Source: Acidobacteriota bacterium
GTDB lineage: Bacteria > Acidobacteriota > Vicinamibacteria > Fen-336
Direction: 5' to 3'
Length of the DNA stretch: 64,000 bases
Assembly: GCA_011526565.1 (NCBI GenBank)
Contig: WYBL01000086.1
Coordinates: 22,219 to 86,218, forward strand
In this document: positions 1-64,000 of the stretch, piece by piece
Numbering within the stretch: the first letter of the stretch is position 1
How the letters are laid out: each line of letters begins with the position of its first letter
Program-made: the position numbers and the translations under genes
The notes under the pieces: generated by a model
Seen by the model: the letters and a program-made list of their open reading frames with translations, nothing else
Told to the model about the DNA's origin: nothing
Databases searched by the model: none

Positions 1-146
1 CGGTGCCCGGCGGGCTCCGGCGGCTCGTAGGTGAGCGGCGGGAACGTGAGCGCGTCGGGGTGCTTGGGCAGCGCGGGGGCCTGGGCGAGTGCCGGCAGCG
101 CCAGCGCGGCGACGGCGGGGAGGAGGACGGCGAGCTTGCTGCGCAT
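1..146 (-). CDS. M16 family zinc peptidase, N-terminal fragment (gene continues beyond window start)
   Basis: Reverse-strand ATG at 146 then MRSKLAVLLPAVAALALPALAQAPALPKHPDALTFPPLTYEPPEPAGH: signal peptide followed by the typical N-terminus of the second subunit of tandem M16 peptidase pairs; starts 3 bp after the stop of the upstream M16 gene. Confidence 0.6.
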   Translation of the reverse strand, partial: MRSKLAVLLPAVAALALPALAQAPALPKHPDALTFPPLTYEPPEPAGH

Positions 147-148
147 GG

Positions 149-1906
149 CTACTTCTTCTCCCCCGAAGGCTCGAGCGCCTTCAGCCGCTCTTCGGTCTTC
201 GCGATCACGTACTCGAGCCCCGGCTTGATCTCCGCCGGCACCTGCGCCGCCATCGCCTGCATCCGGGCCAGCCCCTCCTGCAGCTTCGCGGGGTCGGTTT
301 CGGCTTCGATGCGGGCCAGGCTCTGCTTGACCATCGCCTTCGCCTGCGGCGGCAGGGCCGCCAGTGCCGGGTCTTCCGGGGCGGTCCCCTCCTTGCGCAG
401 GAACACCGCCACCGTGCGCTTCTCCGGCACCAGGTACTCGCGCGCGACGCGCTGGATGTCTTCCGCGGTGACCGCCTCCCAGGCGTCGGCCGAGGTGTTG
501 ATGTAGCGCCAGTCGCCGAGCCCCTCGTAGACGAGGAGCTGGATCGCGATGAAGAAGGGCGACGACAGCCGGCGGTAGGCGCCGGCCTTGGCCTGGTTCT
601 TCACCTTCTGCAGCTCCTCGGCCGCCACCGGCTCCTTCTGCAGCCGCTCGATCTCCTCGCCGAGCGCCTTCTCGACCGCGGCCGGGTCCTGGCCGTCCTT
701 GACCACGGCCTCGACCTGCACGAGTCCCGCGTGCTTCTTGAAGTCGGAGCTGGCGCGCGCCTCGTTGGCCAGCTTGCGGCCCTCGACGAGGCCCTTGTAG
801 AGCCGCCCGGTGCGGCCCGAGAACACGTCGGTCAGCAGGTCGAGCGCCGCGGCGTCGCGGTGCACGAACGGCACGCCGTGGAAGAGCAGGCGCACGGTCG
901 GCGAGGTCTCGGCGCTGGCCTGGTAGCGCTTCTCGCCGAGCTGCTTCGGCTCCAGCGTGACCACCGGCGGCGGCGCGACGGTGCCGCGGGCGAGGCGGCC
1001 GAAGTAGCGCTCGATCAGCGCCTTCGCCGCCGCCGGCTGGAAGTCGCCGACCAGCACGCCGGTCAGGTTGTTGGGCGCGTACCAGGTGGCGAAGTAGTCC
1101 TTCGCCTGCGCCAGCGTGTACTCGGGGATGTCCGAAGCCCAGCCGACCACCGGCCACTTGTACGGGTGCGCCTCCCAGAAGACCGAGTTGAGCGCCTCCT
1201 CGTACTTGCCGAGCGGGGTCGACTCGGTGCGCAGCCGGCGCTCCTCGAAGACGACGTCGCGCTCGGAATAGAACTCGCGGAACACCGGCTCGGCCAGGCG
1301 GTCGGACTCGAGCCACGCCCACAGCTCCAGCTTGTTCTTGGGGACGCGCACGAAGTAGATCGTCCAGTCCTCGCTGGTCGAGGCGTTGAGGCCCTCGCCG
1401 CCGTGCTTCGTGTACAGCTCGTCCATCGGGTCCTTCAGGATCAGCGCGCGCTGCTCCTGGACCAGCGCGTCGAAGCGCGCCTCGAGCTCCTTGTAGCGCG
1501 GGCTGCGGCTCTCCGGCGCAGCGAGGTCCGCGATCTCGCCGCGGCGCAGCCGCTCGCGCATCGCCTCGCGCTCGGCGCGCATCTCCGCCTGCACCTTTTC
1601 CTGCTCCTCGATCAGCTCGAGGTCGCGCGCGAGGTCCTTCGTGCCCAGCGTGCGGGTGCCCTTGAACATCATGTGCTCGAAGAAGTGGGAGATGCCGGTG
1701 ATGCCCGGCCGCTCGTTGACGGAGCCGACGCGGGCGACCCAGCCGGCGGCCACCGTCGGCGCGTCGGCGCGCGGGAACAGCAGCCACTTCATCCCGTTGT
1801 CGAGGGTGACCTCCTCGACCGCGATCTCGGGCTTGCCGGCGGCAGCGCCGGCGGGGAGGGCCGTGACGGCCAGGAGTGCGGCGAGGGCGGCGAATCGAAC
1901 GCGCAT
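149..1906 (-). CDS. M16 (insulinase/pitrilysin) family zinc peptidase, secreted
   Basis: 585-aa ORF, N-terminal signal peptide, inverted zinc motif HFFEHMMFKGT (HxxEH). Confidence 0.9.
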   Translation of the reverse strand: MRVRFAALAALLAVTALPAGAAAGKPEIAVEEVTLDNGMKWLLFPRADAPTVAAGWVARVGSVNERPGITGISHFFEHMMFKGTRTLGTKDLARDLELIEEQEKVQAEMRAEREAMRERLRRGEIADLAAPESRSPRYKELEARFDALVQEQRALILKDPMDELYTKHGGEGLNASTSEDWTIYFVRVPKNKLELWAWLESDRLAEPVFREFYSERDVVFEERRLRTESTPLGKYEEALNSVFWEAHPYKWPVVGWASDIPEYTLAQAKDYFATWYAPNNLTGVLVGDFQPAAAKALIERYFGRLARGTVAPPPVVTLEPKQLGEKRYQASAETSPTVRLLFHGVPFVHRDAAALDLLTDVFSGRTGRLYKGLVEGRKLANEARASSDFKKHAGLVQVEAVVKDGQDPAAVEKALGEEIERLQKEPVAAEELQKVKNQAKAGAYRRLSSPFFIAIQLLVYEGLGDWRYINTSADAWEAVTAEDIQRVAREYLVPEKRTVAVFLRKEGTAPEDPALAALPPQAKAMVKQSLARIEAETDPAKLQEGLARMQAMAAQVPAEIKPGLEYVIAKTEERLKALEPSGEKK

Positions 1907-1921
1907 GCGCGGTCCTTTCGG

Positions 1922-2680
1922 CTAGGAGTGGCCGACTCCCGTGGCCATTTCCAGGAGCAGCTTGGCGACGACGTAGAGCAGCACTCCCGCGAAGGGCATG
2001 AAGGAGAGGCCGTGGCCCCGGGTGTGGTTCACCTCGGGGATCAGGTCGGAGGCGGCGACGTAGAGGGTGACGCCGGTCGACAGCGGCAGCGCCCACACGA
2101 CGGCGTTGGGGAACCCGTTGAGGCCCAGGGCGCCCAGCATCGTGGCGGCGGCGAGCAGCCCGGCGCCGAGCAGCGCCAGCTTCGGGCCCTTGCCGGAGGC
2201 GAGAGCGATGGAGGCGACGGTGAAGCCCTCCGGGATTTTGTGCAGCGCGACGGCGAGGAAGATGAGCACGCCGAGCGGCACCGACACCAGCAGGCCCGAC
2301 GCGATCGAGACGCCGTCGAAGAAGGTGTGGATCGACAGGCCGACGAGCGCCGAGAAGCTGGCCGCCGGGTCCAGCATCGCCTCGTGGTGTGTTTCTTCGC
2401 CGAAGTGGAAGTGCGGGGCCAGGATGTGTTCGGCGAAATGCACGATGAAGTAGCCGACCAGGATCAGCTCGGGCGCGTGCGGGTTCAGCTCCAGCGAGTG
2501 CGGCAGCATCTCGACGATCGCGGCGGCCAGCATGAAGCCGGCGCCGAGACCGATGAAATGCTTGAGGACCCGGTCGTTCCAGTGCTTGCGCCACACCACG
2601 ACCAGGCCCCCGAAGAGGTTGGCCGCGGCGGCGGCGCCGCCGAGCAGCAGGCTCCATTCGAAGGGGGACAAGGTGGGCAT
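1922..2680 (-). CDS. ZIP family metal (zinc) transporter, ZupT-like
   Basis: 252 aa, multi-TM, His-rich HFAEHILAPHFHFGEETHHE loop and conserved ZIP helices (HKIPEGF); 15 bp upstream of the M16 gene on the same strand. Confidence 0.88.
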   Translation of the reverse strand: MPTLSPFEWSLLLGGAAAAANLFGGLVVVWRKHWNDRVLKHFIGLGAGFMLAAAIVEMLPHSLELNPHAPELILVGYFIVHFAEHILAPHFHFGEETHHEAMLDPAASFSALVGLSIHTFFDGVSIASGLLVSVPLGVLIFLAVALHKIPEGFTVASIALASGKGPKLALLGAGLLAAATMLGALGLNGFPNAVVWALPLSTGVTLYVAASDLIPEVNHTRGHGLSFMPFAGVLLYVVAKLLLEMATGVGHS

Positions 2681-2715
2681 CCGCGCGAGCGACTGACGCT
2701 ATCACGAACCGCGCG

Positions 2716-3297
2716 GTGCGGCCCGCGACCGGGCGGGCGGTTTCGCGCGAGGCGGCACCCCGGTCTACGCTCGCGCCCGTGCCGAGTTCCGAGGCCCAGG
2801 TCCTGCTGTGGATTCACGAGTGGCGCACGCCCTGGCTCGACGCGATCTTCGTCGCCTCCCACTTCGCCGGCCGCACGCCCGTGCAGTTGGGGGTGACCGG
2901 CCTGCTGCTCGCCTGGTTCGCGGCCCGCCGCGAGTGGTCGCGCGCCGGGGTGGTCGCCCTCCTCGGCTGGCTCGCGTTCCTGCTCGTCGACGGCGCCAAG
3001 GTGGCGATCGGCCGCCCGCGCCCGGAGCTGTGGCCGCGCCTCGTCGAGCAGGACGCCGCGTCGTTCCCGAGCGGCCACGCGGCGATCTCTGCGGCCCTCT
3101 ACACGCTGATCGCGGCGGAGATCGCCCGCCACCGCCCGCGCCACGCGCCCTGGCTCTACGCCCTGGCCGTCGCCGGCAGCCTGTGGCAGGGCCTGGGCCG
3201 CCTCTACCTCGGCGTCCACTGGCCGACGGACGTCCTCGCCGGCTGGGCGATCGGCGCCGCCCTCGCCTGGCTCGGCCTCCGCACCTGGCGCCGCTGA
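2716..3297 (+). CDS. PAP2-family phosphatase (phosphatidic acid phosphatase type 2 / undecaprenyl-PP phosphatase-like)
   Basis: PAP2 signature motifs KxxxxRPRP (KVAIGRPRP), PSGH and LGVHWPTD; membrane helices. Start uncertain (GTG 2716 or GTG 2779). Confidence 0.75.
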   Translation: MRPATGRAVSREAAPRSTLAPVPSSEAQVLLWIHEWRTPWLDAIFVASHFAGRTPVQLGVTGLLLAWFAARREWSRAGVVALLGWLAFLLVDGAKVAIGRPRPELWPRLVEQDAASFPSGHAAISAALYTLIAAEIARHRPRHAPWLYALAVAGSLWQGLGRLYLGVHWPTDVLAGWAIGAALAWLGLRTWRR

Positions 3298-3310
3298 GAC
3301 TGAGCGCGTT

Positions 3311-3511
3311 CTAGGGCTGGCGCCCCCGCTGCCCCGGCCCGCGGCGATCCCGAAGGGTGGCCTCCGCGTCGGCCAGGGCCTTGCGGACCATCTGCTGGGC
3401 CATGCGCTCGATCGGGTCGGCCGGTTCGGGCGGTGCCGGCGCCGCAGCCGCGAGTTCCCGGCGAAGCGCCTCGAGCGACCGGAACACCCGTGCCTTCGTT
3501 CGTTCGCTCAT
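3311..3511 (-). CDS. Small helical protein (66 aa), possible ribbon-helix-helix-like partner, translationally coupled to the upstream Ntn-hydrolase-like gene
   Basis: ATG at 3511 overlaps the stop of the upstream gene by 4 nt (ATGA); predicted beta-strand plus two helices (TKARVFRSLEALRREL ... PIERMAQQMVRKALADAEATLRDRR). Confidence 0.45.
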   Translation of the reverse strand: MSERTKARVFRSLEALRRELAAAAPAPPEPADPIERMAQQMVRKALADAEATLRDRRGPGQRGRQP

Positions 3512-5010
3512 TCCGAGTTCCCCTCGGCGACCGCACCCCCTCCGAAGTAGCGCTGCAGGAACTGGGGGTTGAGTTCGGCCTGGAAGTAGTGCTTTCGGCG
3601 CATCCAGATGAAGCCATCATGCTTGGAAATGACGGCCACGTCTATGGGGCCGCCCACCGTCTCCGGCCCGAGCGTGAAGCGGCGTTTCAGCGAAGTGAGC
3701 TGCACGAGCGCCTCCGCGAGCGCGGCCAGATCCTCCTTCCCGAGGTGCTGGACCGCCTCGATGACCGGGCCGATGCGAGCCTCGCGTCGGTGTTGATCCA
3801 TGGTGCGGTCGAGCGCGGCGAACATGCGCTCGCCGAGTGCCCGAACCTGGCCTCCAAGGTCCGCCACGGAACTCTCGCCGACCATCGCCTCGATCCGCCC
3901 CGGCAACTCCGTGACCAGAAGACGGCGCACCGTTTCCCGAAAGAGGTGCCGGGACTCCGGGTCCACTCCTTCCATGAACGTGGCCACCATGTCCCTCTGG
4001 GCGAAAGCCCGGACAGCAGCGCCCGCATCCAGGGTCAGGCGCGCAGGGGGCTCGCGGGCGATCTGTGGCCGCCCTTCGAGGCGCCCCCAGAGTCGGAGCG
4101 GGTGGAGCGCCGGCCGGTACTCGTCTCGACCGAAGCCCGCCACGACCAGCCCGGTGCTCGACGACAGCTCCTGGTCCTTCAGGCAGGAGAGCAGGCCCAG
4201 AGCCAGCGTCCGTTCCCGTTGCCCGGCGCTGATGCCGAGGTCCCCGAGCACGCGCTCGAAGGCCGTCTCCGCCAGCGGTCGCACCGAAGGATTCAACCGG
4301 GCCAGATCATCGGCCGCGAAACCGTCGAGGAACCCCTGGGCCGCCAGGTAGCTCTCACCCCGCTGGAGCACGTGGTCGAAGGCCACGGGGAGTTCGTCGA
4401 TCGACAGGCCAGAGGCTTCGATGGCCTGCCGGAGCTCCTGGGCCAGAGCGCGAAAGACGGCTTCCAGGGCGCTTGCGAGGAGCTGCGCTTCTTCCGACTC
4501 CGAGCAGAGCCTCTCGCCGGCGAGGAACTCGGCAAGAGCTTCGACGTATCCCTCGACCGTCGGGAAGGCCCGGGCCCCGAGCCGCACCCGGAACTGCTTG
4601 ATCACCGTCTCGGCCGGCAGTCCCGCGATCGAGGCGTTGCCGTAGACAATGATCCCGACCGGTTCGTGCTTCGAGAGCGCGAAGAGCTTGTTGACGGTGT
4701 TGTAGACCTTGCGCTGCGCGTCGGCGGGCGCCGTGATGGTCTCGATGGTGACCGCGCTGTCGGCGGCCAGAGCGACGGCTTGCGCGTTCAGGACGGCAAT
4801 CTCGGCAGTCAAGAACCCCTCCCCGCCGCGGGGAGGCGCGACCGGCCCCGATCCTCCGCCACCCGTCTGCCGCACCGGGACCGGCGCGGTATGCTCGGGT
4901 CGGCCTCGCAACTGTCGAGGCAGTTGTTGTTGCTGGGCCAGTCTCTTGGAGCAATCGGCACAGCCAAGCTCCTCACCGGTCACATGGACGGCCGCTTCCG
5001 GTACAACCAC
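3508..5010 (-). CDS. Divergent proteasome-beta/HslV-like Ntn-hydrolase-fold protein with large insertions (alternative TTG start at 4812 gives a 434-aa product beginning M-T-A-E-I-A-V)
   Basis: Motifs in order: TAEIAVLNAQAVALAADS (Thr1...Asp17-like), NKLFALSKHEPVGIIVYGNASIAG (Lys33-like and the GFAGxxADA-like strand), STGLVVAGFGRDEYRPALHPL, and C-terminal VGGPIDVAVISKHDGF (GGxIxVAVItkDG-like). TTG at 4812 is preceded by GGGGAGGGG; the ATG at 5010 would add a 66-aa low-complexity leader. Confidence 0.6.
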   Translation of the reverse strand: MVVPEAAVHVTGEELGCADCSKRLAQQQQLPRQLRGRPEHTAPVPVRQTGGGGSGPVAPPRGGEGFLTAEIAVLNAQAVALAADSAVTIETITAPADAQRKVYNTVNKLFALSKHEPVGIIVYGNASIAGLPAETVIKQFRVRLGARAFPTVEGYVEALAEFLAGERLCSESEEAQLLASALEAVFRALAQELRQAIEASGLSIDELPVAFDHVLQRGESYLAAQGFLDGFAADDLARLNPSVRPLAETAFERVLGDLGISAGQRERTLALGLLSCLKDQELSSSTGLVVAGFGRDEYRPALHPLRLWGRLEGRPQIAREPPARLTLDAGAAVRAFAQRDMVATFMEGVDPESRHLFRETVRRLLVTELPGRIEAMVGESSVADLGGQVRALGERMFAALDRTMDQHRREARIGPVIEAVQHLGKEDLAALAEALVQLTSLKRRFTLGPETVGGPIDVAVISKHDGFIWMRRKHYFQAELNPQFLQRYFGGGAVAEGNSE

Positions 5011-5284
5011 GTGGCTCCCGCAGGCATGCTCGGACTGGATACCGTGAATCAGCTCGACCCTCCGCGGCCTGGGAGAGGCCCTTGCCCGCGAAGCACTGCA
5101 GGAAGTCCACAGTGTTTTCCTCTCCGGTGAGCGCGAACCACTCGTGCCGTTCCATGGTCACCGGCCCTGAGCCAGCTTCCGCCACAGCCCCGTCGTCGTC
5201 TGGATCACCCGCACCAAGGTCTGGCGCGCCTCGATGGCCCGGTTCAAAGGCACCTCGCCATGAGCACCGGGAACGGTACGACCG

Positions 5285-5661
5285 CAGCGGTTCGTTGCCG
5301 TGGCCGTTTCGAGCTGTCGCTCCGCCGCCCACCGCGGAGCGCCGTGTCGAACCCTCGCGCCGGTAGGCGAAGCCCACGGCGCGCCACGTCGAGCTGGCGC
5401 TCCGTCACCCGAGCCGGCGGAGCGTCGGGTCGAACCCATCTGCGGAGCGTCGAGCTGATCTGCGAGGTGTCGATGCCGGCGAAGGGCACGGCCACGGTTC
5501 GACGCTGGTCTTAGCCCGCGTCAGCGGTGGCTCGACCCGGCGCACCGCCGGCCCAGGCGACGGTGCGTTCGTTCGACCCGGCGCGCGGCCGGCGCGGTCT
5601 CCCGCGCGCGGTTCGACTCGACACACCGCCGGAGTCCCGACGGTGTGCAGCTCGAGAACGG
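5285..5661 (+). repeat. Copy A of an about 350-bp GTCGAAC/GTTCGAC-rich repetitive element, directly abutting the 3' end of the Fic gene
   Basis: Near-identical over more than 240 bp to 6950-7190 (e.g. gggtcgaac..tctgcggagcgtcgagc..ggccacggttcgacgctgg..gtgcgttcgttcgacc..gcgcggttcga..cgagaacggc); multiple inverted heptamers. Confidence 0.8.
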
Positions 5662-6783
5662 CTAACCGGCCGCCGCGAACGGGTCGCCGACCAGCTTCTT
5701 TTCCGCGTATCGCTGTGCGAGTTCCCGCAACCCATCGGCAGCCACGTAGTGGCGCCCGCGCTTGTCGCCCACCGGCTGGAGATATCCCGCCTTCACGAGC
5801 GCGCGCAGGTCACGGCCCGCGGTGGCCTCGGTCACGTCAGCCGCGTTCCTGTACGTGGGATTCCGCACTCGGTAACCGATCGCAGCATCCGCGAGAGCCA
5901 GGACGCAACGATTCGGAAGGCCGCTCTGCTCGATGCGGCGCTCGAGTTCGTTGCAGATGTTTTCCATGGTGCGCTGCCGCCGCAGCAGGGTGTGCACCTG
6001 TCGATAGTGAGCCGTCAGGCAGAAACGGATCCACGGCCTGGCACTGTTCCCGGGGTTCCACGACCCCTGGCCGACTTCTGCCAACACACGGTAGTAGGCC
6101 TCGGTGTTTCGGCCCAGATATTCCTCGATGCTCGAGAAGACGGGCGGGATGTTCCCGCTTCGGGCCAGCACGAGCGTCTGAAGGCACCGGCCCATGCGCC
6201 CATTTCCGTCCGAGAACGGGTGGATCATCACGAGGTTCAGGTGAGCCATCGCGGCATCGACGAACGGTGAGTCCCCCGGCTCGGCCAGCGCGACCAACAG
6301 GGCCGAGATCAGGCTCGGGACAAGTTCGACAGGAGGGCCCTCGTAGACGCGCTCGCCGGTGCCGGACCTCTGCACGAAGATCGGCCCCGGGCGCCAGCGC
6401 CCGGGGTTCTTCGCCAGGTCATGGCCCGTCATCATGAAGTGGAGCGACTTCAGCAGCTCAGCCGAGTACTCGAAGTGGGCGTCGTCGGCCTTCTGAAGGA
6501 CCAGCGTCATCGCCTGGCGATACCCCGTGACCGCGGCCCAGGCTTCGTCCTTGGGCTCGAGCGGCTCCTCGCCCTCGACGGCCGCGACGGCATCGTCGAT
6601 CGTCACGTTGTAGCCTTCGATCGAGTTCGACCCCTGAACGGCTCGGGCAAAGGTGTTTCGCCTGAGCAGACCGCTCCAGCGCCGCGGCTGACTCAACGCG
6701 TACCGCAACTGGCTCCTGGCCTTGTCGATTTCGCCGATCACGGCCTGCTCGGCCTGGTCGGTCGGGGGTGCCTTGAAGATCAT
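5662..6783 (-). CDS. Fic family protein (class II Fic AMPylase with C-terminal winged-helix domain)
   Basis: Canonical Fic motif HPFSDGNGRMGR; N-terminal inhibitory motif SNSIEG ((S/T)xxxE(G/N)); 373 aa; C-terminal wHTH-like region. Confidence 0.9.
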   Translation of the reverse strand: MIFKAPPTDQAEQAVIGEIDKARSQLRYALSQPRRWSGLLRRNTFARAVQGSNSIEGYNVTIDDAVAAVEGEEPLEPKDEAWAAVTGYRQAMTLVLQKADDAHFEYSAELLKSLHFMMTGHDLAKNPGRWRPGPIFVQRSGTGERVYEGPPVELVPSLISALLVALAEPGDSPFVDAAMAHLNLVMIHPFSDGNGRMGRCLQTLVLARSGNIPPVFSSIEEYLGRNTEAYYRVLAEVGQGSWNPGNSARPWIRFCLTAHYRQVHTLLRRQRTMENICNELERRIEQSGLPNRCVLALADAAIGYRVRNPTYRNAADVTEATAGRDLRALVKAGYLQPVGDKRGRHYVAADGLRELAQRYAEKKLVGDPFAAAG

Positions 6784-6852
6784 GTCGGTTTGTCGGTTAC
6801 TTCATGCCCACGTGTCGGATAATAACAGGCATTCTGGACGACATTAACCGCG
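6784..6852 (-). promoter_or_regulatory. AT-rich putative promoter region of the Fic gene
   Basis: Local drop in GC (cggataataacaggcattctggacgacattaacc) immediately upstream of the Fic ATG; on the coding strand TTAATG-17nt-TATTAT lies about 45 nt upstream of the ATG. Confidence 0.3.
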
Positions 6853-6854
6853 AA

Positions 6855-7195
6855 TCGCGGACGTTGCCTTCGTTTCGAACCAGCGCTCCGCCGGCTGCCG
6901 GCGGAGCGTCGTGTCGAACCATCGCGCCACTCGGCGCAGCTCGTGGCGCGCCGGGTCGAACTCGTCTGCGGAGCGTCGAGCCGTCCTGCGGGGCGTCGAA
7001 GCCGGCGAACGACGCGGCCACGGTTCGACGCTGGTTGCGGCCCGGGTCAGTTGCAGCTCGACTCGGCGCACCGCTGGTTCCCGACGGTGCGTTCGTTCGA
7101 CCTGGGCGCGCGGCCGGCTACGGACACCCGCGCGCGGTTCGAGTCGGCACACCGTCGGGGTTGCAGCGGTGTGAAGGTTCGAGAACGGCCGCGTT
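6855..7195 (+). repeat. Copy B of the GTCGAAC/GTTCGAC-rich repetitive element (direct repeat of copy A)
   Basis: Same orientation and near-identical core as 5285-5661, ending ...ggttcgagaacggcc 22 bp before the FeS-gene start. Confidence 0.8.
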
Positions 7196-7216
7196 TGCTA
7201 GAGTACGCGCACCTTC

Positions 7217-8743
7217 ATGGCCACCGCTCCCCTCGAGCCCTCGCGCCCGGCGTCTGCCGCGCGGTGGGCGAAGCTGATCGACCACACCCGCTGCATCGGC
7301 TGCCACGCCTGTTCGACCGCGTGCAAGTCCGAGAACGAGGTGCCGCTGGGCGTGCAGCGCACGTACGTCAAGTACGTCGACGTCGGGCGCTTCCCGAACG
7401 CGCGGCGGGCCTTCCAGGTCACGCGGTGCAACCAGTGCGAAAACGCGCCCTGCACGATCGCCTGCCCGACGGCGGCGATGTACAAGCGCGGCGACGGCAT
7501 CGTCGACTTCGACAAGAACGCGTGCATCGGCTGCAAGGCGTGCATCGCCGCCTGCCCGTACGACGCGATCTTCATCAACCCCGACGACGGCGGCGCGGAG
7601 AAGTGCAACTTCTGTGCTCACCGCCTCGACGTCGGCCTCGAGCCCGCGTGCGTGACGGTGTGCCCGACCGAGGCGATCCTGGTCGGCGACCTCGACGACC
7701 CGCGCTCGCGGGTGGCGCGCGCCGTGGGCCGCGACGTCGTCCACGTCCGCAAGCCCGAGAAGAACACCCGGCCCAAGCTCTTCTACAAGGGCGCCCACGC
7801 GGCGACGCTCGACCCGCTGGCCGCGCGGCGGCCCGACGGCGGCCTGTTCCTGTGGAGCGAGCAGCGCGGCAACCACGTCGGTGGCGTCGGCTCCGGCGCC
7901 GCCGCGACGGTCAGCTCCGCCGCGGCGCTGCTCTCCTACGACGTGCCGCACCAGGCGCCGTGGGGCTGGCGCGTCAGCCTCTACACGTGGACCAAGGGCA
8001 TCGCCGCCGGCGCCTACCTCGCGGCGCTGGCCGCCGGCGCCCACGGCGCGCTGTGGGCGTGGGGCGTGCCGATCCTGGCCGGCTTCTTCCTGGCCCTCAC
8101 CGGCCTGCTGCTGATCGCCGACTTGAAGCGCCCCGAGCGCTTCTACCTGATCTTCACGCGCCCGCAGTGGAAGAGCTGGCTGACCCGCGGCGCGGTCGTG
8201 ATCACGCTCTACACCGGCCTCCTGGTCGCGCACTTCCTGGGCTCGGTGTTCGGCCTCGACCGGGCCCGCGACGCGCTCGTCCTGCCCGGCGCGCTGCTGG
8301 CCGCGGCGACCGCGGCCTACACCGCGTGGCTGTTCGCCCAGGCCCACGCCCGCGACCTGTGGCAGAGCCCGCTGCTGCTGCCGCAGCTCCTGGTCCAGGC
8401 GCTGCTCGTCGGCTCCGCCGCGCTGCTGCCGGTCGCCGCCTTCCTGCGCGACCGCGCCGAGCGCGACCTCGCGCTGCTGCTGGCGGTGGGCGCCGTCGCC
8501 CACCTCGTCTGCGTCGCCGGCGAGGTGCTGCTGCCGCACGCCACGGCCCACGCCCGCCAGGCCGTGGCCGAGATGACGCGCGGCCGCTACGCCGCGCTCT
8601 TCTGGGGCGGCCTCGTGCTGCAGGCCGCGGGCGTGTTCAGCGGCCCGCTCGGCGCGGTGCCCGCCGCGGTGCTGGTCCTCGCGGGCGTGCTGCTCTACGA
8701 GCACGCGTACGTCCAGTCCGCGCAATCGGTGCCGCTCGCCTGA
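7217..8743 (+). CDS. Fused 4Fe-4S ferredoxin-type (PsrB/DmsB-like) and NrfD/PsrC-like membrane anchor subunit of a molybdopterin oxidoreductase
   Basis: Four Cys clusters (CIGCHACSTAC, CNQCENAPCTIACP, CIGCKACIAACP, CNFC...CVTVCP) followed by about 8 TM helices of NrfD type; no twin-arginine signal. Confidence 0.85.
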   Translation: MATAPLEPSRPASAARWAKLIDHTRCIGCHACSTACKSENEVPLGVQRTYVKYVDVGRFPNARRAFQVTRCNQCENAPCTIACPTAAMYKRGDGIVDFDKNACIGCKACIAACPYDAIFINPDDGGAEKCNFCAHRLDVGLEPACVTVCPTEAILVGDLDDPRSRVARAVGRDVVHVRKPEKNTRPKLFYKGAHAATLDPLAARRPDGGLFLWSEQRGNHVGGVGSGAAATVSSAAALLSYDVPHQAPWGWRVSLYTWTKGIAAGAYLAALAAGAHGALWAWGVPILAGFFLALTGLLLIADLKRPERFYLIFTRPQWKSWLTRGAVVITLYTGLLVAHFLGSVFGLDRARDALVLPGALLAAATAAYTAWLFAQAHARDLWQSPLLLPQLLVQALLVGSAALLPVAAFLRDRAERDLALLLAVGAVAHLVCVAGEVLLPHATAHARQAVAEMTRGRYAALFWGGLVLQAAGVFSGPLGAVPAAVLVLAGVLLYEHAYVQSAQSVPLA

Positions 8744-8756
8744 GGGGAAAGAAGCG

Positions 8757-11606
8757 ATGAGCGAGACGCGCTACCCCGGCCCCTCCGGTCACCCCGGCCT
8801 CGCGGCCTTCCCGCCGAAAGAACGGTGGGACGACTGGAAGGAACTCGACTCGAAGGCCTGGCCGCAGCGCAAGGAGCGGCGCTACCTGCTGGTGCCGACC
8901 ACCTGCTTCAACTGCGAATCGGCCTGCGGCCTGCTCGCCTACGTCGACCGCGACACGCTCCAGGTCCGCAAGCTGGAGGGCAACCCCGAGCACCCCGGCT
9001 CGCGCGGTCGCAACTGCGCGAAAGGGCCGGCGACGCTCAACCAGATCCACGATCCCGAGCGCATCCTCCATCCGCTCAGGCGGGTGGGGAAGCGCGGCGA
9101 GGGGAAGTGGAAGCGGGTGTCGTGGGACGAGGCGCTCGCGGACATCGCGGCGCGGATCGCCGACAGCCTCGACCGCAACCGGCCGAACGAGGTCATGTAC
9201 CACGTCGGCCGCCCGGGCGAAGACGGCTACACCGAGCGGGTGCTGGCGGCGTGGGGCGTCGACGGCCACAACTCGCACACCAACATCTGCTCGTCTTCGG
9301 CCCGAGCCGGCTACCAGTTCTGGATGGGCCTTGACCGACCCTCGCCCGACCACGCGGGCGCCGAGCTGATCCTGCTGATCTCGGCCCACCTCGAGTCGGG
9401 CCACTACTTCAACCCGCACGCGCAGCGGGTGATGGAGGCCAAGCAGCGCGGCGCGAAGCTGGTCGTGTTCGACGTCCGGCTGTCGAACACCGCGACCCAC
9501 GCCGATCACTGGCTGGCGCCGTACCCCGGCTCCGAGGCCGCGATCCTGCTCGCGATCGCCCGCCACCTGATCGAGACGAAGAGCTACGACCGCGAGTTCG
9601 TGCGCCGCTTCTGGAACTGGCGCGAGTACCTGCGCGTGTGCCGCCCCGGCGAGCCCGAGACCTTCGCCGGCTTCGAGCGCGCGCTCGCCGACCTCTACGC
9701 CGAATACACGTTCGAGTTCGCGGCGCAGGAGTCCGGCGTCGACGCCGCCGCGATCGAGGAGGTGGCGAAGCTGGTGGCGAAGGCCGGCACCCGGCTTTCG
9801 ACCCACACCTGGCGCAGCGCGACCGCGGGCAACCTCGGCGGCTGGCAGGTGGCGCGCTGCCTGTTCCTGCTCAACGCGCTGACCGGCGCGGTGGCGACCC
9901 CCGGCGGCACCTTCCCGAACGCGTGGAACAAGTTCGTGCCGCGGCCGATCCACACGCCGCCGCACCCGCACACGTGGAACGACCTGACCTGGCCGCAGGA
10001 GTTCCCGCTCTCGATGAACGAGCTGTCGTTCCTGCTGCCTCACTTCCTGAAGGAAGGCCGCGGCACGCTCTCGGTCTACTTCAGCCGCGTCTACAACCCG
10101 GTGTGGACCAACCCCGACGGCTTCACCTGGATCGAGCAGCTCAGCGACGAGTCGAAAGTCGGGCTCCACGTCGCGCTGACCCCGACCTGGAGCGAGACCG
10201 CGTACTTCGCCGACTACGTGCTGCCCGTCGGCCTCGGCTCCGAGCGCCACGACACCCACTCCTACGAGACCCACGACGCGCAGTGGCTCGGCTTCCGCCA
10301 GCCGGTGCTGAAGGAGGCGCGCCAGCGCCTGGGCGAGAAGGTGGGCGACACCCGTCACGTGAACCCCGGCGAGGTGTGGGAGGAGAACGAGTTCTGGATC
10401 GAGCTGTCTTGGCGCATCGACCCCGACGGCCGCCGCGGCATCCGCAGGCACTTCGAGTCGAAGGCGAACCCGGGCGCGAAGCTGACGGTCGACGAGTACT
10501 ACGCCTGGATGTTCGAGAACTCGGTGCCGGGCCTGCCGGAGAAGGCCGCGGCCGAGGGCCTGACTCCGCTGCAGTACATGCGCCGCAACGGCGCCTTCGA
10601 GATCCGCCGCGGCACCGGAGCGCTCCACGCGCAGGAAGTCGACCGCGACGAGCTGCAGGACACGGTGACCGACGACCTCGGCCGCGTGTTCACGAAGGCG
10701 CCGAAGCCGGCGAGCCCCAACCTCGTCCCGATCCCCACGCCCGACGGCGACGCGATGGGACGGCGGCTCGCGGGGATCGACGTCGACGGCAAGGTGCTGC
10801 GCGGCTTCCCGACGCCTTCGGGCCGGCTCGAGTTCTTCTCGCGCACGCTGCACGACTGGGGCTGGGCCGAGGCCGCGATCCCCACGTACCTGAAGAGCCA
10901 CGTGCACCCCGAGAACCTGCAGCCGGGCGAGATGCCGCTGATCCCGACCTTCCGGCTGCCGGTGCAGATCCACACCCGCAGCGCGAACGCCAAGTGGCTC
11001 GACGAGATCGCCCACACCAACCCGGTGTGGATGCACCCGCAGGACGCGGAGCGCCTCGGCGGCATCCGCACCGGCGACCTGGTGCGGGTCGAGACCCGGA
11101 TCGGCCACTTCGTGGTCAAGGCGTGGGTGACCGAGGGCATCCGCCCCGGCGTCGTCGCCTGCAGCCACCACATGGGCCGCTGGAAGCTCGACGGCGGCCC
11201 CGGCCAGCGGCAGATGATGGCGACGGTCGCGCTGCTGCGCGACGGCGCGCGCCAGGTGCTGACCCGGTTGCGCGACGTGACGCCGTTCGCGAGCGACGAC
11301 CCCGACACGTCCCGCGTGTGGTGGACCGACGCCGGCGTGCACCAGAACCTGACCTTCCCGGTGCAGCCCGACCCGGTCTCGGGCATGCACTGCTGGCACC
11401 AGGCGGTGAAGGTGACGAAGGCACGGCCCGGCGACGCCCACGGCGACGTCGAAGTCGACGCCGAGCGCGCCCACGCGGCGTACAAGGACTGGCTGCAGCG
11501 CACGCGGCCCGCCCGCGAGCACTCCCCGGACGGCACCCGCCGCCCCTACTGGCTGCTGCGCCCGCTCAAGCCCGCCCGCGAGGTCTTCGCGCTCCCGAAG
11601 GCCTGA
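8757..11606 (+). CDS. Molybdopterin (Mo-bisPGD, DMSO-reductase family) oxidoreductase catalytic subunit, Psr/Phs/Ttr-like
   Basis: 949 aa; N-terminal CFNCESACGLL...C 4Fe-4S motif, molybdopterin-binding domains; 14 bp after the FeS/NrfD gene; no Tat motif. Confidence 0.9.
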   Translation: MSETRYPGPSGHPGLAAFPPKERWDDWKELDSKAWPQRKERRYLLVPTTCFNCESACGLLAYVDRDTLQVRKLEGNPEHPGSRGRNCAKGPATLNQIHDPERILHPLRRVGKRGEGKWKRVSWDEALADIAARIADSLDRNRPNEVMYHVGRPGEDGYTERVLAAWGVDGHNSHTNICSSSARAGYQFWMGLDRPSPDHAGAELILLISAHLESGHYFNPHAQRVMEAKQRGAKLVVFDVRLSNTATHADHWLAPYPGSEAAILLAIARHLIETKSYDREFVRRFWNWREYLRVCRPGEPETFAGFERALADLYAEYTFEFAAQESGVDAAAIEEVAKLVAKAGTRLSTHTWRSATAGNLGGWQVARCLFLLNALTGAVATPGGTFPNAWNKFVPRPIHTPPHPHTWNDLTWPQEFPLSMNELSFLLPHFLKEGRGTLSVYFSRVYNPVWTNPDGFTWIEQLSDESKVGLHVALTPTWSETAYFADYVLPVGLGSERHDTHSYETHDAQWLGFRQPVLKEARQRLGEKVGDTRHVNPGEVWEENEFWIELSWRIDPDGRRGIRRHFESKANPGAKLTVDEYYAWMFENSVPGLPEKAAAEGLTPLQYMRRNGAFEIRRGTGALHAQEVDRDELQDTVTDDLGRVFTKAPKPASPNLVPIPTPDGDAMGRRLAGIDVDGKVLRGFPTPSGRLEFFSRTLHDWGWAEAAIPTYLKSHVHPENLQPGEMPLIPTFRLPVQIHTRSANAKWLDEIAHTNPVWMHPQDAERLGGIRTGDLVRVETRIGHFVVKAWVTEGIRPGVVACSHHMGRWKLDGGPGQRQMMATVALLRDGARQVLTRLRDVTPFASDDPDTSRVWWTDAGVHQNLTFPVQPDPVSGMHCWHQAVKVTKARPGDAHGDVEVDAERAHAAYKDWLQRTRPAREHSPDGTRRPYWLLRPLKPAREVFALPKA

Positions 11607-11670
11607 CCCTCGGCCGTCGCCCCCCCGAGTTCCCGTCTGCGCGATCTCGTGGGCCCGTAAATATGGGAAT

Positions 11671-11937
11671 ATGGGGACCGTGAAGACGACGATCGAGCTG
11701 CCGGACGCCCTGTTCCGGAGTGCCAAGGCCCGGGCCGCCGAGCGGGGCCAGCCGCTCAAGCAGTTCGTCACCGAGGCCCTCCAGGAGAAGCTCGCCGGGA
11801 GACCTCGCCGCAGTGCAGACGAACCCGCGTGGATGCGTGGCTTCGGGGGCCTGAAGGACCTGCGCGCGGAGACCCGGCGGGTGCAGCGCCGGATCGACGC
11901 CGCATTCGAGGAGATCGAACCCGAGGACCGGGCGTGA
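11671..11937 (+). CDS. vapB: Type II antitoxin (VapB-like) of a VapBC module
   Basis: 88-aa ORF, stop overlaps the PIN-gene GTG start (GTGA at 11934-11937). Confidence 0.65.
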   Translation: MGTVKTTIELPDALFRSAKARAAERGQPLKQFVTEALQEKLAGRPRRSADEPAWMRGFGGLKDLRAETRRVQRRIDAAFEEIEPEDRA

Positions 11938-12326
11938 TCCTCGACACGAACGCGCTCTCGGCCTTCGTCGACGGGTCCCCGGCCATCGGCGACGTGGTCC
12001 GCGGACAGCGGCGCCTCGCCCTCCCGGTTGTCGTGATCGGCGAGTTCCGCTACGGCATCGCGATGTCGCGGCACCGCGCAGCCTACGAGCGCTGGCTCGA
12101 CGAGCACGCGCGCGATTTCGAGATCCTGGACGTGACCGAGGCGACCGCCGCCGTGTACGCAGCGCTTCGAGTCGAGCTGAAGCGGCGGGGGCGGCCGATT
12201 CCGGCGATCGACGCCTGGATCGCCGCGCTCGCACTCGAGCACGGCCTGCCCGTGCTCTCCCGCGACGCACACTTCGACGTGGTGGCCGGTCTCCACCGCG
12301 TCGACTGGTCGGTCTCCGCGGGCTGA
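11934..12326 (+). CDS. vapC: PIN-domain toxin VapC
   Basis: VILDTNALSAF N-terminus (Asp of the PIN active site), about 130 aa; longer ORF from 11829 is a GC-rich upstream extension. Confidence 0.8.
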   Translation: MILDTNALSAFVDGSPAIGDVVRGQRRLALPVVVIGEFRYGIAMSRHRAAYERWLDEHARDFEILDVTEATAAVYAALRVELKRRGRPIPAIDAWIAALALEHGLPVLSRDAHFDVVAGLHRVDWSVSAG

Positions 12327-12373
12327 CGGCCGGCGGCTCGTCGAATGCGCTTGACTTCGGTCGCTGATGAACA

Positions 12374-12399
12374 CATACTGAACCATATGGTTCAGTATG
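12374..12399 (+). promoter_or_regulatory. 26-bp perfect palindrome CATACTGAACCATATGGTTCAGTATG centred on the ArsR start codon; putative ArsR/SmtB operator
   Basis: Perfect inverted repeat (13/13) with centre at ATAT; the in-frame ATG at 12387 lies at its centre. Confidence 0.6.
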
Positions 12400-12758
12400 G
12401 GCATCCGGCACCGACGCATCTCGACGCGTCGTTCGCCGCGCTCTCGGACGTCACCCGGCGTGGCGTCCTGGAGCAGCTCGGGCGCGCCGACGCCTCGATC
12501 ACGGAGCTCGCCGGGAAGTTCCGCATGACGCTCACCGGCATGAAGAAGCACGTGAGCGTGCTGGAGCAGGCGGGGCTCGTCACGACGGAGAAAGTCGGGC
12601 GGGTGCGGACGTGCCGGCTCGGCGCGCGCCGCCTGGAAGAAGAGGCCGCCTGGATCGAGCGATACCGAGAGCTCTGGGCCGCGCGTTTCGACGCGCTGGA
12701 CGTGGTCGTCGACGAACTGATGAAGGAGAAACGCGATGGACGCCAGAAGAGAAGCTGA
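12387..12758 (+). CDS. ArsR/SmtB-family metalloregulator-type transcriptional regulator
   Basis: ASFAALSDVTRRGVLEQLG...ITELAG HTH region typical of ArsR; start chosen at the ATG inside the palindrome (ORF upstream to 12345 possible). Confidence 0.8.
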   Translation: MVQYGHPAPTHLDASFAALSDVTRRGVLEQLGRADASITELAGKFRMTLTGMKKHVSVLEQAGLVTTEKVGRVRTCRLGARRLEEEAAWIERYRELWAARFDALDVVVDELMKEKRDGRQKRS

Positions 12759-13257
12759 GCCTGCGAAGAACCCGACGACGGCGGAGCGGGCGTCCGAGCG
12801 CGAGCTCGTCGTCACACGCAGCTTCGACGCCCCGGCCCGCATCGTGTTCGAGGCCTGGACCCGGCCCGAGTTGCTCCAGCGCTGGTGGGTGCCGAAGTCG
12901 TGCGGAGCGACGCTGGCCTCGTGCGAGGCGGATGTCCGCGTCGGCGGCCAGTACCGCTTCGTGTTCACCCACCCCGAGGCGCCCCAGCCGATGGCTTTCT
13001 TCGGCCGCTACCTCGAGGTGGTGCCGCCCGCGCGCCTCGTGTGGACCAACGAAGAAGGGGGCGAGAACGGACAGGTCACGACGGTGACCTTCGAGGAACG
13101 GGACGGCCGCACCCGCCTCGTGATGCGCGAGCTGTATCCGTCGAAGGAGGCGCTCGACGAAGCCGTCGCGTCCGGCAGCACGAGCGGGAACAGCGAGAGC
13201 TTCCTCCAGCTCGACGATCTCCTCGAGGCACTCGGGTCGCGGGCGGGGCTGGCCTGA
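12736..13257 (+). CDS. SRPBCC / AHSA1-like (activator of Hsp90 ATPase homologue) domain protein, common ArsR partner
   Basis: 173 aa; AHSA1/SRPBCC-like pattern (RIVFEAWTRPELLQRWW...); overlaps the ArsR gene end. Confidence 0.75.
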   Translation: MDARREAEPAKNPTTAERASERELVVTRSFDAPARIVFEAWTRPELLQRWWVPKSCGATLASCEADVRVGGQYRFVFTHPEAPQPMAFFGRYLEVVPPARLVWTNEEGGENGQVTTVTFEERDGRTRLVMRELYPSKEALDEAVASGSTSGNSESFLQLDDLLEALGSRAGLA

Positions 13258-13269
13258 GCCACCACCCGC

Positions 13270-13803
13270 TCAGCCGCGGAGCCCCGCCGCGGTGTCGCCG
13301 CCTGCCGCCGCGGGAGCTGCGAGCGACGCGCCGCAGCCGGCACAGTTGCGCCAACCCGGCTCGACCCTCTGGCGGCAAGCGGGGCAGACGGCCCGTACCG
13401 GCGACCCGCAGCCCGGACAGAACGCATGCTGCTTGCCCGCCAGCATCCCGCACGTGCCGCAGGGAACGGGCAGCGGCTCGCGCAGGATGAAGTAGAGGAT
13501 GAGCCCGATGCCGTTGGGAACGAAGATCGCGATCAGCGTCCACATCACGTGCCGCATGCCCCGGCGCCGGGCGTCGCCGAACACGTAACCGACGAGCAGG
13601 ATGAAGGCGGCGAGGAAGGCGACGCCGAAGAGCGACGCCAGGAACAGCGGCCCCAGCATCGCCACGGCCCCGGGGTCCTTCTCCAGGAACCCGGGCAGCA
13701 GGAACAGGCTGCCCATCAGCACGACGACGACCGAGCAGACGACGAGCGCGGTCCAGCGGGCCCCGGCGGGAACGACGGCGAACTCCTTCTCCAGGCGACT
13801 CAT
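13270..13803 (-). CDS. Membrane protein with C-terminal zinc-ribbon (CxxC...CxxC x2)
   Basis: 4 predicted TM helices then CGTCGM...CPGCGSPVRAVCPACR...CAGCG; start overlaps anti-sigma stop. Confidence 0.6.
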   Translation of the reverse strand: MSRLEKEFAVVPAGARWTALVVCSVVVVLMGSLFLLPGFLEKDPGAVAMLGPLFLASLFGVAFLAAFILLVGYVFGDARRRGMRHVMWTLIAIFVPNGIGLILYFILREPLPVPCGTCGMLAGKQHAFCPGCGSPVRAVCPACRQRVEPGWRNCAGCGASLAAPAAAGGDTAAGLRG

Positions 13804-14267
13804 GCGACCCTCCCCTCATCCCGCACGTGGCGGCCGAGCAGCACCGCCGCGACTGCGGCGGACAGCCAGCCCGCCGCCAGGTACACGCCGTACCACGCCG
13901 CTGCGCCGCCGACCGGGCGCTGGAGCCACTGCGCGATGCCCCCGGCGACGAGATCGGCCACGAACCAGGACGCGACGATCGACGTCCACGCGAACGCCAC
14001 CAGCAGGCCGAGCACCTTCCGGTTCCAGGCCTGCTCCTCGCGTTCGGCCAGCGCCCTCTCGACCGCGCCGAGCGTCCGCACGACCAGCGCGCGCGACGGC
14101 ACCGGCGCAGGGACGCGGCGCAGCTCTTCCACGACCACGCCCCACGCCGCTGCCTCGGCCGCGCAGTCGGGGCACTCGCGAAGGTGGCCCTCGACGCCGG
14201 CTCGTTCGGCGCCGTCGAGCGCCCCCGCGACGAAGAGCGGCAGCAGGTCGCGGTGGTGGGCCTTCAT
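13800..14267 (-). CDS. Anti-sigma factor (zf-HC2 putative zinc finger, one TM)
   Basis: MKAHHRDLLPLFVAGALDG...HLRECPDCAAE motif; GGAGG 7 nt upstream of the ATG; ATGA overlap with the sigma-factor stop. Upstream 130 codons of the ORF are low-complexity and not counted. Confidence 0.75.
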   Translation of the reverse strand: MKAHHRDLLPLFVAGALDGAERAGVEGHLRECPDCAAEAAAWGVVVEELRRVPAPVPSRALVVRTLGAVERALAEREEQAWNRKVLGLLVAFAWTSIVASWFVADLVAGGIAQWLQRPVGGAAAWYGVYLAAGWLSAAVAAVLLGRHVRDEGRVA

Positions 14268-14869
14268 CGCCAGTCCTCCGCAGGAGCGACCGCCAGCAGC
14301 CGGTCGCGCAGGCGCATCAGCGCCCGATAGAGGCGTGCCTTCGCGGTGGGCAGCGGGACGCGCAGCGCGTGCGCCAGTTCCGGCAACGTCAGGTCCTCGT
14401 CGAAGCGGCGCGACAGCACTTCCCGGTCGAGCGGCCCGAGCGCGGCGAGCGACCCGGCCACCCGCTCGCGCCGCTGACGGACGGCCGCCAGCGACAGCGG
14501 GTCGGCCTCCGCCGACGCCAGGGCGGGCGCGTCGACCTCGTCCAGGCTCTGCGGCCGCGCCCGCCGGAGATGGTCCAGCGCCAGGTTCCGCGCGATGGCG
14601 AAGAGCCACGGCCCGAACTGCCGCCCCGGATCGAAGCGGTCGATCCGCTCTGCGGCCCGCACCCACGTCTGCTGGAACACGTCCTCGGCCACGGCCTTAT
14701 CTCCCAGCAGCCGCAGCAGGTAGCGGAACAGCCGGTCCTGGTGCCGTTCCAGCAGGCCGGCAAGCCCGGAAGTGTCGCCGCGGCGCAGCCGCCCGACGTC
14801 CTCCCGGTCCGCGCGACCCGCCTCCGGCTCCGGACCCACCCGGCCTCCTTCCCCTGCGGCCTCGTCCAT
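14264..14869 (-). CDS. ECF (sigma-70 family, group 4) RNA polymerase sigma factor
   Basis: Region 2 (LFRYLLRLLGDKAVAEDVFQQTWVRA) and region 4 (LTLPELAHALRVPLPTAKARLYRA) signatures. Confidence 0.9.
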   Translation of the reverse strand: MDEAAGEGGRVGPEPEAGRADREDVGRLRRGDTSGLAGLLERHQDRLFRYLLRLLGDKAVAEDVFQQTWVRAAERIDRFDPGRQFGPWLFAIARNLALDHLRRARPQSLDEVDAPALASAEADPLSLAAVRQRRERVAGSLAALGPLDREVLSRRFDEDLTLPELAHALRVPLPTAKARLYRALMRLRDRLLAVAPAEDWR

Positions 14870-14932
14870 TCCGATTACGGACGAGCGGTCCGAAAGGACG
14901 CAGGCCGGGCTCCGGGGAGAGAGTCGCCCCGC

Positions 14933-15367
14933 TCAGCCCCGGTAGGACTCGGCCGCCTCGATTGCCGCTTCGACCTGCTCGCGGCTGGGGTGGACCTGGG
15001 GGCGCTTCGCGCGCAGCAGCAGCAGCGCCTCGTCGACGCCCTGCTCCTGGTACGGGCCGGCCAGCAGGTAGGCGAGCGCGGCGGTCGCCGAGCGGCCGAT
15101 GCCGGCCATGCAGTGCACGAACACCGGCACCTTCTCCCGCTCGCAGTGGCGCAGGAACGAGATGCCCATGTGCAGGTGGACCCGCGACGGCGGTGTGTGG
15201 TCGACCGTGGGCAGCCACAGGAACGACTCGAACGCCCACGGGTCCGCGCCCTCCTGCTTCATGTCGACGCAGGCGCGGACGCCGTGGGCGCGCAGCCGGT
15301 GGTAGTCGTCGAGCGAGGCGATGCGCGAGCCGAGGTACAGCGTCTCGGTGATGCGGTCGAAGCCCAA
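14933..15367 (-). CDS. Dual-specificity / protein-tyrosine phosphatase-like protein (CX5R)
   Basis: VHCMAGIGRSAT active-site motif; ITETLYLGS N-terminus; TTG start 14 nt after the pepA stop; remainder of the 865-aa ORF is artefact. Confidence 0.7.
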   Translation of the reverse strand: MGFDRITETLYLGSRIASLDDYHRLRAHGVRACVDMKQEGADPWAFESFLWLPTVDHTPPSRVHLHMGISFLRHCEREKVPVFVHCMAGIGRSATAALAYLLAGPYQEQGVDEALLLLRAKRPQVHPSREQVEAAIEAAESYRG

Positions 15368-15381
15368 GCGGAGCCTGCCGC

Positions 15382-16869
15382 TTACGCGAGCGGCTCGTGG
15401 AAGCGCTCGACCAGGTCGACGAGCGTCTTCACGCCGAAGCCGATCGCGCCCGTCTCGTAGTACTTCCAGTCCTTCTCCCGGAACATCGGGCCCGCGATGT
15501 CGAGGTGCGCCCACTTGACGCCCTCGGGCACGAACTCGCGCAGGAACAGCCCGGCGGTGATGGCGCCGGCCAGCCCGCCGGCCGCGATGTTGTTGAGGTC
15601 GGCGAACGGGGTCTTGAGCGCCTCGCAGTACTCGTCGACCAGCGGCAGCTCCCAGTAGGCCTCGCCGTGATTGCTGCCGGAGCGCGAGACCCGGCGCAGC
15701 AGCTCGGGGTCGTTGCCCATCATGCCGGCCACCGACGGGCCGAGCGCGCGCAGCACGGCGCCCGTCAGGGTGGCGAGGTCGATGACGTGGGTGGCGCCTT
15801 CTTCGCCCGCGCGGTGCAGGCCGTCGGTCAGCACGAGGCGGCCTTCGGCGTCGGTGTTGTCGACCATGATCGACTTGCCGTTCTTCGCGGTGAAGATGTC
15901 GCCGGGGCGCTGGGCGTTGGCGTCGGGGAAGTTCTCGGCGCAGCACAGGATGCCGATCACCTTCAGGTTCGGCTTGAGGCGGCCGATCGCGCGCATCGCG
16001 CCGAGCACCGCCGCCGCGCCGCCCATGTCGCCCTTCATCTCCCACATGTGGTCGCCGGGCTTGAGGCTGATGCCGCCGGTGTCGAAGGTGATGCCCTTGC
16101 CGACGAGAGCGAGCGTCGGGCCGCCCTTCTGCGCCGGGACGTGGCGCAGGATCGCCATCCGCGGCTCGGTGCGGCTGCCGGCGCCGACCTGGAGCAGGCC
16201 GCGGTAGCCCTTGGCCTCGAGCGCCCTGGCGTCGAGGATCTCGGACTCGAGGCCGACCTCCTTCGCCGCGCGGTCCGCCGCTTCGGCCAGCGTCACCGGG
16301 TTGATCACGTTGCCCGGCTCGTTCATCAGGTCGCGCGCGAAGTTGACGTTCTCCGAGACCCACGCGTAGCGGCCGCGACGGGCTTCGGCGTCGGCCTGGC
16401 GCTCGGGGTGGGCGAGGATCACGAACGACGCCTGCTTCGCGAGGAAGTCGTCCTTCTCCTGCTTGTAGCGGTCGAACGTGTAGGCGCCGAGCAGCGCGCC
16501 CTCGACGGCCTTGCCGACCAGCGGCGCCGCCTCGATCGTGTTGAGCGCGAGGCCGACCGTCGACATCCGGTAGTCGCGGGCCAGCCGCAGCGCCTTCGCG
16601 GTGAAGGTCTTCAGGTTCTCCCACAGGTTGAACGCCTTGATCTGCGGGCTCCAGTAGACGACCACGGCCTTCGCCGCCGCGCCCTCGGGCAGCGTGGCGA
16701 AGTACTCGCGCTTGAGGCTCTTGTCCTTGAAGCCGGCCTCGGCGCGGGCGACGTGGGCCGCGACGGCGGCGTCGTCGATCGCGTGCAGCGCCTTGCCCTC
16801 GTCGAGCACGACGCAGAGCAGGTCGACAGGGGTCTGCGAGAGGGGGGCGAAGGAGAGGCGGATGTTCAT
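15382..16869 (-). CDS. pepA: Leucyl aminopeptidase (M17)
   Basis: NTDAEGRL signature, VGKGITFDTGG, 495 aa. Confidence 0.95.
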   Translation of the reverse strand: MNIRLSFAPLSQTPVDLLCVVLDEGKALHAIDDAAVAAHVARAEAGFKDKSLKREYFATLPEGAAAKAVVVYWSPQIKAFNLWENLKTFTAKALRLARDYRMSTVGLALNTIEAAPLVGKAVEGALLGAYTFDRYKQEKDDFLAKQASFVILAHPERQADAEARRGRYAWVSENVNFARDLMNEPGNVINPVTLAEAADRAAKEVGLESEILDARALEAKGYRGLLQVGAGSRTEPRMAILRHVPAQKGGPTLALVGKGITFDTGGISLKPGDHMWEMKGDMGGAAAVLGAMRAIGRLKPNLKVIGILCCAENFPDANAQRPGDIFTAKNGKSIMVDNTDAEGRLVLTDGLHRAGEEGATHVIDLATLTGAVLRALGPSVAGMMGNDPELLRRVSRSGSNHGEAYWELPLVDEYCEALKTPFADLNNIAAGGLAGAITAGLFLREFVPEGVKWAHLDIAGPMFREKDWKYYETGAIGFGVKTLVDLVERFHEPLA

Positions 16870-16941
16870 CGTGATCCTCGAAGTCCTGACGACTCGGAAA
16901 CTGCGGATGACGCGATGCGACGGCTCGCGGCGAGGCCTCGA

Positions 16942-17664
16942 TTATACGCCCCGGCCGGCGGCCGCCTCGCGCCGCCCCTTGCGCCACGCCCACCACAGGA
17001 AGAAGGCGAGGATCGAGACCCCGAGCCCGATCGTGACCGCGAACAGCGTCGCGGTGGTGCCGAGGATCGAGCGCGAGTCGAGCGTCGCCCCGAACTCCAG
17101 CTTGCCGCCGCCCAGCGCCGAGGCGACGCCCTGGCGCCACGAGGTGATGTTGCCGCGCTCGACGCCCTCGAACGCGTTCTTGTGGGCGTACACCCGGCTC
17201 GGCAGGTGGAAGCGCACCGCCATCAGCCCCTCGTGGTGCTCCGGCCCCGGGTCGCCCGTGGCGCCGGGCCGCACCCAGTCGCCCTCCAGCACCAGGTGCT
17301 CGCCCTCGCGGCGCAGGCCGATCGTCAGGTCGGGGAACGCGGGCGTGCCGCCCAGCTTGTTGACGTCGTCGAAGTCGGCCGAGACGAACAGGTAGGGCTG
17401 GCCCTGGCGCTCCGTGAGGGTGACGCGGCGGACGCTCAGGCCGCTGCGCTCGAACAGCGCCCGCGCCTGCTCGCGGGTCGCGTGGGCGGCCGGGTCGCGC
17501 GGGTCGCCGAGGCCCTTGAACGCGCCCCACAGCGCAGGTCGGCCGGTGACGTTGACGGTGCCCGAGCCGTCCACCCGCAGCCAGAACTCGTGCTCGTACT
17601 CGTAGGCGACGCAGCCCTTGAGGGAGGCGGCCAGCAGCAGCGAGAGGGCGAACGCGCGCAACAC
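16942..17664 (-). CDS. Lipoprotein of unknown function with C-terminal TM helix
   Basis: Signal peptide with lipobox LKGC, 240 aa. Confidence 0.55.
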   Translation of the reverse strand: MLRAFALSLLLAASLKGCVAYEYEHEFWLRVDGSGTVNVTGRPALWGAFKGLGDPRDPAAHATREQARALFERSGLSVRRVTLTERQGQPYLFVSADFDDVNKLGGTPAFPDLTIGLRREGEHLVLEGDWVRPGATGDPGPEHHEGLMAVRFHLPSRVYAHKNAFEGVERGNITSWRQGVASALGGGKLEFGATLDSRSILGTTATLFAVTIGLGVSILAFFLWWAWRKGRREAAAGRGV

Positions 17665-17703
17665 GGGCCGGGATTATAGGGGGGCGCCTACAATGGCCTG
17701 CCC

Positions 17704-20406
17704 ATGGCCTCCCCCCGCAGGACGGTGCACCTCGTCGACGGCAGCGCGCAGTTCCACCGCGCGTACTTCGCGATCCGCGGCCTCGCCACCAGCCGCGGCC
17801 TGCCGACCAACGCGACCTACGGCTTCACGACGATGCTCGAGAAGCTGATCGCCGACGAGCAGCCGAGCCACCTGGCGATCGTCTTCGACGCGCCCGGCCC
17901 CACCTTCCGCGACGAGATGTTCGCGGACTACAAGGCCAACCGGCCGAAGATGGACGACGAGCTGGCGGTCCAGTTTCCGTACGTGCGCAGGGTCTGCGAC
18001 GCCTTCGCCATCCCGGTGATCGAGGAGCCCGGGGTCGAGGCCGACGACGTGATCGCGACCCTCGCCCGCCACGCCGTGGCACAGGGCTTCCGCGTGGTCG
18101 TCGTCACCGCCGACAAGGACCTGCTGCAGCTCGTCGACGGCGACGTGCAGGTGCTGAACCCGGGGCGCGAGGGCTCGGGCGCCACGCTGTTCGACGCGGC
18201 GGCCGTCGAGGAGAAGTGGGGCGTGCGGCCGGAGCAGATCGCCGACGTGCTGGCGCTGATGGGCGACGCCGTCGACAACGTGCCCGGAGTGCCGGGCATC
18301 GGCGAAAAAGGCGCGCGCGACCTGATCCGCGAGCACGGCTCGCTGGAGGCGCTGCTGGAGCGCGCGGCGGAGGTCAAGCGCAAGGCCTATCGCGAGGGGC
18401 TGCTGGCCCACGCCGAAGACGCGCGGCTGTCGAAGCGGCTGGTCACGCTGCGCGCCGACGTGCCGGTGGCCTTCGAGCCCGACGCGCTGCGGGTGCGCCC
18501 GGTCGACAACGCGCTGGCGAGCGCCTTGTTCAAGGAGCTCGAGTTCGTCGCCCTCGCCCGCAAGTACGCCGCACCCGCGGCCGAACGCGCGCCGGTCGCC
18601 GTCGAGCTCGCGCGTGGGCCGCAGGACGTCGCCGCCGCGGTGAAGGCGGCCGCGAAGGCGGGTCGCTTCGCGCTGGCACTGGTGCCGACCGCTTCCCAGG
18701 CGATGCGCGCGAAGGTGATGGGCCTCGCGCTCGCCTCGTCGCCCGAGCGCGCGCTGTACGTGCCACTCGCCCACGCCGCGGCTCCCGCGAAAGGGCAGGG
18801 CGACCTGTTCGGCGCCCCGTCGAAAGAGGAGGGCGACGCGAAGGCGATGCTCGCGGCGCTGCGCCCGCTGTTCGGCGCCTCGTGCGAGTACGTCTCGGCC
18901 CAGGCCAAGCGCGACCGGGTGCTGCTCGGCCGGCTCGGCCTGGAGGACGCGGGCGCCTCGTTCGATGCGCTGGTGGCCGCGTTCCTGCTCAACCCCGGCC
19001 GCCGCGCGTATCCGCTCGAGGACCTCGAGCGCGAGGTGCTGGGCGAAGACCGCACGCCGGCCGCGCCGGGCGACGTCGCGGCGCTGACGCCCGAGGCCGC
19101 GGCCGCGCTGGCGGCGGAAGAGGCGGCGCTGGTGCTGCGCCTGGTCGAACCCGTGCGCGCGCGGCTCGCCGAAGAGGGGCTCGCGGAGATCCACGAGACG
19201 CTGGAGCTGGCGCTGATCCCGGCTCTCGCCGACATGGAGCGCGCGGGCGTCAAGATCGACAGCGCCCACCTCGCGGCGATGAGCCGGGAGATGGACGAGC
19301 AGCTCCAGGCGCTGGTCGCGCAGATCCACGAGGCGGCGGGCGGCGAGTTCAACGTCAACTCGCCGCCGCAACTGCGCGAGGTGCTGTTCGACAAGCTCGG
19401 CCTCAAGTCGGGCAAGAAGACCGCCAAGACCCGCGAGGCCAGCACCGCCGAAGACGTGCTCGAGGAGCTGGCCGACCAGCACCCGCTGCCGCGGCTGATC
19501 CTCGACTACCGGGCGATCCAGAAGCTGAAGGGCACCTACGTCGACGCGCTCCCGGCGATGGTCGACCCGGACACCGGGCGCATCCACACGACCTTCCACC
19601 AGACCGGCGCGGCGACCGGCCGGCTGTCGACCTCGGACCCGGGGCTGCAGAACATCCCGATCCGCACGGCGCTCGGCCGCCGCATCCGCCAGGCGTTCGT
19701 CGCCGAGCCAGGCCACCTGCTGGTCAGCGCGGACTACAGCCAGATCGAGCTGCGGGTACTGGCCCACCTGTCGCAGGACCCGATCCTGATCGACACCTTC
19801 CGTCGTGGCGAAGACGTCCACGACCGCACCGCGCGCGAGGTCTTCGGCGAGCTCTCGGGCGTGCCGAAGGACGAGCAGCGGCGGGTCGCGAAGATGGTCA
19901 ACTACGCGCTGCTCTACGGCAAGACCGCGTTCTCGCTGGCCAAGGACCTCGGCGTCCCGCGCAAGGAGGCGGAGGGCTTCATCGAGGCCTACTTCGCGCG
20001 CTACCCCAAGGTGCGCGGCTTCATCGACGACACGCTCGCGACCGCGCGCGAGACCGGCTGCGTGCGCACCCTGCTCGGCCGGCTGCGGCGCCTGCCCGAC
20101 ATCCGCTCGAAGAACTTCCCGGTGCGCGCCGAGGCCGAGCGCCAGGCGATGAACACGCCCGTGCAGGGCTCTGCGGCGGACCTGATCAAGAAGGCGATGA
20201 TCGACCTGCGGCTGCGGCTGCGGGCGGAGAAGCTGCGCACGCGGCTGATCCTGCAGATCCACGACGAGCTGCTGCTGGAGGCCCCCGAGCCGGAGGCCGA
20301 GCGCGCCCTGGCGCTGGTCAAGGACGTGATGGAGCACGCGCTCGCCCTCGACGTCCCGCTCGAGGTCGACGCCCGCATCGGCCGCACCTGGGACGAGGCG
20401 CACTGA
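17704..20406 (+). CDS. polA: DNA polymerase I
   Basis: 900 aa; 5'-3' exonuclease N-domain (VHLVDGSAQFHRAYFA...), Klenow-like polymerase motifs (RRxxKxxNFGxxYG, YSQIELR, QIHDELL). Confidence 0.97.
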   Translation: MASPRRTVHLVDGSAQFHRAYFAIRGLATSRGLPTNATYGFTTMLEKLIADEQPSHLAIVFDAPGPTFRDEMFADYKANRPKMDDELAVQFPYVRRVCDAFAIPVIEEPGVEADDVIATLARHAVAQGFRVVVVTADKDLLQLVDGDVQVLNPGREGSGATLFDAAAVEEKWGVRPEQIADVLALMGDAVDNVPGVPGIGEKGARDLIREHGSLEALLERAAEVKRKAYREGLLAHAEDARLSKRLVTLRADVPVAFEPDALRVRPVDNALASALFKELEFVALARKYAAPAAERAPVAVELARGPQDVAAAVKAAAKAGRFALALVPTASQAMRAKVMGLALASSPERALYVPLAHAAAPAKGQGDLFGAPSKEEGDAKAMLAALRPLFGASCEYVSAQAKRDRVLLGRLGLEDAGASFDALVAAFLLNPGRRAYPLEDLEREVLGEDRTPAAPGDVAALTPEAAAALAAEEAALVLRLVEPVRARLAEEGLAEIHETLELALIPALADMERAGVKIDSAHLAAMSREMDEQLQALVAQIHEAAGGEFNVNSPPQLREVLFDKLGLKSGKKTAKTREASTAEDVLEELADQHPLPRLILDYRAIQKLKGTYVDALPAMVDPDTGRIHTTFHQTGAATGRLSTSDPGLQNIPIRTALGRRIRQAFVAEPGHLLVSADYSQIELRVLAHLSQDPILIDTFRRGEDVHDRTAREVFGELSGVPKDEQRRVAKMVNYALLYGKTAFSLAKDLGVPRKEAEGFIEAYFARYPKVRGFIDDTLATARETGCVRTLLGRLRRLPDIRSKNFPVRAEAERQAMNTPVQGSAADLIKKAMIDLRLRLRAEKLRTRLILQIHDELLLEAPEPEAERALALVKDVMEHALALDVPLEVDARIGRTWDEAH

Positions 20407-20413
20407 CCGGGTT

Positions 20414-20440
20414 CCGGGGCCGACGTGAAGTCGGCCCCGG
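20414..20440 (+). terminator. Stem-loop after polA (11-bp perfect stem CCGGGGCCGAC, loop GTGAA), candidate intrinsic terminator
   Basis: Perfect hairpin 8 nt after the polA stop; no U-tract (expected in high-GC genomes). Confidence 0.5.
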
Positions 20441-20508
20441 TCCCGCGGGGGCTACGTCGCGAACGGACGCTCCTCCGCCCCCGCACCCCCAGGGGTTCCG
20501 TCCCGCTT

Positions 20509-20559
20509 AGCACTCTCCGGGGGAGAGTGCTTGACGGCGCCCGGCCCGCTGCCTACTCT
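20509..20559 (+). promoter_or_regulatory. Perfect 10-bp inverted repeat AGCACTCTCC-GGG-GGAGAGTGCT abutting a putative -35 TTGACG / 17 nt / -10 TACTCT promoter for the downstream zinc-ribbon gene
   Basis: Palindrome 20509-20531, TTGACG 20531-20536, TACTCT 20554-20559; gene start at 20582. Confidence 0.4.
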
Positions 20560-20581
20560 ATTCGTCCGGGGAGGTATTGCC

Positions 20582-20878
20582 GTGCCGCTCTACGAGTACC
20601 AGTGCCCGTCCTGTGGCACGTTCGAAGTGATCCAGAAGTTCTCCGACGCCGCGCTCACCCAGTGCCCGACGTGTCAGGGCGCCGTCGAAAAGCTGATCTC
20701 CGCCTCGGCCTTCCACCTGAAGGGCGCGGGCTGGTACATCACCGACTACGCCCGCAAGGGGAAGACCGGCGGCGAGTCGAAGTCCACGTCGGAGAGCAAG
20801 CCGGAGAGCAAGACCGAGTCGAAGCCCGATTCGTCGTCGACTTCCACCTCGACCCCCGCAGCCGCCACGACCGCCTAG
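20582..20878 (+). CDS. FmdB-family zinc-ribbon regulatory protein with Ser/Lys-rich tail
   Basis: [12 protein letters not shown]...CPTC signature; GTG start preceded by GGGGAGG. Confidence 0.75.
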
Positions 20879-20960
20879 CCGCACCGAGGGTGTAGGATCC
20901 CTCTGGTCGCTCCCGGGTTCTCCGGGGGCCGGCTCGACGTCCAACCGGGATATCGCCACC

Positions 20961-22511
20961 ATGAGCCTCGAGCGCAAGATCCTCGAGCTGGCCCACCTGC
21001 GACAGACCGCCCAGCGCGCCGGGGGCGAGTCTCGCGTCAAGAAGCAGCACGAGCAGGGCAAGTACACCGCCCGCGAACGCCTCGAGAAGCTGCTCGACGA
21101 GGGCAGCTTCGAGGAGTTCGACGCCTTCGTCACCCACCGCTGCACCGACTTCGGCATGGAGAAGGAGCAGCCGCCGGGCGACGGCGTGATCACCGGCCAC
21201 GGCACCGTCAACGGCCGCCTGGTGTTCGTGTTCAGCCAGGACTTCACCGTGTTCGGCGGCAGCCTGTCGAAGGCCTACGCCGAGAAGATCTGCAAGGTGA
21301 TGGACCTGGCCGTCAAGGTCGGCGCGCCGATCGTCGGCCTCAACGACTCCGGCGGCGCCCGCATCCAGGAGGGCGTCGACGCGCTGGCCGGCTACTCCGA
21401 CATCTTCCTGCGCAACGTGATGGCCTCGGGCGTCGTGCCCCAGCTCAGCCTGGTGCTGGGGCCGTGCGCGGGCGGCGCGGTGTACAGCCCCGCGATCACC
21501 GACTTCGTGGGGATGACCCGCGGCACCAGCTACATGTTCCTGACCGGCCCCAAGGTCGTGGAGCAGGTGACGCGCGAAAAGGTGACGACCGAAGAACTCG
21601 GTGGCGCCGACGTGCACGGCGGCCGCAGCGGCGTCGCCCACTTCGTCTCCGCGAACGAGGACGAGGCGCTCTCGCTGGTGCGGCGGCTGCTCTCCTTCCT
21701 GCCGCAGAACTACCAGGAAAAGCCGCCGCTGCAGCCGTGCGACGACCCGCTCGACCGGCCCGTCCCGGAGCTCAACGCCGTGCTGCCGGAGAGCCCCAAC
21801 CGCCCCTACGACGTGAAGGACGTGATCCACGCGATCGTCGACGGCGCCGAATTCCTCGAGGTCCACGGGGCGTGGGCGCAGAACCTGGTCGTCGGCTTCG
21901 CCCGCTTCGGCGGCCGCGCCGTCGGCATCGTCGCCAACCAGCCGAAGGTGATGGCGGGCGTGCTCGACAACGCCGCCTCGATCAAGGGCGCGCGCTTCGT
22001 GCGCTTCTGCGACGCGTTCAACATCCCGCTCGTCACCCTCGAGGACGTGCCCGGCTTCATGCCCGGCACGGCGCAGGAGTACGGCGGCATCATCCGCAAC
22101 GGCGCGAAGCTCCTGTTCGCCTTCGCCGAGGCGACGGTGCCGAAGGTGACCGTGATCCTGCGCAAGGCCTACGGCGGCGCCTACTGCGTGATGAGCTCGA
22201 AGCACCTGCGCGGCGACGTCAACTACGCGTGGCCCACGGCCGAGATCGCGGTGATGGGGCCCGACGGCGCGGTCGAGATCCTGTACCGCAAGGAGCTCGC
22301 CGGCGCCGAAGACGTCGAGGCGCGGGCCGCGGAGCTGAAGGAGCGCTACGCCAGCCTGTTCGCGACGCCGTACGTCGCGGCCCGCAAGGGCTACGTCGAC
22401 GACGTGATCGAGCCGGCGACGACCCGCTTCCGGATCGCGCGCGCGCTCGAGGTGCTGGCCGACAAGCGCGACCGCAACCCCGACCGCCGCCACACCAACA
22501 TCCCGCTCTGA
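20961..22511 (+). CDS. Acyl-CoA carboxyltransferase subunit (methylmalonyl-CoA decarboxylase alpha / propionyl-CoA carboxylase beta family)
   Basis: 516 aa, strong PccB/MmdA-like sequence throughout. Confidence 0.95.
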
Positions 22512-22513
22512 CG

Positions 22514-22828
22514 ATGACGGCCGCCGAGGCGTGGACCGTCACCGGGCTGGGGATGGCGGTGACGTTCCTCGGCCTCGCGATCTGCATCGGCTTCATCCGG
22601 CTCTTCGGCGTGCTCGCGCGCCACGTCGGCGAGGCAGAGCCGCACGGCGCCGGGGCGCCGCCGGCTGCCGCGCCAGCCGTTGCCGCGCCGCCGCCTCCGC
22701 CACCCGCGGAGCCCGTGCCCGCGCCGGTGCTGGCGGTGATCGCCACCGTGCTCGACATCGAGCGCGCGCTCTACATGAACCGGCCCGGGTCCCGGGTCAC
22801 CATCCGGCGCACCGCGCCGCGGCCCTGA
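22514..22828 (+). CDS. OadG/MmdD-like small membrane subunit of Na+-translocating decarboxylase (Pro/Ala-rich tail)
   Basis: N-terminal TM helix MTAAEAWTVTGLGMAVTFLGLAICIGFIRLF, position between carboxyltransferase and BCCP. Confidence 0.55.
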   Translation: MTAAEAWTVTGLGMAVTFLGLAICIGFIRLFGVLARHVGEAEPHGAGAPPAAAPAVAAPPPPPPAEPVPAPVLAVIATVLDIERALYMNRPGSRVTIRRTAPRP

Positions 22829-22847
22829 GAGAGGCCGGGGGACGCCC

Positions 22848-23342
22848 ATGAGCCAGCACGTGCTTCGCATCGCCGGCCGCGAGTACCGCGCGGAGGTCAA
22901 GGACCTCTCGCCCGAGCGGGCGACCGTCGTCGTCGACGGCGTCGAGTACGCCGTCGACCTGGTCCAGCTCGGCCGCCGCGCGGTCGAGGCGGTGCGCCCG
23001 GTGGCCGCCGCCGTTCCGCCGCCGGCTGCCGCGCCCGCGGCCACCGCCCCGGCGCCTGCGGCGCCGCCTGCGCCTGCGGCCTCGCGCCCGGCCGCGGCGA
23101 CCCGCGGCGAAGGCGGCGTGGTCGCGCCGATGCCGGGTCTCGTGCTCAAGATCCACGTGCGCGAAGGCGACGCGGTGAGCGCCGGGCAGACGCTGCTGGT
23201 GATGGAGGCGATGAAGATGGAGAACGCGGTCGCCTCGGCCTACGCAGGCACGGTGGCCCGCGTGTACGTGCGCGAAGGCGACGCGATCGCCGAGGGCGAC
23301 CTGCTGGTCCAGGTCTCGCGCCCGCAGCTCACCACGCTCTGA
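22848..23342 (+). CDS. Biotin carboxyl carrier protein (biotinyl domain)
   Basis: C-terminal biotinylation motif EAMKMEN; Ala/Pro linker. Confidence 0.9.
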   Translation: MSQHVLRIAGREYRAEVKDLSPERATVVVDGVEYAVDLVQLGRRAVEAVRPVAAAVPPPAAAPAATAPAPAAPPAPAASRPAAATRGEGGVVAPMPGLVLKIHVREGDAVSAGQTLLVMEAMKMENAVASAYAGTVARVYVREGDAIAEGDLLVQVSRPQLTTL

Positions 23343-23351
23343 GGAGGCGCC

Positions 23352-25073
23352 GTGAAGGGTCTCGCGCTGCGCCTCGTGATCGTGCTCGCCGTGCTCGGGG
23401 TCGGCCTGGCCTCCGCCGACGACCGGCCCCGCTTCGGCGTGACCTTCGAGCCGGGCGCCGTCTACCTCCGCATCCACAAGGGCACCCGCGACGGCCTGCG
23501 CAACGACTACATGGGCCCGGCCGCCACCCGCGGCCTGGTGCGCGACGCGCAGGAGCGCGAGATCGGCACGTTCGTCACCGTGTACGCCGACGACTTCGAG
23601 GCGGTCGTGCGGGCCGAGTTCGCGCCGGGCCAGGGGCTCACGGCCGCCGACCACGTCGCGGTGCCGGAGCTGCAGCTCGCCTTCGTGCCGTTCCAGGTCG
23701 AGCCCGCCGGCGCCTACTTCCGGATCGACAAGGGCCGCGCCGAGCTCCCGGTGCTCAAGCGCGCGGCCAAGGGCCAGTTGTGGGACGCCCAGGGCCGCGT
23801 GGTCGCCATCTACACCGTGGTCACGGTCGCCGAGCACCAGAGCCTCGGCTACGTCACCCAGTTCGCGGCGGGCGCGTTCGCCCACGACGTGAAGGGCGGC
23901 CACGTGGCCGGCTACCTCGACCAGGTCGTGCAGGGCAGCGGCATCGCCAACCTGACCGCGGGCCACCTGGTGATGATCGCGATCGGCCTGCTGTTCATCT
24001 GGCTGGCGATCGCGAAGGACTACGAGCCGCTGCTGCTGGTGCCGATCGGCTTCGGCATCCTGGTCGGCAACGTGCCGCTGCCGCTGTCGATCTTCAACAG
24101 CGTCTCGCTGTACATGATCGACCCGGTGTCGCGCGAGTACGTGTTCAACCAGAGCGGCAACAGCGTGCTGGGGATCATCTACTACGGCGTGCGCGCGGGC
24201 GTGTTCCCGCCGCTCATCTTCCTCGGCATCGGCGCGCTGACCGACTTCCAGGCGCTCCTGTCCAACCCGCGCAGCCTGCTGCTGGGCGCCGCCGCCCAGA
24301 TCGGCATCTTCGCCACCTTCCTCGGCGCGCTGTGGCTCGGCTTCTCGCCGCAGAGCGCGGCCGCGATCGGCATCATCGGCGGCGCCGACGGCCCGACGGC
24401 CATCTTCACCGCGTCCCGCCTGGCCCCCGCCCTGATCGGCCCGATCGCGATCGCCGCCTACAGCTACATGGCGATGGTGCCGATCATCCAGCCGCCGATC
24501 ATGAAGCTCCTGACCACGCGCGAGGAGCGGCTGATCCGCATGAAGCCCGGGCGCAAGGTGTCGCGCTTCGAGAAGATCGCGTTCCCGGTGATGGGCCTGC
24601 TGGCCACGACGCTGCTGGCGCCGGGCGGCCTGCCGCTGCTCGGCATGCTGTTCTTCGGCAACCTGCTCAAGGAGTCGGGCGTCACCGGGCGGCTGGCCAA
24701 GACCGCGTCGTCGGCGCTGCTCGACTCGTGCACGATCCTGCTCGGCCTGGCGGTCGGCGCCTCGACCGCCGCGGACGTGTTCCTCACCCCGCAGTCGGTG
24801 ATGATCTTCGTGCTCGGCTGCCTGGCCTTCGCGTCGGCCACCGCCGGCGGCGTGCTGTTCGCCAAGCTGATGAACGTCTTCTCGGCCGACAAGGTGAACC
24901 CGCTGATCGGCGCCGCGGGCGTCTCGGCCGTGCCCGACTCCGCCCGCGTCGTGCACCAGGTGGGCCAGGCGGAGGACCCGGGCAACTACCTGCTCCAGCA
25001 CGCGATGGGACCCAACGTCGCGGGCGTGATCGGCTCGGCGCTGGCGGCCGGCGTGTTCCTCGGCCTGTTCTGA
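23352..25073 (+). CDS. Na+-translocating decarboxylase beta subunit (OadB/MmdB/GcdB) with about 185-aa N-terminal signal-peptide-bearing extension
   Basis: OadB-like sequence from about residue 185 (LTAGHLVMIAIGLLFIWLAIAKDYEPLLLVPIGFG...); GTG start with GAGGAGG RBS; extension has signal peptide MKGLALRLVIVLAVLGVGLASA. Confidence 0.88.
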   Translation: MKGLALRLVIVLAVLGVGLASADDRPRFGVTFEPGAVYLRIHKGTRDGLRNDYMGPAATRGLVRDAQEREIGTFVTVYADDFEAVVRAEFAPGQGLTAADHVAVPELQLAFVPFQVEPAGAYFRIDKGRAELPVLKRAAKGQLWDAQGRVVAIYTVVTVAEHQSLGYVTQFAAGAFAHDVKGGHVAGYLDQVVQGSGIANLTAGHLVMIAIGLLFIWLAIAKDYEPLLLVPIGFGILVGNVPLPLSIFNSVSLYMIDPVSREYVFNQSGNSVLGIIYYGVRAGVFPPLIFLGIGALTDFQALLSNPRSLLLGAAAQIGIFATFLGALWLGFSPQSAAAIGIIGGADGPTAIFTASRLAPALIGPIAIAAYSYMAMVPIIQPPIMKLLTTREERLIRMKPGRKVSRFEKIAFPVMGLLATTLLAPGGLPLLGMLFFGNLLKESGVTGRLAKTASSALLDSCTILLGLAVGASTAADVFLTPQSVMIFVLGCLAFASATAGGVLFAKLMNVFSADKVNPLIGAAGVSAVPDSARVVHQVGQAEDPGNYLLQHAMGPNVAGVIGSALAAGVFLGLF

Positions 25074-25084
25074 CGGGAGGTCCC

Positions 25085-26005
25085 ATGTCGCAGATCGTCT
25101 CCGTCGTCCCCAACATCTCCGAGGGTCGCGACGCGGCGTTCGTCGACTCGCTGCGCGAGAGGCTGGAGCGGGTGGCCGGCCTGGTCGTGCTCGACGTGTC
25201 GATGGACCAGGTCCGCAACCGCACGATCTTCTCCTTCACCGGCTCCCGCGAGGCGCTGTTCGAGGGCGGCTTCATCGTCTACGAGGCGACGCTCGGCCAC
25301 GTCGACATGCGCCACCACCAGGGCGAGTACCCGCGCATCGGCGCCGTCGACGTGTTCCCCTTCGTGGCGCTGCGCGACGCGCCGATGGCGATGACCGTCG
25401 ACTGGTCGGTGCAGTTCGCCGAAGAAGTCGCGCGGCGCTTCGAACTGCCCGTCTACTTGTTCGCCGAGTCGGCGCGCACGAAGCTGCGGCGCGACGTGGA
25501 GAACATCCGCGAGGGCGAGTACGAGGGCTTCGCGGAGAAGATGCTGGACCCGGCCTGGAAGCCGGATTTCGGCCCCGACCGCTTCCCGCTCGACAAGGGG
25601 GCGACCATCATCGGCGCGCGGCTGCCGCTGGTGAACTTCAAGGCCTACCTGACGACGCCGCTCGAGGAGGCCGCGGAGCGCGTCGCCGACGTGCTGTCCG
25701 ACCCGGCCACCGGGATGACCGGCGTGCACTTCTACCCGGCGCTCGACCGCACCCGCAACCAGGCGCTGCTCAACATCACCGTCGCCAACTTCCAGGCGAC
25801 GCCGCTGTATCGCATCCTGGAGGCGGTCAAGACCGAGCTGCGCCGCTTCGGCGCCGGGGTCAGCCGGGTCGAGGTCGTCGGCCTGGTGCCGGAGCAGGCG
25901 CTCTTCGACTCGGCCGAGCACTACCTGCAACTGTTCGGCTTCGCGGCGGCCGACGACGTGCTCGAGAACCGCCTCGAGCAGATCCTGCAGCAGCGCGCGC
26001 GCTGA
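25085..26005 (+). CDS. Glutamate formimidoyltransferase-like (formiminotransferase domain) protein
   Basis: 306 aa; FtcD N-terminal-domain-like sequence (VPNISEGRD...). Confidence 0.8.
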   Translation: MSQIVSVVPNISEGRDAAFVDSLRERLERVAGLVVLDVSMDQVRNRTIFSFTGSREALFEGGFIVYEATLGHVDMRHHQGEYPRIGAVDVFPFVALRDAPMAMTVDWSVQFAEEVARRFELPVYLFAESARTKLRRDVENIREGEYEGFAEKMLDPAWKPDFGPDRFPLDKGATIIGARLPLVNFKAYLTTPLEEAAERVADVLSDPATGMTGVHFYPALDRTRNQALLNITVANFQATPLYRILEAVKTELRRFGAGVSRVEVVGLVPEQALFDSAEHYLQLFGFAAADDVLENRLEQILQQRAR

Positions 26006-26042
26006 GCGAACTACGGCAGCCGCCACAGCATCAGCGCGACGG

Positions 26043-26078
26043 CCTGGCGTCGGGTGGCCGGAGCCACCCGTCGCCAGG
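26043..26078. terminator. Bidirectional hairpin between convergent genes (15-bp stem, one mismatch)
   Basis: CCTGGCGTCGGGTGG-ccggag-CCACCCGTCGCCAGG between gene ends at 26005 and 26088. Confidence 0.5.
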
Positions 26079-26087
26079 CACGCCGCG

Positions 26088-27065
26088 CTACTTCAGGCCA
26101 GCGTCACACGACTGGATCTCGAAGCTGTAGTTGCAGCTCACGGGGCCGGAGTTGCTCTGCACGACGATCCGCAAGCCAGCTCCGGCGGGGACCACGAACG
26201 AGAAGGGTCCGTCGAGACTCGACCCGATGTCCCCCAGATAGCCCGAGGACAGGTCGGCGGGGTTGAAGGCGCCCGAGTAGGCCAGCGCGTGGGCAGCGGT
26301 GCTGCAGTCTCCGTCGTCCCAGTTCACGGTGACGCAGGAGTCCGCGGCGCCGACGGGGCCCACGTTGTGAACCGTGTAGGTGTTCTCCGCGCCGGTGGTT
26401 CCCGGGAACGCCTTGCCCCCGCAGGTCGAAGGCACGCCGTCGCGGAACAGCCGGGTGACCATCGTCGGCCCGGTGGCGGAGAGCGAGCCGCTCACGATGC
26501 CGGCCGGACACGCGAGTTCCTCCTCGGGTGGACCGGGGTTGATCGCGTAGACCTTGCAGACCTCGCCGTCCGCCTGGCGGTCGGAGACGCACACCTTGGC
26601 GGACGACGGCACGAAGTACGTGTGGTCCGCGCGGCAAGTGCCCCGGAAGTCGACGATGCCGTCGTTGTCGAAGTCGAACGTGTAGCGGAGCTGGTCCCCC
26701 GGGTCGGGGTCGGTCGAGCGGCAGAGGTTGAAGCTCACCGTCAGCGGGAAGTAGCCGTTGATCTCGCCCAGTGCGTTGGCGGCCGGCCTGGTCTTGAACA
26801 CGCCGGTCGGCGCGGCGAGAGCGCCCACGCCCCCGGTCGGCGCGCCGGCCCCCACCGGGGTCGCGCCGATGTCGTTGGGGCTGCCCAGCGCGATCGCCGT
26901 CGTCGCCGCCGCCCCAGCCGTCCCGCCCTCGCCCGTCGCCGGCACTCCCGGCCGGTGCGACGGCCCGGAAGGGCTCGAACACGCCACGCACGACAGGGTC
27001 GCAAAGAACGCCACGATGCGCCCGAAACGTCTGTTCAGTCGCAGCATCACTGTCCTCCTGGACAA
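26088..27065 (-). CDS. Secreted/lipoprotein of unknown function (Cys-rich, Gly/Thr-rich N-terminal region)
   Basis: Signal peptide with LSCVACSS lipobox-like site; 325 aa; 10+ cysteines. Confidence 0.55.
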
Positions 27066-27258
27066 GTTGCCGCGGAGTCTAGGCCCGCCTGTCCCAGGCG
27101 GTGCTCAAAGCAGTTTTCAATTGGACGTCAAAGCAGTCCACCCGGGCCCTTCGCGTGCTCGAGGAGCGCGGCCCTCGGACGCGGCCTCCAACGCCCCCAG
27201 GTCGGGCGTGCCCATGTCGATCAGCGCGGCGAACCCGGTCGCGGGCCGCCCCGGCCGC

Positions 27259-28137
27259 CTAGAGCTTCAGGCCCTTCAGGTACTCGCGGAAGGGGCCGCC
27301 GAGGTCCTCGCGCTGCAGCGCGAACTCGACCGTCGCCTGCAGGAAGCCGAGCTTGTTGCCGGCGTCGTGGCGGCGGCCGTCGAAGCGGTAGCCGTAGAGC
27401 GGGCGGCGGCCGGCCAGCACCCGCAGGCCGTTGGTGAGCTGGATCTCGCCGCCCTTGTCGCGCGGCGTCTTGTCCAGGATCTCGAAGATGTCGGGGGTCA
27501 GCACGTAGCGGCCGATGATCGCGAGGTCGGACGGCGCTTCCGCGGCCCGCGGCTTCTCGACCATGTCCGAGACCCGCCACAGCCGCTCGTCTTCGGCGTC
27601 CTGGCTGCCGGCGATCACGCCGTAGGCGGAGATCTCGCTGCGCGGCACCTGCTGCACGGCGATCACCGGCGCGCCGCCGCGCGCTTCGTGGGCGTCGAGC
27701 ATCTGGCGCAGGCACGGCTTGTGCGGCGCGTCGATGATGTCGTCGCCGAGCATCACCGCGAACGGCTCGTCGCCCACCAGTTCGCGCGCCATCAGCACCG
27801 CGTGGCCGAGGCCGAGCGTCTCCTTCTGGCGCACGTAGGCGACGTCGATCATGTTCGAGATCGCCCGCACCTGCTCCAGCAGGTCGGTCTTGCCGCGCTC
27901 CTCGAGCAGCTTCTCGAGCTCGTAGGAGACGTCGAAGTGGTCCTCGATCGCGTTCTTGCCGCGCCCGGTGACGATGATCAGGTGGGTCAGGCCGGAGGCG
28001 ATCGCCTCCTCGACCACGTACTGGATCAGCGGCTTGTCGACGAGCGGCAGCATCTCCTTCGGCTGCGCCTTGGTCGCGGGCAGGAAGCGGGTGCCGAGGC
28101 CGGCGGCAGGAAACACGGCCTTGCGGATCTTGTGCAT
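27259..28137 (-). CDS. galU: UTP--glucose-1-phosphate uridylyltransferase
   Basis: [32 protein letters not shown]-terminal signature, 292 aa; upstream part of the 731-aa ORF is artefact. Confidence 0.92.
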
Positions 28138-28224
28138 GTCCCCGCGATCGTAACATCGGGGTCCGACGCCGGGCGGGTTCCGAACCCCTCGGGCTATGAT
28201 CGCCGCCCTGCGAGAGGTCGAAAC

Positions 28225-29535
28225 GTGCTGGATCTGAAGTTCGTCATCGAGAACAGGGACAAGGTGCTCGAGCGGCTGGCCGCCCGCGGCAGCAGCCTCG
28301 AGCAGGTGTTCGCCTGGCCGGGACTGGAGGGCGCCGACCCGTGGGCGCTCGACGGCGAGCGACGGGCCACGATCCAGGCTGCCGAGGAGCGCCGCCACCG
28401 CCAGAAGAAGGTCGGCGAGGAGATCGCCCGCCGCGGCAAGGCGAAGGAGGACACCTCCGGGCTGCGCGCCGAGATGAAGGTCGTCTCCGACGAGATCAAG
28501 GCGCTCGAGGAGAAGCTGGCCGGCATCGAGAACACGCTGCGCCAGTTCCTGCTGGTGCTGCCCAATCTGCCCGACGACTCGGTGCCGGTCGGCGCTTCGG
28601 CCGACGACAACGTCGAGGTGCGCCGGGTGGGCACGCCGCGCAGGTTCGACTTCGAGCCGAAGGCGCACTGGGACCTCGGCCCCGCGCTCGGCATCCTCGA
28701 CTTCGAGCGCGCCGCGAAGGTGTCGGGCGCGCGCTTCGCCACCTACTTCGACCAGGGCGCCCGGCTCGAGCGTGCGCTCGTCCAGTTCATGCTCGACCTG
28801 CACACCACCGAGCGCGGCTATCGCGAGGTGATCCCGCCCTACCTGGTCACGGCCGAGACCCTGCTCGGCACCGGACAGCTCCCGAAGTTCGAGGGCGACC
28901 TGTTCAAGACCCGCGCGGGCGAGCGCGAGCTGTACCTGATCCCGACCGCCGAGGTGCCGCTGACCGCCCTGCACCGCGACGAGATCCTCGAGGCCGACGC
29001 GGTGCCCGTGCGCTACGTCGCCTTCACGCCCTGCTTCCGCTCGGAGGCCGGCTCTCACGGCAAGGACGTGCGCGGCCTGATCCGCCAGCACCAGTTCCAC
29101 AAGGTCGAGCTCGTCAAGCTGACGACACCCGAAACCTCGATGGAAGAACTCGAGAAGATGGTCGCCGACGCGGAAGAGGTGCTGAAGCGGCTGGAGCTGC
29201 CCTATCGCGTGATGGCGCTGTGCAGCGGCGACATGGGCAGCAACTCGGCGAAGACCTACGACCTCGAGGTGTGGCTGCCGGGGCAGAACGCCTACCGCGA
29301 GATCAGCTCCTGCTCGAACTGCACCGACTACCAGGCCCGCCGCGCGTCGCTGCGCTACCGGCCCGAGCCCAAGGGCAAGCCGCGCTTCCTCCACACGCTG
29401 AACGGCAGCGGACTGGCCGTCGGCCGCACCCTGGTCGCCGTGCTCGAGAACCACCAGCAGGCGGACGGCAGCGTGGCGATCCCGAAGGCCCTGCGCCCCT
29501 ACATGGGCGGCCTGGAAGTGATCACGCGGCGGTAG
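28225..29535 (+). CDS. serS: Seryl-tRNA synthetase
   Basis: N-terminal coiled coil, class-II aaRS motifs; GTG start with GAGAGG RBS. Confidence 0.95.
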
Positions 29536-29559
29536 GCGACCGCTCCGCCCCCTGATTCT

Positions 29560-31425
29560 TCAATTCTTCTTGAAGTTGAACTGGGCGGACTGCTGGACCT
29601 TGACCTTGACGCCTGCCTTCGTCGCCGGTTCGTAGCGCCAGGTCGCGACGGCCTTCAGGCCGGCGTCGTCGAGCGCCTTGCCTCCCGACTGCGCGACCCG
29701 CAGCTCCGTCGTCCGGCCCTTTTCGTCGACGATGAACTCGACGAGGACGACGGCCGGCAGCTTGACGTCCTTCGTCACGGCCGGCATCTGGACCGGGTCG
29801 CCGGACACCTTCTTCGGCGGCGTCATGTCCGTCGAGAGGGGCACCAGGTCGCCCTCCTTGACGGCCGGCGGTGGCGGCTCGGCGGGCTTGCGGGTGAGCA
29901 CGACCCCGACGCCGATGGCGACCGCCAGCAGCGCGGCCAGCCCGCCGATCAGCAGCCCCTTGTTGCCGCCGGAGGCCGCGGCGGGTGCCGCCACCGGCGC
30001 GGTCGCCGCCGCGACGGGACTGCCGGCGGGCGGCGTCGGCGGGGCGGGCACGGCGACGGCGCGCGGCACGTGCACCGTCGGCGCGTCCTCGTCGATCGGC
30101 GGCGGCGCCACGGCCGGCCGGCCCGAGCCTCCGCGCAGGTCCACCGTCGCGGGCTCGTCGTCCAGCGGCGGCGGCGGCACCGCCGGCCGTGCCGACGGGG
30201 AGGGGGGAGCGAGATCCGCCAGGGGATGATCGTCGACCACTTCGACGACCTCGACGTCTTCCGCGAGCGCCGCGCCTTCGGCGAGCGCGGAGGCGGCCTG
30301 GTCGGCGCCGAGGTAGACGGTGGACTCGGCGTCTTCGGCGGGCGTCGCCGGCGGCGGCGGCGGCGCGGCGGCGGGCGGCGGCGGCGGCACGGCCTTGCGG
30401 CCGCCGGAGATGGTGCCGCCCACGCTGCGCCGCCCCGACGACACGCCGCCCGAGGTGCCGCCGGAGCGGGCGCCCGCGTCGGCCGGGGGGCCGCCGAGCT
30501 CGTCGGCGTCCATCACCACCATCGACCCGGTGCCGGCCTCCGGCACCCCGGCCGGGCGCGCCACCGAGGCCGCCGGCGCCTCGTGGCCGAGCAGCGCCTG
30601 GGAGAACTCGGTCGCCGACTGGTAGCGGTCGTTGGCCTCCTTCGAGAGCACCTTCTCGAAGATGGCGTCGTACTCGTGGGGCAGGCCGAAATCGGCGATC
30701 CGCTTCGGGGGCTCGCGGATGATGCTCGTGATGATCACGGACACCGACTTGCCGGGGAACGGACGGTGTCCGGTCAGCGCCTCGTAGGCCGTGACGCCGA
30801 GGCTGAAGATGTCGGCCCGCGGGTCGGCGGGCCGGCCCATGATCACCTCGGGTGCCATGTACGACGCCGAGCCGAGCACGGCACCCGCCGCGGTGAGCTG
30901 CGAGCCGCCGATGCGGGCGAGGCCGAAGTCCATCACCTTCACCAGCCCGTCCGTCTGCACCATGATGTTGGCGGGCTTGATGTCGCGGTGGACGACGCCG
31001 TGGCGATGGGCGTAGTCGAGCGCGTCGGCCACCGAGGCGACGATCTCGAGCATGCGCTGGGCGCCGGGCGGGTTCGGGCTCTTGATCACCGCCGCAAGGC
31101 TCTGGCCCTCGACGAACTCCATCACCATGAAGTCGGGCCCGAGGTCGAAGACCTTGACGATGTTCGGGTGGTTGAGCACGCCCGAGACCTGGGCCTCGCG
31201 CCGGAAGCGCTCGAGGTACTCCTCGGCGCCGACCTCCATCTGGGCCAGGAAGGCGCGGTTCAGCGCCTTGATCGCGACGGTGCGGCCGATGAAGGGGTCG
31301 CGGCCCTTGTACACGACGCCCATGGCGCCGCGGCCGACCTCCTCGATCACCTCGTAACGGCCGAAGTCCTGGTCCATCTCTACGGCAGGGCGCTCCCCGG
31401 GGGATTGAGCTCCGGATGGTAGCAC
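29560..31425 (-). CDS. Hanks-type Ser/Thr protein kinase fused to Pro-rich linker, TM helix and TonB C-terminal domain (start 31425 or 31377)
   Basis: GRGAMGVVYKG, HRDIKPAN, DFG, APE kinase motifs; C-terminal TonB_C-like LPAVVLVEFIVDEKGRTTELRV...LKAVATWRYEPATKAGVKVKV. Confidence 0.9.
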   Translation of the reverse strand: MLPSGAQSPGERPAVEMDQDFGRYEVIEEVGRGAMGVVYKGRDPFIGRTVAIKALNRAFLAQMEVGAEEYLERFRREAQVSGVLNHPNIVKVFDLGPDFMVMEFVEGQSLAAVIKSPNPPGAQRMLEIVASVADALDYAHRHGVVHRDIKPANIMVQTDGLVKVMDFGLARIGGSQLTAAGAVLGSASYMAPEVIMGRPADPRADIFSLGVTAYEALTGHRPFPGKSVSVIITSIIREPPKRIADFGLPHEYDAIFEKVLSKEANDRYQSATEFSQALLGHEAPAASVARPAGVPEAGTGSMVVMDADELGGPPADAGARSGGTSGGVSSGRRSVGGTISGGRKAVPPPPPAAAPPPPPATPAEDAESTVYLGADQAASALAEGAALAEDVEVVEVVDDHPLADLAPPSPSARPAVPPPPLDDEPATVDLRGGSGRPAVAPPPIDEDAPTVHVPRAVAVPAPPTPPAGSPVAAATAPVAAPAAASGGNKGLLIGGLAALLAVAIGVGVVLTRKPAEPPPPAVKEGDLVPLSTDMTPPKKVSGDPVQMPAVTKDVKLPAVVLVEFIVDEKGRTTELRVAQSGGKALDDAGLKAVATWRYEPATKAGVKVKVQQSAQFNFKKN

Positions 31426-31450
31426 CGCGGGGCCCGGGCCCCGCCGCGCT

Positions 31451-32746
31451 CTAGGGGCGGTCCTTGAACTGGCGATAGAGCCGGGTGTGGCGCGTCTCCA
31501 GCGACTGCTCCACGCCGTCGACGAACACGTGGCTCACCGTCGTCCGGTGGTCCATCGGGTCGCCGCTGGCGACGAACAGGCTGGCCGACTTGCCGACCTC
31601 CAGCGAGCCGAGCGAGTCCGCCACGCCGAAGATCTCGGCGGGAGACAGCGTGATCGCGCGCAGCGCCGCCTCGGCGGGCAGCCCGAAGGCCCGCGCCATC
31701 GCCGCCTCGAACGGCAGGTTGCGGGCGTTGGAGGGGTCGTTGGTGACGATCGCGAACGGCACCCCCGCCCGGTGCAGCGCCAGCACGTTCGTGTAGGCGG
31801 CGTCGTAGGCGTCGCCCTCGCGGCGCGGCAGCCGGTCGACGTTGGCGAGCACCGCGGCGCCTTTCGCCTTCAACTCGTCCGTGCAGCGCCAGGCCTCGAG
31901 CCCGCCGGCGACGATCGGCTTCAGGCCGTGCCGCGCCGCGAAGGCCAGCGCGCCGCGGATGTCGTCTTCCGCGTCGGCGCGGAACACCACGGGCACCTCG
32001 CCGCGCGCCGCGGGTGCCAGCGCCTCCATCGCGAGGTCCAGCTCCGGGGCGGCGGCCTGGCCCGCCGTGGCCGCGGCCTGCGCCGCCGCGTGGGCCTTCG
32101 CCCGCGCCAGCAGCTCGGCGAGCCGGGCCAGCGCCTTGTCCTGGTTCTTCCTGCGCTCCTTCTGGCGCTCGTCGAACGTCTTCAGCTCCGGCTCCGCGAA
32201 CATCTGCGCGAGATCGAAACCGCCGCGCCCGCTCGGGTAGACGACGTGCATCGCGGCCGGTGCCTTCGCGACCAGCGACGCCGGCGTCGAGCCGGCCAGC
32301 CGGATCAGCGCGCTCTGCCCGGAGACGAGGCCGCCGCCCGGCGCCGAGAGCACGTGGGTGAGGCCCGCGGCGCGCGCGACGGGGATCAGGTCGGAGTGCG
32401 GGTGGACCGCGATCCACGCCTTCGCGTGGGGGTTGACGTCGCCCGTCTCCGCGACGTCGACCGAGCCGGCCACCGAGCTGATCTCGGTCAGGCCCAGCGT
32501 GTTGAGGCCGTCGATCAGGCCCGGGTAGACGTGCCTTCCGGCCACGTCGACGACCCGCGCCCCGGCCGGCGCCGCGATGCTCGCGCCGATCGCGGCGATC
32601 CTGCCGTCGACGATCAGCACGTCGCCCTTCTCGAGCGCGGGGCCCGACACCGGCACCACGCGGCCGCCGCGCAGCAGCGTCGCTTCGCCGGCGGAGAGCG
32701 GGACCGCGGCGAGGGCCAGGAGCAGGCTCGTCAGCGCGCGCTTCAC
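31451..32746 (-). CDS. Amidohydrolase-superfamily paralog lacking the HxH metal-binding motif (predicted non-catalytic), secreted
   Basis: Signal peptide; YPGLIDGLNTLG in place of HxH; GTG start with GGGAGGTG RBS, GTGA overlap with upstream gene. Confidence 0.8.
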   Translation of the reverse strand: MKRALTSLLLALAAVPLSAGEATLLRGGRVVPVSGPALEKGDVLIVDGRIAAIGASIAAPAGARVVDVAGRHVYPGLIDGLNTLGLTEISSVAGSVDVAETGDVNPHAKAWIAVHPHSDLIPVARAAGLTHVLSAPGGGLVSGQSALIRLAGSTPASLVAKAPAAMHVVYPSGRGGFDLAQMFAEPELKTFDERQKERRKNQDKALARLAELLARAKAHAAAQAAATAGQAAAPELDLAMEALAPAARGEVPVVFRADAEDDIRGALAFAARHGLKPIVAGGLEAWRCTDELKAKGAAVLANVDRLPRREGDAYDAAYTNVLALHRAGVPFAIVTNDPSNARNLPFEAAMARAFGLPAEAALRAITLSPAEIFGVADSLGSLEVGKSASLFVASGDPMDHRTTVSHVFVDGVEQSLETRHTRLYRQFKDRP

Positions 32747-34026
32747 TGCGCACCTCCCGCCGCCGTCGCGGCGCTTCTCGCGGCGAGGTCCTGCGCGCGG
32801 TCGAAGCGCACGACGCCGTCGACCAGCGTCATCTCGACCCGGGCGTCGGGCGAGAAGGGGTGGGCGGAGAACACCGCGAGGTCCGCCTGCTTGCCGGCCT
32901 CGATCGAGCCGACCAGGTGGTCGACGCCGAGCTGCCAGGCGGGGTTCAGCGTGATCATCTTCAGCGCCTCCTGCTCCGGCACGCCGCCGTAGCGCACGGC
33001 CTTGGCCGCCTCCCAGTACAGCCGCCGCGCCAGCTCGTTGGAGTCCGAGTTGAGCGAGACGACGACGCCCTTCGAGTGCAGCACCGCCGCGTTGAAGGGG
33101 ATCGCGTCGTGGGCCTCGAGCTTGAACGCCCACCAGTCGGAGAAGGTCGAGGCGCCGGCCCCGTGCTTCGCGATCTCGGAGGCGACCTTGTAGCCCTCCA
33201 GCACGTGCTGGAACGTGCGCACCTTGAAACCGAGCTCCTCGGCCAGGCCGATCAGCATCAGGATCTCGTCCGAGCGGTAGCAGTGGGCGTGGATCAGCAC
33301 CTTGCCGTCGAGGATGTCGGCGATCGTCTCCAGTCGCAGGTCGCGCCGCGGCGGCACCGGCGCGATCGCGCCCCTGCCCGCCGCCTTCTTCTTCTCGTGC
33401 TGCTGCCACTCGCGGCGGTAGGCCTTCGCCTCCAGGAACGCCTCGCGGATCACCTCGGCGACGCCCATCCGGGTCGCCGGGTAGCGGCGCGGGCCGGGGG
33501 CGCTGAAGTTCGCGCGCTTGGGGTTCTCGCCGAGTGCGAACTTGATCCCGCGCGGCGCCTCGGCGAACACGAGCTGCGCCGGGTCGTCGACGCCCCAGCG
33601 CAGCTTGAGCACCGCGTTCTGGCCGCCGATCGCGTTGCACGAGCCGTGCAGCACGTTGATCGCGGTGACGCCGCCGGCGAGCTGGCGGTAGAGGTTCACG
33701 TCGCGGTGGTCGATCACGTCCGCGATCCGCACCTGCGCGGTGACCACGTCGGTGCACTCGTTGACGTTGTCCTCGATCGCCGCGTGCGAGTGGGCGTCGA
33801 TGATGCCGGGCATCACGAAGCGGCCCGCGCCGTCGATCACCTTCGCGCCGGCGGGCACCGTCACGTCGGCGCCGACCGCGGCGATCCTGCCGTCGCGGAT
33901 CAGCACCGTGGCCTTGTCGAGGTTGCCGGCCTTCGACACGGTGAGCACCGTGGCGCCGACGATCGCCGTCGTCTCGCCGGCGGCCGGCGCGGCCGCGAGC
34001 AGGGCGCAGAGCAGCAGGGCGTTCAT
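32743..34026 (-). CDS. Amidohydrolase-superfamily protein (catalytic; HxH present), secreted
   Basis: MPGIIDAHSHAAIED metal-binding motif, further His/Asp ligands; signal peptide. Confidence 0.85.
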   Translation of the reverse strand: MNALLLCALLAAAPAAGETTAIVGATVLTVSKAGNLDKATVLIRDGRIAAVGADVTVPAGAKVIDGAGRFVMPGIIDAHSHAAIEDNVNECTDVVTAQVRIADVIDHRDVNLYRQLAGGVTAINVLHGSCNAIGGQNAVLKLRWGVDDPAQLVFAEAPRGIKFALGENPKRANFSAPGPRRYPATRMGVAEVIREAFLEAKAYRREWQQHEKKKAAGRGAIAPVPPRRDLRLETIADILDGKVLIHAHCYRSDEILMLIGLAEELGFKVRTFQHVLEGYKVASEIAKHGAGASTFSDWWAFKLEAHDAIPFNAAVLHSKGVVVSLNSDSNELARRLYWEAAKAVRYGGVPEQEALKMITLNPAWQLGVDHLVGSIEAGKQADLAVFSAHPFSPDARVEMTLVDGVVRFDRAQDLAARSAATAAGGAQ

Positions 34027-35306
34027 CGCGCGACCTCCTCGCCGGCGCGCGGCCGGCCCTCGCCGCCGGGCGCGGCGGGCTTGTCCTCCGGTTCGAAGCG
34101 CTCTCCGTCGACGAACACCAGCTTCGCCTTCGTGTCCTTTGCGAACGGCTCGCCCGACCAGGCGACCAGGTTGGCCGCCTTGCCCGCCTCCAGGCTGCCC
34201 GTGCGGTCATCGATGCCGAGCGCCTCCGCGGCGCCCAGCGTGACCGCGCGCAGGGCGGCCTCCTGCGGCAGCCCGCGCTCGATCGCCTTGCGGATGCCGG
34301 CCACGAAATCGCGGCCGTGGGCGGAGACGAGGGCGAAGCGCAGGCCGGCCACGTGCAGCTTGCCGGGGTTGCGCTCGGCCGCCTCGATGTCGGCCTTCTC
34401 CTTCGCCTCGTCGGGCCCGCCGCCGAAGCTGAAGCCGGCCGCCCGCGGCGGGTCGTAGTTCGTGGTGACGAGCAGCGGCCGCCCGGCCTTCTTCAGCAGG
34501 TCGGCGACTTCCCACGCCTGCGGGACGCCGGCCAGGACGACCTTCACGCCGAACTCCTGGCCCAGCGCCAGCGCGCGGCGGACGTCGTTGAGGCGGCTAC
34601 AGGTGACGATCAGGGGCAGGCGACCCGCGAGGACGTCCTGCCAGGCCCGCGCCGAGGCGTCGAAACGCGGGCGCTCCTTGCCGCGCGGGTCGCGCTCGTA
34701 GTCGTCCCACTGCGCCTGCTGGTGGCGGGCGTCGAGCAGCGCCTGGCGCGCCCACGCGACGGTGCCCATCAGCGAGGCCGGGTACTGGCGGCGCAGCGTC
34801 GACAGGTGCAGGTGCAGCGCCGCGGGCTGGCGCCACACCAGCGCCTCCGCCGTCTCGCCCGCCAGGTTGAGCAGCACGCTGCGCCCGCCGGCGATGCCGT
34901 CGGGCGCCACCACCAGCGCGGTGGTGATGCCGGCGTCCCGCGCCTTGAGCGCATCCGCCAGCTTCACGCGGTCGAGCACGTCCGCCTCCGCGGCCAGCGG
35001 GTCCGGGGCATTCGTGGCCGCGCCGCCCGGTCCGCCCGCGGGGCGGGCCGGCAGGCCGATGCCCGAGAAGGCGTCGATCAGGCCCGGGGTCAGGGTCAGG
35101 CCCGAGGCGTCGATCACCCGCGCGCCGGCCGGCACCGCGACGTCGGCGCCGACCGCCGCGATCACGCCGCCGCGCAGGAGCACGGTGGCCTTCTCGAGCG
35201 CCGGGCCCGAGACCGGCAGCACGCGGCCGCCGACCAGCGCGACGACGGGCTCGGCCGTGGCCGCCGGGGCCAGGGCCAGCAGCACGGCGAGAAACACGAA
35301 TCTCAT
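34023..35306 (-). CDS. Amidohydrolase-superfamily paralog lacking the HxH motif (predicted non-catalytic), secreted
   Basis: TPGLIDAFSGIG in place of HxH; signal peptide MRFVFLAVLLALAPAATA; ATGA overlap with the downstream gene. Confidence 0.8.
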   Translation of the reverse strand: MRFVFLAVLLALAPAATAEPVVALVGGRVLPVSGPALEKATVLLRGGVIAAVGADVAVPAGARVIDASGLTLTPGLIDAFSGIGLPARPAGGPGGAATNAPDPLAAEADVLDRVKLADALKARDAGITTALVVAPDGIAGGRSVLLNLAGETAEALVWRQPAALHLHLSTLRRQYPASLMGTVAWARQALLDARHQQAQWDDYERDPRGKERPRFDASARAWQDVLAGRLPLIVTCSRLNDVRRALALGQEFGVKVVLAGVPQAWEVADLLKKAGRPLLVTTNYDPPRAAGFSFGGGPDEAKEKADIEAAERNPGKLHVAGLRFALVSAHGRDFVAGIRKAIERGLPQEAALRAVTLGAAEALGIDDRTGSLEAGKAANLVAWSGEPFAKDTKAKLVFVDGERFEPEDKPAAPGGEGRPRAGEEVAR

Positions 35307-35341
35307 GCGTTTGCTCCTCAGGGGACCGGGACGGACGGCCT

Positions 35342-36436
35342 TCAGCGCGCCCGCACCGCGTGGGCGTAGGCGGCCGCAGCGCGCAGGGCGTACGACTCGA
35401 GCAGCCGGTCGTACGGCTCCTCGTGGATCGACAGCAGCAGCAGCGCGCCCAGCGTGCGCTGCGGCGTCGCCAGCGGCACCCGCAGCAGGGTGCCCGCCGA
35501 GAGCCGGAAGCCGAGGGCGGCTTCCGCCGTGGCGAGTTCCGCGGCGTCGAGCCGGGCCAGCGCCCCGCCGGCCAGCACGACCGGAGCGGGGCGGCCTGCC
35601 GCGCGCTCGAAGACGTCGCCGGCGGTGGCGACGACGCGCCCCCCGCCGTCTTCGCTCAGCACCAGCAGCCCGGCGGTGTAGCCGCCGACGCGCAGCGCTC
35701 CCTCCAGCAGCACCTGCTGCAGCGCCGCCGCCGGTTCGCCGGCGAACAGCGCCTGGTCGACCGCGACCAGCCGCTCCATCAGGGCGGCGTAGCGGCGCAG
35801 GTGCTCGTGGAGCTGCGCCTTGCGGATCACCGCGGCGGCCGAGAAGGCGACCGCCTTGGCGCGGTACAGGTCCTCGTCGCCGAAGGCCTGGACGCGGCCG
35901 CGGCCGAGGGCGAGCACGCCCAGCACCTGGCCCTCGACCAGCAGCGGGATGCCGGCCCACGAGCCGATCTCGCCGCAGCCGGGCAGCGGTGCGAAGCGCT
36001 CGTCGGCCGCCACGTCGGCCACCACGACCTCGCGGCGGGTGGCGCACACCTCGTCGACCAGCGCGCTGCGGAAGCGCTGGCCGAGCGCGAGGCCGGGCTC
36101 CTCGAAGCCGCGCACGGCGAAGGCGCGGAAGCTGGCGTCCGGCTCCTGCAGCAGCAGCGCGCAGGAGTCGTAGAGGACCAGCCGAGCGAGCTGCTTCAGC
36201 ACCTCGCCGACCGTCTCCTCCAGGCTCTGCTGGCGGCCGATCGCCTCCAGGATCTCGCGCAGCGTCTCGGCCTCGAGCCGGCGCTCGCGCTCGACCTCGA
36301 CGGTGCCGACCGGGTCGTGGCGCCGCCGCTCGCGGCCGATCTCCTCGCGCAGCGCGTCCAGCACCTCCGCGCGGTGGGCCTCCGTCAGCCCCACCAGGCG
36401 TCGCTCGACCTCGCGCAGCAGACGCTCCGTGTTCAT
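35342..36436 (-). CDS. Tandem GAF-domain protein
   Basis: Two GAF-like modules, 364 aa. Confidence 0.75.
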   Translation of the reverse strand: MNTERLLREVERRLVGLTEAHRAEVLDALREEIGRERRRHDPVGTVEVERERRLEAETLREILEAIGRQQSLEETVGEVLKQLARLVLYDSCALLLQEPDASFRAFAVRGFEEPGLALGQRFRSALVDEVCATRREVVVADVAADERFAPLPGCGEIGSWAGIPLLVEGQVLGVLALGRGRVQAFGDEDLYRAKAVAFSAAAVIRKAQLHEHLRRYAALMERLVAVDQALFAGEPAAALQQVLLEGALRVGGYTAGLLVLSEDGGGRVVATAGDVFERAAGRPAPVVLAGGALARLDAAELATAEAALGFRLSAGTLLRVPLATPQRTLGALLLLSIHEEPYDRLLESYALRAAAAYAHAVRAR

Positions 36437-36497
36437 GAAGAATCGCACGGATTCTAGCAGCCGGCCGCGCGATAGACTGCGGGAGCGCCGCGCCTTC

Positions 36498-36584
36498 GGA
36501 GGGCTAGCCTAACGGTAAGGCAGGAGCCTTGAAAGCTCCCGGGCCGCAAGGCCCTTGGGGGTTCGAATCCCTCGCCCTCCGCCA
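36498..36584 (+). tRNA. tRNA-Ser (anticodon UGA), 87 nt with long variable arm and encoded CCA
   Basis: Acceptor GGAGGGC/GCCCTCC, D-stem GCCT/AGGC, anticodon stem GGAGC/GCTCC with loop CTTGAAA, variable arm GGGCC-GCAA-GGCCC, T-loop TTCGAAT, discriminator G, CCA. Confidence 0.9.
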
Positions 36585-36847
36585 GATCATTCCGGAGTCG
36601 CGGCGACGCCTCACGGCGTCTCCGCGCTCCCTGGGTCTGGGCGGAGGAGCGCAGCGACGGAGCCCAGCGGCCCGAGCGCCGGGATTCACTCCCGGCGCGA
36701 GCCGCCTTCCTGGGCTACGTCGGACGACTCCGGCCTCCTCCGCCCCCGAACCCCCACGGGCATCCAGAATCGCAGGTTCATCGCGTTGAAGTCCACAAAA
36801 TCGGGCGCCGGGGGACTATGATGCGCGGCAATTCTCGAGGAGGTCTG

Positions 36848-39775
36848 ATGTTCCACATGCGGTCCGTTCGTTTGGTCGTGCTTCTGGCCCTCGTGGCGCT
36901 GCCCGCGACGAGCCTGTTCGCGCAGCAGACCGGCGCGATCAAGGGCACCGTCACCGCCACCGACGGCTCGGTGCTGCCCGGCGTCACCGTCGAGGCCCGC
37001 TCCGCGGTGCTGCCCAGCCCGCGCGTCACCGTCACCGGCGGCAACGGCGACTACCGCCTGCCGGCGCTGCCGCCGGGCGTCTACGACGTCAAGTTCGAGC
37101 TCTCCGGCATGGCGCCGGTGACCCGCAAGGTCACGGTCGCGCTGGCGCTCGAGACGACCGCCGACGCCAGGCTGAACCTGGCCGGCGTCGAGGAGTCGGT
37201 CACGGTCACGGCCGAGCTGACGCTCGTCGACAAGGACCGGCCGACGATCCAGGCCAACCTCTCGAACGACGAGATCTCCGGCCTCCCGGTCGGCCAGGAG
37301 TACCGCGACCTGCAGAAGCTGATCCCCGGCGTCCAGTACTCCGAGGACCTGGTCCGCGGGCCCTCGGCCGGCGGCTCCGGCCAGGACAACGTCTACCAGT
37401 TCGACGGCGTGAACGTCACGATGCCGCTGTTCGGCACGCTGTCGGCCGAGCCCTCCTCCCAGGACATCGCCCAGGTCACCGTGATCAAGGGCGGCGCCCA
37501 GGCGGTCGACTTCAACCGCGCCGGCGGCTTCCTGATCGACTCGGTCAGCAAGACCGGCACCAGCGAGTTCCACGGCGAGCTCAGCTTCGAGATGCAGAGC
37601 GCCGGCATGACGGGCGACCTGACCGCCGCCAGCGACTCGCGCTACGACGAGGACCGCTCGTGGCTGGCGGCCAGCCTCGGCGGCCCCGTGGTCAAGGACA
37701 AGCTGTACTTCTACGGCTCCTACTACCGGCCCGAGCGCAGCCGCGAGAACCGCGCCAACAACTACGGCGAGCTGCCGAAGTACGAGAGCGTCCGCAACGA
37801 GGGCTTCGGCAAGCTGACCTTCACGCCCAACCAGTCGGTGCTGCTCAACGCGACCTACCGCCACTCGAAGCGCGAGGACACCTCGAGCCTGTTCGGCGCC
37901 AGCTCCTCGGCGACGACCGGCACCGGCGACGAGTCGGTGCAGAAGATCCTGACCCTCGAGGGCTCGTGGGTCGTCAACTCGAAGAGCTACTTCACCGCCA
38001 ACTACACGAACTACGCGCTGGAGACGCTGAGCCGTCCGGACTTCGAGTCGTCCGCGGTCCCGACCTCGGCGATCGGCGCCCGCCTCAACATCAACAGCCT
38101 CGACACCGAGGGCCGGCTGACGGTCCCGTCGCCGATCAGCGGCGCCACCGACTTCAACAACTTCGTCGCGCCGATCATCGCCCGCTACGGCTTCGACCGC
38201 GACGGCAGCAAGGTCGGCGGCGGCATCGTCGGCTACGGCGGCGAGTTCAACGACCAGGACTTCTTCCGCGACGCGCTGCAGCTCGGCTACAACATCACGG
38301 TCGGCTCGAGCCTGATCCACGACCTGCACTTCGGCTTCCAGTGGTCCGAGGACTCCGAGGAACTGGTCCGCAGCTCGAACGGCTGGGGCCTGATCTCGGT
38401 GCCCGGCGGCCGCCTCGCGCCGCCCGTCGCCGGCAACCCGCAGCGCGCGTACTACCAGGCCCGCTACCAGCAGCAGGGTACCGGCCAGGCCGCGCCGATC
38501 ATCTCCTCGTACCGGACGTTCGACCTCGAGTTCAACGACACCATCCGCTGGAAGAAGTGGGCCTTCAACCTCGGCGTGCTGGCCAGCCAGGACACGCTGT
38601 ACGGCCAGGGCCTGCGCGAGGACAGCTCCACGCTGTCGGGCTACGTCTCCGCCCCGGGCAACAAGTACGAGATGTACAAGATCCCGTTCAGCAAGATGAT
38701 CCAGCCCCGGCTCGGCGTGACCTTCACCTACAACGACTCGGACACGATCTACGCGAGCTACGCGAAGTACAACCCGGCGGCCTCGTCGCTGCCGCGCGCG
38801 GCCTCGTGGGACCGCAACCTGATCGGCACCTTCGTCGACGCCTTCTTCGACCAGAACGGCGTGCTGTTCGCGGCCGTCCCGGTCGGCTCCTCCTCGGGCA
38901 AGCTGTTCGTCGAGGACATGACGCCGCGCACGGTCAACGAGTTCCTGATCGGCACCTCGAAGCAGTTCAACCAGAACTTCTCGGGCCGCCTCTACGGCCG
39001 TCACCGCCGCGGCTCGCATTTCTGGGAGGACACCAACAACAACGCCCGCGTCGCGTTCAACCCACCGGCCGGCATCCCGCGCGAGCTCTACATCGCCGAC
39101 CTCGACGCCCGGCGCGCCCAGATCGGCAGCGGCTCCTCCTACGTGATCGCGGAGCTCGACGGCGCCTACACCCGCTTCAACGAGGTGACGCTGGAGGCCG
39201 AGTGGCGTGACGCCAAGACCGTGGTCCGCGGCTCCTACACGTGGAGCGAGTACTACGGCAACTTCGACCAGGACAACTCGACGACGGGCAACGACGCCAA
39301 CATCTTCATCGGCTCGTCGAACATCGCCGACGCGGCCGGCCGCCAGCTCTGGGACTTCAAGGACGGCACGCTGCGCGGCGACCGCCCGCACCTGCTGAAG
39401 GTGTTCGGCTACCGCACGCTGCCGTGGAACGGCATCGTCGGCCTCTTCACGGTGTTCCAGTCGGGCCAGCCGTGGGAGACCTGGAGCTACGAGCCGTACC
39501 GCGCGCTGACCACCTCGACCAGCTCGACCAACCGTTACGCGGAGAAGGCCGGCTCCCGCCGCTCCGACTCGCACTTCCAGATCGACCTGAAGTACATCCA
39601 GAACTTCAAGGTCGGCGGCCGCGCCAACCTGGCGCTCACGGCCGAGCTGTTCAACGTGTTCGACAACCAGACGGGGTACAACATCGACCCCATCTTCAAC
39701 AGCTCGCAGTTCGGACAGCCGCGCAGCTACTACGCCCCGCGGCGGCTGCAGATGACCGGCGCGTTCACGTTCTAG
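36848..39775 (+). CDS. TonB-dependent outer-membrane receptor with N-terminal carboxypeptidase-regulatory-like domain
   Basis: Signal peptide, CarboxypepD_reg-like N-domain (GTVTATDGSVLPGVTVEARS), plug and beta-barrel, C-terminal Phe (GAFTF). Confidence 0.9.
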   Translation: MFHMRSVRLVVLLALVALPATSLFAQQTGAIKGTVTATDGSVLPGVTVEARSAVLPSPRVTVTGGNGDYRLPALPPGVYDVKFELSGMAPVTRKVTVALALETTADARLNLAGVEESVTVTAELTLVDKDRPTIQANLSNDEISGLPVGQEYRDLQKLIPGVQYSEDLVRGPSAGGSGQDNVYQFDGVNVTMPLFGTLSAEPSSQDIAQVTVIKGGAQAVDFNRAGGFLIDSVSKTGTSEFHGELSFEMQSAGMTGDLTAASDSRYDEDRSWLAASLGGPVVKDKLYFYGSYYRPERSRENRANNYGELPKYESVRNEGFGKLTFTPNQSVLLNATYRHSKREDTSSLFGASSSATTGTGDESVQKILTLEGSWVVNSKSYFTANYTNYALETLSRPDFESSAVPTSAIGARLNINSLDTEGRLTVPSPISGATDFNNFVAPIIARYGFDRDGSKVGGGIVGYGGEFNDQDFFRDALQLGYNITVGSSLIHDLHFGFQWSEDSEELVRSSNGWGLISVPGGRLAPPVAGNPQRAYYQARYQQQGTGQAAPIISSYRTFDLEFNDTIRWKKWAFNLGVLASQDTLYGQGLREDSSTLSGYVSAPGNKYEMYKIPFSKMIQPRLGVTFTYNDSDTIYASYAKYNPAASSLPRAASWDRNLIGTFVDAFFDQNGVLFAAVPVGSSSGKLFVEDMTPRTVNEFLIGTSKQFNQNFSGRLYGRHRRGSHFWEDTNNNARVAFNPPAGIPRELYIADLDARRAQIGSGSSYVIAELDGAYTRFNEVTLEAEWRDAKTVVRGSYTWSEYYGNFDQDNSTTGNDANIFIGSSNIADAAGRQLWDFKDGTLRGDRPHLLKVFGYRTLPWNGIVGLFTVFQSGQPWETWSYEPYRALTTSTSSTNRYAEKAGSRRSDSHFQIDLKYIQNFKVGGRANLALTAELFNVFDNQTGYNIDPIFNSSQFGQPRSYYAPRRLQMTGAFTF

Positions 39776-39868
39776 TCGCGCGCTCGTGGCCCCGCGGGGC
39801 CACGGTCGTCGTGACTTTCCGGGCCCGGCGGGCAACCGCCGGGCCCGTTTTCATTAAGATGGGCGGGA

Positions 39869-40771
39869 ATGGACCGGCTCGCCCGCTTCGCGTGGTTCAC
39901 GCTCGCCTACAACATCGCGGTGATCCTGTGGGGCGCCGTCGTGCGCGCGACGGGGTCCGGCGCCGGCTGCGGGGCGCACTGGCCGCTGTGCAACGGCGAG
40001 GTGGTGCCGCGGGCCCCCGCCTTCGAGACGCTCGTCGAGTTCTCCCACCGCGCCACCTCCGGCATCGCCCTGCTCTTCGTGGTGGCACTGCTGGTCGGCG
40101 CCTGGCGCTCGCGGCCGCCGGGCTCGCCGACGCGGCGCGGCGCGGTGGCCTCGATGGTGCTGATGCTGACCGAGGCCGGCGTCGGCGCGGGGCTCGTGCT
40201 GTTCCAGCTCGTCGCCGACAACCAGTCCGTGGCCCGCGCGCTGTTCATGGCCGTGCACCTCGTCAACACCTTCTTCCTGCTGGCCGCGCTGACGCTGACG
40301 GCGCACTGGGCGTCCGGCGGGCGGGCCGTGGCCTTGCGCGGCCGGCCCGGCTCCAGCCTCTACCTGTGGACGATCGCGGGCCTGGTGGTGGCCGGGATGA
40401 GCGGCGCGGTGGCGGCGCTCGGCGACACGCTGTTTCCGTCGATGACGCTGGAGCAGGCGCTGGCCACCGAGGCCTCGGCCACCGCCCACGCCCTGATCCG
40501 CTTGCGCGTGCTGCATCCGATGCTGTCGCTGGCGGCCGCCGTGCTGGTCGCGGTCGCGGCCTGGAGACTGCTGGACGCCTCGCCCGCCTCCCGGTTGTGG
40601 GCCATCGCCTCGTTCGGCCTGTGCGCGCTGCAGCTCGCCGTCGGCGTCGTCAACGTGCTGCTGATGGCGCCGGTGTGGCTGCAGATCGTCCACCTGCTGG
40701 TCGCCGACCTGCTCTGGATCGCCGCGGTGCTGCTCGGCGCCCACGCTTTCGCGGTGGAGGAACGGCCCTGA
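39869..40771 (+). CDS. ctaA: Heme A synthase (COX15/CtaA)
   Basis: CGAHWPLCNG motif, 8 TM helices, conserved His in paired helices. Confidence 0.88.
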   Translation: MDRLARFAWFTLAYNIAVILWGAVVRATGSGAGCGAHWPLCNGEVVPRAPAFETLVEFSHRATSGIALLFVVALLVGAWRSRPPGSPTRRGAVASMVLMLTEAGVGAGLVLFQLVADNQSVARALFMAVHLVNTFFLLAALTLTAHWASGGRAVALRGRPGSSLYLWTIAGLVVAGMSGAVAALGDTLFPSMTLEQALATEASATAHALIRLRVLHPMLSLAAAVLVAVAAWRLLDASPASRLWAIASFGLCALQLAVGVVNVLLMAPVWLQIVHLLVADLLWIAAVLLGAHAFAVEERP

Positions 40772-41793
40772 GCGCGCGCGCCGTCCTGCTCGGCTTCGCC
40801 GCCCTCGCCCTCGGCTGCGCGTCCGCGTCTTCCGGCCCTGCGCCCGCGGCCCCGGAGCGCCCGTGGCCCGTCCGCCCCGAGGAGCGCTCGGGAAGCTGGG
40901 ACGACGGCGCCCCGTGGCGGGCGCAGGTCGCCTGGATCGACCTGCGCGACCCGCGGGTCTCCTTCCACGTGCCGGCGCCACTCGCTCCGGGTTCGCCTGA
41001 CGGCGCCGAGGCTCGCCTGCTGCCGCTGGACCAGTGGGCGGAGGCCGCGAAGCTCGACCTCGCGATCAACGCCAATTTCTTCGCGCGGCTGCCCGGCGCC
41101 GTCGAGCCGCTGCTGGGCTGGACCGAGGGGGAGTGGGTCGACCTGGTCGGCGTCTCGATCTCGGAGGGCAAGGTGGTCTCGCCGCCGCGCGAGCGGCCCG
41201 CGTCTTTCCCGAAGCCGGGCTTCAACGCGACGCCGCCGGCCGACGCCATCCCTTCCCGCGCGCCGGGCACCGGGCTGGACCCGGCGCTGCTGCTGCGCGA
41301 AACGCGGCACGGCGCCGCTGGCGCGGGCGCCTGTCCCTGCGAGGCGACCGTCGCGTATCCCGGTCCGGACGACCTGAAGGGCGTCACCGAGGCCGTTGCG
41401 GGCTACGGCGCGGGGGCCCGCTTCCAGGGCACGCTGCTGGTCGAAGCGGGCGTCAACCGCGGCTCCACCGCCCGCGTGCAGTGGGACAAGCGCCATCCGC
41501 GCACCGCGGTCGGCGTCAGCCGCGACGGCGCGACGCTGGTCGTGGTCGTGCTCGACGGGCGCCAGCCCGGCTGGAGCGCGGGCGCCACGCTGCCCGAGCT
41601 GGCGCGGGTGCTGATCGAGGCCGGAGCCTGGGACGCCGTCGCCCTCGACGGCGGCGGATCCTCCGCGTTGTGGCTGCGCGGCGAAAGCGAGGCCGAGGGC
41701 TCCATTCGCACCCGGCCCAGCGACGGCCGCGTGCGAGCGGTGGGCAACGCGCTCGGCGTGCGCGTCGAGCGCGCGGGGCCCGCGCGACGCTGA
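40768..41793 (+). CDS. Phosphodiester glycosidase (NAGPA/DUF2233) family lipoprotein; apparent CTG start
   Basis: Lipoprotein signal LSARAVLLGFAALALGCASAS at the 5' end, no ATG/GTG/TTG nearby in frame, GGAGG 7 nt upstream of CTG 40768. Confidence 0.65.
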   Translation: MSARAVLLGFAALALGCASASSGPAPAAPERPWPVRPEERSGSWDDGAPWRAQVAWIDLRDPRVSFHVPAPLAPGSPDGAEARLLPLDQWAEAAKLDLAINANFFARLPGAVEPLLGWTEGEWVDLVGVSISEGKVVSPPRERPASFPKPGFNATPPADAIPSRAPGTGLDPALLLRETRHGAAGAGACPCEATVAYPGPDDLKGVTEAVAGYGAGARFQGTLLVEAGVNRGSTARVQWDKRHPRTAVGVSRDGATLVVVVLDGRQPGWSAGATLPELARVLIEAGAWDAVALDGGGSSALWLRGESEAEGSIRTRPSDGRVRAVGNALGVRVERAGPARR

Positions 41794-41813
41794 ACGCCGC
41801 GCTGCGGCGCGTC

Positions 41814-42401
41814 GTGGCGCTGCCGGCCCCGGACGCGGCCCGCGCGCTGCTCGGCCACGTGCTGGTTCGCCGCCTGCCCCGGGGCCGCGAGCTGCGGGCC
41901 CGCATCGTCGAGACCGAGGCCTACCTGCCGGCCGGCGATCCCGCGGCCCACGTGTACCGCGGTCCCACGCCGCGCAACGCGCCGCTCTACGGCCCGACCG
42001 GCAGCGTCTACGTCTACCTCGTCTACGGCGTCCACCACTGCCTGAACGTGGCGGTCGACGCGGAAGGGGTGCCTGGCTGCGTGCTGATCCGCGCCGCCGA
42101 ACCGCTGTCGCCGGAACTCGCGCCCGGCGCGCTCTCGGGTCCGGGTCGGCTGTGCCGTGCGCTGTCCCTCGACACCCGCCACTCCGGATCGCACCTGTGG
42201 CGTGACGATGCGCCGCTGACGCTCGTCGCGGGCCGCGCGCCGCGGACGGTCGTCGCCGCGCGCCGCGTCGGCCTGCGGGTCGGCGTCGAGGCCCTTCTGC
42301 GCTTCTGCGACGCCGAGTCGCCGGCGGTCTCGCGGCCGCGCCCGCCCGGCATGGCCCTTGCGAAAGAAAGAGGCGAACCGAAGCAGGAGGCCTCGAAGTG
42401 A
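41814..42401 (+). CDS. mpg: DNA-3-methyladenine glycosylase (Mpg/AAG family)
   Basis: HVYRGPTPRNAPLYGPTGSVYVYLVYGVHHCLNVAVDAEGVPGCVLIRAAEP core; GTG start assumed. Confidence 0.8.
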   Translation: MALPAPDAARALLGHVLVRRLPRGRELRARIVETEAYLPAGDPAAHVYRGPTPRNAPLYGPTGSVYVYLVYGVHHCLNVAVDAEGVPGCVLIRAAEPLSPELAPGALSGPGRLCRALSLDTRHSGSHLWRDDAPLTLVAGRAPRTVVAARRVGLRVGVEALLRFCDAESPAVSRPRPPGMALAKERGEPKQEASK

Positions 42402-42515
42402 AGAAGACGATGTTCGTGACGCTCGCCGCGCTGACGCTCGGAGGTGCCGCATTCGCGGGCTGGAAGCTGACCCGCCGCAACGGCGCCCGCGCCCTGCCCC
42501 GCCGCGCCGCCTGAA
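42399..42515 (+). CDS. Candidate 38-aa hydrophobic peptide (VKKTMFVTLAALTLGGAAFAGWKLTRRNGARALPRRAA)
   Basis: GTG preceded by AGGAGG at 8-nt spacing; single predicted TM helix; overlaps mpg stop. Confidence 0.3.
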
Positions 42516-42621
42516 GCGTTCCCCCGTCGCTGTGGCGTCGTCGCCGCGCGTGTGGCGACGACGCCACGGGGATCACCAGGGCGTGAATGCAGATGTTCCG
42601 TGATTCTGCGATCATGATCTC

Positions 42622-42858
42622 ATGAGAGCGACGCTGACCATGACGGACCGGGGGGTCGTGACCCTTCCGGCTCGGCTGCGCAAGGCGCTGGCGCTGAAGC
42701 CGGACGAGCCGCTGATCGCCGAGGTCACTGCCCAGGGCCTGCTGTTGCGACCCGCCGTCACGCTGCCGATCGAGGTCTACGACGCCGCGCGCCTCGCCGA
42801 GTTCGAGTCAGAGGAGGCGGACCTCGCGAAGGTCCTCGCGCGCAAGAAGCGGCGCTGA
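42622..42858 (+). CDS. vapB: AbrB/MazE/SpoVT-family antitoxin (VapB-type)
   Basis: 78 aa, swapped-hairpin motif region (GVVTLPARLRKALAL). Confidence 0.75.
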   Translation: MRATLTMTDRGVVTLPARLRKALALKPDEPLIAEVTAQGLLLRPAVTLPIEVYDAARLAEFESEEADLAKVLARKKRR

Positions 42859-42866
42859 GCTCTCGC

Positions 42867-43277
42867 TTGCGGGTCTTCCTCGACGCCAACGTGCTGTTCT
42901 CGGCGGCGGCTCACGACGGCGCCGCGCGTGAACTCTGCAGGCGACTCCACGTCGCGGGACACGAGCTGGTCGCCGACGCCTTCGTGATCGAGGAAGCGCG
43001 CCGCAACCTCGCCGCGAAGGTCGGGGGGGCGACGGCCTGGGAGGCCATCCGCGCCCTGCTTGCCGAGACGCCGGCAGCGACCGCAGACCAGCGTCTTCCT
43101 CCCGAGGCGTCGGGCCTTGCAGAGAAGGATCGCCCGGTACTCGTCGCAGCGATCGTGCACCGCTGCGACTACCTGGTCACGGGTGATCGCACCCATTTCG
43201 GATTCCTGTTCGGGAGAAGGGTCGGCGGCGTCCGCGTCGCGTCGCTGCGTCAGCTCGCCGAGGCCCTGCTCCGCTGA
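42867..43277 (+). CDS. vapC: PIN-domain toxin VapC
   Basis: RVFLDANVLFSA N-terminus, TGD motif near C-terminus; TTG start 8 nt after antitoxin stop. Confidence 0.8.
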   Translation: MRVFLDANVLFSAAAHDGAARELCRRLHVAGHELVADAFVIEEARRNLAAKVGGATAWEAIRALLAETPAATADQRLPPEASGLAEKDRPVLVAAIVHRCDYLVTGDRTHFGFLFGRRVGGVRVASLRQLAEALLR

Positions 43278-43287
43278 TGAGCCGGGC

Positions 43288-44700
43288 TCAGCGGCGGGGT
43301 AGCGTCGCCAGCCGCTCGTAGAGGATCGCCGCCGAGCGCATCACCTTCTTCCAGTCGCCGAGGTGCAGGCTCTCGTTCTCCGAGTGCGCGGCCGAAGGCG
43401 GGTCCTCCACGCCCATCAGCACGCAGGGCGCGCCCAGCGCGTCGGCGAACGGCTTGACGAAGCCGATCGCGCCGCCCGCGCCCATCAGCACGGGCTCCTT
43501 GCCGAAGCCCTCGCGCAGGGCGGAGATCGCCGCCTCGAACGCGGGGCCCTCGGGCTCGCAGCTCCACGCCGACGAGGCGCGCACGAAGCGGGTCGTCACC
43601 TGGACGCCGAAGGGCGGGTCCTGGGTCAGCGCGCGCGCCAGCGCCTTCGCCGCCTTCTTCCCGTCCATGCCGGCGACGGTGCGCAGCGACAGCCGCGCGC
43701 GCGCCGCCTCGATGATCTGGTTCGAGGAGCCGGCGATCGGCCGCGCCTCGAACGCGATCACCGTCAGCGACGGCCGGAACCACAGCTTCTCGTAGGGCGT
43801 CGCCTTCGGGTCGCCCCACAACTTCACGCCCTTGAGCAGGCCGGCCTCGCGGCGGAAGCGGCGCTCGTCGAACGGCAGCGCGTCCATCCGCGCGCGCTCC
43901 TTCTTCGTCGGGCGCGGCACGCCGTCCATCAGGCCCGGCACGTCGAGCGAGCCGTCGGCGCGGGAGAGCCGCGCCAGCAGCCGCGCCAGCACCTGCACGG
44001 GGTCGGGCACCGGGCCGCCCCACATGCCGCTGTGGACGGGCTGCTCGAGCGCCCGCACCTCGACGTCGACCTGGGTCACGCCGCGCAGGCGGTAGGTGAG
44101 CGCGGGCACGCCGGTGTCGAAGTTGGAGGTGTCGGAGAGCACCAGCACGTCGGCGTCGAGGCGCGAGGCGTAGCGCTCGAGGAACTGCGGCAGGTGGGTG
44201 GAGCCGGTCTCCTCTTCGCCTTCGATCAGCACCTTGACGTTGAGCGGCAGCGCGCCGTGCTGTTCCACCCACGCGGCCAGCGCCGCGACGTGGGCGAGGA
44301 AGCCGCCCTTGTCGTCGGCGGCGCCGCGGCCGTAGAGCCGGCCCTTGCGCTCGACGGGTTCGAACGGCGGCGACAGCCACTTCTCGGGCCGGCCCGGCGG
44401 CACCACGTCGTGGTGGCCGTAGACGAGCACCGTCGGTTTGCCGGGGGCGTGCATCCAGTCGGCGTACACGTACGGCGGAACGCCGTCGATCTCGAGCAGC
44501 TCGACGTTGTCGAAGCCGCACTTGCGAAGCAGGGCGGCCGTGGCCTGCGCGGATTCGCGCATGGGTTCGGGAGGGAAGCCGGCGGCGGAGACGCCGGGGA
44601 TGCGGACGAGGTCGCACAGCGTGGACGTCCAGTCGTCGAAGCGGCGATCGAGATGGGCGAGCACGGCTTTGAGGGCGGGGGAGTGATTGATGCGTGCCAT
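43288..44700 (-). CDS. M20-family metallopeptidase (dipeptidase/ArgE/DapE-like)
   Basis: VLVYGHHDVVPP, GRGAADDKGG, EGEEETGS motifs; ATG at 44700; the ORF extension to 45018 runs into repeat copy C. Confidence 0.85.
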   Translation of the reverse strand: MARINHSPALKAVLAHLDRRFDDWTSTLCDLVRIPGVSAAGFPPEPMRESAQATAALLRKCGFDNVELLEIDGVPPYVYADWMHAPGKPTVLVYGHHDVVPPGRPEKWLSPPFEPVERKGRLYGRGAADDKGGFLAHVAALAAWVEQHGALPLNVKVLIEGEEETGSTHLPQFLERYASRLDADVLVLSDTSNFDTGVPALTYRLRGVTQVDVEVRALEQPVHSGMWGGPVPDPVQVLARLLARLSRADGSLDVPGLMDGVPRPTKKERARMDALPFDERRFRREAGLLKGVKLWGDPKATPYEKLWFRPSLTVIAFEARPIAGSSNQIIEAARARLSLRTVAGMDGKKAAKALARALTQDPPFGVQVTTRFVRASSAWSCEPEGPAFEAAISALREGFGKEPVLMGAGGAIGFVKPFADALGAPCVLMGVEDPPSAAHSENESLHLGDWKKVMRSAAILYERLATLPRR

Positions 44701-45057
44701 GAAGGGGAGCGTACCGCCAGAACCCGACCGGCGCAGCCCGGCCGCCCGTGCGCGGTCGGGTACCGCGGCGCACCGCCCCGACTGCGGAGCGGCGAGTGCC
44801 GCGCTCCGTTGCCCCGACCGTGCGCCGGTCGCTTGCCGTGGCGCATCGCCCCGACCGGCGATAGCCCGCCCCGTCCGTTCCAGTCGCGCCGTTTCGCTTC
44901 GACGTCGGCTCACGGTTCGACCCGGCGCTCCGCTGCTCAACCCGGCGGAGCGTTCGTTCGACGTCAGCGCGCGGCGGTACCCGGCCGCGCGCGGTTCGAC
45001 TGGGCGCTCCGACTGCAAACGCCGGAGCGACGGTTCGAAAACGGGCGTGAGGGTGGG
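44701..45057 (+). repeat. Copy C (more diverged) of the GTCGAAC/GTTCGAC-rich repetitive element, intergenic
   Basis: Shares gcgttcgttcgac, gcgcggttcgac, cggttcgaaaacgg blocks with copies A/B; lies between two same-strand genes. Confidence 0.6.
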
Positions 45058-46647
45058 TCAGCGCCCCTTGCGGGTCTCTTCCCACAGCCAGCGTGCGGCT
45101 TCGACGGGGGTGTGCTTGTCCTCGTCGCGGTCGACCATCAGGTTCGCCAGGCGCATGAGATCGACCGGGATGCGGCCCACCAGCGGCGCGAGCGCCCGCA
45201 CGACCCGGGCGTCGCCGGCGGCGCGAGGCGAGAGCAGCAGCACGGCGTCGTAGGGAGGAAACGCCTGCTGCGGGTCGGAGAGCACGGCCAGGTCGAAGGC
45301 CGCGATCCGCCCGTCGCTCGAGAAGGCGGTGATGACGTCCACGTGGCCCTGGCGCACGGCGTCGTACATGAAGGTGGAGTCGAAGCTGACCCGCCCGGCG
45401 AAGTCGAGGCCGTACGTGCGGCGCAAGCGCTGCCACTCGGGGCGGTGGAAGAACTCGTAGTCGCTCCCCAGCTTGAGGCGCGGGGCCGCGCCGGCCAGGT
45501 CGGCCACGCTGCGCACGTTCAACTCGCGGGCGTGGTCGCGGCGCATGGCCAGCGCATAGGTGTTCTCGAAGCCCAGCGCGCCCAGTTGCCGGATGCCGTG
45601 CTCGCGGGCCAGCCAGGCCGCGGTCTGGGCCTCGACCCGCCAGCCCGCCTCGGGCTCCGGGCGCCGCATGTAGTTGGCCCAGATGGTGCCCGTGTAGTCG
45701 ACGTAGACGTCGAGGTCGCCGTTGCGGAGGGCGTCGAAGGCCACGGTCGAGCCCAGGCTGTCCACGCGCTCCACCGGCAGGGCGGCAGCCTCCAGCCGCG
45801 CCCGCAGCAGCGCGGCCAGGATGTACTGCTCGGTGAACGTCTTGCTGCCCACCCGCAGGGGAGCGCTCGCGGCGGGCTCCGACGGCTCGACGCTGCCGCC
45901 CGGCTCGTCCTCCGCGGCCCGGTACGCTCCCGCCGCGCCAGGCGCTCCCGAGAACAGGCGCGGCGCGAGGGCCCCGCCTCCGAAGACGATCGCCAGCCCG
46001 ACGAGGGCGCCCCACTGGCGGGCCCGGCTGCGGCGGACGATGCCCCTCTCGAGCCCGGACAGCAGCAGGTCGAGCGTGACCGCCAGGCTTGCGGCCGCCC
46101 CGCAGCCCACCAGCACCGCGGTCCAGTTGCGGGTCTGCAGCCCCGCGAAGATGTAGTTGCCGAGGCTCGGCTGGCCCACGGGGGTGCTCAGCGTGGCCAC
46201 TCCCACCACCCAGACGGTCGCGGTGCGGATGCCGGCCACGATCACCGGGAGCGCCAGCGGCAGCTCGACCTGTAGCAGCACCTGGAGCGGCGTCATGCCG
46301 ACGCCCACCGCGGCCTCGCGCACGGCCGGGTCGACCTCCAGGATGCCGGTGACGGCGTTCTGCAGGATCGGCAGCACGCTGTAGAGCACGAGCGCCAGCA
46401 GCGCCGGCCAGAACCCGAAGGCCCCCAGCAGCGGGACCATGAGCGCCAGCAGCGCCAGGCTGGGAACCGCCTGGACGACCCCGGCCACCGCCAGCACGGG
46501 CCAGCGCAGGCGCACCACGCGGACGAGGACCAGGGCCAGAGGAAGGCTGATCGCGAGCCCGAGCCCCAGGGCGACGGCGCTGATCACGATGTGCTCGCCG
46601 AACAGCGACGGCAGCCGGGCGAGCTGCAACCGCAGGTTCTCGCTCAC
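45058..46647 (-). CDS. Osmoprotectant-type (glycine betaine/choline, OpuB/ProWX-like) ABC transporter, fused permease and substrate-binding domain
   Basis: N-terminal 6-TM permease with EAA-like region, C-terminal OpuAC-like SBP; 529 aa. Confidence 0.85.
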   Translation of the reverse strand: MSENLRLQLARLPSLFGEHIVISAVALGLGLAISLPLALVLVRVVRLRWPVLAVAGVVQAVPSLALLALMVPLLGAFGFWPALLALVLYSVLPILQNAVTGILEVDPAVREAAVGVGMTPLQVLLQVELPLALPVIVAGIRTATVWVVGVATLSTPVGQPSLGNYIFAGLQTRNWTAVLVGCGAAASLAVTLDLLLSGLERGIVRRSRARQWGALVGLAIVFGGGALAPRLFSGAPGAAGAYRAAEDEPGGSVEPSEPAASAPLRVGSKTFTEQYILAALLRARLEAAALPVERVDSLGSTVAFDALRNGDLDVYVDYTGTIWANYMRRPEPEAGWRVEAQTAAWLAREHGIRQLGALGFENTYALAMRRDHARELNVRSVADLAGAAPRLKLGSDYEFFHRPEWQRLRRTYGLDFAGRVSFDSTFMYDAVRQGHVDVITAFSSDGRIAAFDLAVLSDPQQAFPPYDAVLLLSPRAAGDARVVRALAPLVGRIPVDLMRLANLMVDRDEDKHTPVEAARWLWEETRKGR

Positions 46648-47411
46648 GGGGCGCCGTGCGCCAGCGCCTCGAGCCGCTCGATCTGGCGCCGGGGCGTGGC
46701 CATCAGCTCGGCGACGACGGGCCGGGCCGGCGCGTTGAGCAGTTCGGCGGGAGGACCGACCTGGACCAGCTCGCCGTCCTGCAGCAGGGCGATGCGGTCC
46801 GCCAGCAGCAGCGCCTCGGTGACGTCGTGGGTGACCATCACGGTGGTGAGGCCCAGGTCGCGATGGATGCGGGCGTACTCGGCCTGCAGGCGGTCGCGCG
46901 TCATCGGGTCCAGCGCCCCGAACGGCTCGTCGAGCAGCATGATCTGCGGGCGGGCCGCCAGCGCCCGCGCCACGCCGACGCGCTGCTGCTGGCCGCCGGA
47001 CAGGTGGCGGGGGAACCTCCCGCGGAACTCGGCGGGCGGCAGCCCCAGCAGCTCGAGCAGCTCGTCCGTGCGCTCGGCGATCTGCCCCGCGCCCCAGCCG
47101 AGCAGGCGCGGGACGACGCCGACGTTCTCGGCGAGCGTCATGTGCGGAAACAGGCCGAAGCGCTGGAAGACGTAGCCGATCGAACGCCGCAGGCGGACGG
47201 CGTCGAGCGAGTGCACGTCCCGGCCGTCGATCAGGACCCGGCCGCTGTCGGCGTCCAGCAGCCGGTTGACGAGCTTGAGGGTCGTCGTCTTGCCGCAGCC
47301 GGAGGGCCCCAAAAGCACCAGGAACTCGCCCGCCGGGACCTCGAGGCTGAGGCTCCGCAGCGCGAAGGCGCCGGCGCCGTAGCTCCGGCAGACGTCCTCG
47401 AAGCGGATCAT
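46644..47411 (-). CDS. ABC transporter ATP-binding protein (no CBS domains)
   Basis: Walker A GPSGCGKTT, signature LSGGQQQR, Walker B LLDEP; ATGA overlap with upstream methyltransferase gene. Confidence 0.9.
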   Translation of the reverse strand: MIRFEDVCRSYGAGAFALRSLSLEVPAGEFLVLLGPSGCGKTTTLKLVNRLLDADSGRVLIDGRDVHSLDAVRLRRSIGYVFQRFGLFPHMTLAENVGVVPRLLGWGAGQIAERTDELLELLGLPPAEFRGRFPRHLSGGQQQRVGVARALAARPQIMLLDEPFGALDPMTRDRLQAEYARIHRDLGLTTVMVTHDVTEALLLADRIALLQDGELVQVGPPAELLNAPARPVVAELMATPRRQIERLEALAHGAP

Positions 47412-48241
47412 GCCTCGACGAGCAGGGACTCCGGCACCGGCTTCAGCTTGGTGAGGACCATGGCCATGTAGTACAGGGGGCGGCCGTCGATGCCGATGCG
47501 GTGACGGTAGCGGCGGCTGGCCTCGAGCCGCGCGTACTGCTCGTCGATCATGCGGCGGATCAGGGCCGCGAACCCGTGCGTGTAGCGCGGCTCGAGGAAG
47601 TCGGCCTTGATGTTGAAGGCCAGCAGGCCCCCGTCGGACACGAACTCGACGGCATTCCAGTACAACCGCGGCGGAATGTCGCCGAAGCCCAGCGCCGCCA
47701 CGCAGGTGAGCGCGTTCGCCGCGAAGCGGCTCAGCCGCTGCCGCGTTTCGGCCGCCACGTCCAGCAGGTCGGCCGCCAGGTAGTCCTCGTACGCACCCGG
47801 CCGATCTCTCAGCGCGGCTTCGCGAGCCTCCTCCAGGATGTCGACTCCCAGCGCGTGCGGCATGCCGTACTCGCGCAGGCGCTCGGCCACGATGCCGTTC
47901 CCGGCCCCCAGGTCGAGGACGCGCAGGCTGTCGCCGTCGAGGCCGGCCTCGCGCCGCACTTCGTCCAGCAACGCCACGACGCGCGAGGGCGAACGGCATT
48001 CGAGCAGGCCGTAGAAGAGGTGCTCGTAGAGCCCCGGGCGACGGTAGATCTCGCCGTAGTCGTGGAAGCGCAGCCGCTTCCACTCGCCGTCCTCGAGGAT
48101 CTCGCACCACTCCTCGGCCTGGCTCAGGCGACCCGTTCCGTCGGCTTCGGGGAAGCGCACCCGGGCCTCCCACTCGGGCTTCCTGAAGTTTCGGGTCGTG
48201 GGGGTGCGATGCGGGGATGCGCCGGAAACGGCTGCTTCCAT
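47408..48241 (-). CDS. Class I SAM-dependent methyltransferase
   Basis: Motif I VLDLGAGNG; 277 aa; translationally coupled to the ABC transporter genes. Confidence 0.75.
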   Translation of the reverse strand: MEAAVSGASPHRTPTTRNFRKPEWEARVRFPEADGTGRLSQAEEWCEILEDGEWKRLRFHDYGEIYRRPGLYEHLFYGLLECRSPSRVVALLDEVRREAGLDGDSLRVLDLGAGNGIVAERLREYGMPHALGVDILEEAREAALRDRPGAYEDYLAADLLDVAAETRQRLSRFAANALTCVAALGFGDIPPRLYWNAVEFVSDGGLLAFNIKADFLEPRYTHGFAALIRRMIDEQYARLEASRRYRHRIGIDGRPLYYMAMVLTKLKPVPESLLVEA

Positions 48242-48440
48242 GAGTAGCTCCTTGCCGGAGCCGCCACGAAGGAGGCGGCTCGGCTCGATGCGCTCACGGA
48301 CGGCCGCTTGTCAGCCACCGACCGAGAACACGAGTTGGACGACCGAATGCGCTCAGATCCGGATGGGGTTCCTCCGACCAGGGGCGACGCTGCGCACCTT
48401 CTCAAAGCCGGGCGCCGGGTGCAAGCCGTAGGATCCCCCC

Positions 48441-48896
48441 ATGACGACCTTCACGTTCACTCCGATCGCCTTCGTTCGCACGCCGTACGCCGACACCGCG
48501 CAGGTGCCGAAGGGGTGCGGGGCGCAGCACGAGGCGGAGGGAGTGATCGAGGTCGAGCGGGCGCTCGAGGCGGGGCTTGGCGACATCGAGGGGTTTTCGC
48601 ACCTGTTCGTGATCTGGGTGTTCGATCGCTCGCCCGGCGTGGAACTGTTCGGTATCGCGCCGACCGACGATCGGCCGCACGGCGTGTTCGCCACCCGCTC
48701 GCCGAAGCGGCCCAACCCGATCGGGCTCACCGTCGTCGAACTGCTCGGGCGCGAGGGGTGCCGGCTCCGTGTGCGCGGCGTCGACATGCTCGACGGCACG
48801 CCGGTGCTCGACCTCAAGCCGTACCTGTCCAGCGTCGATCCGCAGAAACTGCGGCGAGGCTGGCTGGCCGAGGCGGAAGCGCGCCGCCGCGGCTGA
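48441..48896 (+). CDS. tsaA: tRNA-Thr(GGU) m6t6A37 methyltransferase TsaA/TrmO (YaeB family)
   Basis: YaeB-like pattern PNPIGLTVVEL, VLDLKPY. Confidence 0.8.
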   Translation: MTTFTFTPIAFVRTPYADTAQVPKGCGAQHEAEGVIEVERALEAGLGDIEGFSHLFVIWVFDRSPGVELFGIAPTDDRPHGVFATRSPKRPNPIGLTVVELLGREGCRLRVRGVDMLDGTPVLDLKPYLSSVDPQKLRRGWLAEAEARRRG

Positions 48897-48969
48897 GAGC
48901 CGGGGGCGCCGAAAGGCGTTGCGGAAACCCACGCCGCGGCCGACCTTGTCCGATGAGAGGGGGCAACCC

Positions 48970-49434
48970 ATGAAGCGTCTTGCCACTGTCGCCGCCGCGC
49001 TCGCGACGGCCTCGATCCCCTTCACCGTCCTGGCCCAGGAGGTGGCACCGGCCAACCCGGCTGCGCCGGACGCCGTGGCCTCGGCGATCGGCCAGGTCGT
49101 CTACCAGCGCTACTGCGGCGCCTGCCACGGCACGACGGGGCGCGGTGACGGGCCGCTGGCCCCGGAACTGCGGACGAAGGTCGTCGACCTCACGCGGCTG
49201 GCCGCCAACAACGGCGGGAAGTTCCCGTTCTTCAAGGTCGTCCGGGTGATCGACGGCCGCAGTGGCGCCAAGGGGCACGGGTCCGCCGACATGCCGGTGT
49301 GGGGCGAGATCTTCCCGAAGACCCAGGGCGCCCAGGCCCCGGACCCCGAGACCGCGGTGGCCCGGATGACCCACTACCTGTGGTCGATCCAGGAGCCGCC
49401 CGCCCCGGCCTCGTTCGAACCCGCCCGCAAGTAA
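48970..49434 (+). CDS. Class I c-type cytochrome, secreted
   Basis: Signal peptide, single CGACHG haem-binding site, distal Met (MPVW). Confidence 0.8.
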   Translation: MKRLATVAAALATASIPFTVLAQEVAPANPAAPDAVASAIGQVVYQRYCGACHGTTGRGDGPLAPELRTKVVDLTRLAANNGGKFPFFKVVRVIDGRSGAKGHGSADMPVWGEIFPKTQGAQAPDPETAVARMTHYLWSIQEPPAPASFEPARK

Positions 49435-49552
49435 GGCGCCCGCTGCGGCCCCGGCCCCGCGAGGGCGGCCCCGCCGCCCCGCGGGCTCCGTGTGTCCGCG
49501 CCCCGTCGCGCCGGCGCGCTAAACTCCCCGCGGCGACACGGAGGTCCTCTTC

Positions 49553-52258
<2,706 letters not shown>

Positions 52259-52282
52259 GCAAACCGGGTCGGCGGTGGAACA

Positions 52283-53377
52283 ATGCCGCCGCCCCTCCAT
52301 GGAGGCCTGAAGGCCGTGTCGAAACTCAAGCTGATCCCGCTCGCCGGCGGGGACGCCCGCGAGCTCGAGACCGCCGTCGTCGTCGGCCGCGACCCGGGCT
52401 GCGACTGGGTCGTCGCCGACGGTTCCGTGTCGCGCCGCCACGCGCGCCTCGAGCCGCGCGGCGACGGCTGGGCGGTGATCGACCAGGGCAGCGCGAACGG
52501 GACGTTCCTCGGCGCGCAGAAGGTCGTGGACGCCGCGCTGGAGAACGGCCAGGAACTGCGCTTCGGCAACGTCGGCTTCCGCGTCGAGCTGCCGCTGCCC
52601 GCGGGGAGCGACGCGACGATCGTGCAGACGATCCAGTTGCCGACGTTCGACCCGCGCCCGCCGGCGCCCGCGGCGCCGCCGCCTCCGCTGGCGGCCCCGC
52701 CGCCCCCGCCTCGCCCCGCGGCCCCGCCGCCTCCTCCGCCCCCGCCGCCGCGGGCCGCGGGCCCGGTGCCTCCTCCGCCCCCGCCGCGCGCGGTCGGGGG
52801 GCCCGTGCTGCCGCCGCCCCCGCCCGCGGGTGGAGGCGGAGCGAAGAAGGCGATGGCGTGGGCGGCCGGCGGCTGCGGCTGCCTCCTGATCCTGTTCGGC
52901 ATGGCCGCGCTCGGGCTGATGCTGATGGCGGGGTCGTGTGGCGACTCGGCCACGCCGCCGGCTCCGGGCGCCTCCCCCGCCCCGGCGTCGCAGGACGGCA
53001 GCACCGCGCCGGCGATGATGAAGATCACCGACGAAGGGCTCAAGGCCGGCGTCGCGGGCGACGCGGTCACCGTCGACTTCGCCTACGTGGCGACCGGCTT
53101 CGCGACGCGAGCCGAGGGCGGCGGTTACCGGATCCAGTTGCAGGCCGACGTGACCACCTTCGGTCCCGACGGCAGCAAGATCGAAAGCCTGTCGCAGGAC
53201 GCCTTCCACGTCGCCGACGAGGTGGTGCCGCAGCAGCCGGACACGTACCGCTTCAGCGGCCAGCTCACGATCGCGGCGGGGGCGGCCGGCGGTCGCTACC
53301 ACCTGCAGATCGACGTCACCGACCGGCTGTCGGGGACGCGCGCGACCAAGCGCTCCGCCTTCGATCTCGAGGGCTGA
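52283..53377 (+). CDS. FHA-domain protein with Pro-rich linker, TM helix and C-terminal extracytoplasmic domain (start 52283 ATG or 52316 GTG)
   Basis: FHA core GRDPGCDWVVADGSVSRRHARLE...SANGTF; PPPPPPPPP linker; TM AMAWAAGGCGCLLILFGMAALGLMLMAG. Confidence 0.8.
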   Translation: MPPPLHGGLKAVSKLKLIPLAGGDARELETAVVVGRDPGCDWVVADGSVSRRHARLEPRGDGWAVIDQGSANGTFLGAQKVVDAALENGQELRFGNVGFRVELPLPAGSDATIVQTIQLPTFDPRPPAPAAPPPPLAAPPPPPRPAAPPPPPPPPPRAAGPVPPPPPPRAVGGPVLPPPPPAGGGGAKKAMAWAAGGCGCLLILFGMAALGLMLMAGSCGDSATPPAPGASPAPASQDGSTAPAMMKITDEGLKAGVAGDAVTVDFAYVATGFATRAEGGGYRIQLQADVTTFGPDGSKIESLSQDAFHVADEVVPQQPDTYRFSGQLTIAAGAAGGRYHLQIDVTDRLSGTRATKRSAFDLEG

Positions 53378-53384
53378 AGCCGCA

Positions 53385-54404
53385 ATGCTGCTCGGCCTGC
53401 TGATCGGGCTCACCTTCGTCACGCCGCTGGTGTTCTTCTACGTTCTGGTCATCAAAGGCGTCGACCGCTACGAGCCCGAGCCATGGTGGCTGCTGACTGC
53501 GGCCTTCCTGTGGGGCGCGTTCGCCTCGACGGCGCTGGCCATCGTCGGCAACGGCCTCGGCGACGCGGTGTTCACGGCGGCGCTGGGCCAGGGCAACCCG
53601 CTGATCGAGGGCGCCACCGCGTCGATCGTGGCGCCTCTCGTCGAGGAGTCGACCAAGGGTCTCGGCCTGCTGCTGCTGCTCGCGGTCTCGCTGCTGTGGC
53701 TGCACGAGGTCGACGGCCCGCTCGACGGCGTCATCTACGGCGGCGTCGTCGGCCTCGGCTTCACGTTCACCGAGGACATCCTCTACATCTCGCGCCACAC
53801 GGCCGAGCACGGCGTGGCCGGCGGCTTCGTGCTGCTGGTGCTGCGCACGGTGCTGGCCGGACTCGGGCACGCCAGCTTCACGGCGATGACCGGCCTCGGC
53901 ATCGGCATCGCGGTGGTCGCCCGCAACCCGCTGCTGCGGATCGCCGCGCCGATCGCCGGCTGGTGCCTCGCGGTGCTGCTGCACGGCATCCACAACGGCC
54001 TGGTCAGCTTCTTCGGCGGCGCCGGCCTGGTCGTCAAGCTGCTGTTCTTCTGGCTCGTCGACATCCTCTTCTTCGTGCTGCTGTTCGCCCTCGCGCTGCG
54101 CGACCGCCGCCTCGTGCGCGAGCAGCTCGCGCCCGAGGTGGGGGTGATCCTGCACGAGCTGGAGCTCGAGAACGTCACCCGCTTCAAGATGCTGCTGCCG
54201 CTGTGGAACACCATCGCGCTGTGGGGCGACGGGCTCGCGGGCTACCGGCAGCGCCGCGCCAAGCAGCTCGCGCTGATCGAGCTGGCCTTCGCCAAGGATC
54301 GCGCCCAGCGCGACCCTGAAGACGCGGAGAAGGCGGCCCGGGAAGCCGAACTCCGCCGCCAGATCGACGGCCACAACGCCGCAGGCGTGTTCGTCGGGAC
54401 CTGA
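53385..54404 (+). CDS. PrsW-family intramembrane metalloprotease
   Basis: EESTKG and HGIHNG motifs (PrsW EExxK / HxxxN), multi-TM. Confidence 0.8.
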   Translation: MLLGLLIGLTFVTPLVFFYVLVIKGVDRYEPEPWWLLTAAFLWGAFASTALAIVGNGLGDAVFTAALGQGNPLIEGATASIVAPLVEESTKGLGLLLLLAVSLLWLHEVDGPLDGVIYGGVVGLGFTFTEDILYISRHTAEHGVAGGFVLLVLRTVLAGLGHASFTAMTGLGIGIAVVARNPLLRIAAPIAGWCLAVLLHGIHNGLVSFFGGAGLVVKLLFFWLVDILFFVLLFALALRDRRLVREQLAPEVGVILHELELENVTRFKMLLPLWNTIALWGDGLAGYRQRRAKQLALIELAFAKDRAQRDPEDAEKAAREAELRRQIDGHNAAGVFVGT

Positions 54405-54441
54405 GGGTCGATCGGGTTCGGGGGTTGCGGTCCCCTGGGGC

Positions 54442-54810
54442 CTACGCCCCGCGGGCGTCGAAGGCGGCGGCCGTCTCCGGGTACATGCGGCGGGCGTACT
54501 CGAGTTCGGGCTTCATCTGGCCGAGCAGCATCAGCCCGTACATGTGGAAGTCGCCCATCAGCGACCACACGGGGTGGCGGAAGGTCGCCGGCCGGTTGCG
54601 CTCGAACACGAGGTGGCCGAGCCACGCGAAGCTGTAGCCCGCGACCGGCGCCGCGAACATCCAGACGGGCGTGGTCAGGATCGCGCCGGCGGCGATCGCG
54701 ATCACGAAGGTGGTGCCGACCGCGTGCAGCACCCGGTTCAGCGGGTGGAGGTGCTGCGAGACGTAGTACGGCCAGAACTCGCGGTAGCTGGAGGGCCGGC
54801 CCGAACGCAT
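54442..54810 (-). CDS. DUF962 (Mpo1-like) membrane protein
   Basis: 122 aa, YHxN/HxxxNRPATF pattern. Confidence 0.65.
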   Translation of the reverse strand: MRSGRPSSYREFWPYYVSQHLHPLNRVLHAVGTTFVIAIAAGAILTTPVWMFAAPVAGYSFAWLGHLVFERNRPATFRHPVWSLMGDFHMYGLMLLGQMKPELEYARRMYPETAAAFDARGA

Positions 54811-54876
54811 TCGCCGATTCTAGAAGATCCCCCGCCGCGCGGGTATGCTCGCCTTCACCACGCAAGGAGGCCCTCG

Positions 54877-56895
<2,019 letters not shown>

Positions 56896-57957
56896 ATGCG
56901 CATCCTCGACGTCGCCCACGAGATGGGCCACGAGGAGGTGATCGTCCTCCACGACGCGGCCTCGGGCCTGCGCGCCGTGGTCGCCATCCACGACACGACG
57001 CTGGGGCCCGCCACGGGCGGCACCCGGATGCGGCTGTACCCGACGATGGACGACGCGGTGCTCGACGCGCTGCGGCTGTCGCGGGCGATGACCTTCAAGG
57101 CGGCGCTGGCCGAGATGCCGACGGGCGGCGGCAAGGCGGTGATCCTCGGCGACCCCGCCCGCGACAAGACCCGCCAGCGCCTCGTCGCCTACGCCCGCGC
57201 CATCGAACGGATGGGCGGGCGCTTCCACACCGGGCCCGACATGGGGATCGACCCGCGCGACGTCGCGGTGATGGCGCGGCAGACGAAGCACGTCTCCCAC
57301 GCCGGGGCGCAATCCGGAGTCGACACCGCCGACCTCACGGCACTGGGCGTGCTGGAGTCGATCCGGCAGACGGCCGACTTCCTGGGCCTCGAGCTGGCCG
57401 GAGTGCGGGTCGCGCTGCAGGGCGCCGGCCAGGTCGGCTACCGGCTGGCGAAGCGGCTGCACGCGGCCGGCGCGCGGCTGGTCGCCGCCTGCGACCGCGA
57501 GGGCGCCCGCGCCGAGCGGCTCGTCGACGAGTGCGGCGCCACGCTCGTCGAGCCCGACGCCATCTACGACGTCGAGTGCGACGTCTTCTCGCCGAACGCG
57601 GCCGGTGCCGTGCTCAACAGCGAGACGATCCCGCGGCTGCGGGCGAAGGCCGTCGTCGGCGCCGCGAACGAGCAGCTCTCGATGGCCGAGGACGGCGACC
57701 GCCTCCACGAGCGCGGCATCGTGTGGGCGCCCGATTACGTCGTCAACGCCGGCGGCCTGCTCAGCCTGCTGCACGAGCGCGGCGAACTCGACGAGGACGG
57801 CATTCGCGAGAGGGTCAAGGCGATCGGGCCGCGGGTGCGCGAGATCCTGGAGAGCGCCGCCGACGACGACCTGCCCCCGCACGTGATCGCCGACCGCATC
57901 GCCCACGAGCGGCTGCGCGCTGCCCGCGAGGCGAAGCGGGCTCGGCCCCTCGCATGA
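56896..57957 (+). CDS. Glu/Leu/Phe/Val dehydrogenase family (leucine/phenylalanine dehydrogenase-like)
   Basis: GGGK active-site region MPTGGGKAVI, Rossmann GAGQVG; 353 aa. Confidence 0.88.
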   Translation: MRILDVAHEMGHEEVIVLHDAASGLRAVVAIHDTTLGPATGGTRMRLYPTMDDAVLDALRLSRAMTFKAALAEMPTGGGKAVILGDPARDKTRQRLVAYARAIERMGGRFHTGPDMGIDPRDVAVMARQTKHVSHAGAQSGVDTADLTALGVLESIRQTADFLGLELAGVRVALQGAGQVGYRLAKRLHAAGARLVAACDREGARAERLVDECGATLVEPDAIYDVECDVFSPNAAGAVLNSETIPRLRAKAVVGAANEQLSMAEDGDRLHERGIVWAPDYVVNAGGLLSLLHERGELDEDGIRERVKAIGPRVREILESAADDDLPPHVIADRIAHERLRAAREAKRARPLA

Positions 57958-58751
57958 GCCGCCGCTTCGCCCGCGGCGGCGGTGCGCTCGCCTGGGACGT
58001 GAGCGGCGAGGGCCCGGACCTGCTGCTGCTCCACGCCTTCCCGTTCGACCACGGCATGTGGGACGAGGTGGCCGAGGCGCTGGCTCCGCATGCCCGCTGC
58101 GTGCGCTTCTCGGCCCGCGGCTTCGGCGGCTCGAGCCCCGCCGGTGCGCTGCTGTCGATGGAGGGCATCGCGGCCGACGCGGTGGCGCTGCTCGACCACC
58201 TCGGCATCTCCCGCGCGGCCGTGTGCGGGCTGTCGATGGGCGGCTACGCGGCGCTGGCGATGGCCCGCGCCCACCCGACCCGGCTGTCGGGGCTCGCCCT
58301 CGTCGACACCCGGGCCGAGGCCGACACGCCCGACTCGCGCGCGGGCCGGGCGGCGCTGGCGGCGGCCGTGCGGGCGCAGGGGGTCGGCCCGGTCGTGGAG
58401 GCGATGCTGCCGCGGCTGCTCGGCGCGACGACGCAACGCGAGCGGCCGCAGGTCGTGTCGAAGGTCCGGGCGGCGATCGAGGCGGCGGCGCCGGGCGCCG
58501 TCGCCGACGCGCTGGCCGGGCTCGCGGCGCGCGCCGACCAGACCGGGCTGCTGCGCGAGATCCGGGTGCCGGCGCTGTGCGTCGTCGGCGCCGAAGACGC
58601 GCTGACCCCGCCCGCCGACGCGCAGCGGATGGCGGCGGCGATCCCCGGGGCGAAGCTCGTCACGCTGCCCGCCTGCGGCCACCTGCCCAGCTTCGAGGCG
58701 CCCGCCGCGCTGGCCGCCGCGCTGCGCCAGTGGCTCGCCGCCCGGCCCTGA
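57954..58751 (+). CDS. Alpha/beta-fold hydrolase
   Basis: GLSMGG nucleophile elbow, C-terminal His; ATGA-type overlap with dehydrogenase gene. Confidence 0.8.
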   Translation: MSRRFARGGGALAWDVSGEGPDLLLLHAFPFDHGMWDEVAEALAPHARCVRFSARGFGGSSPAGALLSMEGIAADAVALLDHLGISRAAVCGLSMGGYAALAMARAHPTRLSGLALVDTRAEADTPDSRAGRAALAAAVRAQGVGPVVEAMLPRLLGATTQRERPQVVSKVRAAIEAAAPGAVADALAGLAARADQTGLLREIRVPALCVVGAEDALTPPADAQRMAAAIPGAKLVTLPACGHLPSFEAPAALAAALRQWLAARP

Positions 58752-59731
58752 TGGAGTTCGGTGCGGCGCTCGCCGCGAACCTCACATCGCCGCCGGTGCT
58801 GGCGTTCGCGCTCGGCTTCCTGGCCACCGCGCTGGGCGCGGAGCTGAAGCTGCACGAGGCGCTGTACGACGCGCTGTCGGTCTACCTGCTGCTGGCGATC
58901 GGGCTCAAGGGCGGCGTGGCGATCTCGGTCGCCGAGCCGGGCGCGCTGTTGTGGCCCGCGCTGGCCGCGCTCGCGATGGGCACGGGCATCCCGCTGTGGT
59001 GCTACGCGGTGCTGCGCCGGCTGCTGCGGCTCGGCGCGGCCGACGCCGGCGCGCTGGCCGCCCACTACGGTTCGGTCTCCGCCGTCACCTTCGTGGCCGC
59101 GCTGCAGTTCCTGGCGGCGCGCGGGGTGCCGGCCGAGGGCTTCCTGCCCGCGCTGGTCGCGCTGCTCGAGGTGCCGGCGATCGTCGTCGCCATCGCGCTG
59201 GCCCGCGCCGGCGGCGCCGCGGGCGGCGGCGGCGGCCTGCGCGAGGCGCTGCACGAGGTCGTGTTCGGCCGCAGCGTCGTGTTGCTGGTGGGCGGCCTGG
59301 CGATCGGCGTGCTGACCGGCGAGCGCGGCTTCGCGGCGGTCAAGCCGCTGTTCTCCGACCTGTTCCTGGGCGCGCTGGTGCTGTTCCTGCTCGAGCTGGG
59401 CGTCGTCGCCTCGCGTCGCCGCGGCGACCTGCGGCGCGCGGGGGCGCCGCTCGTCGCCTTCGCGGTGATCGCGCCGATCGTGCACGCGGCGCTGGCGGCG
59501 CTGCTCGGCCCGCTCGTCGGGCTCTCGCCCGGCGGGACCATGGTGTTCGCCACGCTGGCCGCCTCGGCGTCGTACATTGCGGCCCCAGCGGCCGTGCGCC
59601 TGGCGCTGCCCGAGGCCTCGCCCAGCCTGTACCTGGCCAGCTCGCTGGTCGTCACCTTCCCCTTCAACCTGGCGCTGGGCCTGCCGCTCTACGACGCGTT
59701 CGCGCGGCTCGCCCACCGCCTGCTCGGGTAG
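58751..59731 (+). CDS. sbtA: SbtA-family Na+-dependent bicarbonate transporter-like permease
   Basis: N-terminus LTSPPVLAFALGFLATALGAELKLHEALYDALSVYLLLAIGLKGGVAI resembles cyanobacterial SbtA; multi-TM. Confidence 0.75.
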   Translation: MEFGAALAANLTSPPVLAFALGFLATALGAELKLHEALYDALSVYLLLAIGLKGGVAISVAEPGALLWPALAALAMGTGIPLWCYAVLRRLLRLGAADAGALAAHYGSVSAVTFVAALQFLAARGVPAEGFLPALVALLEVPAIVVAIALARAGGAAGGGGGLREALHEVVFGRSVVLLVGGLAIGVLTGERGFAAVKPLFSDLFLGALVLFLLELGVVASRRRGDLRRAGAPLVAFAVIAPIVHAALAALLGPLVGLSPGGTMVFATLAASASYIAAPAAVRLALPEASPSLYLASSLVVTFPFNLALGLPLYDAFARLAHRLLG

Positions 59732-59735
59732 CGCC

Positions 59736-60044
59736 ATGGCGATTCACACGGTACCGGTGCAGCGGGTCACGATCGTCGCCGAGTCGCTGCTCGAGGAGCG
59801 GCTGCTCAAGGACCTCGAGGCGGCCGGCGCCCGCGGCTACACGCTGACGGCGGCCCGCGGCGCCGGCGCCCGCGGCGTGCGCAGCAGCGAGTGGGAAGGC
59901 GGCAACGTGCGGATCGAGACGCTCGTCTCCGACGCGGTCGCGCAGCGCCTGCTCGAGCGGCTGGCCGAGGCGTACTTTCCCCACTACGCCGTGGTCGCCT
60001 GGGTCGAGACGGTCGAGGTCGTGCGCGGCGATCGCTACGTGTGA
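59736..60044 (+). CDS. sbtB: SbtB, PII-like signalling protein
   Basis: 102 aa P-II-like (IVAESLLEERLLKDLEAAGARGYTL...), immediately downstream of sbtA. Confidence 0.75.
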   Translation: MAIHTVPVQRVTIVAESLLEERLLKDLEAAGARGYTLTAARGAGARGVRSSEWEGGNVRIETLVSDAVAQRLLERLAEAYFPHYAVVAWVETVEVVRGDRYV

Positions 60045-60345
60045 GCCTTCACCAGCCGAGCGCCAGGCGGTCGCGCCGCGCGCCGCGCTCCCGGCGGCGG
60101 TCCAGGGCCCGCGCCAGCGCTCGCTGCAGGCGGCCGGCGCCGCGGTCGATCGCCACGTAGAGGTCCGAGTCGCGCTCGGCGATCTCGAGCTGGCCGCCGC
60201 GGCGCAGTCGGGCCAGCATCCGCGCCTGCTTGTCGACGCCTCCGCGCGAACCTCCTCGCCCTCCAAGATGGAGCGTCGCTCATGCATAGACCACGAGATT
60301 GTTTCGACTTGTCGAATAGCAATCCGCGATGCATAATCGGTTCCG

Positions 60346-61248
60346 ATGGAATGGCTGAACTATCACCACCTGCGCTACTTCTGGGCCGTGGTCCGGGAGG
60401 GCGGCGTGACGCGGGCCTCCGAGAAGCTCAACGTCTCGCAGCCGACCGTCTCCGCCCAGTTGCGCGAGCTGGAGGAAGCGCTCGGCGAACCGCTCTTCGA
60501 GCGGCGCGGCCGGACCCTCGAGCTGACCGAGATGGGCCGCGTCGTCCACCGCTACGCCGACGAGATCTTCGCGATCGGCCAGGAGCTGGTCGACACCGTG
60601 AAGAAGCGGCCGACGGGGCGGCCCGCGCGGCTCTCCGTCGGCGTCGCCGACGCGGTGCCCAAGCTGATCGCCCATCGCCTGCTGCTGCCGGCGCTCGTCG
60701 GCCCGGAGCCGGTGGTGCTCTCCTGCGTGGAGGGCAGCAGCGAGCGGCTGCTGTCCGATCTCGCCACCCACGGCCTCGACGTCGTCATCTCGGACGCGCC
60801 CGTGCCGCCGTCGGTCCGGGTCAAGGCCTTCAGCCACCTGCTCGGCGAGTGCGGCGTCGCCGTGTTCGGCAGCGCGGAGTGGGCGGGGCGGCTGGCTTCC
60901 GGGTTCCCGGCCTCGCTCGATGGGGCCCCGTTCCTGATGCCCACGCAGCACTCGAGCGCGCGGCGCGGCCTCGACGCGTGGTTCGAGCGCGAGGGGCTGC
61001 GGCCGCGGGTGGTGGGCGAGTTCGACGACCCGGCGCTGCTCAAGACCTTCGGCTCCACCGGCCTCGGCGTGTTCACGGCGCCGACCGCGATCGCCCGCGA
61101 GGTGGAGCAGCAGTTCCAGGTGCGCCGCGTCGGCGAGCTGCCCGGGCTGCGCGAGCGCTACTACGCGATCACCGTCGAGCGGCGCCTGCGCCACCCCGCG
61201 GTCGTGCGCCTGTCGCAGGCCGCGCGCGAGGAGGTCTTCGCGCCGTGA
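60346..61248 (+). CDS. LysR-family transcriptional regulator (NhaR/CcmR-like)
   Basis: N-terminal HTH LNYHHLRYFWAVVREGGVTRASEKLNVSQPTVSAQLRELE, LysR substrate-binding domain. Confidence 0.9.
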   Translation: MEWLNYHHLRYFWAVVREGGVTRASEKLNVSQPTVSAQLRELEEALGEPLFERRGRTLELTEMGRVVHRYADEIFAIGQELVDTVKKRPTGRPARLSVGVADAVPKLIAHRLLLPALVGPEPVVLSCVEGSSERLLSDLATHGLDVVISDAPVPPSVRVKAFSHLLGECGVAVFGSAEWAGRLASGFPASLDGAPFLMPTQHSSARRGLDAWFEREGLRPRVVGEFDDPALLKTFGSTGLGVFTAPTAIAREVEQQFQVRRVGELPGLRERYYAITVERRLRHPAVVRLSQAAREEVFAP

Positions 61249-61679
61249 GCGGCGACCCGCTGCTCGCCCAGCTCCTGCCCCGGCGCAACCTGTGGTTCTG
61301 GCTGTGCGGGCTGCCGCTGCCGTTCGTGCCGTTCGCGGTGTTCCAGCCGGTGGGCGGCGGCGCCTTCCCGTGGCCCGTCGGCCTGACCGCGCTCGCGGCC
61401 GGCACCGCGCTGTGGGCGACCCAGCGCGCCCCCGCGTCGATGCTGCGGGGTTTCGCCTACGCGTTCTACTCGCTGGTGCTGGCCTTCGGCTTCGGGGCGG
61501 GCATGCTGAAGGCGGTGGTCAACCGCTGGGGCCTGCCCGCGGGCCCGGGCGATCCGTGGCTGACCGCGGTGTTCGGAGCGGGAGCCGTGGTCTGCGGCCT
61601 GGCCCTGCTCGCGCTCGGCGCGCTGATCCTGACCGAGCCCTCGCTGCGCGAGTCGCCGCTCGTCCGGCGGCGGCGCTGA
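61245..61679 (+). CDS. Hypothetical 4-TM membrane protein
   Basis: GTG start overlapping LysR stop; hydrophobic helices. Confidence 0.45.
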   Translation: MSGDPLLAQLLPRRNLWFWLCGLPLPFVPFAVFQPVGGGAFPWPVGLTALAAGTALWATQRAPASMLRGFAYAFYSLVLAFGFGAGMLKAVVNRWGLPAGPGDPWLTAVFGAGAVVCGLALLALGALILTEPSLRESPLVRRRR

Positions 61680-61873
61680 ACGACGCGAGGCAGCCCCGGG
61701 TGCGGCTGGGGAGCGGGGAATGGGCCGCGGCCCCGGGGCCACCTCGAAACGAAAGATAGGCATCGGCCCCCGGAGACGCCAATCCTTTGTTTTGCGGTGG
61801 TCGATAGCCTGGCGTTATTCGACGGCAGTTTCGGACGCCCTGCTAGAATCCGCTCCCGTTCCAAGGAGGAATC

Positions 61874-62818
61874 ATGCGCATCGGCGTGCTGCGCGGCCGC
61901 GAGAACTCGTTCCCCGACGCCTTCATCCAGAAGGTCAACTCGATGGGCCGCGGGGTGACGGCCGAGTACGTCCAGCTCGGCGGCACCAAGCTCAACGAAC
62001 CGGTGCCGTACCGGGTCGTGCTCGACCGCATGAGCCACGAGGTGCCGTACTACTCCGTCTACCTGAAGATGGCGGCGCTGCAGGGCACCTACTGCATCAA
62101 CAACACGTTCTGGCGCTCGTGCGACGACAAGTTCTTCGGCTACGCCATCGCCGAGAAGCTGGGCATCGCCGAGCCGAAGACGGTGGTGCTGCCCAACCGC
62201 GAGTACGTCGACGACGTGACCGCGGAGAGCCTGCGCAACCTGTGGCCGACCGACTTCGCGATGTACCTCGACTACGTCGGCGCGCCCTGCATCATGAAGC
62301 CCGCGTTCGGCGGCGGCTGGAAGGACGTCAACAAGATCCACAACCTCGAGGAGCTGATCCACTTCTACAACGCCTCGGGCAGCAAGACGATGATGCTGCA
62401 GGAGTTCATCAAGTGGGACACCTACATCCGGGTGCCCACCATCGGCCGCCGCCACGCCCGCGCGATCCGCTACGACCCCGCGCCGATGGGGCTCGGCGGC
62501 TACAACCAGGACTACGACGTGATGGAGAAGGAGCTCGGGGCCTGGGGCCGCGAGATGCGCGACACCGCCGAGGAGCTGTCGCTGAAGCTCAACATCGCGC
62601 TCGGCTACGACATGAACGCGATCGAGCTGGCGGTCAAGGACGGCAAGTACTACGGCATCGACCTGACCAACTACACGCCGGACATGGACTACCGCTCGCT
62701 CAAGGACGCCCACTTCCCCTGGGTGGTGGAGAAGATGGCGGAGTTCGCCGTGGAGAAGGCGTTGTCGGGCGAGCCGACGCCGCAGCCGCCCCACTTCCGC
62801 GAGCTGATGCTGCGGTAG
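61874..62818 (+). CDS. ATP-grasp-like domain protein of unknown specificity
   Basis: 314 aa, pattern suggestive of ATP-grasp ligases (GIxxPKTVV...MMLQEFI); function not assigned. Confidence 0.55.
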   Translation: MRIGVLRGRENSFPDAFIQKVNSMGRGVTAEYVQLGGTKLNEPVPYRVVLDRMSHEVPYYSVYLKMAALQGTYCINNTFWRSCDDKFFGYAIAEKLGIAEPKTVVLPNREYVDDVTAESLRNLWPTDFAMYLDYVGAPCIMKPAFGGGWKDVNKIHNLEELIHFYNASGSKTMMLQEFIKWDTYIRVPTIGRRHARAIRYDPAPMGLGGYNQDYDVMEKELGAWGREMRDTAEELSLKLNIALGYDMNAIELAVKDGKYYGIDLTNYTPDMDYRSLKDAHFPWVVEKMAEFAVEKALSGEPTPQPPHFRELMLR

Positions 62819-62832
62819 GAGCCGGGACGGCG

Positions 62833-63594
62833 CTACTGCAGTTTCGGGAAGGTGCCTTTCGCGTGGTACCAGCCGTGGAACTGCACGTCCATGTGGCCGC
62901 CCGCCACGTAGGCGTCTTCGGCGACCAGCGCCTTCGCCTCGTCGAGCGTGACCTCGGGCGCGAACACGAAGAGGCCGCGCCGCTCGCCACGCTCGACGAA
63001 GGGGCCCGCGGTCAGCAGCTTGCCCGACTTCATTAGGGCGACGATCCGCTCCATGTGGGCGGCCTGCAGCTTCGCGGCCTCCGTGGGCGGCACCGGCACC
63101 GAACCGGTGACCAGGACGCCGAGCGGGTGCACGGCCATCTCGAACTTCTTGCCCTCGGCCTGGTCCTTCCAGTACTGGTCGCCGACGCCGACCGGGCCCC
63201 ACCACTCGGCCAGCTCGAGCTTCAGCCGCCCGGCGGCGATCGCCGGGTCCTGCGCGGCCTCGGCCTGCGCGTCGGCGAGCGGCGTCGCGAACACGAACAC
63301 GCCGCGCACGGTGCTGTTCGGGTCGGCCATCGGGCCCGCGGCGACCAGCTTCTTCGCCTCGGCCATGCGGCCGATGTTCGCCATGTGGCCCTTCTGCAGC
63401 TCCTCGGTCTCCGGCGTGCGCTCCGGCGTCCACTTCGGGCCGCGGCTGAGCAACCCGAACGCGTAGCGCCGCATCGTCTGCCCGGTGGGGGCGACGAAGG
63501 TCTCGGGCGCAGCGGCGGGCGCCGTCGCCGGCGCGGGGGCCTGGCCGAGCGCGGGCAGGGTCAGCAGGCTCAGCACGGCGGCGCGCATCTTCAT
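62833..63594 (-). CDS. Secreted protein with two tandem YciI-like (dimeric alpha/beta barrel) domains
   Basis: Signal peptide MKMRAAVLSLLTLPALG with GGAGGG RBS; two repeated YciI-like modules. Confidence 0.7.
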   Translation of the reverse strand: MKMRAAVLSLLTLPALGQAPAPATAPAAAPETFVAPTGQTMRRYAFGLLSRGPKWTPERTPETEELQKGHMANIGRMAEAKKLVAAGPMADPNSTVRGVFVFATPLADAQAEAAQDPAIAAGRLKLELAEWWGPVGVGDQYWKDQAEGKKFEMAVHPLGVLVTGSVPVPPTEAAKLQAAHMERIVALMKSGKLLTAGPFVERGERRGLFVFAPEVTLDEAKALVAEDAYVAGGHMDVQFHGWYHAKGTFPKLQ

Positions 63595-63595
63595 C

Positions 63596-64000
63596 TCAGT
63601 TCCCTCCGGCGGTGGAGCCGCTGCCCCGCGGCGCCGTGATCGCCCGCAGCCACTCGCGGGCAATCACCTCGTAGCCCGCCTCGTTCGGGTGCAGGAAGTC
63701 GTCGAACAGCGCGGGCAGGCTCGGCTGCGCCATCATCGCGGCGTGGATGTCGGCCAGGATCGCCCCCTCCTGGCGCACCATCGGCCGGATCAGGTCGTTC
63801 ATGCGGCTGACCCAGGCGTTGCGGTTCTCCGGCTCGCGGTCGAGCACCGTCGGGTTGACCGGCGGGATGGTGCCGACGACGGCCACCGAGCCGTAGGCCT
63901 GGACCGCGCCGATCATGAAGCGCAGCGAATCGATCGTGTAGCAGGGGAAGGCGTCGCGGCAGGAGCTCGAGTTCCAGTCGTTGGTGCCGTAGAGGATCAG
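63596..64000 (-). CDS. SGNH/GDSL-family hydrolase, C-terminal part (start beyond window end)
   Basis: DFLHPNEAGYEVIA (DxxH block V) and upstream blocks; ORF open to window edge. Confidence 0.65.
   Translation of the reverse strand: MILYGTNDWNSSSCRDAFPCYTIDSLRFMIGAVQAYGSVAVVGTIPPVNPTVLDREPENRNAWVSRMNDLIRPMVRQEGAILADIHAAMMAQPSLPALFDDFLHPNEAGYEVIAREWLRAITAPRGSGSTAGGN

Follow-up and report, generated by a model that had tools for sequence, protein, structure and literature searches.

Gene content of the locus and start of the large gene

The window, by which we mean the whole 64,000-nucleotide stretch of DNA that was analysed, contains on its minus strand an open reading frame of 500 codons (3508..5010) followed by one of 66 codons (3311..3511), both of which had been pointed out in an earlier note on this DNA. 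The features that we assign to this locus are the following.

3508..4812, minus strand: gene for a proteasome-beta-like Ntn (Thr) hydrolase of 434 aa, most likely of the PMI-4 type, with a TTG start and a product beginning M-T-A-E-I
4816..4824, minus strand: Shine-Dalgarno-like GGGGAGGGG, read from the sequence, with its GGAGG core 5 nt from the TTG
4813..5010, minus strand: in-frame upstream extension of the long reading frame, judged to be non-coding (5' leader or promoter region) from GC3, the limit of homology and the N-termini of homologues
3311..3511, minus strand: gene for a 66-aa partner, based on the ORF, a partner HMM, alignments, an AF2 two-helix model and a GC3 of 0.85
3508..3511, minus strand: ATGA start/stop overlap between the enzyme and partner genes, read directly; an overlap or a gap of a few nucleotides is found in most of 80 loci
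5662..6783: Fic gene adjoining the pair and flanked by repeats

As judged from sequence evidence, the product of the large gene is a protein of 434 aa starting at the TTG at 4812, and not the translation of the entire 500-codon frame. This Met-Thr start downstream of GGGGAGGGG had been proposed in the earlier note, and orthologue N-termini agree with it, as Thr occupies position 2 in all 102 complete N-termini of the family. The note had also considered an ATG at 5010, from which a 500-aa product would carry a 66-residue propeptide cut autocatalytically before the Thr, as in 20S beta subunits. The frame is indeed open as far back as 5010, where the codon is GTG rather than ATG, and canonical proteasome beta subunits are known to autoprocess. 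However, the 66-codon extension has a GC3 of 0.68, lower than in any stretch of 66 codons within the gene (0.84 overall, 0.77 in the lowest window), and is therefore taken to be non-coding; homology with 97%-identical metagenome contigs ends at 4899; and the TTG is preceded by a strong Shine-Dalgarno sequence. Furthermore, in 100 of 104 homologues a single residue, a Met or Val start, lies ahead of the Thr, which leads us to reject the propeptide, and an N-terminal extension like 4813..5010 is absent from all homologues compared. Together with the report that propeptides are confined to beta subunits and HslV (Fuchs, Alva and Lupas, 2021; PMC8665760), these observations make the 500-aa product hardly credible. 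Promoter and terminator scans, and a search of Rfam, returned nothing informative at this locus.

Fold and active site of the enzyme

The AF2 model of the enzyme (pLDDT 88.6, pTM 0.86) contains an alpha-beta-beta-alpha Ntn sandwich that can be superposed on proteasome beta subunits, and every match obtained with this model in a Foldseek search of the PDB was a proteasome or Anbu structure. The model resembles beta subunits and Anbu more than HslV, and beta subunits outscore alpha subunits. A fold search of BFVD yielded nothing more specific than a phage 'proteasome beta' match. Thus, the fold proposed in the earlier note was borne out by structure comparison, although not by the sequence models named there, as neither Pfam PF00227 nor the NCBIfam HslV and proteasome models matched the enzyme even at E <= 10. 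Scans of both enzyme and partner with Pfam, NCBIfam and PADLOC gave no meaningful match, and single-sequence phmmer of the enzyme against the PDB gave noise only.

Since a BLASTP comparison of the N-terminal 69 residues with a beta subunit gave no match, an N-terminal family profile with shuffle controls was used instead. This profile and the Thermoplasma acidophilum beta subunit align in register at T1/E17/K33-L-F, with a score that none of 500 shuffles reached. The T. acidophilum reference sequence was cross-validated by the alignments of the C-terminal motif. The latter motif aligns to beta residues 168-187, both in the comparison of the profile with the PDB, where the beta-subunit match at this motif is weak (E about 0.1), and by hhalign, where the alignment of the family profile with a single beta sequence is limited to the same motif. 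An hhalign match of VVAGFG to HslV was in the wrong register (probability 1%) and was rejected.

Four observations describe conservation within the family. First, besides the Thr at position 2, D18 and K42 (Met1 numbering) are kept in all 104 sequences, so that the Thr1/Asp17/Lys33 equivalents put forward in the earlier note are invariant and in register. Second, the spacing between the Asp and the Lys is of 16-24 residues with a mode of 19, that is 3 above the proteasome, and the shortest members have the proteasome spacing of 16. Third, the sequence motifs from which the note had argued are all present and correspond to the most conserved columns of the family, namely, N9, D18, S19, K42, G221, G226, G228, A271, Q272, E384-G388, D391, D399 and G400. 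Fourth, G53 and G58, in the strand after the Lys, are each kept in 101 of 104 sequences and are candidates for the Gly47 oxyanion hole.

Canonical beta subunits have Ser129, Asp166 and Ser169, none of which is clearly retained here, with FAQ in place of GSG, and the catalytic competence of the enzyme is therefore presumed. A catalytically dead scaffold that keeps only the fold, as proteasome alpha subunits do, is nevertheless very improbable: Thr2, Asp18 and Lys42 are invariant in 104 sequences at 35-40% identity and the one-residue N-terminus is strict, which marks an Ntn active site under selection, and beta subunits are better matches than alpha subunits. The enzyme is an oversized proteasome-beta-like Ntn hydrolase.

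Its large size is accounted for by two helical insertions. In the AF2 model, H1 (67-78) and H2 (86-99) are followed by four extra helices at 105-209, after which the core strand resumes at 220; and H3 (273-281) is separated from H4 (359-379) by two long extra helices at 285-355. These insertions, of about 105 and about 70 aa, are smaller than the approximately 150 and 100 residues previously estimated. The link between S3 and S4 is a short loop of low pLDDT. Cullin matches to the first helical insertion (profile against the PDB, E about 0.004) were taken as helical-repeat noise.

An already catalogued architecture, most likely PMI-4

The earlier note had not recognised this architecture in any described bacterial proteasome homologue. 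However, it is not new: insertions at the same two sites are found in the 'PMI' proteins, part of the 22 further families of proteasome homologues, beyond ordinary sequence detection, that were catalogued by Fuchs, Alva and Lupas (Bioinformatics 2021; PMC8665760). In their scheme PMI-4, a 'Proteasome homolog with Multiple Insertions' of group II (representative HDY66466.1; KEGG OC.661505-661513), is the most populous PMI group (Table 1 therein), with members in Proteobacteria, Firmicutes, Actinobacteria, Bacteroidetes, PVC, Cyanobacteria, other bacteria, Euryarchaeota and phages, whereas PMI-5 and PMI-6 are set apart by a large S3/S4 insertion (PMC8665760). Our enzyme shares with PMI-4 the proteasome-like core with Thr1/Asp17/Lys33 and no propeptide, the long insertion after H1/H2, at the 'pore loop' site, the insertion between H3 and H4, and the lack of a large S3/S4 insertion. 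The broad taxonomic spread, phage occurrence and abundance are also common to both, as the loci of the enzyme family cover all taxon groups listed for PMI-4 and the family comprises 6,415 clusters at 50% identity; the enzyme also matches phrog_5990.

Hence, the enzyme family most likely is PMI-4, an assignment made by matching described features and not by sequence comparison with HDY66466.1, which did not appear among the accessions obtained for ten NCBI-sourced homologues. No relevant later work on PMI-4, nor on proteasome-like proteins in defence or toxin-antitoxin contexts, came up in a search of the literature.

A conserved small partner gene

The ATGA at 3508-3511, in which the start codon of the small gene overlaps the stop codon of the large one, implies translational coupling of the two genes, in agreement with the earlier note, and AF2 predicts the two helices expected for the 66-aa product (3-23 and 33-56). 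This partner has the hallmark of its family, F-R-S-x-x-E...P plus a C-terminal amphipathic helix; S12 and P22 are conserved in the alignments, while the termini show no conservation and no DNA-binding fold could be recognised. Its match to the partner HMM is marginal (E = 0.018; 2 of 425 shuffles reach 0.05), and its GC3 equals that of the large gene.

Three lines of evidence show that the coupled helical partner is real and conserved. First, a co-oriented ORF of 50-85 aa lies at the stop codon of 75 of 77 family genes, versus 43 of the 376 genes in the control set (p about 7e-52). Second, this small ORF is HMM-positive in 50 of 85 loci at a threshold of 1e-3, and in 60 at 0.05; in about a third of loci it is too divergent for homology to be provable. 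Third, when the look-up was reversed and started from the partner, the large gene was found upstream in two cases out of three, the third being a decayed cassette with only the small gene left. Partner sequences diverge very rapidly, with a mean column identity of 21%, and longer homologues include no natural fusions of enzyme and partner, only low-complexity tails. Given that no conserved gene context, AAA+ partner or accessory gene was reported for the new homologues in the 2021 catalogue (Fuchs et al., PMC8665760), this near-constant two-helix partner gene is the apparently undescribed part of the system.

Cassette autonomy, mobility and local context

The enzyme and its partner form an autonomous mobile two-gene cassette. 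Apart from the small ORF no recurrent neighbour was found in 80 loci, and no AAA+ family appears among the common flanking Pfam matches. The range of the cassette takes in bacteria and archaea as well as temperate phages, phage satellites, plasmids and a Tn7-like transposon, and the enzyme of the window is similarly related to bacterial and archaeal members (32-41% identity). The family is carried by 13 phage or satellite records, at moron positions in temperate phages and terminally in Streptococcus phage satellites; plasmid copies include that of Enterococcus faecium pA4694_P2; and in Nostoc the cassette is the first cargo after TnsB/TniB/TniQ, within Tn7-like cargo and beside a type I S subunit. 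Across 73 loci, most of the flanking genes have housekeeping functions, and R-M, MADS and HEC matches are few and scattered.

In the window, the composition of the cassette is atypical for the host genome: the GC3 of the pair (0.84-0.85) resembles that of the Fic and VapBC genes, and the flanking housekeeping genes are at 0.95-0.98. The Fic gene and repeats noted earlier do adjoin the cassette. However, the slot beside it is occupied by this SoFic-like gene in the window and by a type I HsdR gene in 97%-identical strains, and Fic is not a conserved neighbour in the 80 loci. Fic was therefore rejected as a functional partner, and of the two co-occurrences that the note had proposed to check, with the small gene and with Fic, only the former holds.

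Proposed mechanism and alternatives

We tentatively favour, among the readings considered, a horizontally acquired cassette (3311-4812, minus strand) in which a PMI-4-type Thr hydrolase and a bound, dedicated regulator would make up a selfish or accessory module. The enzyme would be translated from the TTG with no propeptide and, as suggested by the specificity of methionine aminopeptidase, Met1 would be trimmed by this aminopeptidase to expose the Thr as N-terminal nucleophile, whose invariant helpers would be the Asp at position 17 and the Lys at the position-33 equivalent. The insertions are predicted to occupy the sites of the proteasome ring pore (after H1/H2) and of the ring-ring contact (between H3/H4), so that the enzyme probably does not form a self-compartmentalising barrel; it is more likely to be a peptidase or amidase with specific substrates, access to which is governed by the helical domain. 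The two-helix partner of roughly 60 aa would be made in step with the enzyme through translational coupling and may bind it as a dedicated regulator, most likely an inhibitor that would silence a propeptide-less protease until released or degraded. The pair could then act as a module of toxin-antitoxin, abortive-infection or moron type on phages, satellites, plasmids and transposons, and its function is possibly TA-like or related to defence and conflict.

It is tempting to go further and speculate that a PMI-4 enzyme with an obligate partner of roughly 60 aa represents an unrecognised mobile two-component conflict system, the first with a proteasome-family threonine protease as effector, although we regard this as rather doubtful. 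The mini-protein would in this case restrain or trigger the protease, and prophages, satellites, plasmids and transposons would use the pair for abortive infection, exclusion or addiction. In a bolder variant, the mini-protein would be conjugated or processed by the enzyme, itself a connectase-like transpeptidase.

A housekeeping role is unlikely. The enzyme would then be an ATP-independent quality-control peptidase, as proposed for Anbu and BPH, with the partner as a structural, assembly or activator subunit (Ump1- or Bpa-like) and no conflict function, and this would fit with the ordinary metabolic genes that make up most flanks, with a translational coupling that suits any stoichiometric complex, and with the lack of a conserved AAA+ partner or accessory gene that Fuchs et al. 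noted for all new homologues (PMC8665760). Nonetheless, the distribution is sporadic and cross-domain, with alike identities to bacteria and archaea; the pair travels on phages, satellites, plasmids and Tn7-like cargo; its GC3 departs from that of neighbouring housekeeping genes and it adjoins a swapping SoFic/HsdR slot; and the column identity of the partner reveals an evolution unusually fast for a core assembly factor.

Less plausible still is a connectase-like enzyme, a sequence-specific transpeptidase or processing enzyme, with the partner itself as its dedicated substrate, which would be cut or ligated at the conserved S..E....[FY]FP segment to give a mature peptide or a conjugatable tag. 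This motif lies within a partner whose termini are not conserved, the S3/S4 lid insertion that defines connectase is absent from the family, and no conserved transporter, modification enzyme or target gene is found nearby.

Whichever function the favoured cassette serves, a large family that has no Pfam, NCBIfam or defence-database model gains, in a near-universal coupled mini-gene missing from the 2021 catalogue, a genomic clue to its function, and an 'orphan proteasome homologue' becomes a testable two-component system. Tractable examples are the following.

E. faecium plasmid pA4694_P2: WP_002302755.1 and WP_002347084.1
Providencia phage PSTRCR_117lys: QQK88393.1 and QQK88394.1
Streptococcus Javan satellites

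Should the enzyme turn out to act as a regulated specific protease or ligase, the proteasome fold would gain in functional range, as it did with connectase.

Comparison with known systems

Beyond PMI-4, the enzyme differs from each of its better-known relatives. Beta subunits of the 20S proteasome (MEROPS T1; PF00227) have about 200 aa, whereas the enzyme has 434 aa, bears its two helical insertions on ring-forming surfaces, lacks a propeptide, an adjacent alpha subunit or AAA+ partner and a match to PF00227, and has F-A-Q in place of the GSG (Ser129) motif. HslV is 2.5 times smaller and more distant in fold than beta subunits and Anbu, and no hslU or other AAA+ gene adjoins the enzyme family in 80 loci. 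Anbu, of about 230-250 aa, has a C-terminal helix and is encoded in a conserved operon with other genes, whereas the sole conserved neighbour of the enzyme family is the gene of roughly 60 aa. Archaeal connectase (MJ0548; PMC7980362) is without H1 and H2 and has a two-helix lid inserted between S3 and S4 (PMC8665760), whereas our enzyme has both helices and lacks the lid; moreover, connectase is not known outside methanogens and acts on MtrA, not on a co-transcribed mini-protein.

The enzyme-partner cassette differs from type II toxin-antitoxin and two-gene abortive-infection cassettes in that it has no PADLOC match and its partner no recognisable DNA-binding fold, and most of its loci are not in obvious defence islands. 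It resembles them in being a compact overlapping pair with a small, fast-evolving second protein; in its patchy occurrence across bacteria, archaea, phages, satellites, plasmids and transposon cargo; and in the orphan small gene that outlasts the loss of the enzyme.

The enzyme gene starts at an internal TTG codon

The proteasome-like gene and its small neighbour occupy the following positions in the window:

3508-5010, minus strand: long ORF of 500 codons, opening with GTG
4812, minus strand: in-frame TTG, with GGGGAGGGG upstream, whose GGAGG core is separated from the TTG by 5 nt
3508-3511, minus strand: ATGA overlap of the long and small ORFs, read from the sequence
3311-3511, minus strand: small ORF of 66 codons (the partner)

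The ATGA overlap, read in an earlier note as translational coupling, is present, whereas the ATG that the same note placed at 5010 is in fact GTG. Of the two starts that it considered, the true one is TTG 4812, which yields Met-Thr and a 434-aa enzyme, as established by four independent lines of evidence. First, the genes called on nearly identical metagenome contigs encode 434 aa and 66 aa. Second, every retrieved homologue begins with M-T-A-E-[IV], and exactly one residue precedes the Thr in 100 of 104 aligned homologues. Third, L001 and L002, contigs of 97% identity, are homologous at the DNA level to window positions 1688-4899 only, and the match ends 87 nt upstream of the TTG. Fourth, the 66-codon upstream extension has a GC3 of 0.68, compared with 0.84 for the enzyme gene and 0.77 for its lowest 66-codon window. 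Therefore, the 'Gln/Arg/Gly/Pro-rich propeptide' of 66 residues is ruled out, the open frame being an artefact of the 71% GC of the genome, and the model in which the whole long ORF is translated, open as that frame is, retains practically no probability.

Fold and active site

The enzyme is recognised by no Pfam, NCBIfam or PADLOC model; the PHROGs match is phrog_5990, of unknown function (E = 2e-93, residues 67-488 of the long ORF). Fold comparison gave its highest figures for proteasome beta subunits and Anbu, and the top Foldseek PDB matches were all proteasome subunits or Anbu.

Table. Fold comparison of the enzyme, by protein class.
Proteasome beta subunits (174 residues, 2.7 A): 16.6
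Anbu: 15.4
Alpha subunits: 13-14.8
HslV: 12.5
BPH: 12.1
Connectase: 10.5
Other Ntn hydrolases: below 10

Thr2 (proteasome T1), Asp18, Ser19 and Lys42, counted from Met1, are invariant in the family alignment, together with the motifs AGFG, PFAQ and ETVGGPIDVAVISKGDG; in the shortest members the Asp-to-Lys spacing is 16, the same as from D17 to K33. A 61-column N-terminal profile aligned with T. acidophilum beta in catalytic register (T1-T1, D17-E17, and K-L-F with K33-L34-F35), scoring above 500/500 shuffles, and the C-terminal motif of the enzyme aligned with beta residues 168-187. The T. acidophilum sequence used is validated by its agreement with the profile-vs-PDB match. Thus, both the proteasome-like Ntn fold and the Thr1/Asp17/Lys33 assignments of the earlier note were correct. 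Where canonical beta subunits have Gly-Ser129-Gly, the enzyme family has Phe-Ala-Gln.

In the structure model the core elements follow in proteasome order, interrupted by two insertions made up entirely of helices:

residues about 105-209: four helices, about 105 residues, directly after H1/H2
residues about 285-355: two long helices, about 70 residues, between H3 and H4

Two insertions had been anticipated, but at sizes of about 150 and about 100 residues, which the model reduces. Profile positions 84-161, in the first insertion, gave weak PDB matches (E about 0.004-0.01) to the N-terminal helical repeats of cullin-3 and cullin-4B; these are probably helical-bundle noise, and are the sole hint on the fold of the insertion. 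One family member (CAN1555282.1, Fimbriimonadaceae) is named 'Endolysin/autolysin' in the public record, which looks like an annotation error, supported by neither fold nor motifs.

A conserved small partner

In almost all of 80 genome loci, a small ORF in the same orientation, about 52-77 codons long, starts at the enzyme stop codon or overlaps it. Such an ORF follows 75 of 77 family genes; among the other genes in these loci that encode 200 aa or more, the figure is 43 of 376 (Fisher p = 7e-52). Judged from their sequences, these small ORFs are homologous to one another (consensus KKKKEKVYRSIEEFEKKFFPKSFEKRREEKNEDPEALGEELAEESLEKIREQL): a partner HMM detects 50/85 at E <= 1e-3 and 60/85 at E <= 0.05, a level reached by 2/425 shuffles. 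For the 66-aa protein of the window the E value is 0.018, and its sequence can be aligned on the hallmark F-R-S-x-x-E...P, whose Ser12 and Pro22 are conserved to 90% or more. In the other third of loci, for instance in Bacteroidota, Bacillus and phage versions, the ORF keeps its size and position but has diverged too far for homology to be called.

Among Pfam families and PDB chains the partner has no match. Its model has two helices, 3-23 and 33-56, as foreseen from the sequence, with no fixed mutual orientation (pLDDT 77, pTM 0.36), which suggests that it may fold on binding.

The test was also run in reverse: of three loci looked up for partner homologues that a protein database search had found, two have a 432-436-aa family gene immediately upstream. 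The third (3930-4189 in both L089 and L090) is a decayed cassette with about 70 nt of the enzyme 3' end and an intact 62-aa partner gene; a PIN toxin pair lies just upstream of it, and the surrounding island has PIN, PemK and Mrr-nSTAND genes. Loss of the enzyme with the partner kept is thus seen, whereas the enzyme without the partner essentially never is; no natural fusion of the two was found.

Neighbours and mobility

No neighbour other than the partner recurs in the 80 loci; therefore the window's Fic gene, which the earlier note pointed out next to the pair, is a chance neighbour rather than a system component. Flanks are mostly ordinary metabolic genes with scattered R-M, MADS and HEC matches, and a defence-island signature is not established by them.

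That the pair itself is mobile is clear from where it occurs. Providencia phage PSTRCR_117lys has it between Q/Dam and holin, and a Porphyromonas phage has it among its morons. In nine Streptococcus 'Javan' satellites and prophages it sits at the very end, each time with a 55-58-aa ORF, and nine plasmids carry it, including E. faecium pA4694_P2. In Nostoc sp. FACHB-190 (JACJQW010000012.1, 1-4210) it is the first cargo after Tn7-like TnsB (Mu-transpos_C)/TniB/TniQ, with a type I R-M S subunit further downstream. Identity to the window enzyme is similar (32-41%) for bacterial and archaeal members.

The GC3 values in the window are 0.84 (enzyme), 0.85 (partner), 0.84 (Fic) and 0.82-0.89 (VapBC), compared with 0.95-0.98 for the M16 peptidase, ZIP, PAP2, Fe-S and molybdopterin genes on the flanks. 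The VapBC pair (11671-12326, plus strand) comprises a VapB-like 88-aa ORF overlapping a PIN-domain (VapC-like) ORF, with a lower GC3 than the housekeeping genes around it. Upstream of the cassette is a slot in which the defence gene varies; in the window it is arranged as follows:

4903-4921: stem-loop, coinciding with the breakpoint at 4899 against L001/L002
5305-5650 and 6871-7176: direct repeats, about 350 nt, about 80% identical
5662-6783: SoFic-like Fic gene, bracketed by the repeats

In the 97%-identical strains, the repeats-Fic-repeats segment (4899-7200) is replaced by a divergent type I HsdR with an HSDR_N + DEAD-box N-terminus (L001:1-967; L002:1-926). The repeats consist of short palindromic CGGCGGAGCG..GTCGAAC units, seven copies of which occur in the window against 0.02 expected, one of them distant (44915-44935, at 44.9 kb). 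Possibly these are REP- or MITE-like elements marking a recombination hotspot. The lone Rfam match in the window is a tRNA gene (36498-36581, plus strand).

Possible function of the pair

We are highly confident of the identity and anatomy of enzyme and partner; their function can be proposed only tentatively. Methionine aminopeptidase would expose Thr1 and, since the enzyme has no propeptide, nothing intrinsic would then delay activation. The same problem is solved by HslU for HslV, and by propeptides and ring assembly for beta subunits. The two insertions lie at the ring-closing (pore loop) and ring-stacking (H3/H4) sites, where they may preclude barrel formation (PMC8665760). The partner, translationally coupled, fast-evolving and intrinsically flexible, is the evident candidate for the control that the enzyme lacks, which, together with mobility, favours a protease-plus-inhibitor module (toxin-antitoxin, Abi or moron-like), a reading that leads the alternatives while falling short of an even chance.

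A housekeeping peptidase with the partner as assembly or activator subunit is rather unlikely, at perhaps one chance in four; the mostly metabolic flanks speak for it, and the occurrence of the pair on phages and plasmids against it. Less probable still is a connectase-like enzyme with the mini-protein partner as substrate. An inactive scaffold is very improbable in a family with invariant Thr2 and Lys42.

Comparison with described proteasome homologues

The earlier note, which compared the enzyme with HslV, 20S, Anbu, BPH and connectase, took the architecture to be undescribed. This novelty is not upheld, because Fuchs, Alva and Lupas (Bioinformatics 2021; PMC8665760) had added 22 further proteasome-homologue families, among them PMI-2 to PMI-6 with H3/H4 insertions, those at S3/S4 being confined to PMI-5 and PMI-6, and propeptides to beta subunits and HslV. 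PMI-4 (representative HDY66466.1), with 501 nr90 sequences much larger than any other PMI group, spans Proteobacteria, Firmicutes, Actinobacteria, Bacteroidetes, PVC, Cyanobacteria and other bacteria, as well as Euryarchaeota and phages (PMC8665760). Our genome scan found carriers in Nitrospirota, Bacillota, Planctomycetota, Verrucomicrobiota, Acidobacteriota, Cyanobacteria, Chloroflexota, Actinomycetota, Bacteroidota and Proteobacteria, in Methanosarcinales, ANME-1, Methanobacteriota, Hydrothermarchaeota and other archaeal groups, and in phage records. Insertion pattern and taxon spread are alike, and the enzyme very probably belongs to PMI-4, as matched by the published description rather than by the HDY66466.1 sequence. 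With or without this assignment, the architecture is of a described kind without experimental characterisation, and our literature search found no mention of PMI-4 in later papers. What appears to be new relative to that description is the conservation of the partner gene and the cassette-like way in which the pair moves, and both make the function of the family accessible to experiment.

Follow-up and report, generated by a model that had tools for sequence, protein, structure and literature searches.

BOX elements of Streptococcus pneumoniae and MITEs of the ERIC/Correia type consist of inverted-repeat end modules and variable internal units of ~40-45 nt. These elements are intergenic, encode no enzyme, and form a stable fold over the whole element. 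Chromosomal integrons store defence and toxin cassettes. REP elements are divided into GTAG- and CGTC-tagged superfamilies where those under the CGTC superfamily have a CGTC tag, a stem of 8-9 bp, a loop of 4-5 nt, and a CCA-like tail (PMC3733652). Core defence hotspots are located between conserved genes, such as cDHS1/2 of Pseudomonas aeruginosa (PMC10250203). SoFic is a single-gene anti-phage system (PADLOC SoFic; PMC12249575).

The window analysed in this work is a stretch of 64,000 nt from an Acidobacteriota bacterium of the Vicinamibacteria. A Fic gene in this window lies between two repeats, A and B, and a third and shorter repeat, C, lies further downstream. We conclude that the locus is a small defence hotspot that is bracketed by a new REP/BOX-like element family. 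The locus gives a base-pair view of a single defence gene that was swapped into a fixed chromosomal slot of an uncultured soil lineage, where one swap junction is kept as the chimeric C-terminal tail of Fic. The features of the window that are discussed in this work are as follows.

3311..4812, minus strand: gene pair (66 aa and 434 aa) at the left edge of the variable region, with atypical codon usage
5171..5235, minus strand: 3' remnant of a '23S rRNA IVP' four-helix-bundle gene that is intact beside A in a relative
5285..5662, no strand: element A, a structured foldback repeat with CM R1 matches of 41-52 bits
5662..5681, minus strand: tail of the Fic ORF (PFAAAG*), the last six codons and the stop, homologous to the 3' end of the HIRAN gene of relatives
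5662..6783, minus strand: Fic (Fido) AMP-transferase gene, class II, SoFic type, 373 aa, the current cargo of the slot
6784..6870, minus strand: region upstream of Fic, 87 nt, AT-rich, part of the cargo
6871..7195, no strand: element B, a paralogue of A in the same orientation that ends 22 nt before the FeS-NrfD start codon
7217..11606, plus strand: conserved right flank, a fused 4Fe-4S/NrfD protein and a molybdopterin oxidoreductase (Pfam)
44887..45047, no strand: element C, a short third family member with both termini, inverted relative to the left half of A

Architecture of the repeats

The sequence-only reading had described two direct repeats of ~350 bp around Fic. Alignment of A (5285-5661) with B (6855-7195) using MAFFT and blastn confirmed that the repeats are real and lie in the same orientation. 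Their identity is about 81-82%, which is lower than the value of more than 85% over more than 240 bp that had been given for them. The mean column identity is 82% between 5270-5670 and 6840-7216 in the MAFFT alignment, where one 41-nt block that is present in A is missing from B. The blastn alignment covers 246 nt at 81.3% (E 1.6e-60) and another 70 nt at 80%. The longest uninterrupted exact match is 21 nt, which should make excision by RecA a rare event. All pairwise comparisons of A and B give identities of 76-86%, which indicates that the copies are old, and their orthology is not clean. The left halves of A and B are 91% identical in the relative L213, which points to a pair of old paralogues with gene conversion.

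A chance control over 1.46 Mb of sequence showed chains of at least three TCGA-tagged units at a spacing of 34-46 nt at no place other than A, B, and a third locus (44915-45033, within C). The window holds three copies of the element. The parts of these copies and their orthologues in related loci (L011, L213, L214, L219, and L220) are as follows.

A, termini: left GGCCGTTTCGAGC at 5302; right GCTCGAGAACGGC at 5650-5662
A, full units in reverse orientation: 5309-5346, 5347-5388, 5389-5429
A, full units in forward orientation: 5536-5576, 5577-5616, 5617-5655 (six full units in total)
A, middle: two 20-nt half units and a centre, between the reverse and forward unit sets
A, orthologues: L213 7722-8142; L214 69-205; one-unit version in L011 at ~8040-8100
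B, termini: left CGTTTCGAACC at 6871; right GGTTCGAGAACGGCC at 7176-7190
B, full units in reverse orientation: 6875-6913, 6914-6955
B, full units in forward orientation: 7062-7100, 7102-7142, 7143-7182 (five full units in total)
B, orthologues with the same starting terminus: L213 9673; L214 2534; L011 ~9815
C, three hairpin units: 44921-44961, 44963-44999, 45000-45038
C, context: between an OpuAC-type ABC permease gene and an M20 peptidase gene
C, orthologous copies: L219 7326-7470; L220 6742-6814 (the site is conserved in relatives)

The unit is ~40 nt long (a period of 38-42 nt) and consists of a GC-rich hairpin of the GCGCnCCG type with a stem of 7-8 bp and a loop of 7-14 nt and then the tag G(T/C)TCGA, which closes each of the 33 aligned units. 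The left-half units of an element point in the opposite direction to its right-half units, and the whole element is a foldback of about 330-380 bp (325-378 nt). The number of units between the same termini is modular and ranges from 1 to about 7. The termini are inverted repeats (GGCCGTTTCGA... / ...TCGARAACGGCC) as in MITEs. The left terminus GGCCGTTTCGA(R)C pairs with the right terminus G(Y)TCGA(R)AACGGCC in the consensus fold, where the R/Y position covaries (GC:2, AU:2, GU:1; GC/AU at columns 29/372).

The pairing of the units is well conserved. Paired bases occupy 99.6% of the stem cells in the 33 aligned units, double changes occur in four of the seven stem pairs, and the observed covariation score was reached by none of 500 shuffles. 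The 231 stem cells contain no G-U pair, and they vary by double Watson-Crick changes only. Both observations fit pairing at the DNA level or on both strands better than selection on one RNA strand. The RNA fold of A is -237 kcal/mol (z -6.4) and the DNA fold of B has a z of -4.1. No terminator was called in A or B by the terminator scan.

Strong units of CM R1 are confined to A, B, C, and their orthologues; searches of 79 distant syntenic loci (1.3 Mb) and of other metagenome loci (0.49 Mb) gave none. The matches listed by a metagenome scan with the pattern GTTCGACN{30,36}GTTCGACN{30,36}GTTCGA are unrelated tandem repeats or coding sequences, and no R1 units were found in those 80 loci. The only Rfam match of the window above the gathering score is a tRNA, and a search of 5150-7300 with E up to 5 gave chance-level matches only (E of at least 0.26). 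A tRNA-like reading of the repeats was considered because GGTTCGA resembles a T-loop, and it was rejected as no tRNA/tmRNA model matches at the repeats. The ORFs within the repeats, such as 5405-5626 on the minus strand, were attributed to the high GC content and set aside, since they cross the hairpin units and their frames are not conserved. A, B, and C are an uncatalogued REP/BOX-like structured repeat family that is lineage-specific in Acidobacteriota, with strong hairpin covariation and an unusual tag.

The Fic gene and the slot between A and B

The Fic protein matches the Pfam Fic family (47 bits against a cut-off of 24; 4.7e-12) and has a weak Fic_N match over residues 47-94. The active-site motif HxFx(D/E)GNGRxxR is found as HPFSDGNGRMGR at residues 188-199. 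The inhibitory motif (S/T)xxxE(G/N) is found N-terminal to the Fic core as SNSIEG at residues 52-57. Both motifs of the earlier class-II assignment were located. The PADLOC SoFic model PDLC03963 matches residues 13-353 on profile positions 22-356 of 361 (E 1.1e-49), while the score for the NCBIfam SoFic equivalog NF046030 is 47.9 bits against a cut-off of 550. The relatives in PDB are 4rgl and SoFic 3eqx/3zcn, where the SoFic chains match residues ~131-259 only. Fic is thus predicted to be an autoinhibited AMP-transferase with a SNSIEG helix and a HPFSDGNGRMGR active site, and it may act as an abortive-infection toxin by analogy with SoFic.

The GC3 of Fic is 0.84 compared to 0.95-0.98 in its neighbours, and the best Fic homologue outside its own cluster is 68% identical. 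A foreign origin of Fic is therefore likely, as the sequence-only reading had suggested. The upstream region (6784-6870) is 52% GC compared to 72% GC for the window, carries TGTCGGTT twice at 6783-6798 and the palindrome CCGCGAATCGCGG at 6848-6860, and has no counterpart in L011, L213, and L214. This region had been described as an AT-rich promoter island. The AT-richness holds, and no promoter was called upstream of Fic by the sigma-70 consensus scan. The closest Fic homologues elsewhere are located in other contexts, and these repeats were not found around them.

The FeS-NrfD neighbour was used as a genome-search query and matched 79 distant genomes and a single close one, L011. The identity of this neighbour to relatives is 98%, 94%, and 86%. 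The nucleotide identity of the right flank is 97% for L011, 91.5% for L213, and 84% for L214. The slot was compared among four lineages, all of them metagenome assemblies, with the direction of some events inferred by parsimony. A and B are found at the same places in all three relatives, and the genes between them differ from those of the window. The slot of L011 contains HIRAN and HipA-like genes. The slot of L213 contains HIRAN, UPF0175, and DUF3368 genes. The slot of L214 contains UPF0175, HIRAN, and HipA-like genes. The cargo of relatives matches the PADLOC candidate systems PDC-M03A/B (2e-97 and 9e-86) and PDC-S70 (2e-50). The locus hence has the conserved flanks and differing defence content of a core defence hotspot, with SoFic, PDC-M03, or PDC-M03B and PDC-S70 as the content. 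The slot is about 1.2-2 kb with one to three genes, and the cargo genes occur in both orientations with their own upstream regions.

This synteny bears out the earlier view that the segment between the repeats is exchangeable. It overturns the view that the repeats are an insertion footprint of Fic, since they predate Fic and bracket HIRAN/HipA-like or UPF0175/DUF3368 genes elsewhere. A and B are old resident copies around a slot with differing cargo; Fic is therefore the present occupant of this slot rather than a mobile cassette complete in itself.

The two edges of the Fic cargo were located by alignment. The Fic stop codon (5662-5664) abuts the right terminus of A (GCTCGAGAACGGC) and overlaps it by 1 nt. 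The DNA of the window, L011, L213, and L214 is conserved through CTA(A/T)CC(G/C)GCCGCCG and divergent thereafter, and the Fic homologues keep ...AEPKxxxDPF followed by unrelated tails. The Fic ORF ends in 20 nt (…AAAG*) that formerly were the 3' end of HIRAN, so Fic replaced the HIRAN module. The left boundary of the cargo lies 20 nt inside the Fic ORF, in this remnant of the former tenant, and not at the end of A. Four lineages have a junction at the left end of B, L214 has one in the middle of A, and L219 has one at the terminus of C. The junctions recur at element termini or inside elements and not in core genes. Since homology must resume wherever the sequence is conserved, this clustering could be trivial in part.

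The region on the left of A is also variable. The IVP remnant (window 5171-5232) is 82% identical to L213 7194-7255 by blastn and 85-89% identical over 19-20 aa by tblastn, and L213 7187-7552 matches PF05635/TIGR02436. The IVP gene, a spacer, and three units form a 700-nt module at two loci of one genome with 76% identity, and the IVP part is precisely missing beside C in the window. The gene pair at 3311..4812 has a GC3 of 0.84-0.85 and no Pfam, PADLOC, or NCBIfam matches. It is partly deleted in relatives, where L011 is without window 3741-4490 and most of 4535-5275, and L213 has fragments only.

Explanations for the bracketed slot

We consider it likely that A and B are old resident hairpin-rich elements that bracket a hotspot of changing defence and toxin cargo, with Fic as the current, horizontally acquired tenant. 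The repeats would be neither generated by the Fic gene nor travelling with it. The comparison shows that A and B stood, in direct orientation and upstream of the FeS-NrfD/molybdopterin oxidoreductase operon, before this Vicinamibacteria clade diverged. The older content of the slot is the HIRAN and HipA-like pair (candidate PDC-M03), with or without UPF0175/DUF3368 (candidate PDC-S70). This module was replaced here by a SoFic-type Fic gene, probably acquired horizontally, with its own AT-rich upstream region. The left junction falls within the final 20 nt of the HIRAN ORF, today the Fic tail AAAG*, and the right junction at the left terminus of B. The hairpin arrays may be break- or recombination-prone sites at the DNA level and may also provide portable homology. 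Such arrays would concentrate replacement events at their edges, judging only from the clustering of the junctions. Insulation of the operon and capping of the cargo transcript at its 3' end are further possible roles.

It is possible but unlikely that the elements are purely cis-acting host RNA/DNA signals, where the cargo turns over through flanking core-gene homology and the hairpins contribute nothing. They would then act as multi-hairpin protectors or terminators at the 3' end of the cargo gene and as a leader or insulator for the FeS-NrfD operon. The positions of the elements agree with such roles, as B lies 22-60 nt upstream of the FeS-NrfD start in every case and A and C always lie directly after a stop codon. 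The very stable folds agree with them as well, and defence hotspots that are flanked by core genes and lack mobile-element genes have been documented (PMC10250203). However, no T-runs follow the hairpins, the 231 stem cells vary by double Watson-Crick changes without G-U pairs, and the junctions avoid the core genes.

We also regard as unlikely that the elements are non-autonomous DNA of the MITE, REP, or BOX kind that was moved in trans, possibly with the IVP gene, so that the bracket arose from two independent insertions and became a gene trap later. The inverted termini, the modular number of units, the three copies in 64 kb, the 700-nt module at two loci, and the precise loss of the IVP part beside C would all suit this explanation. 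However, every relative examined has A, B, and C at the orthologous sites, and the elements thus showed no presence/absence polymorphism in this set. No target-site duplication was recognised at the element ends, the scan of window ORFs revealed neither a transposase nor a RAYT, and the copies are old.

It is improbable that the TCGA-tagged arrays are recombination sites of an undescribed cassette-capture system that swaps small defence or toxin modules precisely at element termini. Such a system might use the linked four-helix-bundle (Avd/IVP-family) gene or an unlinked enzyme acting on ssDNA hairpins. It would be parallel to integrons in function, with different sites and enzymes.

The sequence-only reading had favoured a mobile or excisable Fic cassette, in which the repeats come from insertion into a member of a repeat family or recombination between members (Campbell-type) and recombination of A with B excises the gene. 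This explanation is now highly doubtful. It accounts for the direct repeats of ~350 bp around a 1.2-kb gene of foreign composition and for the content between the repeats that differs among relatives. However, both repeats are also present in relatives without Fic, the left junction lies inside the ORF, and close Fic homologues are without the repeats. The explanation predicts an empty site with one repeat copy, and none was seen: nine of nine contigs with an identical FeS-NrfD neighbour carry Fic, and none of the 21 Fic-carrying contigs shows such a site. No integrase or transposase was found nearby, among the called genes within 10 kb on each side in four lineages and the window ORFs scanned. 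The identity of A and B (81%) and their exact matches of at most 21 nt also stand against excision.

An integron-like cassette (CALIN), where A and B are attC-type sites used by an integrase encoded elsewhere, would explain structured imperfect-palindromic repeats that flank a single defence or toxin ORF, one of them directly after the stop codon, but it is extremely unlikely since the elements are 330-380 nt compared to 57-141 nt for attC, the R'/R'' core (GTTRRRY/RYYYAAC) is absent with ends of GTTCGAG and GTTTCGA that have C at the first R position, the cargo occurs in both orientations with its own upstream region, the left junction is inside the ORF, and no Phage_integrase family match was found among the called genes within 10 kb on each side in four lineages.

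If the hairpin arrays truly focus recombination, they would offer a simple and enzyme-light route to micro defence islands. They would also be useful in practice as markers of new defence genes in the high-GC genomes of soil bacteria. Otherwise, the locus is a small hotspot of the ordinary kind.

Comparison with known systems

The elements resemble REP/BIME in their short GC-rich hairpins with a conserved unpaired tag, which are clustered in both orientations in intergenic regions beside stop codons. The stem sequence varies in both while the pairing is kept. The elements differ from REP/BIME in the tag, which is G(T/C)TCGA and not GTAG or CGTC, in the loops of 7-14 nt, and in the head-to-tail units of 38-42 nt period within a bounded element with inverted termini. 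An assignment to GTAG-REP was rejected with GTAG in 0 of the 33 aligned units, and one to CGTC-REP with stems of 7-8 bp, loops of 7-14 nt, and the tag TCGA. A RAYT (Y1 transposase) gene was looked for and not found in the scanned ORFs of the window and in the genes called at related loci.

The elements share with BOX and ERIC/Correia the modular build, inverted ends, variable unit number, stable fold, intergenic location, and lack of an enzyme. However, they have no sequence relationship to those elements, their host belongs to Acidobacteriota, and all three copies are syntenic across relatives. Of the traits of MITEs, presence/absence polymorphism was seen in none of the relatives examined, and no target-site duplication was seen at the element ends.

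The locus resembles an integron cassette or CALIN in that single accessory genes, promoter-poor or self-contained, lie between structured imperfect palindromes, with toxin or defence cargo being common. The attC features and the integrase are absent here, and the elements are 3-5 times longer than attC. The attC reading was set aside with neither the core sites R''/R' (RYYYAAC...GTTRRRY) nor a length of 57-141 nt in these elements of 325-378 nt.

The Fic protein resembles SoFic in the N-terminal inhibitory helix motif, the Fic core HxFx(D/E)GNGRxxR, the C-terminal domain, the length of ~370 aa, and the near full-length match to the PADLOC profile. It is only distantly related to the SoFic of S. 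oneidensis by NCBIfam score (47.9 bits compared to 550), and its activity is a predicted one. No small downstream AS1-like antitoxin gene is recognisable here, where the stop codon directly abuts A.

The locus resembles the core defence hotspots in its fixed site, varying defence content, lower-GC cargo, and lack of obvious mobile-element genes. It differs from them in the very small slot of 1.2-2 kb with one to three genes. The slot is also bracketed by two paralogous structured repeats and not only by core genes or tRNA/tmRNA.

The Fic gene and the two elements around it

The features of the window that are considered in this part are listed here.

5285-5661/5662: element A, left copy of the repeat
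5662-6783 (-): Fic ORF of 373 aa (Pfam Fic, 47 bits; cut-off 24)
6855/6871-7195: element B, right copy of the repeat
44887-45047: element C, a shorter three-unit copy with both termini, flanked by an OpuAC-type ABC permease gene and an M20 peptidase gene

In the Fic protein, residues 188-199 are HPFSDGNGRMGR and residues 52-57 are the inhibitory motif SNSIEG, which together indicate a class-II arrangement, as the sequence-only reading had proposed. PADLOC assigned the protein to the SoFic profile (1e-49), and SoFic has been reported as an abortive-infection toxin (PMC12249575). By analogy, the most likely reading is that the protein is a toxin of this kind, an AMP-transferase under autoinhibition. 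No recognisable antitoxin gene was found downstream of Fic. The Fic start codon and element B are 87 nt apart, and the intervening sequence has a GC content of 52% compared with 72% for the window, which bears out the AT-rich stretch that had been noticed upstream of Fic. An exact 8-nt tandem repeat (TGTCGGTT x2, 6783-6798) overlaps the Fic start codon and a 13-nt palindrome (CCGCGAATCGCGG, 6848-6860) is located at the distal end of this stretch; both may have a regulatory role in the incoming cassette.

Elements A and B are in the same orientation with 82% column identity in the alignment, and blastn reported 81% identity across 246 nt (E 1.6e-60). Direct repeats thus do bracket Fic, at 81-82% identity in place of the >85% that had been estimated. 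A 41-nt block is present in A and absent from B. Rather than plain repeats, both are chains of 38-42-nt units (both copies cut at every TCGA), where each unit consists of a 7-8 bp GC-rich hairpin of the type GCGCnCCG...CGGnGCGC followed by G(T/C)TCGA. The left three units of each copy are oppositely oriented to the right three, and the two sets are separated by two 20-nt half-units and a centre of less regular build. Inverted repeats form the outer ends of A (GGCCGTTTCGAGC at 5302 and GCTCGAGAACGGC at 5650) and of B (CGTTTCGAACC at 6871 and GGTTCGAGAACGGCC at 7176). The repeats have no family match in Rfam. The only Rfam match above gathering score in the window is an 84-nt tRNA gene (36498-36581, +, 58 bits) downstream of a GAF-domain gene.

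The hairpin was evaluated from an alignment of 33 units taken from the window and its relatives. Watson-Crick pairs occupy 99.6% of the stem cells, and pairing drops to 21-25% when the partner is slid by one column. Both-sided changes occur at four of the seven stem positions, the central pair being split among G-C (12 units), U-A (12 units), and A-U (9 units), and the observed covariation score was reached by none of 500 shuffles. The variation consists throughout of complete Watson-Crick switches; no pair exhibits a one-sided change, and G-U pairs are absent from all 231 stem cells. Because G-U pairs are absent, we favour pairing that would matter on both strands, either as DNA or through palindrome repair by template switching. 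Selection on a one-strand RNA fits the stem pairing less well. The two termini also pair in the consensus fold of five full-length copies, where an R/Y position covaries, and single copies fold far better than shuffles (z -6.4 and -4.1).

Exchange of cargo between A and B

Relatives beyond L011 (MAG ACD1) were obtained through protein look-ups. L011 has ~97% nucleotide identity to the window on both sides of the region, and L211 belongs to the same species (97.7% nucleotide identity). The fused 4Fe-4S/NrfD protein (FeS-NrfD) encoded to the right of B places the organism among the Vicinamibacteria (Acidobacteriota), and it is 94% identical in L213 and 86% in L214. In all four relatives, B begins at the same terminus directly upstream of the FeS-NrfD gene, and element A, full or shortened, is located further left. 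The genes between A and B differ as follows.

Content of the segment between A and B
Window and L211: Fic
L011: HIRAN-domain gene and HipA-like kinase gene
L213: HIRAN, UPF0175, and DUF3368
L214: 69-aa ORF, UPF0175, HIRAN, and a frameshifted HipA-like gene, with element A split by insertion

By PADLOC profile, the HIRAN and HipA-like genes correspond to candidate system PDC-M03 (9e-86 and 2e-97), and the UPF0175/DUF3368 genes to candidate system PDC-S70 (2e-50). Since the HIRAN proteins of three relatives are 76-83% identical, the HIRAN module is probably the older occupant and Fic the newcomer in the window lineage. In L214, the 69-aa ORF and UPF0175 gene (209-830) part the left units of A from its right-terminus remnant (GGCTCGAACG), which still abuts the HIRAN stop codon.

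The comparison of syntenic loci thus recovered Fic as present or absent by lineage, with both repeats kept where it is absent. A and B bracket other cargo in L011, L213, and L214, which contradicts the proposal that the repeats are the footprint of Fic insertion.

The junctions also preserve traces of exchange. The window is homologous to L011 and L213 beyond the end of A, for a further 20 nt that belong to the Fic ORF. This stretch takes in CTAACCGGCCGCCGCGAA, which reads ...F A A A G stop on the opposite strand; the equivalent in the relatives is ...(T/A) A A G stop at the HIRAN gene 3' end. Fic homologues conserve AEPKxxxDPF and then have unrelated tails of 2-25 residues, and the window protein ends with DPF and then AAAG. 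These two observations indicate that the incoming Fic gene was probably joined to the terminal codons of the gene that it displaced, which would explain why its stop codon lies exactly against element A. On the right, the cargo of all four lineages stops at B's left terminus, and three different sequences abut it.

A gene pair of 66 aa and 434 aa at 3311-4812 (-) has GC3 of 0.84-0.85 and no Pfam, PADLOC, or NCBIfam match; the 434-aa gene has an internal deletion in L011 and is in fragments in L213. The pair may represent one more accessory or defence module in decay, edging the same variable region. A second variable spot closely follows the molybdopterin oxidoreductase gene (window 11622-12375, L213 14384-16030) and contains an 88-aa ORF and a PIN-domain gene, VapBC-like, in the window lineage (genes called in L211) and a 548-aa B12-binding radical SAM gene in L213.

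Origin and mobility of Fic

The foreign origin that had been suggested for Fic is supported by its GC3 of 0.84, compared with 0.95-0.98 in seven surrounding housekeeping genes, and by its best homologue outside its own 99-100% cluster, which is 68% identical among thousands. Two of the closest homologues occur in other contexts (a PIN/RHH cluster; beside WYL and methyltransferase genes), and no elements of A/B type were found around those two.

The cassette had also been considered mobile or excisable. The segment is exchangeable, as its cargo differs among relatives, but there is no sign of present mobility. The identical Fic protein is encoded on 21 contigs from many sequencing runs, with the same context in all 21. 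Nine contigs encode the identical FeS-NrfD protein; each has Fic upstream of that gene or ends inside Fic, and the predicted single-repeat empty site was not seen among them. No integrase, transposase, or RAYT was identified among the called genes of four lineages (within 10 kb) or among 15 additional ORFs of the window. Because A and B have no uninterrupted identity longer than 21 bases, a length that does not exceed the minimum efficient processing segment of RecA recombination, they should rarely recombine to excise the segment.

The repeat family and its comparison with known systems

Strong matches (28-53 bits) to a covariance model of the hairpin unit are confined to A, B, C, and their counterparts in related contigs. 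The model has no matches in 79 distant syntenic loci (1.3 Mb), in 0.49 Mb of other metagenome loci, or around the closest Fic homologues. Within the data reached, the family is small and lineage-specific.

Several observations concern element C. A second GC-rich hairpin array of the same stem type directly adjoins it (44730-44880) and is kept in L219 (7480-7640; on the same JGI contig as L213), with the tag CCCCGACC/GGTCGGGG in place of GTTCGA. A PIN-domain ORF (42867-43277, +; counterpart region L219 9089-9744) is ~1.5 kb from C, and a MazE-like partner called in the relative makes it another toxin-antitoxin pair close to a family member. A 700-nt module (four-helix-bundle '23S rRNA IVP' gene, PF05635/TIGR02436, spacer, and first three hairpin units) is found at two loci of that relative (Ga0498931_0001042; L219 6780-7453 and L213 7198-7888) with 76% identity. 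Beside C, the window lacks precisely the IVP part (45044-45047; L219 6773-7325 has no counterpart), and the IVP gene is reduced to a 3' remnant beside A (5171-5235). From this module and its absence or remnant in the window, IVP genes may travel with, or insert beside, hairpin elements.

Pairwise identities are 76-86% among both window copies, both L213 copies, and L214 B, without clean separation of orthologues, and in L213 the left half of A is 91% identical to that of B, which together suggest that A and B are old paralogues exchanging sequence. Unit number also varies: L011 A has one unit, one unit is missing in window B and L011 B, and L213 B lacks its centre. Breakpoints recur at or inside the elements, namely at the left end of B (four lineages), in the middle of A (L214), and at the terminus of C, next to which L219 carries a 553-nt four-helix-bundle gene cassette that the window lacks exactly. 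That breakpoints fall there repeatedly suggests that breakage or recombination would be drawn to the hairpin arrays themselves, and part of the pattern may be trivial.

The best fit is a very small hotspot of defence or toxin genes bracketed by two resident structured-repeat copies. The repeats have none of the defining features of integron attC sites. They resemble REP/BIME clusters without the tag that defines either REP superfamily (PMC3733652), and their modular build is like that of pneumococcal BOX elements. The segment between A and B would work similarly to the core defence hotspots of Pseudomonas, which have conserved flanks and no mobile-element genes and may be moved by homologous recombination of the flanks (PMC10250203). 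What is new here is a structured repeat family, together with a clear case in which a defence gene was replaced, from an uncultured lineage of Acidobacteriota.

What the first reader, a model, noticed from the sequence alone, without database searches (positions are those of the whole stretch)
5285..5661. Family of intergenic repetitive elements built from inverted GTCGAAC/GTTCGAC heptamers (three copies in window: 5285-5661, 6855-7195, 44701-45057)
Three non-coding segments of about 340-380 bp share blocks such as ggagcgtcgngtcgaacc, ggccacggttcgacgctgg, gtgcgttcgttcgacc, gcgcggttcga and a terminal (g)gttcga(g/a)aacgg. The heptamer GTCGAAC and its reverse complement GTTCGAC recur 6-8 times per copy in alternating orientation. 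This would allow extensive intramolecular hairpin formation, as in REP/BIME-like or MITE-like elements or structured RNAs. All copies are intergenic, one of them between two same-strand genes, and spurious ORFs through them are repeated at the protein level.
Basis: seen in the sequence. Interest (0 to 1): 0.6.

Follow-up and report, generated by a model that had tools for sequence, protein, structure and literature searches.

The report
Hairpin arrays flanking Avd-like gene modules
The three repeats are real arrays of about 40-bp GC hairpin units joined by a conserved GTTCGAC linker, and they are not free-standing: they are the non-coding front part, here mostly orphaned, of a small multi-copy module of Vicinamibacteria that carries a four-helix-bundle (Avd-like) gene and sits where defence genes are swapped.

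Summary
A (5262-5661), B (6836-7188) and C (44701-45044) are arrays of a ~40-bp unit: linker GTTCGAC, 3-5 nt, a perfect 7-10 bp GC stem and a free 5-14 nt loop. Each array ends in a cap, GGTTCGARAACGG. The linkers run in blocks of one orientation, not alternately.

The family is not a local duplication. Related arrays occur at about ten other loci in at least four other Vicinamibacteria assemblies. Rfam has no match.

Stems covary: 95.5% of cells pair, and all 7 pairs show double changes. Between orthologous arrays the stems change at 2% of sites, linkers at 7% and loops at 30%.

Arrays lie upstream of a conserved ~190-nt leader that sequesters the Shine-Dalgarno site, followed by a PF05635 four-helix-bundle gene. 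Paralogous copies share about 0.7 kb that ends at the stop codon.

In the window:
- A keeps a truncated leader and a gene remnant.
- B keeps a leader stub.
- C has lost leader and gene cleanly; two relatives still have them.

The slot between A and B holds a SoFic defence gene here. In a relative it holds a toxin-antitoxin pair and a HIRAN gene.

Function is inferred, not shown. The most likely role is a strand-symmetric structured barrier at gene ends, with a linker that some protein or RNase reads. I rate it a new variant of REP/BIME/BOX-like repeats.

The parts
5158..5241 (-). C-terminal remnant of a PF05635 four-helix-bundle (4HB) gene: ...RAIEARQTLVRVIQTTTGLWRKLAQGR*
   Evidence: window 5175-5230 matches the L082 4HB gene at 82%. 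ORF translation. The L082 gene hits PF05635 at E=1e-16.
5262..5303 (-). Truncated start of the module leader (ACGGCCACGGCAACGAACCGCTGCGGTCGTACCGTTCCCGGTG)
   Evidence: Aligns with the leader starts of L093, L094, L095 and L108. Also found by BLAST to L031 and L082.
5304..5314 (-). A, left cap (CCGTTTCGAGC, the reverse complement of GCTCGAAACGG)
5318..5435 (-). A, left arm: three units with stems CGCTCCGC, CGCGCCG and CGCTCCG and linkers GTCGAAC/GTCGAGC
   Evidence: Unit parsing. Orthologous to L094 9662-9779.
5436..5529 (.). A, centre: half-units (TCTGCGGAGCGTCGAGC / TCTGCGAGGTGTCGATGC) and the junction of the two arms
5530..5647 (+). A, right arm: three units with stems CGCACCG, GCGCGCGG and CACACCG and linkers GCTCGAC/GTTCGAC
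5650..5685 (+). A, right cap GCTCGAGAACGG plus about 24 nt of leader-start-like sequence. This overlaps the last codons and the TAG stop (5662-5664) of the Fic gene.
   Evidence: The orthologous arm in L094 gives the unrelated HIRAN gene the same ...AAAG* ending.
5662..6783 (-). Cargo between A and B: a Fic/DOC gene of the SoFic defence type. Its GC3 of 0.84 is lower than that of neighbouring genes.
   Evidence: Pfam Fic 4.7e-12. PADLOC SoFic 1.1e-49. GC3.
6836..6870 (-). B, stub of about 35 nt of leader start outside the left cap
6871..6881 (-). B, left cap (CGTTTCGAACC)
6884..6961 (-). B, left arm: two units with stems CGCTCCGCC(G) and CGCGCCAC
6962..7055 (.). B, centre with half-units
7056..7173 (+). 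B, right arm: three units with stems CGCACCG, GCGCGCGG and CACACCG
7176..7188 (+). B, right cap GGTTCGAGAACGG, 28 nt before the ATG (7217) of the Fer4/NrfD oxidoreductase gene
44715..44900 (+). C, distal part: hairpin units of a second linker type (CCCCGAC). The stems are kept by compensatory change against L093.
44915..45029 (+). C, three GTTCGAC units with stems CGCTCCGC, GCGCGCGGC and CGCTCCG
   Evidence: Orthologous arrays are in L082 and L093.
45032..45044 (+). C, cap GGTTCGAAAACGG. At 45044|45047, L093 carries 553 bp of leader plus 4HB gene, and L082 also carries them.

Best explanation
What it is (well supported). Each element is an array of a ~40-bp unit: linker GTTCGAC, 3-5 nt, a perfect 7-10 bp G+C stem, a free loop of 5-14 nt, then 1-4 nt. 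The outer end is closed by a cap, GGTTCGARAACGG, which in L094 and L095 pairs with CGAACC about 15 nt further on.

The arrays are the non-coding front part of a ~0.7-kb module that is multi-copy in Vicinamibacteria (Acidobacteriota). The module reads: array, cap, then a ~190-nt structured leader whose long helix pairs an anti-Shine-Dalgarno stretch (CCTCCTCG) with the Shine-Dalgarno site (CGAGGAGG), then a 116-126 aa PF05635 four-helix-bundle (Avd-like) gene.

The three window copies are relics of such modules:
- A is two arrays joined tail to tail, plus a truncated leader and a gene remnant.
- B is the same with only a leader stub.
- C is one array from which leader and gene were deleted.

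How it most likely works (inferred). The hairpins act as strand-symmetric structured barriers at gene ends. They would stop or trim transcripts arriving from neighbouring genes, so the module's gene is expressed only on its own terms. This is the same logic as the terminator plus RBS-occluding stem-loop of IS200 (from my own knowledge of that element). The conserved single-stranded linker would be a site read by a protein or RNase.

As conserved repeated DNA, the arrays also form the fixed frame between which defence cargo is exchanged between strains.
For: Anatomy and enrichment:
-.
- Of 51 intervals defined by linkers alone, 47 hold a perfect stem of at least 7 bp, against 4.9% of shuffles.

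Covariation over 48 units:
- 95.5% of cells pair.
- All 7 pairs show double changes: 57 cells against 16.6 +/- 2.9 in shuffles (0 of 500 shuffles reach it).
- Slid controls pair at no more than 53%.

Orthologous arrays in genomes 90-97% identical in the flanks:
- Stems change at 5/224 sites, and 4 of the 5 changes are compensatory.
- Linkers change at 8/112, loops at 59/195 and spacers at 24-27%.
- Fisher tests: stem vs loop 8e-17, linker vs loop 8e-7.

Link to the 4HB module:
- Both related array loci found by DNA pattern alone (L031/L081 and L082) lie next to a PF05635 gene.
- 8 of the 9 distinct Vicinamibacteria 4HB loci fetched by protein (L093, L094, L095, L099, L101, L107, L108 and others) carry an array upstream.
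- Modules at different loci share 85-89% over 703-726 bp, ending within 1 nt of the stop codon.
- Units occur nowhere else in the window or in related loci.

Relic status:
- A.
- C: a 553-bp indel against L093.

Leader helix:
- It has compensatory pairs and G-U wobbles, whereas array stems have 2 G-U in 336 cells. The near-absence of wobble in array stems fits a requirement to pair on both strands.

Position at gene ends:
- The cap or its inverse lies 0-13 nt after the stop codons of Fic, HIRAN, DUF3368, the ABC permease, enolase and prfA.

Cargo turnover:
- SoFic here, against a toxin-antitoxin pair plus a PDC-M03B (HIRAN) gene in L094.
- 5.5 kb of defence-like genes lie beside the 4HB gene in L096/L097 but not in L099.
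Against: - No transcript data exist, so the function is inference.
- No unit is followed by a T/U run, so these are not canonical intrinsic terminators.
- Loops of 8-14 nt are large for terminator hairpins.
- A pure barrier role does not explain why the 7-nt linker is conserved.
- The one-armed array C folds no better than shuffles (z = -1.0).
- Perfect stems could in part be kept by a mutational process (quasi-palindrome correction by template switching) rather than by selection.
- Units are related by descent, so covariation counts are not independent events.
- Genome-wide copy number could not be measured.
Confidence: 0.45

Rival explanations
1. The arrays are binding platforms for the adjacent four-helix-bundle protein. 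Avd-like proteins bind nucleic acids. The protein would recognise GTTCGAC linkers presented between hairpins, on DNA or RNA, for autoregulation or for assembling a nucleoprotein complex.
For: - Array and 4HB gene are strictly linked physically, across loci and genomes.
- The linker is conserved far beyond loops and spacers: 7% against 30%.
- Arrays that have lost their own gene (B, C) remain under constraint, as expected for a factor acting in trans.
Against: - No binding data exist.
- The nucleic-acid specificity of stand-alone PF05635 proteins is unknown.
- A more distant 4HB locus (L103, 49% identity) keeps the SD-sequestering hairpin but has no such array.
Confidence: 0.2
2. REP/REPIN-like mobile DNA. 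Each unit is a REP analogue (conserved short motif plus palindrome) that a RAYT-type HUH transposase, encoded elsewhere in the genome, cuts and copies as single-stranded hairpin DNA.
For: - Unit size, the palindrome with a conserved flanking motif, and clustering in both orientations.
- Watson-Crick-only stems fit DNA hairpins.
- Array length varies between orthologous loci: L096 has about one dead unit where L099 has three to four.
Against: - No solo units in 64 kb plus about 200 kb of related DNA.
- Orthologous arrays are stable across genomes 90-97% identical in the flanks.
- No Y1 transposase among the annotated proteins of the window or of any fetched locus (and the gene tables).
- Whole arrays, not single units, are homologous between loci.
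Confidence: 0.13
3. Recombination sites of a cassette system, an attC-like role. The folded hairpin and cap would be recognised by an unidentified recombinase, and genes (4HB, SoFic, toxin-antitoxin, HIRAN) would be inserted or excised at the cap.
For: - Breakpoints between related genomes recur at or within about 35 nt of caps. Examples: window C against L093, the A/B slot against L094, and L096 against L099.
- The cargo is of the typical cassette kind, toxin-antitoxin and defence genes.
- ORFs run into the element: the 4HB homology ends at its stop codon, and Fic and HIRAN share an element-encoded ...AAAG* tail.
- Structure is conserved while sequence is free to vary, as in attC.
Against: - No integrase or other recombinase in the window or in any fetched locus.
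- GTTCGAC does not fit the attC core GTTRRRY.
- Cargo orientation is mixed.
- Any variable slot ends where its conserved flanks begin, so breakpoints at caps are partly trivial.
- At the L095/L109 locus the replaced segment has one junction after a gene stop, not at a cap.
Confidence: 0.12
4. No function. The arrays are decaying leftovers of local duplications, with stems kept perfect by hairpin-templated repair (quasi-palindrome correction) and linkers kept alike by gene conversion between units.
For: - Half-units and variable unit number point to slippage or unequal exchange.
- The absence of G-U intermediates fits a templated mechanism.
Against: - Stems differ between neighbouring units while linkers stay the same. 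Gene conversion tracts would homogenise whole units, loops included.
- The family has persisted across divergent Vicinamibacteria, with 4HB identity down to 63-66% (L101, L107), always with perfect stems.
- Array starts are placed regularly, immediately after stop codons.
Confidence: 0.08

Closest known systems
REP clusters / BIMEs and REPINs of Enterobacteria and Pseudomonas (from my own knowledge; REPIN/RAYT papers listed, e.g. PMC3116915)
   Same: Short G+C-rich extragenic palindromes with a conserved short flanking motif. They are clustered in both orientations between gene ends. Known effects are on transcript ends and on protein binding.
   Different: - Units here are not dispersed singly and occur only in arrays tied to a gene module.
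- Loops are long and free to vary, and stems are perfect.
- No RAYT was seen.
- Copy density appears low.
- No sequence similarity.
BOX elements of Streptococcus pneumoniae, boxA-(boxB)n-boxC (from my own knowledge)
   Same: Modular build: distinct end modules enclosing a variable number of ~45-nt internal units, with the whole folding into hairpins. They are intergenic.
   Different: BOX elements are high-copy and free-standing, are not coupled to a gene, and are unrelated in sequence and host phylum.
5' end architecture of IS200: a terminator hairpin against outside transcription plus a stem-loop occluding the RBS (from my own knowledge)
   Same: Hairpin(s) upstream, followed by a helix that sequesters the ribosome-binding site of the element's only gene. 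Copies are dispersed with sharp ends.
   Different: The gene here is a 4HB protein with no known catalytic motif, not a transposase. There is a multi-unit array instead of one terminator. No U-tract is present.
Integron attC sites and cassette arrays
   Same: Sites with conserved structure and free sequence at the 3' ends of cargo genes that include toxin-antitoxin and defence functions. ORFs can end inside the site.
   Different: No IntI is present. No R/L box consensus (GTTRRRY/RYYYAAC). Units are arrayed. Cargo orientation is mixed.
PF05635 family: DGR accessory protein Avd, and the ORF inside 23S rRNA intervening sequences of Leptospira (PF05635 and Avd are linked in PMC10053308; the IVS facts are from my own knowledge)
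   Same: The module's protein belongs to this family (PF05635 1e-16, TIGR02436 3.6e-17). Like the IVS ORF, it is embedded in hairpin-forming sequence with inverted ends and has a patchy distribution.
   Different: No reverse transcriptase or template/variable repeat pair at any locus. The module is not inside an rRNA gene.

Membership tests
REP / REPIN-RAYT | Short extragenic imperfect palindrome with a conserved flanking oligonucleotide | tested here: met
   Unit is GTTCGAC plus a 7-10 bp palindrome. 47 of 51 linker-defined intervals hold one.
REP / REPIN-RAYT | Many dispersed copies, including singlets or doublets, throughout the genome | tested here: not met
   All units in the 64-kb window and in about 200 kb of related loci lie in arrays next to 4HB modules or their relics. 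The background rate is 7 chance hits in 589 kb of unrelated DNA. A whole-genome count was not possible.
REP / REPIN-RAYT | A cognate RAYT (Y1 HUH transposase) gene flanked by the repeats | not testable with these tools
   None among the proteins of the window or of the fetched loci. The rest of the genome could not be read.
MITE | Terminal inverted repeats | tested here: met
   A, B, their L094 orthologues and L107 carry CCGTTYTCGARC ... GYTCGARAACGG at the two ends.
MITE | Target-site duplication flanking each copy | tested here: not met
   No direct repeat flanks A, B or L107.
MITE | Copies at unrelated loci with the same two boundaries | tested here: inconclusive
   What recurs with sharp boundaries is the ~0.7-kb array-leader-4HB module, not the array alone.
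Integron attC / cassette | Core sites RYYYAAC and GTTRRRY forming the R box | tested here: not met
   The linker GTTCGAC has C where R is required. Flanking linkers are direct repeats, not inverted.
Integron attC / cassette | An IntI tyrosine recombinase with attI next to the array | tested here: not met
   No recombinase in the window or in the gene tables of about 15 related loci.
Intrinsic (Rho-independent) terminator | G+C hairpin followed by a T/U run | tested here: not met
   No terminator-like site in any array.
Any Rfam RNA family | Covariance-model score at the gathering threshold | tested here: not met
   Only tRNAs are found. Sub-threshold hits are noise at E = 0.26-0.52.
CRISPR array | Constant repeats of 23-50 nt alternating with unique spacers of similar length | tested here: not met
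   The only variable parts are the 5-14 nt loops, and the stems differ between neighbouring units. No cas genes appear in the annotated neighbours.
Diversity-generating retroelement (for the 4HB gene) | Reverse transcriptase plus a template/variable repeat pair next to avd | tested here: not met
   No RT (PF00078) in any gene table.
PF05635 / TIGR02436 four-helix-bundle protein (for the module's gene) | Profile score above the curated cut-off | tested here: met
   PF05635 scores 61.5 bits (cut-off 33.8). TIGR02436 scores 62.6 bits (cut-off 24).

The most novel reading that the evidence does not exclude
Array, leader and Avd-like gene together form a previously undescribed kind of small selfish module. 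It would mark, and perhaps create, exchange slots for defence genes. On this reading the hairpin-plus-GTTCGAC units are the DNA or RNA sites acted on by the four-helix-bundle protein or by an unknown partner recombinase. That would be a cassette platform with no integrase of a known type.
Probability: 0.18. Interest if true: 0.8.

Novelty: new variant of a known kind. Interest (0 to 1): 0.6.

Why it matters
Stand-alone PF05635 ('23S rRNA intervening sequence' / Avd-like) genes are very common in bacterial genomes and have no known role outside diversity-generating retroelements.

This work supplies three things:
- A defined, conserved genetic context for one subfamily: a hairpin array under purifying selection, an RNA leader that hides the ribosome-binding site, and sharp module ends.
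- A recurrent position beside swapped defence genes (SoFic, AbiEi, toxin-antitoxin pairs, PADLOC candidate systems).
- Concrete experiments that follow from it: protein-unit binding, termination assays and transcript-end mapping.

It also documents a structured repeat family in Acidobacteriota. I found no description of such repeats in that phylum.

Tried and rejected
- The first genome-collection pattern (linkers only) was too loose.
- The metagenome pattern found only two loci, both in one assembly.
- BLAST of A against plasmids found nothing. tblastn of the 4HB protein against plasmids found only distant cyanobacterial genes.
- Viral scans for the leader and for the unit gave zero hits and one chance hit inside a coding region.
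- Periodic TCGA spacing as a signal was rejected: TCGA is too common in this genome. The bare stem pattern was not enriched window-wide.
- CRISPR-like reading, rejected: the only variable parts are 5-14 nt loops.
- tRNA T-loop mimicry (GGTTCGA), rejected: the motif is not enclosed by a stem. One array does lie near a tRNA gene (L101).
- 'Polarity / decay' idea, dropped. I considered that distal units with C-rich linkers (GCCCGAC, CCCCGAC) are old GTTCGAC units drifting to GC. The CCCCGMC-type units have perfect 8-9 bp stems and look like a second unit type.
- Hypervariable loops, rejected: loop divergence of about 30% is close to what neutral sites would show between genomes 90-97% identical.
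- Thermodynamic support is weak for one-armed arrays.
- A TAG stop as part of the element, rejected: spacing to the cap varies from 0 to 13 nt and other stop codons occur.

Full report
**Observation**

The window is about 72% G+C. The three segments exist where stated. A and B align over their whole length, with 81% identity in the ungapped blocks. C shares only its right ~150 nt with them. GTTCGAC or its complement occurs 36 times in the window against 12.0 +/- 3.6 in shuffles, and 12 of the 36 lie in the three elements. The identical A-Fic-B region is found in 10 contigs from different sequencing runs at 100% identity over 2,501 bp, so it is not an assembly artefact.

Two details need correcting. 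Exact heptamers number 5, 4 and 3 per copy. They also sit in blocks of one orientation, not in alternation.

**Anatomy**

Each element is an array of a ~40-bp unit:
- linker GTTCGAC, with variants GCTCGAC, GTTCGAG and GTTCGAA;
- 3-5 nt of spacer;
- a perfect 7-10 bp G+C stem;
- a loop of 5-14 nt;
- the complementary stem arm;
- 1-4 nt before the next linker.

The outer end of an array is a cap, GGTTCGARAACGG. A and B each consist of two arrays joined tail to tail with the caps outward, so their ends are inverted repeats (CCGTTTCGAGC ... GCTCGAGAACGG). Half-units lie in the centre. C is one array. Its distal half is built from a second unit type with CCCCGAC linkers.

Single-stranded A folds better than shuffles (z = -5.0). 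One-armed C does not (z = -1.0). The case for structure therefore rests on comparison between sequences, not on folding energy.

**Structure is conserved**

I defined intervals by linkers alone, which avoids choosing them for their stems. Of 51 such intervals, 47 hold a perfect stem of at least 7 bp, against 4.9% of shuffles.

On an alignment of 48 distinct units:
- 95.5% of cells form a standard pair.
- All seven pairs show changes on both sides: 57 cells against 16.6 +/- 2.9 in shuffles, reached by 0 of 500 shuffles.
- Sliding the partner columns drops pairing to 53% or less.
- Only 2 of 336 cells are G-U.

Stem sequences differ widely between loci (CGCTCCG, GCGCGCGG, CGCACCG, CGCAGCG, CGGTCCG, CGCGGCG, GCCGGTGC, GCCTGTGC, GGTCCGCGC), yet they are always self-complementary. 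The units are related by descent, so these counts are not independent events.

**Selection**

Three related genomes provide orthologous arrays. Their flanks are 95-97% (L082) and 90-93% (L093, L094) identical to the window. Across six array comparisons:

| Part | Sites changed | Rate |
|---|---|---|
| Stems | 5/224 | 2% |
| Linkers | 8/112 | 7% |
| Loops | 59/195 | 30% |
| Spacers | - | 24-27% |

Four of the five stem changes form two compensatory pairs. Fisher tests give 8e-17 for stem against loop and 8e-7 for linker against loop. Loops and spacers therefore drift at about the neutral rate, while stems and linkers are held. B is constrained even though neither genome has a gene module beside it.

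**What the arrays belong to**

Pattern scans of public collections found related arrays only in Vicinamibacteria assemblies: L031 and L081 (MAG ACD1 and JAANMX01) and L082. These loci were found by DNA pattern alone, and in both of them the array lies next to a small gene of family PF05635 (E = 1e-16; TIGR02436 'four helix bundle protein'). This is the family of the DGR accessory protein Avd and of the ORF in 23S rRNA intervening sequences.

I then fetched nine distinct loci for close homologues of that protein (63-85% identity, annotated as Vicinamibacteria). Eight of them show the same order: array, cap, CAACGGCCRCGAACCGCTGC, a leader of about 190 nt, ATG. These are L093, L094, L095, L099, L101, L107 and L108. 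L096/L098 keep only about one dead unit. A more distant homologue (L103, 49% identity) lacks the array but keeps the hairpin over its ribosome-binding site.

With a strict unit definition, every unit in the window and in about 200 kb of related DNA lies in such an array. By comparison, 589 kb of unrelated loci give 7 chance hits.

**The module**

Copies at different genomic loci (L031, L095, L108) share 85-89% identity over 703-726 bp. That stretch covers three to four units, the cap, the leader and the whole gene, and the homology stops within 1 nt of the stop codon.

The leader is highly conserved. Its consensus fold pairs GCGCGTCACCTCCTCG with CGAGGAGGTGACGCGC directly before the ATG. This helix has compensatory changes at three pairs, and G-U wobbles occur in its other helices. 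That pattern is expected for an RNA structure hiding the Shine-Dalgarno site, and it contrasts with the wobble-free array stems. Rfam has no family for either the array or the leader.

**The window copies are relics**

- **A.** On the minus strand the order is: Fic gene, TAG, cap, array, array, cap, about 40 nt of leader, then the last 27 codons of a 4HB gene at 5158-5241.
- **B.** A ~35-nt leader stub remains outside its left cap. Its right cap lies 28 nt before the ATG of a Fer4/NrfD oxidoreductase gene.
- **C.** L093 has 553 bp of leader plus gene between the cap and the sequence GTGAGGG, where the window has two bases. L082 also has the gene. Both relatives carry it and the window keeps the TGA, so loss in the window lineage is the simpler reading.

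**Neighbourhood**

The slot between A and B holds a SoFic-type Fic gene in the window (PADLOC 1e-49). In L094 the same slot holds a DUF3368/UPF0175 toxin-antitoxin pair and a HIRAN protein (PDC-M03B, 2e-82).

At the enolase locus, L099 has the 4HB gene followed by a second array that abuts the enolase stop codon. L096/L097 have an AbiEi gene upstream and 5.5 kb of defence-like genes between the 4HB stop and that second array. These genes are a Schlafen-type helicase and PDC-M36A.

At another locus, a 1.2-kb segment containing the module replaces two genes found in L109 and L112. One junction lies 4 nt after the 4HB stop.

The cap or its inverse lies 0-13 nt after the stop codons of Fic, HIRAN, DUF3368, the ABC permease, enolase and prfA. 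No integrase, transposase or reverse transcriptase was seen in the window or in any fetched locus (and the gene tables).

**Mechanism**

Shown: the unit structure, its conservation, its linkage to the module, and the relic status of A, B and C.

Inferred: the function. I favour strand-symmetric structured barriers at gene ends, which would insulate the module from neighbouring transcription. Three observations point this way:
- Arrays start directly after stop codons.
- Stems must pair on both strands, since they contain no wobble.
- The module also hides its ribosome-binding site, which is the arrangement known from IS200.

The conserved linker points to an additional sequence-specific reader, such as a protein or an RNase acting on the only A/T-containing single-stranded stretch. 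Against this view, there is no U-tract, the loops are large, and there are no transcript data.

Rival explanations are:
- a binding platform for the 4HB protein;
- REP/RAYT-type mobile DNA;
- attC-like recombination sites;
- a non-functional by-product kept perfect by templated repair.

Overall confidence is about 0.85 for what it is and about 0.35 for how it works.

**Comparison and novelty**

In build, the arrays resemble BIME/REP clusters and pneumococcal BOX elements. They fail the REP test of dispersed copies, the MITE test of target-site duplication, the attC core consensus, and the intrinsic-terminator definition. A literature search found no description of these repeats or of hairpin arrays tied to PF05635 genes. 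I rate the finding as a new variant of a known kind of repeat, with an unexpected and testable link to a very common gene family of unknown function.

Noticed in passing
L093 9795-10000; L094 9796-10000; L095 9796-10003; window remnant 5262-5303: A conserved ~190-nt structured leader lies upstream of PF05635 genes. A long helix pairs an anti-SD stretch with the SD site, with compensatory changes. No Rfam family matches it. It may be an undescribed cis-regulatory RNA, and a more distant homologue (L103) also hides its SD in a long hairpin.
   Followed up: partly
window 5662-5685 and L094 9412-9430: The unrelated cargo genes Fic (window) and HIRAN (L094) both end ...AAAG-TAG. The ending is encoded by the same ~17 nt of element-derived sequence next to the orthologous cap. 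Both proteins run 10-20 residues past the end of their profile matches.
   Followed up: partly
window 42571-43290: A VapC/PIN toxin gene (42867-43277) with an upstream small ORF (42622-42858, MazE-like in L093) is present here and in L093. It is absent from the 95%-identical L082, where 8 bp stand in its place.
   Followed up: partly
window 3311-4812 (minus strand): A 434-aa ORF and a 66-aa ORF lie beside the 4HB remnant. Neither has a hit in Pfam, NCBIfam or PADLOC. L094 holds only decayed fragments of the 434-aa gene (79-88% over about 340 bp), so it is another variable gene of the slot.
   Followed up: partly
window 45058-48241: The glycine-betaine-type ABC transporter genes (permease/OpuAC fusion and ATPase) and a methyltransferase are present here and in L093. 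They are missing in L082, where the 4HB gene and one solo hairpin unit adjoin the TrmO-like gene.
   Followed up: partly
L101 7451-7532: A tRNA gene on the opposite strand lies about 100 nt from the distal end of a hairpin array. The units of that array have quite different stems (GCCGGTGC, GCCTGTGC, GCCTGCGC) and 8-nt loops.
   Followed up: no
L095 9140-9620 (minus strand): A lower-GC ORF of about 150 aa, not called by the gene finder, is divergent from the 4HB module and travels with it in the segment that replaces two genes of L109/L112.
   Followed up: no
window 32501-35198: Three 135-nt direct repeats, 70-79% identical and spaced 1286 and 1277 bp apart, lie in a region that includes an amidohydrolase-family gene (32746-34206). 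They probably reflect tandem paralogous genes.
   Followed up: no
L108 7476-7640; L099 7540-7680; window 44715-44900: A second hairpin-unit type with C-rich linkers (CACCCCGCCC / CCCCGAC) and perfect 8-9 bp stems sits distal to the GTTCGAC units in several arrays. Its relation to the main unit type is unexplained.
   Followed up: partly
window 36498-36581: A tRNA gene (58 bits). It is the only Rfam match in the window.
   Followed up: no

Follow-up and report, generated by a model that had tools for sequence, protein, structure and literature searches.

Organization of the locus

The window (the whole stretch of 64,000 nt that was analyzed) carries a cluster of five genes on the forward strand, the fourth of which would code for the β subunit of a predicted Na+-translocating, methylmalonyl-CoA-type biotin decarboxylase (Table 1). 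The order carboxyltransferase, OadG-like protein, and biotin carboxyl carrier protein (BCCP) upstream of the β gene is repeated in nine related loci. The gene ftcD is the final one of the conserved five-gene cluster and is syntenic in loci L001, L002, and L017–L023.

Table 1. Coordinates of the genes of the cluster and of the segments of the β subunit
Feature	Position	Strand	Basis and remarks
Carboxyltransferase (α), MmdA/PccB-like, 516 aa	20961..22511	+	Pfam Carboxyl_trans, E 1.1e-196
OadG/MmdD-like small subunit, 104 aa	22514..22828	+	Pfam OAD_gamma, 41.8 bits (cutoff 27)
Biotin carboxyl carrier protein, 164 aa	22848..23342	+	Pfam Biotin_lipoyl, E 8e-18; NF004173 and MmdC-like NCBIfam matches
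Shine-Dalgarno GAGGAGG	23341..23347	+	Read in the sequence; 4 nt before GTG, overlaps the BCCP stop
β-subunit gene	23352..25073	+	ORF of 573 aa, GTG start
Predicted signal peptide, aa 1-22 (MKGLALRLVIVLAVLGVGLASA / DD)	23352..23417	+	n-region K2, R7; 12-residue uncharged h-region; A-S-A at -3..-1
β-barrel repeat 1, aa 23-105	23418..23666	+	Strands 27-31, 37-41, 60-64, 70-79, 84-90, 101-104 (AlphaFold2)
β-barrel repeat 2, aa 106-187	23667..23912	+	Strands 109-117, 122-125, 140-144, 150-159, 164-171, 182-185 (AlphaFold2)
Short helix and linker, aa 188-203	23913..23960	+	Counterpart of the canonical OadB start; modeled helix at 188-195
OAD_beta membrane domain, aa 204-573 and stop	23961..25073	+	PF03977, TIGR01109
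Glutamate formimidoyltransferase ftcD, 306 aa	25085..26005	+	TIGR02024, 259.7 bits (cutoff 221.25)

The α subunit is an acyl-CoA carboxyltransferase (MmdA/PccB-like), in contrast to the OadA type of the oxaloacetate pump. It matches TIGR01117 (mmdA) over the full length with 786 bits, below the cutoff of 998.8, and its best matches in the PDB are PccB structures (about 700 bits vs. 98 bits for GcdA). These matches point to a putative substrate of the methylmalonyl/propionyl-CoA type and away from glutaconyl-CoA. A glutaconyl-CoA decarboxylase, as the linked ftcD might suggest, was rejected because the α subunit is PccB/MmdA-like and not GcdA-like.

The OadG-like protein has the usual N-terminal transmembrane (TM) helix, a Pro/Ala linker at about residues 41–72, and a further C-terminal segment of about 30 residues. 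The Pro/Ala stretch is thus internal and not a terminal tail, as an earlier note on this DNA had described it; nor does it point to a modified periplasmic face of the pump, since the linker is ordinary and cytoplasmic. In Salmonella, the C-terminal part of the γ subunit is cytoplasmic and binds the α subunit (PMC7274780).

The BCCP gene stops with TGA at 23340–23342, and 9 nt separate it from the GTG of the β gene. With the frame read from that GTG, there is no stop codon up to the OAD_beta domain. The early start preceded by a Shine-Dalgarno sequence, proposed in the earlier note, therefore stands. Residue 189 of the window protein pairs with residue 4 of Salmonella OadB (6iva; phmmer against the PDB), so that the N-terminal surplus of 185 residues given there is accurate.

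Coding character of the extension

The GC content at third codon positions (GC3) is 0.995–1.00 in each 90-nt interval of the extension, and the same in the pump domain; at the first and second positions of the extension, it is 0.77 and 0.44. With tblastn, a single unbroken frame over about residues 1–573 is found in 13 independent Acidobacteriota MAG loci (L003–L016 without L009, a contig-end fragment), the MAGs coming from different studies. At least 113 clusters (90% identity), with lengths of 560–611 residues, cover at least 94% of the full-length query. When 1.84 billion proteins are searched exhaustively with a profile, 31 representatives of the extension appear, nine of which extend beyond it (P0004, P0010, P0011, P0013, P0014, P0016, P0018, P0020, and P0021), and all nine run on into OAD_beta. 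In the orthologous operons also, with the same five-gene cluster, the extension is joined to OAD_beta wherever the sequence reaches far enough. We did not observe any unfused relative of the extension by single-sequence, profile, full-length-query, or exhaustive profile searches. The size of the family appears with the full-length query and the exhaustive profile; word-index protein searches undercount it (four proteins with the single extension sequence, five with a profile of 27 sequences).

Within the family, the mean amino acid identity is 28% for the signal peptide, 56% for the mature extension, and 85% for the TM domain. The dN/dS ratios are 0.29–0.53 in the extension vs. 0.07–0.17 in the core. 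These values indicate that the extension is under purifying selection; the higher ratios than in the core could as well come from an accessory role with loose constraint.

Long spurious ORFs do arise in high-GC genomes (a 734-residue antisense ORF lies at 22797–25001), in-frame GTGs occur at codons 185 and 193 with a GTG-ATG pair at codons 207–208, and certain database fragments resemble separate genes (P0003), but the suggestion that upstream sequence was joined to oadB by a frameshift or a misassembly, or that the first 555 nt are untranslated with a start near codons 185–208, is effectively refuted by the GC3 of 1.00 in frame, by the 56% mean identity with dN/dS below 1, by the one frame kept across 13 MAGs of different studies (which excludes the frame fusion named beforehand as fatal to the proposal), and by a confident fold model driven by covariation. 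The internal GTGs have no Shine-Dalgarno sequence, and codon 185 is not conserved (Ile in most homologues); a start there was rejected. The seemingly separate fragments sit on frameshift-ridden long-read contigs where neighboring genes are split too. A stand-alone extension gene P0003 (in L001) was rejected likewise: a single frameshift joins it to OAD_beta (tblastn), and the adjacent genes are also split.

The membrane domain and the side of the extension

The membrane domain matches PF03977 at residues 205–572 (E 3.6e-150; 500.3 bits, cutoff 31.6; profile positions 2–348 of 349) and TIGR01109 at residues 204–568 (491.3 bits, cutoff 190.6; profile positions 1–354 of 354). Residues 189–570 match Salmonella OadB end to end with 380 bits, residues 189–243 corresponding to Salmonella 4–58. 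The equivalents of Glu40, Asp203, Tyr227, Tyr229, Asn373, Gly377, Ser382, Arg389, and Asn412 of Salmonella, whose roles at the Na+ sites and in function are taken from PMC7274780, are all found in the window protein and do not vary among 114 family members. In the numbering of the window protein, D346, Y370, Y372, N516, G520, S525, R532, and N555 correspond to Asp203, Tyr227, Tyr229, Asn373, Gly377, Ser382, Arg389, and Asn412.

The OAD_beta core, the functional residues, and the operon partners are thus common to the window protein and to OadB of Salmonella, Klebsiella, or Vibrio (6IVA/6IWW), MmdB, and GcdB, whereas the predicted signal peptide and two barrels (about 185 residues) have no counterpart in any characterized member. 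The sole solved β subunit (6iva/6iww) has no such extension, in agreement with the claim that it is absent from the characterized Oad, Mmd, and Gcd complexes. Conversely, the periplasmic domain E of the enterobacterial OadB (residues 59–121) is shrunk to about 28 residues in the window protein.

In Salmonella OadB, T1 and T2 are located at the outer trimer interface, and the loop that follows T1 carries Glu40 on the cytoplasmic side of the membrane (PMC7274780). The canonical N-terminus, at the other end of T1, is therefore periplasmic. By analogy with that structure, T1 of the window protein would run from periplasm to cytoplasm, which places the extension in the periplasm with an unchanged membrane topology, and we infer a module on the periplasmic face tethered to the scaffold helix T1. 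The periplasmic placing proposed earlier thus fits the solved topology. A cytoplasmic extension, contacting the α, BCCP, or γ subunits, is very improbable: the features of the signal peptide are conserved, the next segment shares its ancestry with the N-terminal end of Salmonella OadB, which is periplasmic and leads into a T1 going from out to in, and the whole membrane domain would have to be turned upside down.

The predicted signal peptide

Residues 1–22 have the tripartite organization of Sec signal peptides cleaved by SPase I (manual rule: a basic n-region, an h-region of 7–15 residues, and small residues at −3 and −1). Cleavage would probably occur after Ala22 and leave DDRPRFGVTF as the mature N-terminus. 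In 113 homologues, the segment has a median length of 21 residues, with one to three K/R among the first eight and an uncharged core of 12 residues (median). These statistics agree with the cleavable-looking peptide of the earlier note. In the AlphaFold2 model, residues 2–18 form a helix. The presence of a signal peptide can be understood, since an N-terminal tail of 165 residues would not cross the membrane unaided.

Alternatively, the N-terminus could stay uncleaved and form an eleventh TM helix, N-in as in CitS, with the barrels as a large periplasmic loop before T1. CitS, a 2-hydroxycarboxylate transporter, is the closest structural homologue of OadB and has one extra N-terminal helix (PMC7274780). 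Both have the same scaffold/core elevator fold, but CitS is dimeric with one TM helix more, while the addition in the window protein is a soluble domain that is exported. Because CitS departs from the canonical OadB at its N-terminus, the fold is already known to vary at that end. In addition, about 20% of the homologues have no Ala, Gly, or Ser at the assumed −1 position, which may merely correspond to a shifted site. However, Ala is at −1 in 91 of the 113 homologues, the uncharged core is short in the window protein as in the family, and the low identity of the segment compared with the TM domain is typical of a discarded peptide and not of a helix packing in a complex. Overall, an uncleaved helix appears unlikely.

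The predicted two-barrel module

With an alignment of 27 sequences, AlphaFold2 gives two six-stranded barrels (pLDDT 90, pTM 0.78); a previous model from three sequences (pLDDT 37) was unusable and is superseded. The soluble domain announced at residues 25–185 is thus predicted as an all-β module of about 165 residues, fused to the pump. The two repeats align with each other (hhalign probability 97%, E 9e-11; BLASTP E 5e-4), which indicates that the barrels are homologous and result from an internal duplication. In repeat 2, the motifs YFRIDKGR and LKRAAKG are conserved family-wide. The conserved polar positions are D52, D65, D80, H101, E117, D126, K136, R137, K140, and D179. There is no Cys in the extension and few His.

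Residues 1–203 match nothing in Pfam or NCBIfam, and the same holds at E ≤ 10 for each of the 27 family members. Nothing relevant in the PDB comes up with a profile of the extension, and Foldseek against the PDB gives no match at E ≤ 1e-3. The best Foldseek neighbors are the N-terminal barrel of the V/A-ATPase B subunit (probability about 1.0, rmsd about 3.6 Å over about 70 residues), FlgT and the LPHT ring (E 0.011), and MreC (E 0.03), with GcvT/DMGDH and alanine-racemase-type barrels also present. The TM-scores of the whole module are low (0.26–0.30), and the fold is assigned from matches of single barrels. The C-domain of FlgT, the N-terminal barrel of F1-β, and the barrel of adaptor proteins have been equated in a review (PMC4446572).

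As modeled, the barrels of the window protein may be small, closed, and six-stranded like those of the FlgT C-domain (3W1E; LPHT ring 8Z5N), MreC, the F1/V1 crown, and adaptor proteins, but a sequence relationship is undetectable in Pfam, NCBIfam, and PDB profile searches. Further, they are not part of a free or lipid-anchored protein but belong to one polypeptide with an ion pump of the elevator type. A six-frame hmmsearch finds no paralogue of the module in the window.

Distribution of the variant

All organism-named sources of the variant are Acidobacteriota, an abundant soil and sediment phylum, with several classes represented. The low-GC, Lys-rich members of the family correspond to a subtype labeled Holophagales by NCBI. 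A bin labeled Lentimicrobium was rejected as a non-acidobacterial carrier; with 68% GC and an acidobacterial operon, it is probably misbinned. The earlier note had considered that the extension might be a variant already known to databases. Many entries do exist, with no more specific name than "sodium ion-translocating decarboxylase subunit beta," but the extension itself has neither a model nor a description in them, and our literature searches found no publication describing the extended β subunit. The pump as such is known; what is new is its domain architecture, which extends throughout the lineage.

Possible roles of the module

The explanation that best accounts for the data as a whole (probability about 0.6) is a real variant of the β subunit with an exported periplasmic two-barrel module. 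A Sec signal peptide would export the N-terminal barrels and SPase I would cut after Ala22. The barrels would stay tethered to T1 on the periplasmic face, where the module may serve as a cap or an oligomerization element at the side of Na+ exit and H+ entry. With low confidence, the module may be noncatalytic and, again with low confidence and by structural analogy, it may be such a cap or oligomerization element.

FlgT, MreC, and the adaptor proteins do their work in the periplasm, through oligomerization or docking; the barrels of the ATPase crown are found outside the periplasm but also constitute an assembly element. The cap role can be likened to that of all these barrels as assembly modules. 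The canonical β subunits of Mmd and Gcd function without such a module, and also without domain E, so that a trimer-stabilizing role is not required by the fold.

A second possibility, clearly less probable though the best placed of the alternatives, is that the barrels form a regulatory or partner-binding domain, which would detect Na+, pH, or a ligand in the periplasm and gate the elevator, or would tether the pump to peptidoglycan or an envelope protein. The position next to the Na+-exit/H+-entry face, the conserved polar positions from D52 to D179, and the structural neighbors FlgT and MreC, which work via periplasmic protein–protein contacts, would suit such a domain. On the other hand, no binding motif for a ligand, a metal, or peptidoglycan is recognizable, nor is there a Pfam match, the cluster has no conserved periplasmic partner gene, and the scarcity of His together with the absence of Cys does not favor it.

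Returning to the structural cap, T1 would, as in Salmonella, be part of the static scaffold, on the outer margin of the β–β interface, and a β3γ3 complex would thereby bear six periplasmic barrels. The three pairs might close into a six-barrel ring, locking the scaffolds and making a vestibule over the central cavity and the Na+ exit; we regard this arrangement as speculative and rather unlikely. Such a ring would resemble the crown of six barrels in the F1/V1-ATPases or the ring of six adaptor barrels above trimeric RND transporters.

Implications

To our knowledge, Na+-translocating decarboxylases are regarded as having essentially no periplasmic part beyond the variable and dispensable domain E. 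A conserved exported module of 165 residues on the scaffold helix, in every relative found here, implies an unstudied function at the side of Na+ exit and H+ entry, for which stability, gating, or docking are candidates. The module defines a domain family without a Pfam or NCBIfam model and is a natural construct for structural studies of the outward face of the pump. For annotation, the generic product name conceals the variant, and frameshifted long-read MAGs yield spurious stand-alone "hypothetical protein" fragments. If the six-barrel ring were true, this would be the first elevator-type primary Na+ pump to carry its own periplasmic crown, on which an envelope partner might dock.

The extension is translated with the pump subunit

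The gene ext-oadB, for an OadB/MmdB-like beta subunit with an N-terminal extension, has 573 codons and a GTG start. In the ORF frame, GC3 is 0.995–1.00 for every 90-nt window from 23352 on, and the same holds in the pump domain; this coding signature marks the extension as translated. In the product, Pfam OAD_beta is restricted to aa 205–572 (E 3.6e-150) and TIGR01109 to aa 204–568. The only match to all PDB sequences (phmmer) is Salmonella OadB (6iva/6iww), with its residue 4 paired with residue 189, so that the ~185 additional residues claimed in the earlier note are an exact figure. The equivalents of the Na+-site residues Asp203, Ser382, and Asn412 of Salmonella, as well as of Tyr227/229, Asn373, Gly377, and Arg389, are present and invariant family-wide. 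Judged from these residues the pump core is intact and ordinary, and the predicted product belongs to the OAD_beta family by every test run.

Features of the ext-oadB region (window coordinates)
Feature	Position	Strand	Remarks
DNA polymerase I-like ORF	17704-20406	+	upstream of operon
Zn-ribbon small protein	20531-20878	+	FmdB-type (PF09723), Ser/Thr/Lys-rich tail; upstream of operon
Carboxyltransferase	20961-22511		PccB/MmdA-like: ~700 bits to PccB structures, 98 bits to GcdA; TIGR01117 786 bits, below cutoff
OadG-like subunit	22514-22828	+	Pfam OAD_gamma above cutoff
Antisense ORF	22797-25001		long; dismissed as usual high-GC artefact
BCCP	22848-23342		upstream of ext-oadB
BCCP stop codon	23340-23342		TGA
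Shine-Dalgarno GAGGAGG	23341-23347		4 nt 5' of GTG, read in TGAGGAGGCGCCGTG
ext-oadB	23352-25073	+	
Shortened domain E	24081-24164		~28 residues, aa ~244-271
ftcD, glutamate formimidoyltransferase	25085-26005	+	TIGR02024 above cutoff; 11 nt downstream of ext-oadB
325-aa ORF	26088-27065	-	downstream, opposite strand; lipoprotein-like N-terminus

Two predicted tandem barrels and their possible role

AlphaFold2 gave a pLDDT of 37 with 3 sequences and of 90 (pTM 0.78) when the alignment comprised 27 diverse members of the family. In the latter model, two six-stranded all-beta units (~aa 27–104 and 109–185) are followed by a short helix (188–195). The units match each other in BLASTP (E 5e-4) and in profile–profile comparison (hhalign, 114 sequences; probability 97%, E 9e-11) and are, on these alignments, homologous products of an internal duplication. 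Neither the extension nor any of 27 family members has a match in Pfam or NCBIfam, even at E ≤ 10, and a profile search of PDB sequences with the extension gave nothing relevant; at the sequence level the repeats would thus constitute a new family. A lower-GC subfamily (P0150, labelled Holophagales, P0153, and P0012; full length 608–611 aa) carries a ~25-residue insertion in barrel 1 (…PPKSMPNGDALKDLFGKEVQFDYPKQPS…).

Foldseek found no PDB structure at E ≤ 1e-3. Among its best matches are the Vibrio LPHT flagellar ring/FlgT (8z5n, E 0.011; 3w1e), MreC (9a5z_B), the ~70-aa N-terminal barrel of many V/A-ATPase B subunits (probability 0.97–1.0, rmsd ~3.6 Å), and C-terminal barrels of the GcvT/DMGDH, RimM, and alanine-racemase type. 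A six-stranded barrel topology is common to the FlgT C-domain, the F1-beta N-terminal domain, and the adaptor beta-barrel domain (PMC4446572, a review of periplasmic adaptor proteins). On the strength of these matches and this shared topology, each modeled repeat is most aptly assigned to this general type of barrel.

By analogy with the solved homologue, the barrels would be periplasmic and attached to the scaffold, and a beta3gamma3 complex would carry three extensions, hence six barrels. They could constitute a non-catalytic structural module: the structural neighbors are assembly or docking modules, the extension has no catalytic or ligand motif, the five-gene cluster holds no partner gene, and the extension is joined to the scaffold, which does not move. 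Such a module may stabilize or cap the trimer or shape a vestibule at the Na+-exit/H+-entry side, both tentative suggestions; its role would be accessory, since canonical Mmd and Gcd beta subunits function without it. That the barrels instead regulate the pump or bind a partner is unlikely. It is quite doubtful that the six barrels form a periplasmic crown analogous to that of ATPases or to the adaptor ring on RND trimers.

Probable export and placement of the N-terminal tail

Residues 1–22 read MKGLALR-LVIVLAVLGVGL-ASA, followed by DD after the presumed cut, and have the basic/hydrophobic/small-residue layout of a predicted Sec signal peptide, with neither a lipobox Cys nor a twin-arginine motif. 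In 113 homologues, the signal peptide has a median length of 21 residues, 1–3 Lys or Arg within the first eight, and an uncharged run of median 12; the presumed –1 position is Ala in 91, and a conserved strand, (R/P)P-x-F-x-V-x-F, follows directly. An uncleaved helix anchoring the N-terminus is accordingly a poor candidate reading of this segment, with little probability. A signal peptide is expected for Sec-dependent translocation of a 165-residue N-tail, and we infer that it is present for that purpose.

The Salmonella structure has 10 TM helices and two hairpins, with CitS having one N-terminal helix more than OadB, and Glu40 in the KKFEP loop just after T1, the first TM helix of the scaffold domain, is counted among the cytoplasmic-face residues (PMC7274780). 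The equivalent loop here is KDYEP, with E225 invariant in 114 homologues; T1 would therefore run from periplasm to cytoplasm, with all residues N-terminal of it periplasmic. The extension would prolong an already periplasmic N-tail and leave the topology unaltered, as transferred from the solved homologue, and a cytoplasmic location is very improbable. The linker between T1 and the barrels is about 10–15 residues, which would place these directly on the periplasmic face near a subunit interface. The periplasmic helical domain E (Salmonella OadB aa 59–121) is cut short in the window; periplasmic decoration in the family is at the N-terminus instead.

Conservation of the fusion

With one genome per GTDB species scanned, the extension is encoded at 14 loci, 13 of them in MAGs labelled Acidobacteriota (Vicinamibacteria, Thermoanaerobaculia, and Holophagales). 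The exception is a bin labelled Lentimicrobium (L014, JAAYWF010000283.1), with 68% GC and an acidobacterial-type fused operon; the placement of this contig in a Bacteroidota MAG is probably a binning error. The protein of a Vicinamibacteria MAG (L003, JAMQGV010000024.1) is 98% identical to that of the window, which assigns the window to this class. By tblastn, extension and pump share a single unbroken frame at 13 of these loci, the gene being interrupted by a contig end at the fourteenth; this excludes the frame fusion by sequencing error considered in the earlier note, and an artefact is hardly conceivable.

A full-length search gave at least 113 clusters (90% identity; 560–611 aa, query coverage ≥94%), named "sodium ion-translocating decarboxylase subunit beta" or similar and nothing more specific. 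An exhaustive profile search with the extension alone (1.84 billion representative proteins) gave 31 proteins at E ≤ 1e-3. All nine that extend beyond it run into OAD_beta (P0004, P0010, P0011, P0013, P0014, P0016, P0018, P0020, and P0021). P0025, a short match, has unrelated sequence on either side and looks chimeric; the others stop within the extension or lose frame in it. P0003, P0004, and P0016 were rejected as stand-alone extension proteins: they come from long-read contigs with neighboring genes also split. Frameshifts on such metagenome contigs (L001, 8001–9729; L002, 7819–9470; L021, 7001–8726) thus yield entries resembling extension-only hypothetical proteins.

Identity to the protein of the window averages 28% for the signal peptide, 56% for the mature extension, and 85% for the pump core, and dN/dS is 0.29–0.53 in the extension versus 0.07–0.17 in the core. 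By these ratios the extension is under purifying selection, with a constraint looser than that of the core.

Operon and comparison with known pumps

The order mmdA-oadG-bccp-oadB-ftcD is kept at every related locus examined (L001, L002, and L017–L023), even in a lineage with an extension just ~31–35% identical to that of the window. A histidine/folate-catabolism enzyme, FtcD, is thus clustered with a methylmalonyl-CoA-type Na+ pump. In relatives (L019/L020, 5310–6797; L022/L023, 1–666), the cluster adjoins further genes of the Na+ cycle, neighbors that fit a role in sodium economy: in a Holophagaceae MAG, one for a Na+/alanine symporter, and in a divergent lineage, those for a Na+/H+ antiporter and a transhydrogenase. 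The upstream Zn-ribbon protein and DNA polymerase I-like ORF have no evident link to ext-oadB.

In the OadG-like protein, the usual TM helix at the N-terminus precedes an internal Pro/Ala linker (aa ~41–72), which leads to a C-terminal segment, VLAVIATVLDIERALYMNRPGSRVTIRR, presumably for binding the alpha subunit. The Pro/Ala stretch had been taken as a sign of a modified periplasmic face; being internal, and with the gamma C-terminal part cytoplasmic in the solved Salmonella complex (PMC7274780), it is uninformative on that face.

Whether the extension is a known database variant has a divided answer: entries are many, under a generic name, and neither a model in domain databases nor, in literature searches, a description of an extended beta subunit was found. 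The variant occurs frequently in metagenomes, and all organism-naming sources assign it to Acidobacteriota. A functional-looking beta subunit is made with a predicted signal peptide and, behind it, two modeled barrels in tandem, a layout kept under selection; no solved or characterized Oad, Mmd, or Gcd beta subunit has an exported N-terminal domain. The difference from known OAD_beta proteins is one of domain architecture: the pump is already known, and what is new is the N-terminal domain, predicted to be exported, that it carries.
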